DNA from: Candidatus Baldrarchaeum yapensis | Lineage (GTDB): Archaea; Asgardarchaeota; Baldrarchaeia; Baldrarchaeales; Baldrarchaeaceae | DNA length: 32,000 nucleotides | NCBI GenBank assembly: GCA_016840465.1 | Contig: JAEOSH010000017.1 | Coordinates: 1 to 32,000 of the forward strand | Direction: 5' to 3' | Part shown: positions 1 through 32,000 of the stretch, one piece after another | Numbering within the stretch: position 1 is the stretch's first letter | Layout of the letters: the number at the start of each line of letters is the position of its first letter | Translations under genes and position numbers: made by a program | The notes under the pieces: generated by a model | What the model saw: the letters and a program-made list of their open reading frames with translations, nothing else | Told to the model about the DNA's origin: nothing | The model's database searches: none

Positions 1-546
1 ATAGTTTATGGTTTCGTCGGGCTCATGTTCATAGCTCCCGCCATTGCGGAGTTTTTTGGGCTGAGTAGCGGACAGGTGGTGCTGACGAGTGCAATTGTTC
101 TGACGATGATGGTGCTACCAACGATAGTCGACATTTCGACCGAGGTCATGTTTCTCGTTCCCAAAGAGTGGAAAGAAGCGGCATTTGCACTGGGAGCAGG
201 AAAATGGCAAGTCATAAAGGATGTGGTTTTGCCGACCTCGAAGAGCGGAATAGTTGCGGCGGTGATACTGGCGTTTGGAAGGGCCATAGGGGAGACAATT
301 GCGGTGTTACTAACGTGTGGTTGTGTTGGGGCAATGCCTGAGGGGAACGTTTTCCTCCAACCCGTATATGCGATAACGGCTGCCATTGTCGTCTACATGG
401 GAGAGGCCGAGTACGGCGGTACCCTATATCATGTTTTGTACGCGCTTGCTGCAATCCTCTTCATGATAACGTTCGTGATGAATCTGCTCGCCGATCTCAT
501 TCTGAGGAAGATGCTAGGAGGTGTGAGGAGTGAGGCCCGAATTTAA
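1..546 (+). CDS. pstC: Phosphate ABC transporter permease PstC (5'-truncated by the window edge)
   Basis: Frame is open from base 1 (IVYGFVGLMF...). Carries the EAAFALGA...VILAFGRAIGETIAV permease motif and is followed by pstA and pstB. Confidence 0.93.
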   Translation: MVYGFVGLMFIAPAIAEFFGLSSGQVVLTSAIVLTMMVLPTIVDISTEVMFLVPKEWKEAAFALGAGKWQVIKDVVLPTSKSGIVAAVILAFGRAIGETIAVLLTCGCVGAMPEGNVFLQPVYAITAAIVVYMGEAEYGGTLYHVLYALAAILFMITFVMNLLADLILRKMLGGVRSEARI

Positions 547-1363
547 GGATAAGATAATGCATGTGTTATTCCTCGTACCGACGCTCATAGCGGCGGGCAT
601 GCTTGTAATGATGTTAGCTTTTATGAGCGAGGGCATTGGACAGATCTCATGGAGGTTTTTGTCCTCAAGTATCTTCGAAGGTGGAATTTTCGAGCCCATC
701 ATGGGGACCTTCTTCCTCTTTCTGGGAACCGTGCTGATAACGATGCCCATCGGCATATTTGCCGCAATATACCTCGTCGAGTACGCGCCTAGAGATAGCA
801 AATTCGTCAGGATAGTTGATCAGGCGATAAACAACCTTGCGGGTGTGCCGTCGATAGTGATCGGACTTTTCGGGTACACATTCTTCTGTAAGATTCTGGG
901 GCTCGGAATATCGCTCGTTGCGGGTTGGCTCACCCTCACACTGATGATGCTCCCCATAATGATAAGGGGTACGGAGGAGGCTCTCAGGATGATACCTCAG
1001 TCCTTCAGGGAGGCGGCCATGGCGCTAGGTGCAACCAAATGGGAAACCGTGAGGGATGCCGTGCTTCCGGCCGCCATGCCCGGGATTCTAACGAGCATAC
1101 TTTTGGGTGTTGCGAGAGTTGCAGGTGAGACCGCCGCCATAATATTCACCGCCTCCGTGCTGACAATGAGGGGACTTCCGCGGACACCCCTTGAACCAGT
1201 GACATCACTGACCTTCTACCTGTTTGTGTTGCTGGTGGCGATCCCCAAGACGTCATACAAGGTGGCATTTGGTGTCGCATTGGTATTATTCGGAATAGTC
1301 TTCCTCTTTTCGGCGATAGCGACCGTCATAAGAATGTACTACCGCAGAAAGTGGAAGTGGTAA
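530..1363 (+). CDS. pstA: Phosphate ABC transporter permease PstA
   Basis: Motifs AIYLVEYA, LAGVPSIVIGLFG, EAAMALGATKWET and ARVAGETA. GTG start overlaps the end of pstC; alternative ATG at 557. Confidence 0.95.
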   Translation: MRPEFKDKIMHVLFLVPTLIAAGMLVMMLAFMSEGIGQISWRFLSSSIFEGGIFEPIMGTFFLFLGTVLITMPIGIFAAIYLVEYAPRDSKFVRIVDQAINNLAGVPSIVIGLFGYTFFCKILGLGISLVAGWLTLTLMMLPIMIRGTEEALRMIPQSFREAAMALGATKWETVRDAVLPAAMPGILTSILLGVARVAGETAAIIFTASVLTMRGLPRTPLEPVTSLTFYLFVLLVAIPKTSYKVAFGVALVLFGIVFLFSAIATVIRMYYRRKWKW

Positions 1364-1384
1364 CGGGGTAAAAATTTTTGTCCC

Positions 1385-1434
1385 CATCTACATACCGCTC
1401 TTCAAATCTATATAGATTATTTATTCATCTATAT
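1385..1434 (+). promoter_or_regulatory. Three phased (C/A)ATCTA(C/T)AT repeats including the palindrome AATCTATATAGATT; candidate regulator sites upstream of pstB
   Basis: Copies at 1385-1393, 1405-1413 and 1426-1434 (20 and 21 bp spacing). Perfect 14-bp palindrome at 1405-1418. TATA-like ATTATAAC near 1450. Confidence 0.45.
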
Positions 1435-1559
1435 GTTACTTCGAAAAGGATTATAACTGACCCCCTCGTGAGTAAGCATGGTGAACAAAAACGATATGCG
1501 AGTATTACCCTTCCAGCAAACGGAGAGTTTCCGGCTCTCCAAATCGCGGTGACGGAAAG

Positions 1560-2372
1560 ATGTTAACGGTCGCAACCTGCTGCATCCCAGAAGAATACTC
1601 CCATTCGTTCTCCCACAATCACGTCAAGTTGGAAACTCGAGATCTGAACGTGTGGTATGGGAGAAAGCACGTTCTGAAGAACATCAATATAAAGATTCCG
1701 GAGAAACGCGTCACCGCAATAATAGGACCCTCCGGTTGCGGAAAGACAACGTTTCTCAAGTCCCTTAACCGCCTGATAGAATTAGTGGACGGCGTGCGCG
1801 TGGAGGGAGAAGTGCTTCTCGACGGTGTTAACATCTATGACTCCCAACTAACGCCAACTGAGGTAAGAAAACGCGTGGGCATGGTGTTCCAGAAGCCAAA
1901 CCCCCTACCCAAGTCAATATACGAGAACGTCGCTTATGGGCCAAAACTCCATGGAATTAGGGACAAGGAGGAACTCGACAAAATCGTGAAGGAGGCACTG
2001 ATGGCCGCAGGGCTGTGGGATGAGGTAAAGGACAGGCTCCATGATTCCGCATTCGAACTTTCAGTGGGGCAGCAGCAGAGACTGTGCATAGCGCGCGCAA
2101 TTGCGGTGAAGCCGGAAGTCATCTTGATGGACGAACCCTGTGCATCGCTTGATCCCATCTCCACCGCCAAGGTTGAGGCGCTGATTCGAGAGCTGAGGGA
2201 AGAGTACACGATTGTGATAGTGACGCACAGCCTGCAACAGGCCATGAGGATCTCCGATTACACGGCGTTCTTCTACTACGGCGAGTTGATAGAATTCGGT
2301 CCCACCAAGAAGATCTTCGAGGAGCCCGAGCACGAACTCACGTACAGGTACATAACGGGTCAGTTTGGATAA
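1560..2372 (+). CDS. pstB: Phosphate ABC transporter ATP-binding protein PstB
   Basis: Walker [19 protein letters not shown], signature [14 protein letters not shown], Walker B LMDEP, and the pst context. Exact start is uncertain. Confidence 0.96.
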
Positions 2373-2375
2373 AAA

Positions 2376-2966
2376 TTAAAGGTTGATTTTTCGGAGAACC
2401 TTTTCCATAATTTCCTGATGCAGATTTCTGCCAGTACTGTCTATTGTGACAAAGAGCGGTCCGAATTTTTCCACCCTCAGAACCCAGAGGGCTTCCGGCA
2501 CCCCTAAATCAAGCCACTCCACGCGCTCGATGGAGGTTATCGCCCTTGCCGCCAAAACTCCCGCGCCCCCCGTGAATATACAGTAAACGGCTCCATACTC
2601 TCTGCACGCCATTGCAGTCTTCTCAAACATGCCTCCCTTTCCAATGATCATCCTGACTCCTAATTCCTTTATTATTTCGTGCTCGTAGTCCTCCATGCGC
2701 GCACTGGTGGTAGGACCCGCCGATAACACCTCCCACCCCCTCTCAAGCTTCCTGACTAGCGGGCCGCAGTGATAAAGCGCAAGTCCGTTCATATCTATCG
2801 GTAGCCTCCTCCCGGATCTCAGGTACTCAAGGATCCTCTTATGAGCGGCATCCCTCGCGGTTACAACGGTTCCACTAAGATAAACGATATCTCCCACTCT
2901 TAACTTCCTAATGACACCCTCCGTGAGCGGAGTTCTCAGGTGGTATTCACGTACCGCGCTCGTCAT
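2376..2966 (-). CDS. Class I fumarate hydratase / tartrate dehydratase beta subunit (Fe-S hydro-lyase C-terminal family)
   Basis: Motifs GDIVYLSG...TARDAAHKR, GPTTSARM, IIGKGGM, LGVPEALW and FGPLFVTIDS. Confidence 0.9.
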   Translation of the reverse strand: MTSAVREYHLRTPLTEGVIRKLRVGDIVYLSGTVVTARDAAHKRILEYLRSGRRLPIDMNGLALYHCGPLVRKLERGWEVLSAGPTTSARMEDYEHEIIKELGVRMIIGKGGMFEKTAMACREYGAVYCIFTGGAGVLAARAITSIERVEWLDLGVPEALWVLRVEKFGPLFVTIDSTGRNLHQEIMEKVLRKINL

Positions 2967-2991
2967 GCCGGCAATACTCCCTGGTTTTCTT

Positions 2992-3381
2992 TTAACCGCC
3001 CTCTTCCTTTACCGGAACAAACTTGTGAACCACCATTTTCTCCCTTCCCACGGTCACTTCCATGAAGTCCAGCCTGACAGGCATCCCTATCTTGAGATCT
3101 TCGTACTTCCCATCTATCCTCGAGAGCACTTTAACCCCTTCGTCCAGCTCCACAATCCCTAAAACCCCGGGAGGGAAGAGTATCGGATCTGGGTTTGTTG
3201 TGAAGGCGTACAGCTTCCCGCGTCCTGAAATTTCTCTCCACTCGAGATTCCTGGATCCGCAGAACGGGCAGAAGTTCCTAGGCGGATATATGTACTTGTC
3301 GCATTTCCCGCAGTACGGGAGCATAAACTTCCTACTACTTATATAGCCGAGAAACTTCTTTATAGGATCTTCAAACTCCAT
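2992..3381 (-). CDS. DUF35-family Zn-ribbon/OB-fold protein (thiolase partner)
   Basis: CGKC..YPPRNFCPFCG Zn ribbon followed by the GIVELDEG...IGMPV OB fold. Lies directly downstream of a thiolase-fold gene. Confidence 0.9.
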   Translation of the reverse strand: MEFEDPIKKFLGYISSRKFMLPYCGKCDKYIYPPRNFCPFCGSRNLEWREISGRGKLYAFTTNPDPILFPPGVLGIVELDEGVKVLSRIDGKYEDLKIGMPVRLDFMEVTVGREKMVVHKFVPVKEEGG

Positions 3382-3385
3382 AGCA

Positions 3386-4570
3386 TCACCCCTTCTCCAA
3401 AATCATCACCATGGATCCATTAACTGCTCCATGTTCTGCATGCACGGCGCCAACCTCTGCATCCTTCACCTGACGTTGCCCCGCTCTTCCGGTCAGTTGT
3501 AGAAATATTTCATAAACCTCGGCGAGCGGCGTGACATGTGGAGGATGGCCAAGCGACAGACGTCCACCGGAAGTGTTTATCGGGATCTCCCCATCGATTG
3601 TCGTCCTATCCTCCTTAATCGCCTGGATAGCCTCCCCCTTCCTGAAAAATCCCAACTCCTCGTATAACATTACCTCCGTTCCGCTGAATGGACCATAGAC
3701 CTCCGCAACGTCTATATCTTTTATCTTTCTCCCCGACTTCTGTAGAGCCTCCTCCATAGCCTTTCGGGCGCATGGGAATTCCGTCGCCGAGCCATATACG
3801 GGGAAGAAGCTTGTGGGATCATGGTGCTCCCCAATTCCGGTTATGTAAACCCTGTCCACGCCGAGATCCTTAGCCACCTTCTCGCTAGCAAGTATCAGAG
3901 CTGCCGCCCCCTCAGATGTTGGGCAACAGTCCAGAATGTGCAATGGTGGGCACACGACCTTCGACTTGAGAACGTCCTCTACTGTTATGGGATCCCGAAA
4001 CTGAGCCTTCTCGTTCATTGATGCATGTTTCCTCAGCACCACCGGAACGTATGCGAGATCCTCTCTCGAGACTCCGTACTCGTACATGTACCGCTGTGTT
4101 ATCATTGCGTAGTAAACGATTGGTTTCATTATTCCGTACCTCTTGTCGAGTGGACCATAGAATCCATTGACAAGGTACAAGAGATACATGTGGCGCTGGG
4201 GGTTCCACTCCTCCCTGACTACTTGCTTCTCGGCGGCATACACCAGCGCAATGTTGCATCTGCCCATTAGTATCTCGAAGGCGGCATACTTCAGCGCAAC
4301 AAGACTACTCACCCCACCTATCTCAACCATAGCTTGGGCCTTCGTATCGGTAAAGAAGTACTCCCCTAGGTGCTGAGTTGCAAGCCAGTCGACGTCCTCG
4401 GGGTCGATTATATAGCCCTGAGGAACCGTGAAGATCCCGTTAATGTCCCGAGGGCCTATGCCTGCCATGTCAAGGGCCTCGAATATCGCCATGAGAGCAA
4501 GTTCCCTAGAGCCGCGATCCCACTTTCTACGGATCGGTGTCATCCCAGCGCCTATTATTGCCACCCTCAA
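3386..4570 (-). CDS. SCP2/thiolase-fold protein lacking the catalytic Cys (possible Ltp2-like aldolase)
   Basis: VAIIGAGMT N-terminus, AQFRDPIT, DCCPTSEGAAALIL and INTSGGRLSLGHP. VEIGGVSS replaces VExACASG. Likely TTG start at 4570; the ORF is open to 4627. Confidence 0.82.
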   Translation of the reverse strand: MRVAIIGAGMTPIRRKWDRGSRELALMAIFEALDMAGIGPRDINGIFTVPQGYIIDPEDVDWLATQHLGEYFFTDTKAQAMVEIGGVSSLVALKYAAFEILMGRCNIALVYAAEKQVVREEWNPQRHMYLLYLVNGFYGPLDKRYGIMKPIVYYAMITQRYMYEYGVSREDLAYVPVVLRKHASMNEKAQFRDPITVEDVLKSKVVCPPLHILDCCPTSEGAAALILASEKVAKDLGVDRVYITGIGEHHDPTSFFPVYGSATEFPCARKAMEEALQKSGRKIKDIDVAEVYGPFSGTEVMLYEELGFFRKGEAIQAIKEDRTTIDGEIPINTSGGRLSLGHPPHVTPLAEVYEIFLQLTGRAGQRQVKDAEVGAVHAEHGAVNGSMVMILEKG

Positions 4571-5032
4571 GATCCCCACCACCCAATACCGATTTTCGTG
4601 CATTATCCATCTCTTTGTAAAATTCATTCATTTACGTCTTATGTAAATTTAACAAACACAACCTCACGATACTGCACTTGTGCGATACTATCGGAAAATA
4701 TCCGCAGATGTTCTGTAAGACCCCATTAATGGCTCCTCCATGTATCTGCACTATTCTAAAAAACCCCACTATCAGCAATGTGATTCCCGCCTTGAGTTGC
4801 AAATACGTCATTCGAGCGACGATATCTTCCCATTCGAGACATATGCTCCTTTTTGGCGGATGTTCGTAGACATTAATGTAATTTAGGAACAACCCGATTG
4901 TGCAAATATCTGGAAGTCAAAGTGGAAGTATATTGTCCATAGTCGCGCAGTGTCCGGCCTAACAGATACGTGCTTTACCTCAGGTGCGTTCATATAAAGA
5001 TGCAATTTCTGTACGGTCGTAACCGCAACCAA

Positions 5033-5896
5033 TCACTCCCTTGATTTCGTCGGTGATATGAACGGGTCGAACGACGCGTATTTTGCGCGCAACTGCTCTA
5101 TCTGCGATCTCTTTCTAAAGTACTCCTGAACTGTCCATTTAAGCCACTCAAAGTGCTCCCTCCACTCCTCCTCAGTCCACTTGCTGTGTTCGTACGGATC
5201 CTCCGGGAACTTTATTCTGATCCTTCCGTTGGAAATTTCTATCTTCCCGGTGAGGTCGCAAATTGGACACCGTGCAACGTCTCCCCGTATTTCCAGAGCC
5301 CTCGAGCCGCATATCGGACACTCATTTTCCTCCGTCTTTGGTAGAATTTTCTCTCCCTTAAGTGCCCTGATTATCTTAGCGCCCATCTCCCTCGCCCTAC
5401 CTATCACTTCTTCGTCCATCAGGATCTCGCCAGGCCCAGTCGCATATGCAACGAGGCGGTCGATTATCCTAAAGCCTTGTATCAGCAGGAAGAGAGAGGC
5501 CATTGGCACAGCAAAACCCTCCCAGCCGCGCAACCCGGCAGTTACTATGAGCGCCGCGGGCTTCCTCCTAAACCTTTCTGCCTTGGGGAATAGACTTAGG
5601 ACGCGATCCATGACCATCTTGAGAATCCCGGGCACGCTGAGAATGTACGTGGGGGTTCCGAGAACCACCGCATCGCTCTTCGCAATTTCTTCAAAGACCC
5701 AGTCCACGTCATCACCCAGTTTGCACTCTTCATAGAAGCAGTGGTAGCACGCCTTGCAAACCTTTACCGTTAATTTTGGAAGTCTTATCGCGTGAACCTC
5801 GGCTCCCAGTTTCTGCGCCTCCAGAAGCGCCTCCTTGACCAGAATCTCCGTGTTCCCTAGTCTTCTGTAACTGGTGATGATTCCGAGAACTCTCAA
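5033..5896 (-). CDS. Flavodoxin-fold NAD(P)H-dependent FMN reductase / iron-sulfur flavoprotein (Isf-like) with C-terminal Zn finger
   Basis: SYRRLGNT FMN loop, CKACYHC-x4-C cluster motif, VVLGTPTY, and C-terminal CPICG...CPIC. Confidence 0.82.
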   Translation of the reverse strand: MRVLGIITSYRRLGNTEILVKEALLEAQKLGAEVHAIRLPKLTVKVCKACYHCFYEECKLGDDVDWVFEEIAKSDAVVLGTPTYILSVPGILKMVMDRVLSLFPKAERFRRKPAALIVTAGLRGWEGFAVPMASLFLLIQGFRIIDRLVAYATGPGEILMDEEVIGRAREMGAKIIRALKGEKILPKTEENECPICGSRALEIRGDVARCPICDLTGKIEISNGRIRIKFPEDPYEHSKWTEEEWREHFEWLKWTVQEYFRKRSQIEQLRAKYASFDPFISPTKSRE

Positions 5897-5954
5897 GAAA
5901 AATCACCCTAGATATATTGCGAAATATCCACGAAAAATCTTTCGTATTGCGTTT

Positions 5955-7064
5955 TCAGCTTTCCCTTCTCGCAAAGATGCCGGGATCATAGCCCCTAAGC
6001 CGCAACCACTCCGCCGTTTTTCCGGTGATTATCAGGTTCTTCCTGCGAAGATCTTCTATTTTCTTAGACCCCGTGACGAACATCACGATCCTAATTTCCG
6101 TCATTATTCTCCTAAGGTAACGCACAACCTCGTCGTGGTTGCCCTCATAGGCGTGCTTGAGGAGGGGATAGGCTATTCCCACGGCGTCTGCTCCGAGTGA
6201 TAGAAGCTTTGCGGCATCAAGTCCCGTCCTCACGCCTCCCGTTGCAATTATTGTCAGGTCGCTCGCCTCCATGGCAACCTCTATTGTCGAGATAGCTGTG
6301 GGTATCCCCCACTTCCAGAAGACCTTTCCAATGTTCGCCCTCTCGAGATCCCCCAGCAGTCTTACTCTTATAGTTTCAAGTCTCGCCCAGTTTGTTCCGC
6401 CAGCCCCGCCTACGTCTATACCCTTAACTCCGGCGTCTTTGAGAAGTTTTGCTTGCTCTCTGGCGATTCCAAAGCCGACCTCCTTCGCTATTACGGGCAC
6501 ATCTAAGTTCTCACAGATTCTTGTAATCGCCCTCAGAACCCCGCGAAACCTCGCCTTTCCCTCGTATTGAAGGGCCTCCTGGAGGGGATTTAGATGTATT
6601 GCTAGAGCATCCGCCTCTATCATCTCAACGACCCGTTCTGCCACCTCGACAGGCCTCTCTATTATCTCCGCCGCTCCAATGTTTGCTATAAGGAAAGCGT
6701 TGGGAGCGTTGTCCCTCGCAACCCTGTACGTGTACACTAGAGATGGATCCTCGAGAGCCGCGCGCTGACTTCCGACGCCCATAGCTATGTTCAACTCCTC
6801 CGCAACTCTCGCAAGCAGGGCATTTATCCTGGCGGCCTCCGGGTGTCCTCCCGTCATGCTGGCGATAACTATCGGGGCGCTCAACCTCTTCCCGAAGAAC
6901 CTTATCGAAACGTCCGTTTCCTCAAAGTCCACCTCCGGAAGGGCGTTATGTACAAACTCTATATCCTCTAGTCCGGTTGTCATATCGGACTTCTCGACGT
7001 TTTCAGTCAACGTGAGAATTATATGATCGAACTTCCTCCGAGAAGTCATATTCTCTCTAGCCAT
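5955..7064 (-). CDS. fni: Type 2 isopentenyl-diphosphate delta-isomerase
   Basis: Motifs RRKFDHI, IASMTGG, GVGSQR, IHLNPLQE, KEVGFG, GAGGTNW and ATGGVRTG. ATG at 7064 overlaps the mvk stop. Confidence 0.96.
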   Translation of the reverse strand: MARENMTSRRKFDHIILTLTENVEKSDMTTGLEDIEFVHNALPEVDFEETDVSIRFFGKRLSAPIVIASMTGGHPEAARINALLARVAEELNIAMGVGSQRAALEDPSLVYTYRVARDNAPNAFLIANIGAAEIIERPVEVAERVVEMIEADALAIHLNPLQEALQYEGKARFRGVLRAITRICENLDVPVIAKEVGFGIAREQAKLLKDAGVKGIDVGGAGGTNWARLETIRVRLLGDLERANIGKVFWKWGIPTAISTIEVAMEASDLTIIATGGVRTGLDAAKLLSLGADAVGIAYPLLKHAYEGNHDEVVRYLRRIMTEIRIVMFVTGSKKIEDLRRKNLIITGKTAEWLRLRGYDPGIFARRES

Positions 7065-8052
7065 GAGCCCCACCGCTCTCTATTCTTGCGCCCTCAAACT
7101 CTATTTCTGCCAAGAACGCATCACGGCCGACCCGTTTGATGGATTCTACCACATTGTTGATCGCGTTCTTGGCGGGTAACGCAATTATACAACCCCCACC
7201 GCCGGCACCGGTAAGTTTCGCTCCAAGCGCTCCAGCTTTCCGCGCCGCATTTACCAACATTGATATTTCGGGGCTCGAAACTCCGAGCGCCTCCAGAAGA
7301 CCCTGATTTATGTTCATGAGGTCACCCAGCTTCTCAAGGTCGCCGTCCACGAGAGCCTGCACCGAGAGTAGGGATAACCTCCCTATTGCCCTTATGACTT
7401 CCTCTATCACGTCCGGATACTTCTCCCTAAGCATCCTCACGCGCGCAACCATCTTGCCTGTGCTGCGGCTCACGCCCGTATCTCCCACAACGAGGGGTAT
7501 CGTTTGGCCAAGACGTATTCTTTTCATGGATCCCTTTCGGTACAGTATCACACCGCCGTGGAGCGAAAGGGTGTTATCTATTCCGCTAGGTCTTCCATGT
7601 ACAATTTTTTCCGATTCAAAGGCAATATTCCAAATGTCGTTCGGAGACATATCGACGGAAAATATTTCCTTGAGGGCGAGTGCCAATGCGGTTGCAAGCG
7701 CGGCCGAAGATCCAAGACCCGCTGATTCCGGGATCTCCGATCGTATTTCTACTCTAAGCCCGTGCTTTAGGGGATGTCCATGAAGTTCGAGCATTTTGTG
7801 ACATAGATGCCAAAGGGGTTTTAACTCGGCTGAAACTCCCTCGAGTTCCCCTCTTGTGCACTTTTCCAAGCGCATCGATTCCCTGATTTTTAGGTTTCTC
7901 GATTCTATTTCTATCCTGTCGGTTGCGATTTCCTCAACGGACACGTACACGCGCCTTCTTATTGCTGCTGCGATTGCGGGTTCCCCATAGACGACGGCAT
8001 GTTCTCCAAAGAGTATGACCTTGCCGGGTGCGGACGCCACTACTCTGTTCAA
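7057..8052 (-). CDS. mvk: Mevalonate kinase
   Basis: Motifs SAPGKVILFGEHAVVYG, GLGSSAA, HGRPSGID and KLTGAGGGG. Likely TTG start at 8052. Confidence 0.95.
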   Translation of the reverse strand: MNRVVASAPGKVILFGEHAVVYGEPAIAAAIRRRVYVSVEEIATDRIEIESRNLKIRESMRLEKCTRGELEGVSAELKPLWHLCHKMLELHGHPLKHGLRVEIRSEIPESAGLGSSAALATALALALKEIFSVDMSPNDIWNIAFESEKIVHGRPSGIDNTLSLHGGVILYRKGSMKRIRLGQTIPLVVGDTGVSRSTGKMVARVRMLREKYPDVIEEVIRAIGRLSLLSVQALVDGDLEKLGDLMNINQGLLEALGVSSPEISMLVNAARKAGALGAKLTGAGGGGCIIALPAKNAINNVVESIKRVGRDAFLAEIEFEGARIESGGAHG

Positions 8053-8515
8053 GCCGACACACCGCTTTCGACACTCTGGAGGGGTTGTCAAGTTGTTGCT
8101 TTTGACACCTAGGTGGGGTTCTGCTAGTTGTAAGATGGGAGAGGGGCACCCCTTTTATTCTTATGGGTTCACATTGGACGATGTCTTTCGATAGTCGCAG
8201 ATGTCAGATATATCGATGTGAAATATTTCATGAGTTTAAAAATTGGAGTTTGAAGTGCCAGAAAGGGTTAAAGAATTTGACCACTTTAAAAGGCATGTAT
8301 ACGTGCTTTACGTACATTCGTCAAATATGCAAGAATTGCGAATGATATATGACGGAAAAAATCATGCAGATTTGCCACATTGTCATAATCATTTTGTGGG
8401 TGTCGAATTTTATGATCAGAAAATTGGCAATCGCTCAAATAAACCTTATATACCGATAATGCCGATACCTTAAGACTACAAACATTCCGTTTTGGAAACC
8501 ATGAGGGTGCAGCGA

Positions 8516-10012
8516 ATGGTAATGCGTCCATCGAAAAAGGTCGGTATCGTCGGGTGGGGCGCCTATGTACCGATGTACAGAATAAAGACCAGAGAAATTG
8601 CACGAGTCTGGGGGAAGGACCCCAGGCGCTACGAGGAGATGCTACTTATAGAGGAAAAGGCGGTGGCGGGGCCCGACGAAGACACCGCAACCATAGCCAT
8701 AGAGGCCGCGCAGAACGCAATAATGAGGGCGCAAATAGAGCCATCGGAAATAGGAGCGGTGTTTGTCGGCACCGAATCTAAACCCTACGCTGTCAAGCCC
8801 ACTGCAACCATAGTGGCCGAGGCAGTAGGAGCCACGCCCAACACCCTGGCCGCTGACTTTGAGTTCGCATGCAAGGCGGGTACCGAAAACCTCCAATGCG
8901 TAATAGGACTCGTGGGTTCAGGGATGATAAAATACGGCATGTCGATAGGGGCAGATGTTGCCCAAAGTGCTCCGGGAGACGAGTTGGAATTTGCGGCCGC
9001 GGCGGGAGGGGCCGCGTTTATAATAGGGGAGACTAATCATAACGTTGCCGCGCGCATAGAGGCATCTTACTCTTTTGTCACTGACACTCCCGACTTCTGG
9101 AGAAGGGAGGGGCAACCGTATCCCAAGCATGGAGAGGGGTTCACTGGGGAGCCCGCGTATTTCAGGCATGTGTTGTCGGCAGCGCGGGCCCTCATGGAGG
9201 AGTTAAGTATAACCCCGAGGGATATAGACTATGTTGTTTTCCACATGCCGAATGGAAAGTTCCCCCTGAAGGCCGCGCGCATTCTCGGATTTTCGAGAGA
9301 GCAGATCCTTCCCGGGCTTGTGGTGAGGAAAATAGGGAACACCTACTCTGCATCTTCCCTGCTCGGGCTTGTTTCCGTGCTCGAGGTGTCCAAACCCGGT
9401 GATAATATACTCCTCGTGTCATACGGTTCCGGGGCCGGGAGTGATGCCTTCCTGATAACGGTTGAGGACGCCATAGAGGAGAAGAAGGACCTTGCCCCAC
9501 GTATTGTCGATTACATTGAGAGGAAGAGATATGTCGACTATGCGATCTACGCGAAGTGGAGAGGTAAGATTCTGATACCGCGCAGGTCGGGAAACTCACA
9601 CGCTCCAAAGCACTGGAGGGAAATTCCTCAGCGCTACAAGTTGATGGGATCTCAGTGCGAGGGTTGTGGAAAGATATACTTCCCACCGAGGCCCGTCTGC
9701 CCGAACTGTAGATCGACGGAGATGGTGTACGTTCCCTTGCCGCGAAGAGGAAGGGTTGTAAACTACACCGTGATAAGGCAACCCCCACTCGAGTTCAAGT
9801 ACCACGCTCCATACGTTGTCGCAATTGTGGAGTTGGAAAATGGGGTTAGGATAACCTCCCAGCTGACCGATGTGAGTCCCGAGGACGTCAGAATTGGAAT
9901 GGAAGTCGAGGCCGTGATAAGAAAGTTGGGCGAGGACGGCGTCGACGGTATAATATTCTACGGCTTTAAATTCAGACCCGCGCTTCATAACGGAAACTCC
10001 CATATCTCCTAA
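8516..10012 (+). CDS. Archaeal HMG-CoA synthase fused in frame to a C-terminal DUF35 Zn-ribbon/OB domain
   Basis: [12 protein letters not shown], catalytic [15 protein letters not shown] and SYGSGAGSD, then [23 protein letters not shown] and an OB fold with no stop between the domains. GAGGGTG RBS precedes ATG 8516. Confidence 0.92.
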
Positions 10013-10014
10013 CT

Positions 10015-10512
10015 CTATATTTCTGCTTTATTGTGGATCTCCTCCAAGATCTCTTTGACCGCTACCGCGACCGCTCTCTCAACTTCGGGACTCAATTTGT
10101 CACAGAATTTCTCGATCCGCTTAACCTCTATCCCTATCAGGATAATATCCTTTCCTAAGACCTCGGGGCAAAGATTTGAGATCACAAATAGCGACTCTAA
10201 AGATCCGAGGTCGTGCAGGCTGATGATCTGCCTATCACACTCAGATCTATCCATTTTGGACATGATGTCAGCGAGTGAAAGCTTGTATACCGTTCCCGGC
10301 TTTCCCCCGAACTTCACTCCATCCACAACAATTACTTTTTCGTAGTCGCTCACTATGTCGAAAAACTCCGGGCCTAGGGCGCCCATTTCAAAAACCGAGA
10401 CTGAGGGCGGGAGGTTCCTATTTATGAGTTCCCTCACAACGTGAATGCCCACTCCGTCATCTCCCATCAATATGTTTCCGAGCCCGACGACCGCTATCCT
10501 TTTTCCTCCCAT
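10015..10512 (-). CDS. Hydrogenase maturation protease (HycI/HybD family)
   Basis: Motifs VGLGNILMGDDGVG, VIVVDG and SLHD. Lies downstream of the hydrogenase large subunit. Confidence 0.93.
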   Translation of the reverse strand: MGGKRIAVVGLGNILMGDDGVGIHVVRELINRNLPPSVSVFEMGALGPEFFDIVSDYEKVIVVDGVKFGGKPGTVYKLSLADIMSKMDRSECDRQIISLHDLGSLESLFVISNLCPEVLGKDIILIGIEVKRIEKFCDKLSPEVERAVAVAVKEILEEIHNKAEI

Positions 10513-10563
10513 AAGATCCCTTCATAACTCCGGTGACAAAAATAAAAATTTATTGAGTAAGGC

Positions 10564-11853
10564 TTACAGTCTTAAAACATGGACGGAGCATGAGAGACAG
10601 AAGTCGTAGGCCCTTATGAGCATGCCGCACTTTAGTGTTGCCTCGTCGACCGACAGGTTGGCAATATGCGGCCCAAATGACCATAGATCTGCCTCAGCGC
10701 TTGATACGTTGTGCACTGTCGGGGTGACGACGTTTGCGCTCATGACCAATCCGTTTCTTCCTATCCTGTACCCGTGATATAGGATACCTCTGGGGGCTTC
10801 GGTTACCGCCGCGCCTATTCCCGGCTTTACCTCGAATTCCACCTTTGGCTTTATGGCGGTGATGTCCAGCTCGTCTAGGATCTTGAGACACTCGTCGAAG
10901 GAGTGCACCAGTTCCATTGCTCTTGCGAGGTTCTGCAGGAACGGGTTCTGGGATGGGAATTTCACGCCGGCCTCGTCCGCTAGCGCCTTTGCATCATCAC
11001 TCAGTTTATCGTAATTTAGGTTCACGCGAGCCAATGGCCCGACGAGGAGTACATCTCTGCCCTTGACCTTAGAGCGCTTAACATTCGTCTTGGGGTCCGT
11101 GGACTCGAGTATGAACTTCGTGAACTCGTCCTCGGAGATATCAAGGCCCTTGTTGGAGCGCAGTCTTCCCTCGTTTATGGGGTACTCCTTCGGGTCCCAG
11201 AGCGCCACATGCTCACGATCAACAGTGAAATCTGGAACCTCCAGTTTCGCCACAACTTTTCCTAGTTTCTCCGCGTCCGGCTTTCCTTCCTTCAGCATTT
11301 CCTTTGCCTTTTCGACCCACTTCTGATCGGGAAGTTTGCTGAACCCTCCAACTACGCAGGTCACCGGGTGGGCCCAGCGTCCCCCGAGTTGCTCCACCAG
11401 TTTGTTTCCTAAGGTCCTTAGCTTTATTCCTAGGGTCACCAAGTCCTTATGTTCCGGTGACTTCAGCATGCTGAACACGCTTTCATGCCCAAAGTAGTCG
11501 GGAAGCGCCAAGAATGCGAGGTGAAGGCTGTGACTTTGTATCCATCCCGCAAATGCGAGGAACCTTCTAAGCTTCTTTATTTCCTCCGTGACGGATACGC
11601 CGATTGCCTTCTCCACAGCCCTAAGCGCGGTTATCTGGTGGGCAACATAACAGATACCACAGATCCTAGATGCGATCTCGTGAACCTCATCGTACTTGCG
11701 CCCCACGAGGAAGGCCTCGAACAGGCGTGGTGTTTCATCGATTATCAGGGAAACCTCCTTTATCTTACCGTTCTCCATCACCAATCTGAGGTGCCCTTCT
11801 CCCTCAACGCGCGTCAGGGGCTCTATGGAGATTACCTTCTCCCCACCACTCAT
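10564..11853 (-). CDS. hydA: Group 3b NiFe hydrogenase large (alpha) subunit
   Basis: TRVEGEG, L1 motif RICGICYVAH, EAPRG, and L2 motif DFCLSCSVH followed by a 4-residue cleavable tail (VLRL). Confidence 0.93.
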   Translation of the reverse strand: MSGGEKVISIEPLTRVEGEGHLRLVMENGKIKEVSLIIDETPRLFEAFLVGRKYDEVHEIASRICGICYVAHQITALRAVEKAIGVSVTEEIKKLRRFLAFAGWIQSHSLHLAFLALPDYFGHESVFSMLKSPEHKDLVTLGIKLRTLGNKLVEQLGGRWAHPVTCVVGGFSKLPDQKWVEKAKEMLKEGKPDAEKLGKVVAKLEVPDFTVDREHVALWDPKEYPINEGRLRSNKGLDISEDEFTKFILESTDPKTNVKRSKVKGRDVLLVGPLARVNLNYDKLSDDAKALADEAGVKFPSQNPFLQNLARAMELVHSFDECLKILDELDITAIKPKVEFEVKPGIGAAVTEAPRGILYHGYRIGRNGLVMSANVVTPTVHNVSSAEADLWSFGPHIANLSVDEATLKCGMLIRAYDFCLSCSVHVLRL

Positions 11854-12623
11854 ACCCCGACCCCCGCAAAAGCCATACTCGCGGCAGCATATTTTCTAAA
11901 CTTACGCCTAACATCCTCATTTGTCGCGCCCAACTCAAATAACAGCTTTGCCAGAGCCTTGGAGTTCGGATCCTTGGTCGGTCCTCTGCACCCCTCACAT
12001 GGCCTGTTGGAACTGGGGCAGAGCGCGTTGCATCCGCCCGCGGTTATGGGTCCCATGCATGGAATTCCCTTGAGAAGGAAGCACTCGTTCTCCCTCAGTT
12101 TGCACTCCACGCAGACGCTATATGGGGGAAATCTCGGCTTCACTCCCATGAGGAGGGACTTTATCACTTCCACGACCTCGGAGGGCTCTACGGGGCAACC
12201 GACTACGTAGGCGTCCACCTTGACGTATTCATCTATCCCGAAGGACTTTGTCGGGTGGCTCTTCGGCGGCTTCTCATACACCATGTCGACGAGTTTCGCG
12301 GTTGGCTCGAAGTTTCTGATCGATTGAAGGCCCCCAAAGCATGCACAGGTTCCCAGCGCAACCAGATACTTCGTGGATGCGCGTATTTTTCTGAGGTGCT
12401 CTATTTCCTCCGCCGAACATGCACTTCCTTCGACAAGTACGATATCATATGGTCCATCGAGGTTCTCGCTTTTGGCGATCGGGAAGTATACGATGTCTAT
12501 GTGGTCCAAGAGTTTCAAAAAGTCCTCACCCGCATCCACAAGCTGCAGTTGGCAGCCCCCACAGGAACTTAGCTTGAATATCGCGACCTTTGCTTTTTCC
12601 TTCATTTTAACTTGTGCCATCAC
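11850..12623 (-). CDS. hydD: Group 3b NiFe hydrogenase small (delta) subunit
   Basis: Motifs LSSCGGC, GTCACFGG and GCP, plus the C-terminal CVECK...C.GPIT..GC..LCP...C.GC cluster. Confidence 0.92.
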   Translation of the reverse strand: MMAQVKMKEKAKVAIFKLSSCGGCQLQLVDAGEDFLKLLDHIDIVYFPIAKSENLDGPYDIVLVEGSACSAEEIEHLRKIRASTKYLVALGTCACFGGLQSIRNFEPTAKLVDMVYEKPPKSHPTKSFGIDEYVKVDAYVVGCPVEPSEVVEVIKSLLMGVKPRFPPYSVCVECKLRENECFLLKGIPCMGPITAGGCNALCPSSNRPCEGCRGPTKDPNSKALAKLLFELGATNEDVRRKFRKYAAASMAFAGVGV

Positions 12624-12632
12624 ATTCCCCCC

Positions 12633-13481
12633 TTACACTATCTTATCAGGGAGGGGCTCAACCTCTTCGAACGTGAATACGGGTCCGTCCCTGCACACGA
12701 ACTTTGATCCTATCTGGCAGTGCCCACACTTTCCTATCCCGCAGTGCATCCTTCGCTCCATCGAGAGATATATCTGATTCTTCGCGAATCCCCTCTCTAC
12801 GAGCCCCTTGACCACGAAGTGCATCATTATTTCGGGTCCGCACACCATTACTACAGTGTTTTCAGGCCTCGAATCCATCTCCTCAAATAGCACGGTGACC
12901 ACTCCGACCCTGTGCTCCCATTCCACTCCCTCCGGCACCATGTCGACCGTGAGTCTCAATGTGAAGTCCTTTATCTTGCGCCATTCGTCCATCTCCGATC
13001 TATAAAGCATATCAAGCGGCGTACGTGCGCCGTAGAGCACCTCCACGTGCCCGAACTCGTCCCTGTGATTCGCAATGTAGTAAATGACAGGTCTAAGCGG
13101 AGCAAGCCCCAGTCCTCCCGCCACTATCAGTATGTTCTTTCCCTTTGCTTCCTCTATTGGCCATGGCCTTCCATAAGGTCCTCTTACCCACAGGATGTCG
13201 CCCTCCTTGAGTTTATGTATCGTGTTTGTGACGTTGCCGACTGCCCTTATCGTGTGCTCGAAGTATTCCTTCTCATCGGGGTTTGACGTTATGGAGAAGG
13301 GGGCCTCCCCGACGCCGAACACTCCGACCATGTTGAACTGCCCAGGCTTGAACTGGTACGCCTTCTTAACGTTTTCGTCCAGGAACTCGAGCCTGAAGGT
13401 CTTCGTGTCCCTCGTTTCCGTCTTTATTTCTTTAATGACCGCGGGGTGCGGAACATACGGGTTCGCCATCTCAATCACCAC
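12633..13481 (-). CDS. hydG: Group 3b hydrogenase gamma subunit (FAD/NAD(P)-binding, 2Fe-2S)
   Basis: Motifs PGQFNM, RGPYG, AGGLGLAPLR, CGPEIMM and CGIGKCGHC...C. Alternative ATG at 13469. Confidence 0.92.
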   Translation of the reverse strand: MVIEMANPYVPHPAVIKEIKTETRDTKTFRLEFLDENVKKAYQFKPGQFNMVGVFGVGEAPFSITSNPDEKEYFEHTIRAVGNVTNTIHKLKEGDILWVRGPYGRPWPIEEAKGKNILIVAGGLGLAPLRPVIYYIANHRDEFGHVEVLYGARTPLDMLYRSEMDEWRKIKDFTLRLTVDMVPEGVEWEHRVGVVTVLFEEMDSRPENTVVMVCGPEIMMHFVVKGLVERGFAKNQIYLSMERRMHCGIGKCGHCQIGSKFVCRDGPVFTFEEVEPLPDKIV

Positions 13482-14496
13482 TTAATCTTGTAACCGCATC
13501 CACCGGGTCTATGTGCTTCACGCAGAACTCCACACAACGCCCACAACCCACGCATCCGAAAACTCCATGCTGTTGCTTTATGTAAACGAGTTTGTGATAC
13601 ATCCTGTGTTTCAATCTTGCATCCCTTCCGGGCCTGAAGTTCCCTCCGAGGGCAACCGCGGCGAACTCCAGGAACATGCACGAGTCCCAGTACCTTATCC
13701 TTTCTCCCTCCTTGAAGTCCGCTGACACCCTGTCGATCACGCCGTAGCAGAAGCATGTGGGACATACCGTTGTACAGACACCACATGCCAGGCACTCATC
13801 CGCGAGTTCCTGCCAGATCTTGTCATTTATCTTTTCGAGGAGTAAGGTTTCGAGGTTTTCTGTTTTGATCCTCCGCTTAATGGACTCGGCTACCTTCTTC
13901 AGAATTTCGTCCCTTTTGGCAATGTCGGCATCCTCTGCCTTTGACAGTTCCTTGAAGCCCTCCACTATCTTCTTCCCGGCGTCGGTTCCCACTTCCACGA
14001 GGAACCTGTCGCCCAGATCGGTGAGCAGTATGTCGAAGCCGTCCTTGGCCCCCGGTCCGGTGCCGAACGACGTGCAGAAGCAGTACTCTCCCGCTTTTGT
14101 GCAATTTAACCCTATGATTACCGTATTTTCTCTACGTTGCGCATAGTACGGATCCTTGAACTCTCCCTCTATTAGCACTTTGTCCAGCACCTTTATCGCA
14201 TTGATGTCGCAAGGGTGCACTCCGAAAAGTACGATCTTTCCGTCGACCGCGGGCTGTTCGACCTTCGGCGTTTCATTCTCAAACTTGAACTTCAGGATCG
14301 TCTCCCTCTGCGGAAGCAATACCTTCTTCGGGGGGATCATCGTCGTTACGTAGTCGAGTTGTAAATCTTCCGCCTTTGAGATCTCTGCAAATACTACGAG
14401 GTTGCCCTTCTTCACTGGCCCTACGACGCGGTACTCGCGGCGCAGGTGTTCTATGAATTGTGGCAGTTGCTCTTTACGTAATATGAGGGTCTCCAA
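13471..14496 (-). CDS. hydB: Group 3b hydrogenase beta subunit (4Fe-4S, AsrA-like)
   Basis: Motifs FGVHPCD, CLACGVCTTVCPTCFC and GCVGCGRCVEFC. First gene of the hydBGDA operon. Confidence 0.92.
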   Translation of the reverse strand: METLILRKEQLPQFIEHLRREYRVVGPVKKGNLVVFAEISKAEDLQLDYVTTMIPPKKVLLPQRETILKFKFENETPKVEQPAVDGKIVLFGVHPCDINAIKVLDKVLIEGEFKDPYYAQRRENTVIIGLNCTKAGEYCFCTSFGTGPGAKDGFDILLTDLGDRFLVEVGTDAGKKIVEGFKELSKAEDADIAKRDEILKKVAESIKRRIKTENLETLLLEKINDKIWQELADECLACGVCTTVCPTCFCYGVIDRVSADFKEGERIRYWDSCMFLEFAAVALGGNFRPGRDARLKHRMYHKLVYIKQQHGVFGCVGCGRCVEFCVKHIDPVDAVTRLSGD

Positions 14497-15071
14497 ATCG
14501 CGTCGACCCCTGCTGAGGGGTTCTCTAGGAGTTTCATTACGTGAAGTAAATAAATTATTCGATAAAAAATCGGGAGGCGGCGATGGGCTCTAGTGGAAAT
14601 TTGAGGCGATGACGGGGGACCTAAAGCCTCTATTCGCACACATGTTCCCCCGCTAGTTGCAAATTTTTAACGGAGGATGGTAGGCGCGAAAGCGTTCTAT
14701 CGAGTACGCATATTGCACCTTTTCGGATCATTCTTTCAGAATCTTTTGCAACTCTTGAATATCCTACTCGGGCAATTGGTATAGAATTTAAATCTCCGCT
14801 AATACGTGTCACCTGATGTATTTGATCCGCAAAATTTCAATTCGGCTGCACGTCCCCGTTGAGAAAAAAATATTAAGGTATCCGGGGATGGACACGTTTC
14901 CTATCAAAAACTCCATTTCGACGTTTCACGTGTGGAAAAGGAGGATCCTGACGCCCGATTGATAACACTTTTCGCGAAAATGTTAGCAACAATTGGTTGC
15001 TGATTGTCAATAATCACCTCTGCAGTGCCATCGATCGATAAGTACATTTAGATGGTACATCTTGTACACTT

Positions 15072-15506
15072 TTGGTGTACAATATGGTCACGATATACGA
15101 GGTACTGGGAACACCGTCTGCCCATCGAGTGCTAGAGATGCTAGCGATATGGGGAGAACTGTCAGTGGAGGATATCGTTGAGAAGACGGGGCTCAGCAGG
15201 AACAACGTCTACAATGTTCTGAGGGGGCTGATGGAGGTAGGAATAGTGGAGAGGGTTCAGAGGGGAAGGTACAGAATTTCCGAGAATCCTAGGACTGTAC
15301 ATCTAATAAACTTCTACAGGGAGAACGCGGTTGTGCAGGTGGGATCCCATATACAGCTGATGCTCGAGGGAAAGGAACCGGCAACTCCGGAGATGGTGGC
15401 GCGATTGATCGAGATGTATGAGCCCATTTTGAGGAAACACTTCAGTTGGGTAATGCACTCTTTGGTAGAGATGGGCGCCATTGAGCGAGCGGTGGCGCAC
15501 GGATAG
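15072..15506 (+). CDS. Winged helix-turn-helix DNA-binding protein (ArsR/TrmB-like N-terminus)
   Basis: LSVEDIVEKTGLSRNNVYNVLRGLMEVGIVER...Y has a wHTH pattern. Likely ATG at 15084. Confidence 0.75.
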   Translation: MVYNMVTIYEVLGTPSAHRVLEMLAIWGELSVEDIVEKTGLSRNNVYNVLRGLMEVGIVERVQRGRYRISENPRTVHLINFYRENAVVQVGSHIQLMLEGKEPATPEMVARLIEMYEPILRKHFSWVMHSLVEMGAIERAVAHG

Positions 15507-15984
15507 AGTGATGGAACTCGTCCGCGAGGCGAAAACCCTCGTCGAGCAATTTCTTGACGTGGGGATTCCAGAGATCCCCGTGTACGTAACGACGGAGGAG
15601 GGGCTCAAAAGGGAACTCGCTAAACTGTACATGAAGAGAGGATACTCCAAAGAAGATGCCGAGGAAATAGCGGCTCGGAACGTCCGATTTCTCAGAGCCC
15701 TTTACCTCAGGGAGGAGGGTATGATTCTTCTGAAGGAAGGGAGTGGCGAGAACCTGCAAACCCTCGTGCACGAGTTTCTTCACATTGTGCAGAAATGCGA
15801 CGGTTCACCGCTCAGGAGGGAGAAGATCGTGATTTTCTTAACGTATAGGATGTTGCAGGACAAGTTTGAGCATGACCTCCTAACGCGAGCGGTCGTGGAG
15901 GAGTGGGAAGCTAAGGAGAGGTCCGTTGGATTAGAGAGAATAAAGCAAAGATTATTGGAAGAGGGTGATTGCAACGACCTCTAG
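15481..15984 (+). CDS. Hypothetical protein with an HExxH zincin-like metallopeptidase motif
   Basis: TLVHEFLH motif. Overlaps the end of the wHTH gene, suggesting an operon. Alternative ATG at 15511. Confidence 0.6.
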   Translation: MSERWRTDRVMELVREAKTLVEQFLDVGIPEIPVYVTTEEGLKRELAKLYMKRGYSKEDAEEIAARNVRFLRALYLREEGMILLKEGSGENLQTLVHEFLHIVQKCDGSPLRREKIVIFLTYRMLQDKFEHDLLTRAVVEEWEAKERSVGLERIKQRLLEEGDCNDL

Positions 15985-16148
15985 CGGTGTTTTCGACCCG
16001 TTTAAGTTTGAGATCGAAGATCTGCAAAACTCGGAGTTTCCTCCACTTCTGGTCACGACCGGGAAACTAAAATTTGGAGATGCATCATTCATTACTGGTG
16101 ATTACCCCCGCGCGGCATTCCATAGACTACAATTTTCGGGATAAGGCG

Positions 16149-17165
16149 ATGTACATGAAGATAAGGCTTCACATGAATGAGAATTTCTTCTTGGAGCGGG
16201 AGTGGCTGGTGAAGATCATTGCGAGAGTTTTGGACGATATCGACCCGAGAGTTTACCCGGAACCCTTTTCTGAGGATGTAAGGGCGTCCTTGGCCGAGTT
16301 CTACGGGGTGTCGCCGGACAATGTAGTGGTAGGAGCGGGTGGCGAACACATCATAGAGTTGGTCACGAAGACCTTCGGACGTGGTCATCGCGTGCTCACG
16401 GTCACCCCCTCTTTTCCCCTATTTGACAAGTACGCGAACATGTATGGAAGGGGTGTCGAGAGAGTTCCACTAAGCGAGGGGTTCGACCTTCCCGTGGATG
16501 AGATTGTGAGAGCGGCGAAACGAGGAGATGTCTCGCTTGTTATGATAGATTCCCCTAATAACCCAACGGGCAGGCAGTTCGATGAAGATAAAGTTAGAGA
16601 TCTAGTGGAGAAATTAAACGAGCGAAATGTTATCGTTCTGCTGGATGAGGCGTATGCCGACTTTGGGAGGTACTCCGCCCTCCCACTGGTGCTAGAGTTT
16701 TCCAATTTAGTGATCCTTAAAACCTTTAGCAAGTCGTTTGGGCTTGCAGGACTGAGGATAGGCGCGGCCATTGCAAGTAAGAATCTAGCGGATAAGCTTT
16801 TGGAGAATCTCCCGCCCTATGCTGTCGATGTGGTATCTCAACGTGCGCTTAAGGCGGTTATTGAAAACCATGATTATGTTGCCAAAAAGATAAACGAGCT
16901 CAGGAGGGAGAGGTCGAGAGTTTTCTCGAAGCTTAAGGAGATAGACCAAATAGACGTTTTCCCGAGCGATGCGAACTTCCACATGATAAGACTCAAGAGC
17001 ATGCGATCATCCGAGGTGTGTAGCGCTCTTGCGGTCCGTGGGATCCTAGTTAAGGATCTAACCGAAGTTTTCGGAACGGAGGAGTACATCAGGGTGACTG
17101 TAGGCACTCCCTCGATGAATGACGAGTTTCTGGCGACCCTGAAGAATATACTAACATCCACGTAG
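16149..17165 (+). CDS. hisC: Histidinol-phosphate aminotransferase-like PLP enzyme (HisC/CobD family)
   Basis: Motifs LHMNEN, SPNNPTG, LDEAY, KTFSKSFGLAGLRIG and IRVTVG. Start is likely 16149 or 16155. Confidence 0.8.
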   Translation: MYMKIRLHMNENFFLEREWLVKIIARVLDDIDPRVYPEPFSEDVRASLAEFYGVSPDNVVVGAGGEHIIELVTKTFGRGHRVLTVTPSFPLFDKYANMYGRGVERVPLSEGFDLPVDEIVRAAKRGDVSLVMIDSPNNPTGRQFDEDKVRDLVEKLNERNVIVLLDEAYADFGRYSALPLVLEFSNLVILKTFSKSFGLAGLRIGAAIASKNLADKLLENLPPYAVDVVSQRALKAVIENHDYVAKKINELRRERSRVFSKLKEIDQIDVFPSDANFHMIRLKSMRSSEVCSALAVRGILVKDLTEVFGTEEYIRVTVGTPSMNDEFLATLKNILTST

Positions 17166-17350
17166 GTGGAAGGTACAGTGCCGGGAGTGCACCCATACGT
17201 GAAGAGAATGTCATTTTCGTCGAGCAACATTTTGGAAGAATCTCTGAAAAGCTTATGTATTACCTAGCGGTATTACTTCCTTCGAAAGATATATCTTTTA
17301 AGCCGAGGTCTTTCACCCAAAGGAGGTCGGCGCACGCTTTCTTTCAAATT

Positions 17351-17385
17351 TTTATAATGAGGTGAAAAAAATTTACATTTTGTAA
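17351..17385 (+). promoter_or_regulatory. TATA box (TTTATAAT) and inverted repeat TTACA-N3-TGTAA over the predicted start site of the Nox/CoADR gene
   Basis: TATA at 17351-17358 and inverted repeat at 17373-17385, upstream of a GGTGA RBS. Confidence 0.35.
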
Positions 17386-17406
17386 TCAACTCAAAGACGA
17401 ATGGTG

Positions 17407-18744
17407 ATGACCATGCCTAAGGTGGTTGTTATAGGCGGAGGACCTTCCGGAATATGCGCCGCGTTCTATGCAAAGCAACAGAACCCCGATGCGGACGTCG
17501 TAGTAATAAGGAGAGAGCCGGGCTTTATAGTTCCGTGCGCAATACCGTATGCGTTCGGGCTCTTATCACCGGAGAAGATAATTTCGAAGAGCCCCGACAA
17601 CCTAGTTACCAGCGTCGGTGTGAAGTTGGTGATAGACGAGGTTGTGGAGATAGATGCTTCGTCAAAGGTTGTCAAGACCGCAAAGGGCGAGAAGTTTCCC
17701 TACGATAAACTGATACTGGCGACGGGTTCCGTGCCCGTGATGCCCCCAATACCCGGATCGGATCTAGAAAACGTTTTCCCGACGCCCAAGAGTCTCGACG
17801 CACTGTCTAATGTGGTAAAGGCCGTAGAAAAAGCAAAAAATGTCGTGATAATAGGAGGTGGATTTGCGGGCGTGGAAATAGCTGCGGAAGTTAGTCGACG
17901 CGGCAAAAAGGTATCAATAGTCGAGATGCTGCCGCATTGTCTACAATTGGCATTCGATGAGGAGTTCTGCGAGAAGGGTGAGGAGCACCTGAAGAATCAC
18001 GGAATAAATGTATACACTGGAGTAAAGGCGGAAAGATTCGTCGGGGATGGCGCGGTCAAGGAGGTCGAGTTGTCAAACGGTGAGAAAATACCGGCGGATG
18101 TCGTAATCGTAGCTGTGGGTGTTAGACCCAACACCAAGCTTGCAACGGACATGGGCCTCGAATTGGGACCATTCAAGGCGATAAAGGTAGACGAGCACAT
18201 GAGAACAAGCAACCCGGACGTGTTTGCTGCGGGTGACTGCTGCGAAAAAATCTCGTTCATAACGAAGAAGCCTAGCAACTTAAGATTGGCGTCAATCGGC
18301 GCACGGGAAGGAAAAGTCGCGGGTATAAATGCAGCTGGTGGAGATGTCACCTTCCCGGGAGTTATCGGAGTATTTTCAACGGAATTCCTAGGGTTCGGAA
18401 TGGGCGCCGCCGGATTCACAGAAAAGGCGGCGAAAGAGGAAGGAATCGATGTGGTTGTGGGCAATGCGGTCGGCTTCGACAAGCATCCGTCCACAATGCC
18501 CGGCACGATGCAGATGCACGTGAAACTTATCTTCAGAAGAGAAGATATGAAGTTAATAGGCGGTCAGGTGTGTGGCGGCTTAACTGCGGGAGAAATTGCC
18601 AACATGCTGGGATTCATGATCTACAAGGGCGCAACCGCCGAGGACCTGGCGAACATGCAGTACGGAACGCAACCAATGTTAACACCACCGCCGATATCAT
18701 ACTTGGTGTGTAGAGCCGCCGAAAATGCTCTCAGCGAAGCATAA
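17407..18744 (+). CDS. FAD-dependent pyridine nucleotide-disulfide oxidoreductase (NADH oxidase / CoA-disulfide reductase family)
   Basis: GGGPSG FAD motif, single-Cys PCAIPY, GGGFAG NAD motif, TSNPDVFAAGD, and a C-terminal dimerisation domain. Confidence 0.9.
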   Translation: MTMPKVVVIGGGPSGICAAFYAKQQNPDADVVVIRREPGFIVPCAIPYAFGLLSPEKIISKSPDNLVTSVGVKLVIDEVVEIDASSKVVKTAKGEKFPYDKLILATGSVPVMPPIPGSDLENVFPTPKSLDALSNVVKAVEKAKNVVIIGGGFAGVEIAAEVSRRGKKVSIVEMLPHCLQLAFDEEFCEKGEEHLKNHGINVYTGVKAERFVGDGAVKEVELSNGEKIPADVVIVAVGVRPNTKLATDMGLELGPFKAIKVDEHMRTSNPDVFAAGDCCEKISFITKKPSNLRLASIGAREGKVAGINAAGGDVTFPGVIGVFSTEFLGFGMGAAGFTEKAAKEEGIDVVVGNAVGFDKHPSTMPGTMQMHVKLIFRREDMKLIGGQVCGGLTAGEIANMLGFMIYKGATAEDLANMQYGTQPMLTPPPISYLVCRAAENALSEA

Positions 18745-18749
18745 TCTCC

Positions 18750-19763
18750 CTAGTATCCTCTTTCTATGTCGACCATGTTTATCGGCTCCTCTCCCCTATA
18801 GATTCTTTTGATATTTTCTGCCACCTGCTTCAGCATACCCCAATATCCTTCCGGCGTTATGGCGGCCCTGTGCGGCGTCATCACTATATTCGGCAGTTCA
18901 TGAAACGGAAATTTCGATGGGTGGCATCTTTCCCCCTCGGAGCGCGGGTACCTGTACCACACGTCTATTCCGGCTCCGGCAATCCACCCCTCCTTGAGCG
19001 CCCTGTAAAGCGCCTCTTCATCGACCACCCTTCCACGTGCAACGTTTATCAGAAAGGCCGTGGGCTTCATCATTCTCAATTCGCGCTCCCCAATCATTCC
19101 ACGGGTCTCCTTGGTCTCGGGCACGCAGATGACCACGAAGTCCGCGTTCTTCAAAACATATTCTAGATCCTGAGGCCCGCCGAGAAACTCCAGTCCCAAC
19201 TCTTCCTTGATCTTGGGATCCGGAGTCCTCTTTATCGCAATTACTCGCATGCCCAACGCCTTTGCGCGCTTCGCCAGCTCCCTCCCCACGTGCCCCAACC
19301 CTATTATACCGACCACCTTTCCCTCCAATTGCACCCCCATGTGCTCCCACGTGCCCAGCCATATACCCTCCCGCAACATTCTATCGCTTTCAACGACCCT
19401 TTTCGCCAGTGCAAACATCAATGCAAGTGCGTGCTCCGCCACTGATGGCGCATTGCCGTGAGTGTTTGCAACTTTCACGTTAAGACCTCTAACTGCCTCC
19501 AAAAGTTCCGCCCTGACCCCCGCTCCGAGCACTTGTATCAACTTCAGGTTCTTTCCTCGCTCCAACACCCTTCTCGAAAAACGTGCACCAAAGACAATAT
19601 CCACATCTCCTATTGTGCGTAAGGCCTCCTCATCATCCCGTGCAAGAAGAAACTCACAGGGCACATCAAGTAACTTCTTTAAATCGTCAACGTAACGCCA
19701 GTAGTTTTCCGCGACAAGGATCTTTAATGTTTTCCCTTCACGTTTCTCTTCATAACTGTTCAT
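18750..19763 (-). CDS. D-isomer-specific 2-hydroxyacid dehydrogenase
   Basis: Motifs VAEHAL, GLGHVG, INVARG, AGIDVW and TPH. Confidence 0.92.
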   Translation of the reverse strand: MNSYEEKREGKTLKILVAENYWRYVDDLKKLLDVPCEFLLARDDEEALRTIGDVDIVFGARFSRRVLERGKNLKLIQVLGAGVRAELLEAVRGLNVKVANTHGNAPSVAEHALALMFALAKRVVESDRMLREGIWLGTWEHMGVQLEGKVVGIIGLGHVGRELAKRAKALGMRVIAIKRTPDPKIKEELGLEFLGGPQDLEYVLKNADFVVICVPETKETRGMIGERELRMMKPTAFLINVARGRVVDEEALYRALKEGWIAGAGIDVWYRYPRSEGERCHPSKFPFHELPNIVMTPHRAAITPEGYWGMLKQVAENIKRIYRGEEPINMVDIERGY

Positions 19764-19775
19764 TAAATCACCGCG

Positions 19776-20204
19776 TCACATCGAAATTACGTCTTTCGGC
19801 GTCAGCACCTCGAGATCCCAATACTCGCTGACCCTCTTAAAGTGTTTCACGTTTTTTGTGAGTAAGGAGTAACCATTTACTATACAAATTGCAGCTATGA
19901 AAGTGTCTCTTAACCCTATCTCCTTGCCTTCTCTCTTTAACCTCGTATCCATCTCGGCAGCAAGTTCAGCTGCGCTCTGATCTAGTGGAAGTTCGATAAG
20001 CCACGTCTTTAGTTCTTTTAATCTCTGAAGCTCTTCCGTCCTCTTTAACCATAATGGCCCTACGAAGAGTTCATATACCGTTATCGAGGAAACCGCCAAT
20101 TTAGTGTTCGATTTCTTCAACATAAGAATTGCTTTAGCGGATTCCGATTTCTCCTCTCTGAGATACTCTATCAGCACATCGGTGTCTATACAGACTTTCT
20201 CCAT
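19776..20204 (-). CDS. vapC: VapC-family PIN-domain toxin
   Basis: IDTDVLI, SSITVYEL, DTFIAAIC and LLTKNVKHF acidic PIN motifs. ATG at 20204 overlaps the antitoxin stop. Confidence 0.92.
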   Translation of the reverse strand: MEKVCIDTDVLIEYLREEKSESAKAILMLKKSNTKLAVSSITVYELFVGPLWLKRTEELQRLKELKTWLIELPLDQSAAELAAEMDTRLKREGKEIGLRDTFIAAICIVNGYSLLTKNVKHFKRVSEYWDLEVLTPKDVISM

Positions 20205-20431
20205 GATCTCCAGCGCTCCTCTATCAACTTCTTTATTTCGTTGATGTCGATGTTCTTCCATGAGCCCGCCAACTCCTCTAAACTTCTTATCTTCCTGATG
20301 ACTATTTTGTCCCCCTCCAGCGATACGTCCACATATGTTCCCTCCCTTATGCCCAGTTTCTTACTAATAACAGATGGAATAGTTATCTGCCGATTTCTAG
20401 TAACTTTCACAATTACCATAATACTCACCAT
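20186..20431 (-). CDS. AbrB/MazE/SpoVT-fold antitoxin (VapB)
   Basis: KVTRNRQITIP...LGIREG..V.V..EGDKIVIRK. Lies upstream of vapC; likely ATG at 20419. Confidence 0.9.
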   Translation of the reverse strand: MVSIMVIVKVTRNRQITIPSVISKKLGIREGTYVDVSLEGDKIVIRKIRSLEELAGSWKNIDINEIKKLIEERWRSWRKSV

Positions 20432-20691
20432 TCCTACTAAATTCTAAAGTAGCATAATAGAGTTGTGGTGTGCTCACCTGTATGCGGAATCGTTGAGGCT
20501 AACTGCAATAACCTTCCGCTAAAAATAAGTTTAGAGGAGAAAATACCACCGGGGCCCTGATATCTCCCGTAATGTCTGTAATCTTTCTACTAGTTACTTA
20601 GGATAGGAACGAAATTAAGAGTTTTATAAAGGTACGAGATAAAAAGTTTAATGTGAAAAACGAGTAGCATGGCGGGAACGGGGCGAACCCG

Positions 20692-23412
20692 ATGGATGAA
20701 AGTATCGCGCGCATGAGTCCCCTGATGCGCCAGTACCTCAGCCTCAAGAGAAAATATCCGGATGCAATACTTTTCTTCAGGGTCGGCGACTTTTACGAAA
20801 CCTACGGAAAGGACGCAATCCTGGTATCGAAGGAGTTAGGAATTGCCCTCACGGTCAGGGATCGGGAAAGAGATCGCACCCCCATGGCGGGGGTTCCACA
20901 TCACGCGGCGGAACCTTATATTGCAAAGCTTGTCAGACGCGGGTATAAGGTTGCGATAGCGGAGCAGCTCGAGGAGCCGAGCCCTAAGAAAAAACTGGTG
21001 CGGAGGGACGTAGTACGCATAATTACCCCCGGAACAGTGATAGAGGAGACCATCTTGGAGGATAAGTTTAACAACTATCTTGCAGGCGTTGTGAAGGCGA
21101 AGAAGGGTTACGGTGTCGCGTTTCTGGATATTTCCACCAGTGAGTTCTTCACAACGCAACTAGTCGGCGATAGAGCGCTTGACGACCTCCTCACCGAGTT
21201 ATCGAGGTTCTCTCCCGCCGAAATTGTCCTTCCCGAGAGTTTGTACGCGGATAAGGAATTTGTGGCGAAAATTAGGGAGTATCTCGAGAGGGTGGCCTTC
21301 ACCCCCTATCCGGATTACCACTTCGATTACGAGTTCGCCCGTGAGACCCTCCTCCAGCACTTCAAAGTGACATCACTCGAAGGTTTCGGATGCGAGGGAA
21401 TGCCGCTGGCAGTTTCAGCGGCTGGCGCTGTTCTTTCTTATGTCCTCGATACCCAGAAGATGCAGGTCGAGAACATAAAGACCCTTAAAACCTACCACGT
21501 CGCCCAGTACATGATCCTTGATGGAACCACCATCAGAAATCTCGAACTGTTGCAGAACTTCAGGGATCTCAGCACACGTGGGACACTTCTGGAGGTTCTC
21601 GACAAGACCGTCACCTCCATGGGAAGCAGGCTCCTGAAGAGGTGGATTCTCCAGCCACTGATAAACGTGAAAGAGATAAACAGGAGACTGGACGCTGTCG
21701 AGGAACTCGTGAATAATAGCTTCCTCAGAGAGGAGATAAGGGAACTGCTGGACGAGGTCTACGACATTGAGAGGATAATAAGCAGGCTGAACCTTGGCAG
21801 GCTGAACCCCAAGGACATGATCGCATTGAAGGAGTCCCTAAAGAGGATACCGCAGATCGCCGACCTCCTTAAGGATACTAAGTCCGATCTTCTCAGGGAA
21901 ATAAGGGAAGACCTAAATGGCCTCCCGGAGATCGTGGACCTCATCGAGAGGGCAATCGTTGATGACCCTCCACCGACCGTGCAGGAGGGCGGGATAATAA
22001 AGGACGGCTTCAATGAGGAATTAGACAAGCTGAGGGAGGTCGTGAGGAAGGGGAAGCAGTGGATATTAGAACTTGAGCAGAGGGAGAGGGCGCGAACCGG
22101 GATAAAGTCACTGAAGGTCGGGTACAATAAAGTGTTCGGCTACTACATCGAGGTCCCGAAATCCCAAGCGAATAGGGTTCCGAAGGACTACATCAGAAAG
22201 CAGACTCTGACCAATGCCGAGAGATTCATCACTCCCGAGCTCAAGGAGTACGAGGCCCAGGTACTGAACGCGGAAGACAGGATAAAGGAACTCGAGTACC
22301 AGATCTTCCAGGAGATCAGGAATAAGGTGTGCGAGAAAACGGAGGAAATCCAAAAAACTGCAAAGGCACTCGCAACACTTGATGTCCTTACAACATTCGC
22401 GAAGATAGCCGTGGAGTACAATTACGTCCGACCGATAGTCGATGATAGCGATGTTATTGAGATAAAGGCCGGAAGGCACCCGGTAGTGGAGCAAATGATA
22501 GAGGAGGACTTTGTGCCGAACGACGCTTACCTCAACAACACGACCGACCAGATACTGATAGTCACGGGACCCAACATGGCGGGTAAATCAACCTACCTCA
22601 GGCAGGTGGCGCTAATAGTTCTGCTGGCGCAAATGGGATGTTTCGTCCCGGCAAAGTATGCTAGGATCGGTGTTGTCGATAGGATCTTCACGAGAGTCGG
22701 CGCAGTTGACGACATAACTAAGAGGCAGAGCACGTTTATGGTGGAGATGCTGGAGACCGCAAACATCCTCAATAACGCGACCTCGCGCAGTCTCATAATT
22801 CTGGACGAGATAGGCAGAGGAACCTCGACGTTCGACGGGATGAGCATAGCTTGGGCGGTAATAGAGTACATACACAACCGCATCGGGGCAAAGACTCTGT
22901 TTGCAACCCACTATCACCACCTCACGCAGATAGAACAGGTGCTCCCCCGGGTCAAGAACTACCACGTCGCGGTCGCTGAAGTTGACGGCAAGATGATATT
23001 CCTGAGGAAGGTGAAGCCGGGGCCATCTGACAGAAGCTACGGAATCCAAGTGGCAAAACTCGCAGGACTCCCACCTGAGGTCATCAGCAGAGCAGAGGAG
23101 ATCCTCCACCTGATAGAGGAGCAGAGCAACATAAGGATCCCGGTGGAGAAGATCTCCAGTGTTTCTGCTCCCGAGTATGATGCGAGAGCCGAAGAAACCG
23201 TCGCATCAATTGAGGATTTGATGCCCGAGATAGAAGTTAAGGAGGACGTAAAGAGGAAGATCGAGAGGATGAGGGAGGAGAGAGTCGAGGAGGCCGCGGT
23301 CGTGGAAGAGGGAGAGGAGGTTGTATCGGAAGCGGTAACCATGGAGGAAACCGAAGAGGAGAAGAAAAAGAAAGTTGCCCAATTCACTCTGGATCAATTC
23401 ATCAAGAAGTAG
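20692..23412 (+). CDS. mutS: DNA mismatch repair protein MutS (MutS1 type)
   Basis: FFRVGDFYE mismatch-binding motif, TGPNMAGKST, STFMVEM, LDEIGRGTST, FATHYH and SYGIQVA. Confidence 0.97.
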   Translation: MDESIARMSPLMRQYLSLKRKYPDAILFFRVGDFYETYGKDAILVSKELGIALTVRDRERDRTPMAGVPHHAAEPYIAKLVRRGYKVAIAEQLEEPSPKKKLVRRDVVRIITPGTVIEETILEDKFNNYLAGVVKAKKGYGVAFLDISTSEFFTTQLVGDRALDDLLTELSRFSPAEIVLPESLYADKEFVAKIREYLERVAFTPYPDYHFDYEFARETLLQHFKVTSLEGFGCEGMPLAVSAAGAVLSYVLDTQKMQVENIKTLKTYHVAQYMILDGTTIRNLELLQNFRDLSTRGTLLEVLDKTVTSMGSRLLKRWILQPLINVKEINRRLDAVEELVNNSFLREEIRELLDEVYDIERIISRLNLGRLNPKDMIALKESLKRIPQIADLLKDTKSDLLREIREDLNGLPEIVDLIERAIVDDPPPTVQEGGIIKDGFNEELDKLREVVRKGKQWILELEQRERARTGIKSLKVGYNKVFGYYIEVPKSQANRVPKDYIRKQTLTNAERFITPELKEYEAQVLNAEDRIKELEYQIFQEIRNKVCEKTEEIQKTAKALATLDVLTTFAKIAVEYNYVRPIVDDSDVIEIKAGRHPVVEQMIEEDFVPNDAYLNNTTDQILIVTGPNMAGKSTYLRQVALIVLLAQMGCFVPAKYARIGVVDRIFTRVGAVDDITKRQSTFMVEMLETANILNNATSRSLIILDEIGRGTSTFDGMSIAWAVIEYIHNRIGAKTLFATHYHHLTQIEQVLPRVKNYHVAVAEVDGKMIFLRKVKPGPSDRSYGIQVAKLAGLPPEVISRAEEILHLIEEQSNIRIPVEKISSVSAPEYDARAEETVASIEDLMPEIEVKEDVKRKIERMREERVEEAAVVEEGEEVVSEAVTMEETEEEKKKKVAQFTLDQFIKK

Positions 23413-23421
23413 GTGTGATGA

Positions 23422-25158
23422 TTGCCGCGCATAATAAAACTCGATAAGAACGTGATTGAGAGGATAGCAGCGGGTGAGGTTGTAGAAAGACCCGCATCCG
23501 TCGTTAAGGAACTAATAGAAAACTCCATAGATGCGGGCGCGTCCAGGATCCTCATCGAGGTGCAGGGCGCGGGGCTGAAGAAGATAAGGGTCTCCGACGA
23601 TGGAATTGGCATGGACAAGGAGGATGCCGTGCTGGCGGTGCAGAGGTACACCACTAGCAAGATAAGATCCCCCGAGGATCTCGAGAGGATCGTGACCCTC
23701 GGCTTCCGGGGAGAGGCACTTGCAAGCATAGGTGCAGTCTCCTTCCTCAAAATCATAACTAGGACCCACGACTCCGAGATAGGCACAGAGGTCTCTGTCG
23801 AGGGCGGAACAATAAAGAGGGTGGAACCCGTAGGATGTTCACCTGGAACCACGGTCATCGTCGAGAACCTGTTCTTCAACGCGCCCGCACGAAAGAAGTT
23901 CTTGAAAAGCACAGACGTGGAACTCTCAGAGATAGTCAACACAGTCACTAGATACGTGCTGGCGTACCCCCACATATCCTTCCGCCTGATAAGTGATGGG
24001 AAGGTCCTAATATCATCACCAGCCGCAAGAGACCTTCTCGAGAAAATCCTGCACATTTACGGAAGAAGAGTAGCTGAGGCCATGATAAAGGTAGAATACG
24101 AAGCCGATGGGGTGAAGATAACTGGATATACCTCTAAACCCGATGTGACAAGAGGTACTCGCTCCCATATGAACATCTACGTCAACGGAAGGCCCGTGAT
24201 AGATGAAACTCTATATAAGGCGATACTTGACGCGTATGGCCCCACCCTTCCGAAACGCAGATACCCTATCTGCGTCCTCAACCTAGAAATAGACCCCTCC
24301 CGCGTCGACGTAAACGTCCACCCCACGAAGAGAGAAGTCCGGTTTGACAACCCGGATCTTGTGTACAACGCCCTGCGCGATGCAATCCGCAACTCCTTAT
24401 TCTCCCAGAAGGCGGTACCAGCCCCCGAGGAGAAGACCTTTATAATGCCGCCGGAGATGAGAGAATCGGAGAGGAGACTACCGGAGGTTAAACAGATCCC
24501 CTTAACCAGTATAAGAGTCGAAGGCCTGCAGACGAAGTTGGAGGAGTTTGAAGAAAGGGAAAAGGAGGTTGTGTCCCGCGGGGTGACGTGGAAGATAGCA
24601 GGGCAGGTTGCGGACTCCTTCATAATAGCCTATGACGATGAGAACATGTATGTCATAGATCAGCACGCGGCCCACGAAAGAGTAATATTCGAAAGGCTGA
24701 GAAGGCGGAGAATGGAGAAGGGAATAAAGAAGCAGTCCCTACTGGCGCCAATAGTCGTGGAACTGCCGCCAGCGGAGGCGGAGTTCCTGAGAAGAAACAT
24801 CGAGTACTTTAAGAGCTTCGGAATAGATGTGGCGGAGTTTGGCGGGAACTCCTTTATCATAAGGGCACTTCCCGCAACAATCACGTCTGTAGATGAAAAA
24901 TCCGTAAGGGAATTCCTGATGGAACTCCTGACGTCGAATGGTAGGGTTAGGAGGAAAGTTCCGTCGAGTGACGAGGTTCTCGCGACGATCGCATGTAGAT
25001 CGGCCATTAAAGCCGGCGAAAAACTGGATCCCGAAACCATGAGGAAAATTCTACAAGATTTACTGCGTGAGGTCAAAAACCCCTTCATATGCCCACACGG
25101 AAGACCGACCATCGCAGTTTTTCCTATTTCAAGACTAAAAAAGCTATTTAAGAGATGA
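23422..25158 (+). CDS. mutL: DNA mismatch repair protein MutL with intact endonuclease motifs
   Basis: IAAGEVVERPASVVKELIENSIDAG, GFRGEALASI, DVNVHPTKREV, DQHAAHERVIFE, ACR and CPHGRP. TTG start. Confidence 0.97.
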   Translation: MPRIIKLDKNVIERIAAGEVVERPASVVKELIENSIDAGASRILIEVQGAGLKKIRVSDDGIGMDKEDAVLAVQRYTTSKIRSPEDLERIVTLGFRGEALASIGAVSFLKIITRTHDSEIGTEVSVEGGTIKRVEPVGCSPGTTVIVENLFFNAPARKKFLKSTDVELSEIVNTVTRYVLAYPHISFRLISDGKVLISSPAARDLLEKILHIYGRRVAEAMIKVEYEADGVKITGYTSKPDVTRGTRSHMNIYVNGRPVIDETLYKAILDAYGPTLPKRRYPICVLNLEIDPSRVDVNVHPTKREVRFDNPDLVYNALRDAIRNSLFSQKAVPAPEEKTFIMPPEMRESERRLPEVKQIPLTSIRVEGLQTKLEEFEEREKEVVSRGVTWKIAGQVADSFIIAYDDENMYVIDQHAAHERVIFERLRRRRMEKGIKKQSLLAPIVVELPPAEAEFLRRNIEYFKSFGIDVAEFGGNSFIIRALPATITSVDEKSVREFLMELLTSNGRVRRKVPSSDEVLATIACRSAIKAGEKLDPETMRKILQDLLREVKNPFICPHGRPTIAVFPISRLKKLFKR

Positions 25159-25245
25159 AGATATGAACAAAAGATCGACACCCTGACCCAAAAACTTGAT
25201 TGCTTCGAAGTAAAGGACGAATGTCGTGATTGATCGGGGATCTAA

Positions 25246-26177
25246 ATGATGCTAAAGAACGTAATATTAATAACAATTGATTGCTTGAGACCCGATCATT
25301 TGAACTGCTACGGATATAAGCGTATAACGTCTCCGTTTATAAGTTCATTAGCGCGAACCGGCTGGATTTTCACAAATTTCTTTGCAAACTCTTCTTACAC
25401 GTGTGCATCAATAGCCTCAATGATCACCAGCACATATCCCTTTGACTACGGCGAGTACCTCGAGTTCTCCACACCCGCAAGATTGTCTAAAAAGAGACTA
25501 TTATTATCAGAAGTTTTGAAAAAGTACGGCTACTCAACGGCATTCTTTCACGATAACCCGTACTTATCACCAATATTCGGCTACAACAGGGGATTTGATG
25601 TTTGTATAGACTTTGGAAGAAAGGTGCTCAGTAGCATTAGATCCAAAAGAAGATTCCTCAATTTAATGTTCAAAAATAAGAAGATACAAGATCTGCTCTG
25701 GAAGATAAAGGATTTCGTCCTTCTGATAGATTGGTTCATACGAGGAAAACCTATACGGACCGATGCCGAAACAATATTGCGAGAAGCTTATAAGTGGTCA
25801 CGGAAGGCTAGCCGACCCTTCTTCCTCTGGATGCACCTCATGGATACTCACATACCGTATTCACCCAAGCATGAGGTGCTCAAACAATTCGGTATAAGCA
25901 AGCTCAGAGCCGCCATGATACTGTACAAACAGATATTCAGGAAGAATATTTCAAAAGAAGAAGTACGTCTGGTAAAACTATTATACGACTCTCAGATATA
26001 TCAAATCGACCAGGCATTGGCAAAATATCTGCCTAAGATGGTCAATCACGACTTCGAAGATACTTACATAATAATTACAGCAGATCACGGAGAAGAGTTC
26101 TTCGAAAACGGAAGAATAGGGCACTCAGGCGTCTTAACTGATACGCTACTACGCGTGCCACTGATAATATGTGGTGG
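25246..26177 (+). pseudogene. Sulfatase / alkaline-phosphatase-superfamily gene, 5' part, interrupted by IS607
   Basis: Motifs LITIDCLRPDH, HLMDTHIPY, YDSQI, ITADHGEEF, GH and RVPLII. The frame continues after the IS. Confidence 0.88.
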
Positions 26178-28027
26178 GCTGAAACGTATAGTGTTGCATT
26201 CGTAGCATTTAAGTACTTTTGTTGCATCAGATGATGTGATGACAAAATTATATAGAACTGGGAAGGTTGCGGAGATTCTTGGAGTAAATAGAGTTACGGT
26301 AATTAGGTGGATTAAGCAAGGTAAGATTAAAGCGGTGAGAGTTGGTAAAGAGTATAGGATTCCAGAAGATGAAGTGAAAAGATTACTTAAAGGTAAGGTT
26401 ATTAATACAGCGGTTATTTATGCTCGTGTGAGTTCTTCAGACCAAAGGAGCGATTTGGAGAGGCAAGTTGAATATCTTAAGGAGTATTGCACAGCTAGAG
26501 GATACAATGTAGTTGGTATTCTAGCAGATATTGCTTCTGGATTAAATGAAAAGCGAAGAGGTTTGAAAAAGCTGTTTGAATACGTTGTAAACGGAAAGGT
26601 TGACGTTGTAGTAATCAGCTACAAGGATAGACTTACGAGATTTGGGTTCAGGTATTTAGAAGAGTTCTTCAACTCACATGGAGTTAGAATTGAAGTCGTT
26701 TTCGGAGAAGAACCTAAGGATTTACAGCAAGAGCTAATTGAAGACTTAATTGCCATTGTAACATCATTTGCTGGTCGATTATACGGAATGAGAAGTCATA
26801 AAAAGAAGAAGGTGGTAGAGAGTGTCAAGCAAGCGATCAGAGACTGTTAAACTCACGGCAAGGTTCAAACTCGATGGTGAAGTAGATGAGAGACTGTTCG
26901 AAACGTACAAACGGATTGTCAATGAATTGTTGGATTACGCTCATTCCAAAGGAATTACCTCGTTCAAGAGACTGAAGTCCGAAAAATATCACGAGTTGAG
27001 GCAAGAGTACCCCGAATTGCCGTCTCATTACATTTACACGGCGTGCCAGATGGCTTGCTCCATCTATAAGTCGTTTAGAAAGCTTAAAAGAAAGGGAAAG
27101 ACAAAATCCGAAAAACCATTACTAAGGAAAGATGTAATTATGCTTGATGACCACCTGTTTAAGCTAGACTTGGAAAAATGGAAAGTCAGAATTTCTGTTC
27201 CCGATGGAAAATTGGAGTTTAAGCTTTTGCATGGAGAGTATCACGAGAGATTTAAGGACTGGAAGGTCGGTCAGGCATGGCTGGTCAGAAAGCCTGACGG
27301 AGTTTATCTGAACGTAGTATTCTCAAAGAATGTCGAGATGCTACATTGTGTGGATGTCATAGGTGTTGACGTGAACGAAAACAACATTACTGTTGCGACC
27401 AATCGGGGCTTTGTGAACTTTGGGACGAGAGAAAGGGTAATTAGAACCGCTTACTTCCTGAAGAGAAGGAGAATCCAAACCAAGATTAAGAGCAAGAGGG
27501 TTAAAGCTAGGATTTTGGCAAAATATCGTGATAGGGAAAGAAACAGGGTTCTGGACATTTACCATAAAGTTGCTAATGAAATTGTCAGATTGGCATTAAA
27601 AATGAGGTCTGCAATAGCCCTAGAAAGTCTCAAAGAAATAAGGAGTAGGATAAACTACTCAAAGGAGCTGAACGGAAGGTTGCATAGATGGAGTTTCAGG
27701 AGATTTCAACAAATATTGGAGTACAAGGCTAAACTCAATGGTATTGCGGTTATTTATGTCGATCCTCACAAAACCTCCCGCCTCTGCCCGATATGTGGGA
27801 GGAAGCTAAGCCCGAATGGGCGGAGGCGGTTGAAGTGCGAATGCGGGCTGGTTGCTGATAGAGATGTCATCGGTAGTTGGAATATCAGATTGAGAGGTTT
27901 GAGATCTTTAAAGATAGATGTGGGGAGCACCGTTCCCCCCGAAAGCCCGTCGATGAACCCCGAGACGGGAAGACTCTCCGCTACACATGCATCAAAAGTT
28001 GTGAAAGTAGCGGAGAGTCAGAACGGG
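26178..28027 (+). mobile_element. IS607-family insertion sequence (serine-recombinase tnpA plus tnpB)
   Basis: Removing 26178-28027 restores the host frame (TGT GGT GG|T TTA AAG). GG is present at both junctions, there are no terminal inverted repeats, and TGTTGCAT direct repeats sit in the left end (26192, 26220). Confidence 0.92.
26236..26850 (+). CDS. tnpA: IS607 transposase (MerR-like HTH plus serine recombinase)
   Basis: YRTGKVAEILGV HTH, VIYARVSS catalytic motif, YKDRLTRFG and ELIEDLIAIVTSFAGRLYGMRS. Confidence 0.96.
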   Translation: MMTKLYRTGKVAEILGVNRVTVIRWIKQGKIKAVRVGKEYRIPEDEVKRLLKGKVINTAVIYARVSSSDQRSDLERQVEYLKEYCTARGYNVVGILADIASGLNEKRRGLKKLFEYVVNGKVDVVVISYKDRLTRFGFRYLEEFFNSHGVRIEVVFGEEPKDLQQELIEDLIAIVTSFAGRLYGMRSHKKKKVVESVKQAIRDC

Positions 28028-28132
28028 TTTAAAGCACAAAGTGATCGACATAAAGGCATCCCTAATAGACCTTGCACCCACAATATTGGATCTTCTCGGA
28101 TTGAAAATTCCACGCCGCTTCAAAGGAACTAG
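26822..28132 (+). CDS. tnpB: TnpB RNA-guided endonuclease; the ORF reads through the right end into host DNA
   Basis: RuvC-I GVDVN, RuvC-II IALESL, CPICG/CECG Zn finger and RuvC-III DRDVIGSWNI. All three acidic residues are present. Confidence 0.94.
   Translation: MSSKRSETVKLTARFKLDGEVDERLFETYKRIVNELLDYAHSKGITSFKRLKSEKYHELRQEYPELPSHYIYTACQMACSIYKSFRKLKRKGKTKSEKPLLRKDVIMLDDHLFKLDLEKWKVRISVPDGKLEFKLLHGEYHERFKDWKVGQAWLVRKPDGVYLNVVFSKNVEMLHCVDVIGVDVNENNITVATNRGFVNFGTRERVIRTAYFLKRRRIQTKIKSKRVKARILAKYRDRERNRVLDIYHKVANEIVRLALKMRSAIALESLKEIRSRINYSKELNGRLHRWSFRRFQQILEYKAKLNGIAVIYVDPHKTSRLCPICGRKLSPNGRRRLKCECGLVADRDVIGSWNIRLRGLRSLKIDVGSTVPPESPSMNPETGRLSATHASKVVKVAESQNGFKAQSDRHKGIPNRPCTHNIGSSRIENSTPLQRN
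27917..28047 (+). ncRNA. Predicted TnpB omegaRNA (right-end scaffold plus about 20-nt guide TTTAAAGCACAAAGTGATCG)
   Basis: GATGTGGGG start, K-loop CCCGTC-GATGAACCCCGA-GACGGG (27946-27969), perfect 13-bp stem 27972-27984/28007-28019, then the element end. The 5' boundary is approximate. Confidence 0.7.
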
Positions 28133-28211
28133 CCTCTTAAGAAAGAAAAAATCGGATAAAGTAATAGCTCAGGGAATATTCCGTGGAGTGAGATACCAAA
28201 GAATAATCTAA
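28028..28211 (+). pseudogene. 3' part of the IS607-interrupted sulfatase-family gene
   Basis: Translates LKHKVIDIKASLIDLAPTILDLLGLKIPRRFKGTSLL..., the typical sulfatase C-terminal D-x-x-PT-x-L-D...G-x-SL pattern. In frame with the 5' part. Confidence 0.88.
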
Positions 28212-28227
28212 TCTGATTCTTCGATAA

Positions 28228-28310
28228 CTATATCTGACCATAACGGTGTACCTTCCTTTTGCTCTTATAAAAATCTATCAAGACGTCCGATCGATGAGAA
28301 TCTTCTCCAT
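28228..28310 (-). pseudogene. Frameshifted, truncated VapC/PIN toxin remnant
   Basis: ATG GAG AAG ATT CTC ATC GAT CG GAC GTC TTG ATA GAT reads MEKILID(T)DVLIDFYK if one A is restored. Closely parallels the VapC at 20204 (MEKVCIDTDVLI). Confidence 0.72.
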
Positions 28311-28546
28311 TCCGCTTCCCTCACCCGCCCTGCATAATCCTCGGCAGCCTCTATACTGACACTGGCCAGAATTTCCTTCACCTCATCCCCCAGATCCTCC
28401 AGCAACTCCTCGCTACTGATGATGCCCTCAAGCCTCCTAACGTAGTCTATGATCGCCTTTCGGGCAACCTCGCTCCACTTAACCTCCGGATGCTTCTTCA
28501 TAAGCTCGTAGATCTCCTCGGGTATCGATAATGTTATGTTTGGCAT
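28265..28546 (-). CDS. Ribbon-helix-helix antitoxin-like protein
   Basis: MPNITLSIPEEIYELMKKHPEVKWSEVARKAI fits the RHH pattern. The true start is ATG 28546, not 28873. Confidence 0.82.
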   Translation of the reverse strand: MPNITLSIPEEIYELMKKHPEVKWSEVARKAIIDYVRRLEGIISSEELLEDLGDEVKEILASVSIEAAEDYAGRVREAEWRRFSSIGRLDRFL

Positions 28547-28596
28547 ATGTGTAGTACGTGATTCCACATGTTTAAGTATGCCTCTGCAGTGAAAAT

Positions 28597-28800
28597 GGGA
28601 TGAGCACCTAAGATGTGGTTGCCCGTGCGTTATCTTTTGGAAACTAAGGGTATTTTGGGAACCCGCACGGGCTTCCCCCTCGGCCGCCTCATCCCTCTTC
28701 GGCGGCCCATCGGGGGCCACATCGACGGGCACCACGGGGCCCGCCTCACGTGCGATCCGCCCACGCCTGATCGGGGCCGCCCGATCATCGGCACGGGCAC
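28597..28800 (-). ncRNA. Candidate stand-alone structured RNA (K-loop, three-way junction, possible pseudoknot)
   Basis: Strongly GC-rich island with nested complementary segments (see findings), starting about 25 nt downstream of a TATA box. Confidence 0.65.
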
Positions 28801-28822
28801 CACGATCAATGCCCCAGCCGGG

Positions 28823-28831
28823 TTTATAAAA
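28823..28831 (-). promoter_or_regulatory. TATA box TTTTATAAA for the candidate RNA / RHH operon
   Basis: Canonical archaeal TATA. The predicted start at about 28800 coincides with the beginning of the GC-rich structure. Confidence 0.55.
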
Positions 28832-29195
28832 GTTGGAGTTTCCACGATGGTTGAAAGTACCGGCAATATTCATCCTAGTGAATAGTCCTTAACTTCCCCT
28901 TCTTAGATCCTTAACTGTTATTGCCACGTCTATTGACGCAATCACTAATGCCACGGGTATAAGATACATTTCCAGCATCATGTAAGCCAATGGTCCACTC
29001 CTCAACCATCTGGTTGGTCTCTCAACCGGATTGTTCCTCCAAAGGTAGTTACTTAACCTCTGATAGGTTCTGTGCGCAGCCTCTAGTTACGTTGACAAAA
29101 ACAATCTTTTGGCGGCTCAATTCACCAGAAAAATCCGTATATATCAGCACACTCAAAATAGGAATCTGGAGATTCTGTGTAAGGGAGTGAGCGGC

Positions 29196-30000
29196 ATGCC
29201 ATACGCGAAAGTACGTGACATAAATATCTATTACGAAATTCATGGATGATGGCTTTCCCCTAGTGATGATAATGGGGCTAAGCGCAAATAAGGATTGGTG
29301 GCCACCGCAATTGGTAAGGAAATTATCGGAAAAGTACAAGGTGGTGCTGTTTGATAATCGTGGCGCCGGCCGTAGTGATAAGCCGGATGCTCCATACACT
29401 ATAAGGATGCTCGCAGACGATGCTGTGGGATTGATGGATGCTCTTGGAATAGAGCGCGCCCACATCTTTGGGGTCTCGATGGGCGGGATGATTGCTCAAG
29501 AAATCGCAATAAACTACCCCGAGAGGGTCGAGAAATTGATACTCGGTTGTACGACATGTGGTGCTGGCCGAATGGTCCCTCCATCACAAGAGGTTCTTCG
29601 AATGCTAACGAGAACACGTGCTGAAATGAACCCAGAGGAGTACGCAAGGAAGTATGTTGCCCCTCTACTGTTTACGAAGGAGACATTAGAAAAGCGCCCA
29701 GATATTGTGGAGACATTTGTGAAGTCGTACTCGATAGCCCCCATTCCTGACTTCTCGTACAGGAGACAGCTTGAGGCGGTCCTTGCGCATAATGCATGTG
29801 ACAGGTTGCACATGATAAAGGCACCGACATTAATTCTTCACGGGAAAAAGGATATTTTAGTTCCCCCCGAGAATGCAAACATTCTCGCTGAGTTAATTCC
29901 CAACTCAAAGGTTGTGATATTCGAAAATGCCGCACATGCATTCATAGCCGAGGCGCTGGAAGAGACGTGCAGTGCAATTCTCGAGTTCCTAGAGAAATGA
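29196..30000 (+). pseudogene. Alpha/beta hydrolase with a +1 frameshift near 29247 (or sequencing error)
   Basis: MPYAKVRDINIYYEIHG (ATG 29196) joins DGFPLVMIMGLS only if one base is removed. GVSMGG nucleophile, GKKD and AAH are intact. Confidence 0.8.
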
Positions 30001-30070
30001 TAAAAAAGCCGCAAAAGATTTTCCGAAAACTACAATCACGAAGATCCGATCCCTGATGCACATTAAGGCG

Positions 30071-30949
30071 TTACAGCATTGTTTCTTTTTCTTTAAAGCT
30101 TCCCCCATATAGAGATGAAATTCCCATTGATGTCACTATCATCGCCGCCCCTATGATTTGAGTAACTGTCAGTTTTTCAAACAGAAAAATGTACGCAAAG
30201 ATGGCTGCCGCTACAGGTTCAAATAGGAATATTATTGCTGTTGCGGCCGGGCTAACGAACCTCTGACCATATACTTGGAGTATAAAGGCACCATCGCTGC
30301 ACATGATGCTCAAATAAAATATGAGCATCAGTATCGTCATGTCTATACCCTCCATTCCACCGCCTACAAGCATTGAGGGCACGAAGAACGCCAAGGCAGG
30401 AATCATTTCAAAGAACGTGAAAACAATAGGATCCGTTTCACTAAACCTATCAACTATTATCACTTGGGCCGCCCATGCAATAGCACCCAGCAGAACAAGA
30501 GCATCACCAATGCCGAACCCCCCCGCTGGCGCAGTTAGCAAATATAATCCTGTTATGGCAAGGAGCAGAGACACTGATAACTCAATGCTATATTTTCTCA
30601 AAACCACAGCCGTGTATATGTGAACAAAGACTGCATTTAATCCCGTTATGAAAGCAGAGTTCGAAGCCGTAGTGTACCTAGTCCCCCATCCCTGAAGCCA
30701 CAGGCCAATAGCATATGCAATACCGGCCAATAGACCTCCTCTGATCGATTGACGGGATATTCCTTGGTTCTTACGGGTGTAAATCACGTAAGGTAGTAGA
30801 AGAATTAGAGCTATTAAACTTCTAGTCCACACATAGGTGTATTCGCTAATGCTCGAAACAACAACTTTTATTGCCGGAAATGAAGTCCCCCACAATACAG
30901 TCGTTGCGATCAGGGCAGCGACCCCTTTTGTTTTAGACATGCTTACCAC
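30071..30949 (-). CDS. EamA/DMT-family transporter
   Basis: LWGTSFPAIK, ASNSAFITGL, FGIGDALVL and FLFEPVAAAIFA, with about 10 hydrophobic segments. Likely ATG at 30940. Confidence 0.92.
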   Translation of the reverse strand: MVSMSKTKGVAALIATTVLWGTSFPAIKVVVSSISEYTYVWTRSLIALILLLPYVIYTRKNQGISRQSIRGGLLAGIAYAIGLWLQGWGTRYTTASNSAFITGLNAVFVHIYTAVVLRKYSIELSVSLLLAITGLYLLTAPAGGFGIGDALVLLGAIAWAAQVIIVDRFSETDPIVFTFFEMIPALAFFVPSMLVGGGMEGIDMTILMLIFYLSIMCSDGAFILQVYGQRFVSPAATAIIFLFEPVAAAIFAYIFLFEKLTVTQIIGAAMIVTSMGISSLYGGSFKEKETML

Positions 30950-31034
30950 CGCATAAAGCGATAACTCTCATGTTAGCATCAACCTTTCTGCGTGTTATTT
31001 CATAGAACACTCTCTGAAACTCTTTGAAGTTTAC
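30933..31034 (-). pseudogene. Putative 3' remnant of a host gene cut by the LAGLIDADG element
   Basis: Open frame VNFKEFQRVFYEITRRKVDANMRVIALCGGKHV* starts at the GG junction. Its stop overlaps the EamA start, like an operon junction. Confidence 0.4.
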
Positions 31035-31313
31035 CGTCAGAGGGGGCCCACCAAAAGGTTGTCATTCGTCAAGCCTTACACTTCAATCGTCCCCGCTTTA
31101 TGCGCTCAAGGATCCGCTAGCGCCCAAGGGGTTCAGCGGATGTCCGCATTGATGAGCAGACATCCGCCTTGGGACGCATCAACCTCAACTCCCTCGGGGT
31201 TCATCGGGAGTAAATCATCGGTCTCGCCCCCTTTCGGGGTAACCCCTCTCCTTCTCAGGATTGGCTCGATTAATTCGAGCCAAACCTTCATTGAAGGAGG
31301 AAAACCCCACATC
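31034..31313 (-). ncRNA. omegaRNA-like structured RNA overlapping the 3' end of the LAGLIDADG gene
   Basis: Shares GATGTGGGG, CCCCGAAAG and the GATGAACCCCGA K-loop with the tnpB 3' end at 27917-27969. Has extra K-turn hairpins and ends ...CTGACGG. Confidence 0.72.
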
Positions 31314-32000
31314 GTTTGTCCCTCTTATACTCCACTTTTTAAGCCAATACTTAATAGTAGTTCTATGGACTCCAAGCTTTTTGGCAAGTTCATTCAAAGT
31401 TAACCCTTGTCTTAAATATTCAACAAGCCTATCCTTGTCTACAGCCCCTCTTCTATAAGGCTTTCTGATTACTTGCATATTACCAAGTAATTCTTGAAGC
31501 TTTTGTTTACGGGTCTTATTCTTCATGTAATTGATAACCTTTCTACCCAACCTTATTATGTCCCTTTTTCTATAGATGGAAAGAGCGAATTCTGCTCCAT
31601 TTTTGTGAACACATGGATGATAGTTATACTTAAGTAACTTGCATCTCATCTTCTCTAGCCATGTCTTATCGGTGTTTAATATTCGTATCTCGCCCTCCCC
31701 AGTTTTAATACGTTTGCGGAACCTTATATTTCCATCACCATCTATTGCTCCTGCTATGTATGCGTATAATTCCTCCTCATTTTCGGGTACACTTTTCTTT
31801 GAAGAAAGTAAGAACTCAAATGATGGGTCTAATATAGCGTATCTATAGCTCATCGGAAGTCCAGTCTTTTTGTCTATAGTGTCTGTAGAATTTACCTTAG
31901 TGTACTTACCAAAAACTTCTTCAAAAATCTCTAAAATCTCCTGTCAGGTACTTCCTACAATCACTTCAATTTGTTCTCCTAATCGTCTCACGAAAATGTC
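31215..32000 (-). CDS. LAGLIDADG-family endonuclease with C-terminal HTH; 5'-truncated by the window, in-frame TGA at 31946-31944
   Basis: YIAGAIDGDGNI LAGLIDADG helix and LTLNELAKKLGVHRTTIKYWL HTH. The same frame continues upstream (DIFVRRLGEQIEVIVGST*QEILEIFEEVFGKY) to the window edge. Confidence 0.82.

Follow-up and report, generated by a model that had tools for sequence, protein, structure and literature searches.

The window, by which we mean the whole 32,000-nucleotide stretch of DNA that was analysed, carries a complete IS607 element on the plus strand and, on the minus strand, a short open reading frame (ORF) preceded by a GC-rich island (Table 1). The GC content of this island is 72–77%, compared with roughly 42% for the background; in 100-nt windows it is 0.72–0.77 at the RNA and about 0.35–0.5 on either side. 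The minus strand of the island folds at −118.6 kcal/mol (z = −3.64), with none of 200 shuffled sequences folding as well, and the plus-strand fold is weaker (z of only −1.94). The original prediction described this segment as an unannotated, promoter-equipped gene for a structured non-coding RNA (ncRNA) that lies outside Rfam, and all of the motifs that it listed within 28597–28831 are present on the minus strand at those coordinates. A search of the whole window against Rfam 15 agrees with this description: there was no match at the gathering score, including none to a curated omega-RNA family, and to our knowledge most omega-RNA lineages are uncurated, so that a curated match does not define the class. 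The sole match in the window at E ≤ 10 was to an unrelated sRNA at chance level (11.4 bits).

The island belongs to a dispersed repeat. BLAST searches of the organism's own genome (2.27 Mb in 100 contigs, 96% complete) returned 13 pieces of this repeat, many of them at contig ends; about eight copies are present, each 206–275 nt in length with sharp ends, and a covariance model gives eight matches, two of which are decayed. Six copies from this genome and four from metagenomes share the 5′ end (G)GACTATTCAC at 28888/28887. The common 3′ end is GGGCAACCAC at 28615, beyond which the sequence diverges, and the DNA on both sides of the unit is unrelated between copies. The copies are 92–98% alike, and have therefore spread recently. 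Scanning metagenomes with the left-end pattern identified four contigs with complete long-form copies (272–277 nt, 92–95% identity) in other flanks. The two ends, GGACTATTCAC and GGGCAACCAC, are not inverted repeats of each other, and neither terminal inverted repeats nor a target-site duplication was seen at the copy junctions; because inverted terminal repeats are absent, the element is, to judge by its ends, PATE-like and not a classical MITE. One copy, on contig C74, is a short form of 206 nt without exactly the 68 nt that separate the two 12-mers of the long form. It lacks the long hairpin of domain 1 and looks like the product of a deletion between direct repeats; its GC-rich part starts exactly at the 5′ strand of the closing helix (see below), leaving a 122-nt core.

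Table 1. Features of the repeat unit and its surroundings (positions in the window unless a contig is given; helices are written as 5′ strand/3′ strand).
Feature	Position	Strand	Detail and basis
Resident IS607	26178–28027	+	Complete; tnpA 26236–26850, tnpB 26822–28132
Resident-IS607 mini-copies (examples)	C89:68698–68969; C55:10106–10386; C27:9180–9452		
93-aa ORF (RHH of the original prediction)	28265–28546	−	Outside the element; start 68 nt past repeat end; ORF list
Whole repeat unit, long form	28615–28888	−	About 274 nt; own-genome BLAST and flank comparison
AT-rich left end	28805–28888	−	Starts (G)GACTATTCAC, holds the TATA box; copy alignment
TATA-like box TTTTATAAA	28831–28823	−	Within the repeat; kept in every copy covering that part; sequence
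12-mer CGTGGTGCCCGT, two occurrences	28804–28793 and 28736–28725	−	68 nt apart
Decayed TnpB C-terminal coding remnant	28640–28813	−	Two frames; BLASTP and ORF translation
Domain 1, long hairpin	28759–28798	−	Outer 28798–28790/28767–28759; inner, perfect 28787–28780/28775–28768
Closing helix, GUGGU (5′ strand)/ACCAC	28735–28731/28619–28615	−	Core three-way junction (proposed)
P2	28675–28716	−	Lower 28716–28712/28679–28675; upper 28707–28701/28688–28682; 12-nt apical loop 28700–28689
P3	28621–28672	−	9-bp stem 28672–28664/28629–28621; A/U-rich 34-nt loop
8-nt complement (pseudoknot of the original prediction)	28695–28688/28604–28597	−	Sequence
AACCAC, final scaffold bases	28615–28620	−	Transposon right end; family alignment
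Predicted guide segment	28595–28614	−	Flank directly 3′ of scaffold; inferred from the TnpB/omega-RNA arrangement (PMC8612924; PMC10055086)

Weaker matches to the repeat (66–80% identity) occur, several per genome, in three other genomes of the same phylum. In other hot-spring Thermoproteota, the GC-rich part has its homologue at the end of IS607-family tnpB genes, where it spans the last ~60 codons together with the right end that lies downstream. The match in genome G033 and that in G058 cover the final ~110 nt of same-strand ORFs that encode 437 and 458 aa, respectively, and carry the Pfam domain PF07282 (Cas12f1-like TNB domain). With the two proteins as queries, species genomes yielded more full-length copies, in hot-spring metagenome-assembled genomes (MAGs) labelled Desulfurococcaceae, Ignisphaera, Thermoproteota and ‘Njordarchaeota’. 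One of these loci (L054, which is G058:C133) is titled ‘Candidatus Njordarchaeota’ yet is placed in the phylum of the window genome; this discrepancy stems either from differing taxonomies of the sources or from a problem of binning. Full-length TnpBs with the RNA at their end are also encoded at loci L051–L053, L055, L060 and L062, of which L060 and L062 were found by model search; it is L060 that most resembles the RNA of the window (75% across 145 nt), and the two have an identical P3 loop. At L051 and L052, the coding sequence of a tnpA serine recombinase ends just upstream of tnpB, and L049 has a truncated, HTH-coding tnpA remnant there; the family is therefore of the IS607 type. The full-length element of G033 (L049/L010, G033:C26, 1–300) has its tnpA cut to this HTH remnant, whereas L051 and L052 keep the whole gene, and thus even tnpB-bearing copies are often non-autonomous.

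Family members all stop at GGGCAACCAC, the transposon boundary, and continue into unrelated flank. Among the 31 aligned members, 9 lie at the end of a full-length TnpB ORF and 22 have no tnpB, so mini-forms are the majority in other genomes too. The tnpB-less members, many of them in G033 and G010, consist of a left end, the final ~60 tnpB codons and the right end. In the G033 sister family both ends are common to full-length and mini-forms. With full-length IS607-type elements elsewhere, the window element shares its right end and, at the left, only the first six bases (GACTRT), which are common to it and the related elements of G033 and G010, with nothing further shared; an A/T box comparable to its TATA-like box lies in the left end of related full-length elements, upstream of tnpA. 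Traces of the protein persist within the repeat. The frame from 28813 matches the C terminus of the L010 TnpB (BLASTP, 41% identity, E = 7 × 10−10), and a second frame (ORF 28630–28866) ends in KIPLVSKR, similar to the tail TKIPLVSKI of the L060 TnpB. By homology, the RNA occupies the place and strand of a TnpB omega RNA, the scaffold of which ends at the right end of the transposon, with the flank serving as guide (PMC8612924; PMC10055086).

We conclude, with a probability of about 0.88, that 28615–28888 on the minus strand is a non-autonomous, protein-less derivative of the IS607 family, that is, an orphan omega-RNA mini-transposon. The whole IS607 coding core (the serine-recombinase gene tnpA and tnpB) would have been lost, fusing a promoter-bearing left end to a right end that, in intact relatives, overlaps the last ~60 tnpB codons and is predicted to encode the omega RNA (reRNA) scaffold. 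The box TTTTATAAA in the left end is the putative promoter of this RNA, from which transcription would begin near 28800. The RNA is predicted to form a long hairpin at its 5′ end and a three-way core (GUGGU/ACCAC, P2 and P3) and to extend past 28615, with the next ~16–20 nt of flank (28614–28595) acting as the guide; read-through would enter the region upstream of the 93-aa ORF. For the C74 short form, transcription is predicted to start at the closing-helix strand and to yield a minimal scaffold of 122 nt. Given a cognate TnpB, the ribonucleoprotein (RNP) would cut the empty donor site (target-adjacent motif (TAM) plus right flank), and the element would be retained through recombination. Movement would require the cognate serine recombinase in trans. 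The predicted guide flank is different in each copy. Second targets of the eight guides were sought in the assembly, and matches with up to three mismatches were at chance level only; a match of 15/16 comes from an A-rich guide, and a second one, on contig C9, involves a 13-mer look-alike and not a copy of the element.

This arrangement resembles that of known IS607-family TnpB omega RNAs (CboIStron, 10.1101/2023.11.20.567912; RAGATH-18-derived, PMC11061315) in three respects: the RNA of intact relatives shares its strand and some of its sequence with the end of tnpB, the scaffold stops at the right-end boundary with a variable flank as guide, and the multi-helix scaffold has one helix adjoining the guide. 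The RNA studied here differs in being archaeal and GC-rich and in matching no curated omega-RNA family by sequence or in Rfam; in this genome it also stands without tnpB, with the putative left-end promoter driving it directly. At the left junction stands GAC, in most cases after a purine; this may represent the TAM, with AC as the core, and the right end has CCAC. In the Cbo IS607 element, the TAM (TGGG) and the element end (TCGG) likewise differ (10.1101/2023.11.20.567912), and the studied element resembles it in that its end, CCAC, is one base off the left-junction GAC; the presumed AC core dinucleotide would set it apart from the GG core of Cbo. Among archaeal RNAs, the sense-overlapping transcripts (sotRNAs) of IS1341-type tnpB genes (PMC4615843) are also ncRNAs from a tnpB 3′ end; these are transcribed within an intact tnpB, whereas the RNA studied here has no gene around it and is fused to the left-end promoter.

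The original prediction had proposed looking in relatives for conservation and covariation. Homologues exist, and the domain-1 hairpin, P2 and P3 all covary. We built a covariance model on 17 sequences and realigned its 31 matches (alignment A3); a MAFFT alignment (A2) set P2b out of register between lineages, and A3 was used instead. In RNAalifold predictions for 16 members, domain 1 comprises 16 pairs, 7 of which have compensatory changes, which agrees with the perfect hairpin first noticed at 28787–28768. Double changes affect 3 of 5 pairs in the lower stem of P2, 4 of 5 in the upper stem and 7 of 10 in P3. In alignment A3, which was fitted to the model and thus leans somewhat toward the structure of the model, 15 of the 25 pairs of P2a, P2b and P3 have double changes and 89% of cells are paired, compared with 35–50% when the partners are slid; the observed values were reached by 0 of 500 shuffles. 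The P2 and P3 stems that had been proposed are thereby borne out. The P2 loop varies between copies in both sequence and length. The loop of P3 contains the region of the tnpB stop codon in tnpB-linked relatives. A string in this loop (GTTCCC...AAAAG) hinted at a CRISPR leader or solo repeat; we rejected that candidate, as the stretch is the tnpB stop region of relatives and the reading is also contradicted by the fixed 3′ end of the copies and the absence of a repeat array.

For the base of the core we propose that GUGGU/ACCAC closes the three-way junction. The helix is kept in 97.9% of cells and is nearly invariant, so covariation cannot prove the pairing and the helix is put forward as a proposal; an analogous closing helix next to the guide in the resident IS607 scaffold (CCGUUC/GAACGG) gives it some support. 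The P1 helix first suggested for this position, GATGTGG/CCACATC, does not fit the family. Of its seven pairs, three draw on flank sequence outside the repeat, and the middle pair of the helix does not form in 10 of 17 and in 16 of 30 sequences: CCAC is constant, whereas the 5′ base falls on a synonymous site of an old Val codon and is variable. A crossing, pseudoknot-like pairing of 28695–28688 with 28604–28597 had also been described. Its downstream partner is wholly within the flank, in the predicted guide, and none of the seven 3′ flanks of sister copies that were compared has a match; since the partner is outside the repeat and missing from those flanks, the pairing is a chance complement. 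The proposed switch, in which a 5′ GCCCGU competes for the 3′ strand of P3, is kept less well than P3 (5–9 of 30 cells broken per pair) and is impossible at L060, L061 and L062, which have GGGCAC or GGCGGU at that site.

The suggested K-loop holds for one copy only. The apical loop of P2 in the window (stem, GAA, GA, 5 nt, GA, stem) fits the consensus of a 3-nt bulge, GA, loop and GA and is like the L7Ae-bound K-loop and K-turn RNAs, such as box C/D C′/D′ motifs, but sister copies and relatives do not conform. In sister copies this region reads GAGGGGAUGA or GAGAGGGAUGA(A), 1–2 nt off the window copy, and relatives have loops of 9–11 nt of a different form (GAUAGGUGA, UAAUCAGAUGA and others); what they share is a loop that, for the most part, has GA at its start and GA at its end. 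In contrast to L7Ae K-loop RNAs, the pattern is thus not conserved, and there are no box C/D or H/ACA features. A rival reading takes the copies for a host family of sRNAs, an L7Ae-binding K-loop RNA that is merely repeated in the genome and would have a regulatory or scaffolding role independent of any transposon. The TATA box of the unit, the GC-rich island that is typical of structured RNAs in hyperthermophiles and the fit of the window copy to the consensus would all suit such a family. We nevertheless regard it as very improbable, given that the repeat unit takes in about 85 nt of untranscribed left end as well as decayed tnpB coding sequence, that the K-loop is lost in sister copies through changes of 1–2 nt in the loop and is absent in relatives, and that the RNA is distributed patchily, as expected of a mobile element: of 151 genomes sampled from the phylum, 7, from four families, contain a match to the covariance model.

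The surroundings of the window copy had suggested a different role, that of a cis-acting 5′ leader or switch of an operon encoding an RHH antitoxin and a VapC toxin. The ORF has the same orientation as the RNA, the element ends 68 nt before its ATG, read-through from the promoter is likely to enter the region upstream of the ORF, and alternative pairings can be drawn on paper. However, what is repeated, between sharp ends, is the entire unit with its promoter, and at every other copy its neighbours are unrelated: the sequence 3′ of each copy is different, with no conserved link to a downstream gene, and no related gene or sequence follows any of the other copies for which a 3′ flank was compared. 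A separate A/T-rich box lies about 30 nt before the ATG of the 93-aa ORF, and the pseudoknot and P1 that would tie the RNA to the flank are unique to the window copy. The 93-aa ORF matches no Pfam family at E ≤ 0.1, leaving its assignment as RHH without a Pfam counterpart, and the supposed VapC consists of about ten codons, after which it stops. This stub (28240–28303, minus strand) begins with ATG and MEKILID..., and a shifted frame adds about 20 PIN-like codons; the VapC toxin gene is decayed. We give a leader function for the RNA hardly any credence; the element came to lie 68 nt upstream of the RHH-like ORF by chance insertion. Truncation of VapC by the adjacent IS607 was considered and rejected, as this IS607 interrupts a sulfatase-like gene instead (flanks 25900–26177 and 28028–28211), the C-terminal host fragment of which is weakly similar to SGSH_C. 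The tnpB ORF of the IS607 runs to 28132, into the host gene, because there is no stop before the end of the element.

In the organism's own genome, a census of PF07282 identified three intact tnpB genes, and a census of PF00239 identified four to five small serine recombinases. Neither a TnpB cognate to the studied RNA nor a parent insertion sequence was found in the 96%-complete assembly or in the four metagenome contigs, and the metagenome scan with the left-end pattern returned mini-forms only, with no parent element. In tblastn searches of the genome with the L010 and L009 TnpBs, the best match was the TnpB encoded in the window (27–30% identity). By the covariance model, none of the three resident intact tnpB genes has the studied RNA at its end, and the left end of the mini-element shows no resemblance to the left ends of the resident IS607 elements. 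The studied RNA belongs to a tnpB lineage different from that of the neighbouring scaffold. As the assembly yielded no cognate nuclease and no cognate recombinase, the roughly eight copies are to be regarded as orphan guide-RNA genes.

The IS607 in the window has itself given rise to mini-forms. The genome contains at least 16 protein-less copies of ~270 bp (80–93% identity), which combine the left end (source 26170–26240) with the ~115-nt scaffold end (source 27912–28026); this is a clear parallel to the build of the studied element. The scaffold of the resident tnpB includes a plus-strand hairpin at 27946–27969 (CCCGUC, a 12-nt loop GAUGAACCCCGA and GACGGG), which fits the K-loop pattern, as does the window copy of the studied RNA.

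These similarities raise the question of whether the copies are a pool of guides used in trans by a divergent resident TnpB, such as that at 26822–28132, only ~480 nt away, with each copy giving one nuclease a different guide. The two scaffolds share a layout in which a 5′ strand pairs with the last bases before the guide, and each has an AA(G) linker and two hairpins, one whose 12-nt loop follows the pattern GNN-GA-N5-GA and one that is long and A/U-looped; GCCCGTCGATG occurs in both. The recent spread of copies that are 92–98% alike would also be compatible with such use, as would the view that PATEs depend on TnpB in trans (PMC10055086). Against this, the resident TnpB is just 27–30% identical to the TnpBs that bear the studied RNA, the scaffolds cannot be aligned by BLAST, the covariance model misses the resident scaffold and at least 16 mini-copies already form a separate family derived from the resident IS607. 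We therefore consider service to a divergent resident nuclease decidedly unlikely, and prefer the orphan omega-RNA mini-transposon. A broader and still speculative extension is that the tnpB-less elements, far from being dead relics, are a dispersed, promoter-driven library of guide RNAs for resident or incoming TnpBs in trans: two families, of about 8 and at least 16 copies, would serve few TnpB nucleases, and host L7Ae might be recruited through the K-loop-like hairpins of both scaffold families. We consider such a library unlikely; if it were real, it would stand, as an intermediate found in nature, between guides bound to a transposon and guides arrayed separately.

Protein-less guide-RNA mini-transposons are an already known kind of selfish element. 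PATEs are transposase-free derivatives of IS605/IS1341 elements that arose by core deletion in archaea (PMC3119063), and such derivatives frequently carry an omega RNA that depends on TnpB supplied in trans (PMC10055086). In the laboratory, a mini-IS607 without both genes was mobilised by TnpA in trans (10.1101/2023.11.20.567912). The element in the window is like the PATEs of Haloquadratum walsbyi (PMC3119063) and Geobacillus stearothermophilus (PMC10055086) in that it encodes no protein, lacks terminal inverted repeats and shows no evident target duplication. Further features in common are the origin by core deletion, which fuses the ends and sometimes leaves part of the C-terminal tnpB coding sequence, the frequent presence of an omega RNA dependent on TnpB in trans, and a shorter form produced by repeat-mediated deletion (here, 68 nt between 12-nt direct repeats). 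It differs in its parent, as PATEs are defined for IS200/IS605 elements with a Y1 transposase whereas IS607 uses a serine recombinase and a double-stranded circular intermediate, and in that the cognate autonomous element was not seen in the genome. The element is best filed as a new IS607-type lineage of the PATE/MITE kind from hyperthermophilic Thermoproteota, with an uncurated scaffold.

This assignment accounts for an unannotated, Rfam-negative, GC-rich RNA gene of a hot-spring archaeon as a guide-RNA mini-transposon, and removes the false lead of a toxin–antitoxin riboswitch with a K-loop and a pseudoknot. It also provides a covariation-supported scaffold model for an uncurated archaeal lineage of IS607 omega RNAs. 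The natural minimal form of 122 nt, together with the thermophilic TnpBs found elsewhere (L010, L009, L060 and L062), makes these systems candidates for compact, heat-stable RNA-guided nucleases. With its orphan copies and a second mini-family, the organism is a reasonable place in which to ask about the sharing of omega RNAs in trans. In the same genome, pieces of mobile elements are clustered on one short contig (C82:4835–6141), where a mini-copy of the resident IS607 and a left-end fragment occur together with the studied element, which is present at both contig ends.

Follow-up and report, generated by a model that had tools for sequence, protein, structure and literature searches.

An 840-bp cassette with a free-standing LAGLIDADG homing-endonuclease gene has very probably invaded an insertion sequence (IS) of the IS607 family, hereafter element B, between its tnpB gene and its omegaRNA. 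The element runs across the end of the window, the 32,000-nt stretch that was analysed, which comprises bases 1–32000 of a 37.5-kb contig extending 5.5 kb beyond it (Table 1). TnpB is the ancestor of Cas12, and because the tnpB gene overlaps its own guide RNA, protein and RNA are under joint constraint. The endonuclease would have split this overlap at a point where both halves are predicted still to work, freeing the RNA to evolve under structure constraint alone and offering a natural experiment that can tell apart the portions of the tnpB 3′ end important to the protein and to the RNA. The nested selfish element is a variant of known homing-endonuclease biology; a full-text literature search found no published description of a homing endonuclease nested in an archaeal IS607 tnpB, turning up conceptual comparisons only.

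Table 1 Features of the two IS607 elements and of the cassette. Window and contig share their numbering.
Feature	Position	Strand	Remarks
tnpB, element B	contig 32063–33220 (beyond window end)	minus	385 codons; Pfam OrfB_IS605 and Cas12f1-like_TNB above cut-off
tnpA, serine recombinase, element B	contig 33192–33800 (beyond window end)	minus	202 codons; Resolvase and MerR-type HTH
Cassette, full	contig C96 31310/31313 to 32149/32152	minus	3-nt ATG ambiguity; 150 bp beyond window end
Cassette, part in window	31310–32000	minus	BLAST against L020; junctions shared with L021, L022, L023, L024, L042
Premature in-frame TGA, codon 46 of endonuclease gene	31944–31946	minus	CGA (Arg) in a 99.8%-identical metagenome copy
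ORF picked out by the sequence-only reading	31215–31853	minus	212 codons; second LAGLIDADG domain and HTH; internal-ATG remnant
OmegaRNA-like scaffold and right end, element B	31125–31312	minus	about 189 nt; core 31125–31251; ends ..GCTGAACCCC
Extra covarying hairpin of element B scaffold	~31262–31280	minus	
Hairpin ACTCCC / GATGAACCCCGA / GGGAGT	31188–31211	minus	stem covaries, loop conserved; K-loop pattern by eye only
Fragment of another repeat family	31040–31124	minus	at least 10 copies elsewhere in genome, ending GGTGGGCYC; abuts element B right end
Element A, intact IS607	26236–28132	plus	tnpA 26236–26850 (Pfam Resolvase and HTH_17); tnpB 26822–28132 (Cas12f1-like_TNB)
OmegaRNA-like right end, element A	27912–28029	plus	more than 20 copies in genome, MITE-like left-end/right-end pairs

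The cassette and its host element

Element B appears to be an IS607-family IS consisting of tnpA, tnpB and a right-end omegaRNA scaffold, all on the minus strand from about contig position 33862 to 31125. Its TnpA combines a Resolvase domain (98.8 bits) with a MerR-type HTH (HTH_17, 49.4 bits; MerR, 41.2 bits), which places it in the IS607 family, and its TnpB carries OrfB_IS605 (40.7 bits) and Cas12f1-like_TNB (41.5 bits) domains. In the alignment, the RuvC-III motif of this TnpB reads NRQ where ISDra2 TnpB has D359-R-D361 and the relatives have DRQ; given NRQ, the host TnpB may have an altered nuclease activity or none. Among the few copies at hand, no correlation was seen between the NRQ/DRQ variant and the presence of the endonuclease. 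The element resembles ISDra2-type IS607 systems with TnpB and omegaRNA (Karvelis 2021, PMC8612924; Nety 2023, PMC10278001) in its MerR-HTH/resolvase TnpA, in a TnpB with OrfB_IS605 and the zinc-finger TNB, and in a structured right-end RNA that, in uninterrupted relatives, overlaps the tnpB 3′ end. It differs from them in that 840 bp of foreign gene split the nuclease gene from the RNA, in having NRQ rather than DRD in RuvC-III, and in an RNA without an Rfam family.

Aligned by BLAST with an uninterrupted tnpB homologue from another genome (L020), the cassette is a clean insertion of 840 bp, a multiple of three. The flanks match up to ..CTAAGRATG and resume at ATGTGGG... In L020, tnpB reads ..NASINLYLRM-WVFPPSMKVW..PMNPEG..stop through the empty site, in which ..AAACTTATACCTAAGAATG is followed directly by TGGGTTTTTCCTCC.., and the scaffold overlaps the last 60 tnpB codons. 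The insertion point immediately follows the RuvC-III codons ..NLYLRM and precedes the first hairpin of the scaffold by 28 nt. At its start, the cassette extends the tnpB frame by 28 codons (KDMKPCLNSWKYVKRLLDRGGVTWLEVT) up to a stop; this surrogate tail has a GGAGGTG ribosome-binding site embedded in it. The endonuclease gene (start MARSNITKK.., product of about 252 residues) overlaps the end of this tail, and outside the tail codons and this gene only about 14 nt of the cassette are non-coding. With this tail tnpB keeps a closed frame, and the omegaRNA is left intact downstream on the same strand.

Within the window, the LAGLIDADG ORF is the only gene upstream of the scaffold, and the sequence-only reading had taken it for the sign of an IS607/IS605-derived element that replaced tnpB by a LAGLIDADG-HTH gene and kept the omegaRNA, yielding a new endonuclease–RNA particle or a protein-guided substitute for TnpB. 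Recurrent linkage of LAGLIDADG gene and scaffold, for which it had proposed to search, does exist, in five further contigs with the same junction. The gene ‘in place of tnpB’ is nevertheless an artefact of the window boundary, because tnpB and tnpA lie past the window end, immediately upstream on the same contig; the upstream sequence that was to be retrieved in search of a tnpA holds tnpB as well. Also against a replacement, uninterrupted copies bearing the same scaffold show the LAGLIDADG gene to be inserted, the scaffold occurs with tnpB and without a LAGLIDADG gene (L020, L007) and as stand-alone copies, and a fixed-site protein endonuclease cannot recognise TnpB’s variable donor sites. 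We give a replacement of tnpB next to no credence, and there is no sign that the LAGLIDADG enzyme is guided by RNA or bound to it.

The surrogate tail (28–29 codons among copies) is kept at the protein level, with dN/dS of 0.17–0.36 in diverged pairs, and is similar to the native tail that was displaced, over the latter’s first 25 residues (P..W..V..IL..GGVT), a match equalled in score by only 2 of 1,000 column shuffles. Because the tail protein is conserved and resembles the native tail, the cassette closes the tnpB frame with a look-alike C-terminus. The displaced region downstream behaves as RNA under structure constraint, and in L042 the displaced tail is frameshifted with its hairpin retained. 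LAGLIDADG or GIY-YIG genes also insert 3′ in fungal mitochondrial rps3 (Ophiostoma) and atp6 (Allomyces), supplying a replacement C-terminus. As in those inserts, an endonuclease gene here lies inside a coding gene, a look-alike tail closes the host frame and the native tail is pushed downstream; unlike them, the host is an archaeal IS607 tnpB, and the displaced tail is a transposon guide-RNA scaffold under RNA-structure constraint, not a dead remnant. Fusions of endonuclease genes to rps3 are mentioned in PMC5626475.

Introns and inteins are the usual hosts of LAGLIDADG genes, the insert length is divisible by three, and archaeal intron enzymes are the best fold matches of the protein (see below), all of which would suit an element that is spliced out to restore tnpB or its mRNA, whether an archaeal bulge-helix-bulge (BHB) intron, an intein or a group I/II intron. 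Against this, a scan of all junction registers for a BHB intron (two 3-nt bulges, 4-bp helix) found no central helix at any register in element B, and no consistent geometry exists at the zinc-finger insertion site described below, in L025 or in L027; about 5% of shuffles give a chance motif. Within the insert, the tnpB frame closes after 28 codons, the endonuclease is read in a different frame and too little space remains for a Hint domain; the conservation of the surrogate tail speaks for termination of translation inside the insert. Rfam, intron families included, gave no match at E ≤ 1. We consider splicing highly improbable as an account of the 840 bp. Among individual candidates, a pairing of exon 1 with the insert 3′ end (CTTATAC/GTATAAG), which appeared in RNAfold mini-constructs, has the wrong geometry for a BHB motif; a group I/II intron was rejected for having no ribozyme core (Rfam 15, E ≤ 1, L001 and L002), and an intein on its reading frames, there being no continuous in-frame ORF with Hint splicing blocks. 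IStrons, which combine a group I intron with an IS605/IS607 tnpB (Tourasse 2014, PMC4227781; Zedaveinyte 2023, bioRxiv 10.1101/2023.11.20.567912), likewise have a second selfish element nested with a TnpB transposon and sharing its RNA end. The present case differs from IStrons in showing no ribozyme or splicing signal and in its partner, which is a protein homing endonuclease lying within the IS where IStrons have an intron around the IS.

The omegaRNA-like scaffold

Element B ends on the right in a GC-rich, structured RNA that is, on the evidence of its covariation, a scaffold of the TnpB omegaRNA type. The minus strand of 31122–31315 folds at −92.5 kcal/mol (z = −6.4), and none of 200 shuffles was as good. 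Across eight B-type homologues, 19 of the 37 predicted pairs show compensatory changes, and the covarying consensus includes a long-range GGGGUU/AACCCC closing helix, a hairpin with a conserved GAUGAACCCNGA loop and a terminal 10-bp hairpin. The stem at 31188–31211 is GCTCCC/GGGAGC, GTCCCC/GGGGAC or CCACC/GGTGG in homologues and CCCGTC/GACGGG in element A. A search with the gathering threshold on the window, and with Rfam 15 at E ≤ 1 on L001 and L002, returned no Rfam match to the scaffold region.

This RNA and that of element A, the intact IS607, are related, as the sequence-only reading had proposed from landmarks shared in the same order by the two right ends. Every motif coordinate that it listed is exact: GATGTGGGG is found at 27917 (plus) and 31313–31305 (minus), CCCCGAAAG at 27937 (plus) and 31239–31231 (minus), and GATGAACCCCGA at 27952 (plus) and 31205–31194 (minus), with the hairpins ACTCCC..GGGAGT (31211–31188) and CCCGTC..GACGGG (27946–27969) both present. 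A covariance model of the 127-nt core of the B-type scaffolds scores 141 bits at 31125–31251, and its second-best match in the window is the element A right end, aligned end to end at 27925–28029 (14.9 bits, rough E of 0.004).

The extent assigned to the structure requires correction. Rather than about 280 nt, it spans about 189 nt, because homologue similarity stops near 31125 and 31034–31124 is without fold signal against shuffles (z = +1.6). All scaffold homologues end at GAACCCC, that is, ..GCTGAACCCC at about 31125, the counterpart in element A being ..AGAACGGG, and none reaches into 31040–31124, which belongs to the other repeat family. The right end of the element therefore lies near 31125 and not at the CTGACGG (31034) named as the end of the unit, and the guide predicted there, TAAACTTC, is wrong since 31040–31124 is outside the scaffold. 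If the RNA uses a guide, this would begin immediately past 31125. The putative omegaRNA would still serve the upstream TnpB, not the LAGLIDADG protein.

The LAGLIDADG-HTH protein

The sequence-only reading had described a LAGLIDADG ORF whose 3′ end runs into the RNA. The ORF at 31215–31853, which carries a LAGLIDADG_3 and an HTH signal, does so: its own stop is lost, and it reads 32 codons into the omegaRNA across the insertion junction. It is, however, only the part of the gene downstream of the TGA, and the ORF list showed a 212-codon piece because of that premature TGA and the lost stop. Full-length homologues (P0001–P0004) begin MARS.., at the equivalent of contig position 32081, and P0002–P0004 stop before the junction.

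The complete protein has two LAGLIDADG alpha-beta-beta-alpha-beta-beta-alpha domains in one chain and a C-terminal HTH. Pfam LAGLIDADG_3 scores 30.2 bits in P0003 against a cut-off of 22.5, and an AF2 model from 48 sequences (pLDDT 92.3, pTM 0.81) shows the repeated H-E-E-H-E-E order. With Foldseek, its best PDB matches (top probability 1.0) are E-DreI, I-Tsp061I and I-DmoI, followed by the bI3 maturase and I-AniI. By sequence, a search against the PDB gave weak HTH matches only and no detectable similarity to I-DmoI, I-Tsp061I or E-DreI. The acidic residues that end the two motifs, D28 (..GLCATD) and D116 (..AGAIDGDG), are invariant in five close homologues; in 48 distant homologues, Asp makes up at least 90% at position 28, and the consensus at position 116 is Glu (motif ..AG..D.EG). 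From the modelled fold and these residues, the product is predicted to be a monomeric, double-motif enzyme of the LAGLIDADG homing-endonuclease type.

The protein shares with I-DmoI, I-Tsp061I and the E-DreI chimera the double fold, an acidic residue ending each motif, a length of about 250 amino acids and a gene at one defined site in a conserved gene. Enzymes of the I-DmoI/I-Tsp061I type are encoded in rRNA bulge-helix-bulge introns, whereas this one is free-standing in a protein-coding transposon gene and has an extra C-terminal HTH. The layout of LAGLIDADG plus C-terminal HTH is common to WhiA-like regulators, a class that lacks the catalytic acidic residues, both of which are retained here; a WhiA-like identity was rejected for that reason. 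In the fold search, WhiA (3hyi) ranks 49th, below the archaeal homing enzymes.

Close relatives are few, with five among 5.8 billion proteins and one more in a MAG (L042). An exhaustive profile-free search gave one 50% cluster followed by many remote double-LAGLIDADG proteins, and 400 genomes of the phylum contained no close endonuclease homologue, only matches to the tail and omegaRNA. Across the six copies, the endonuclease gene has a dN/dS of 0.07–0.11 with synonymous sites near saturation, which indicates that its function has been preserved throughout a long divergence. Purifying selection this strong and lasting, acting on both endonuclease and surrogate tail, would also be expected of a cassette retained for its benefit to the IS.

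Recurrence, occupancy and decay

The cassette recurs with the same two junctions in five other contigs at 63–99% protein identity; nucleotide identities to element B are 99.8% (L021), about 90% (L042), 77% (L024), 73% (L022) and 67% (L023). The tail site is thus occupied in six copies with the same junction, and it is empty in L020, L007 and L008. A second, unrelated LAGLIDADG lineage lies inside the first CxxC of the TnpB zinc finger in related IS607 tnpBs: in contig C55, a related IS607 of the same genome, in the metagenome contigs L025, L027 and L029, and also in L042 and L022. The HTH of this lineage is N-terminal and is missing in L042. Insertion at the zinc-finger site divides tnpB into an N and a C ORF, and stop and start codons overlap as ATGA. 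At least two LAGLIDADG lineages thus independently use archaeal IS607 tnpB genes as hosts, so that one selfish element is carried within another.

Neither site is occupied in L020 and L007, the tail site only in element B, L021, L023 and L024, the zinc-finger site only in C55, L025, L027 and L029, and both sites in L042 and L022. Because all four occupancy states exist, both cassettes appear to move independently. The flanks of element B are, moreover, nearer to the empty L020 and L007 (82–85%) than to the cassette-bearing L022 and L023. Independently mobile homing-endonuclease genes would produce this occupancy pattern, and the distribution of copies points to homing; the four states could partly be precise losses, not gains. 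As the homologous contigs are mostly metagenome fragments of 1–3 kb, the number of independent events is small.

Under homing, the endonuclease would be expressed from the IS transcript through coupling to tnpB and would cut uninterrupted copies of the tnpB site, into which repair would copy the cassette. A multi-copy, horizontally moving IS could supply both targets and a vehicle for the cassette. In the present genome the cycle seems to have ended: a nonsense codon interrupts the window copy, whose own stop is lost, and no empty target site was found in the assembly when up to 8 of 36 nt were allowed to mismatch. The TGA together with the absence of an empty site fits the decay phase of a homing cycle.

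The same selective signature could belong to a retained, cooperating module, in which the HTH protein regulates the IS or acts as an RNA maturase or chaperone, or in which the cassette uncouples TnpB coding from omegaRNA structure. A dN/dS of about 0.08 over saturated synonymous divergence, a conserved surrogate tail and ORFs that overlap or are tightly coupled agree with such a role, as do the WhiA-like layout and the maturases among the fold matches. It is harder to square with the conservation of both catalytic acidic residues and the existence of uninterrupted elements, and presence/absence polymorphism with a decaying copy in a genome without an empty site fits a selfish homing cycle; we regard cooperation as unlikely. 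I-AniI and bI3 are bifunctional intron maturases. By analogy, and very unlikely in our estimation, the LAGLIDADG-HTH protein might bind the adjacent omegaRNA, aid its folding or maturation and form with the surrogate tail a stable three-part composite element. If so, IS607, TnpB/omegaRNA and endonuclease would constitute a composite in which protein coding and guide-RNA structure are uncoupled.

As homing enzymes, these proteins would be new meganucleases, predicted to be of thermophile type, with a defined candidate target of 30–40 bp. For annotation, such inserts make tnpB appear truncated or ‘replaced’, as at the window edge.

RuvC-III residues and tail of TnpB

The RuvC-III motif of the TnpB encoded by element B, the minus-strand IS607 that carries the LAGLIDADG cassette, reads I-N-R-Q-L-N-A-S, where ISDra2 TnpB (8bf8) has H-D359-R-D361-E-N-A-A. 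Glutamine occupies the canonical D361 position throughout the B/C55/L025 family of TnpBs, and the D359 position holds asparagine in element B, its uninterrupted relatives L020 and L007, and the cassette-bearing L024 and L042, and aspartate in L022, L023, C55, L025 and L027. As judged from these RuvC-III residues, the nuclease of element B's TnpB may be altered or dead. In L007 (G001:C47, about position 1595), the uninterrupted tnpB ends directly after ..YLRM, where a TAG stands instead of the codon for Trp; this suggests that the protein can do without the long native tail.

Locations of the features discussed in this section
Feature	Sequence	Coordinates	Strand	Remark
RuvC-III motif, element B TnpB	contig C96, beyond window; L001 (rest of C96)	32153-32170; about 2153-2170	-	
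Second IS607, split tnpB	L002 (contig C55, same genome)	1079-3779		
Both LAGLIDADG cassettes	L042 (CAYWXE010000111.1)	1491-2086 and 2196-3040		
Both LAGLIDADG cassettes	L022	1-309		
Switch to element-A-type left end	L021	1296-1480		
Element A right-end RNA module	window	27912-28026		recurs in genome
Element A left end	window	26176-26221		recurs with right-end RNA module
Third repeat family fragment	window	31040-31124	-	adjoins element B's right end

LAGLIDADG genes in the tnpB zinc finger

In the C55 IS607, a LAGLIDADG gene of 257 codons, whose product has its HTH at the N-terminus, splits tnpB within the zinc finger. The two tnpB halves are mutually out of frame, with a TAA at the restored junction, and this copy is therefore decayed. 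In the relatives L025 and L027, both halves are in frame and the ORFs are ATGA-coupled. Two elements, L042 and L022, have a zinc-finger cassette and the cassette of element B simultaneously; the zinc-finger cassette of L042 has no N-terminal HTH and takes the place of 12 nt (the ICSR codons).

Element ends, scaffold loop and neighbouring repeats

The metagenome copy L021 is 99.8% identical to element B, and 6 nt past the 3′ junction of the cassette its sequence gives way to a left end of the element A type, which shares 89% identity with window 26174-26226. Either an IS607 or MITE has nested at ..TGTGGG, a site resembling the target of element A (the intact IS607 of the window) in a sulfatase gene (..TGTGGTGGG), or the assembly is chimeric. 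More than 15 contigs contain the left end of element A together with its right-end RNA module, separated by about 110 nt. Such pairs are gene-less, MITE-like miniature derivatives in which the omegaRNA is retained.

The loop GAUGAACCCCGA is conserved at window 31194-31205 and 27952-27963, its closing stems covary, and in the tnpB frame it encodes the conserved PMNPE. Loop and stems match the pattern stem-NNN-GA-loop-GA-stem of archaeal L7Ae K-loops and would form a putative K-loop.

The third repeat family, with copies on C6, C49, C22, C41, C94, C44, C38, C92, C67 and C16, has a conserved stretch of 90 to about 300 nt that terminates in ..GACAACCTTTTGGTGGGCTC, with variable flanks after it. 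The family resembles the right end of a further element equipped with a guide RNA. Separately, a 171-nt stretch beyond the window (C96 35011-35181) is 82% identical, on the opposite strand, to nt 362-532 of element A tnpA; this tnpA fragment lies close to VapC/PIN-type genes.
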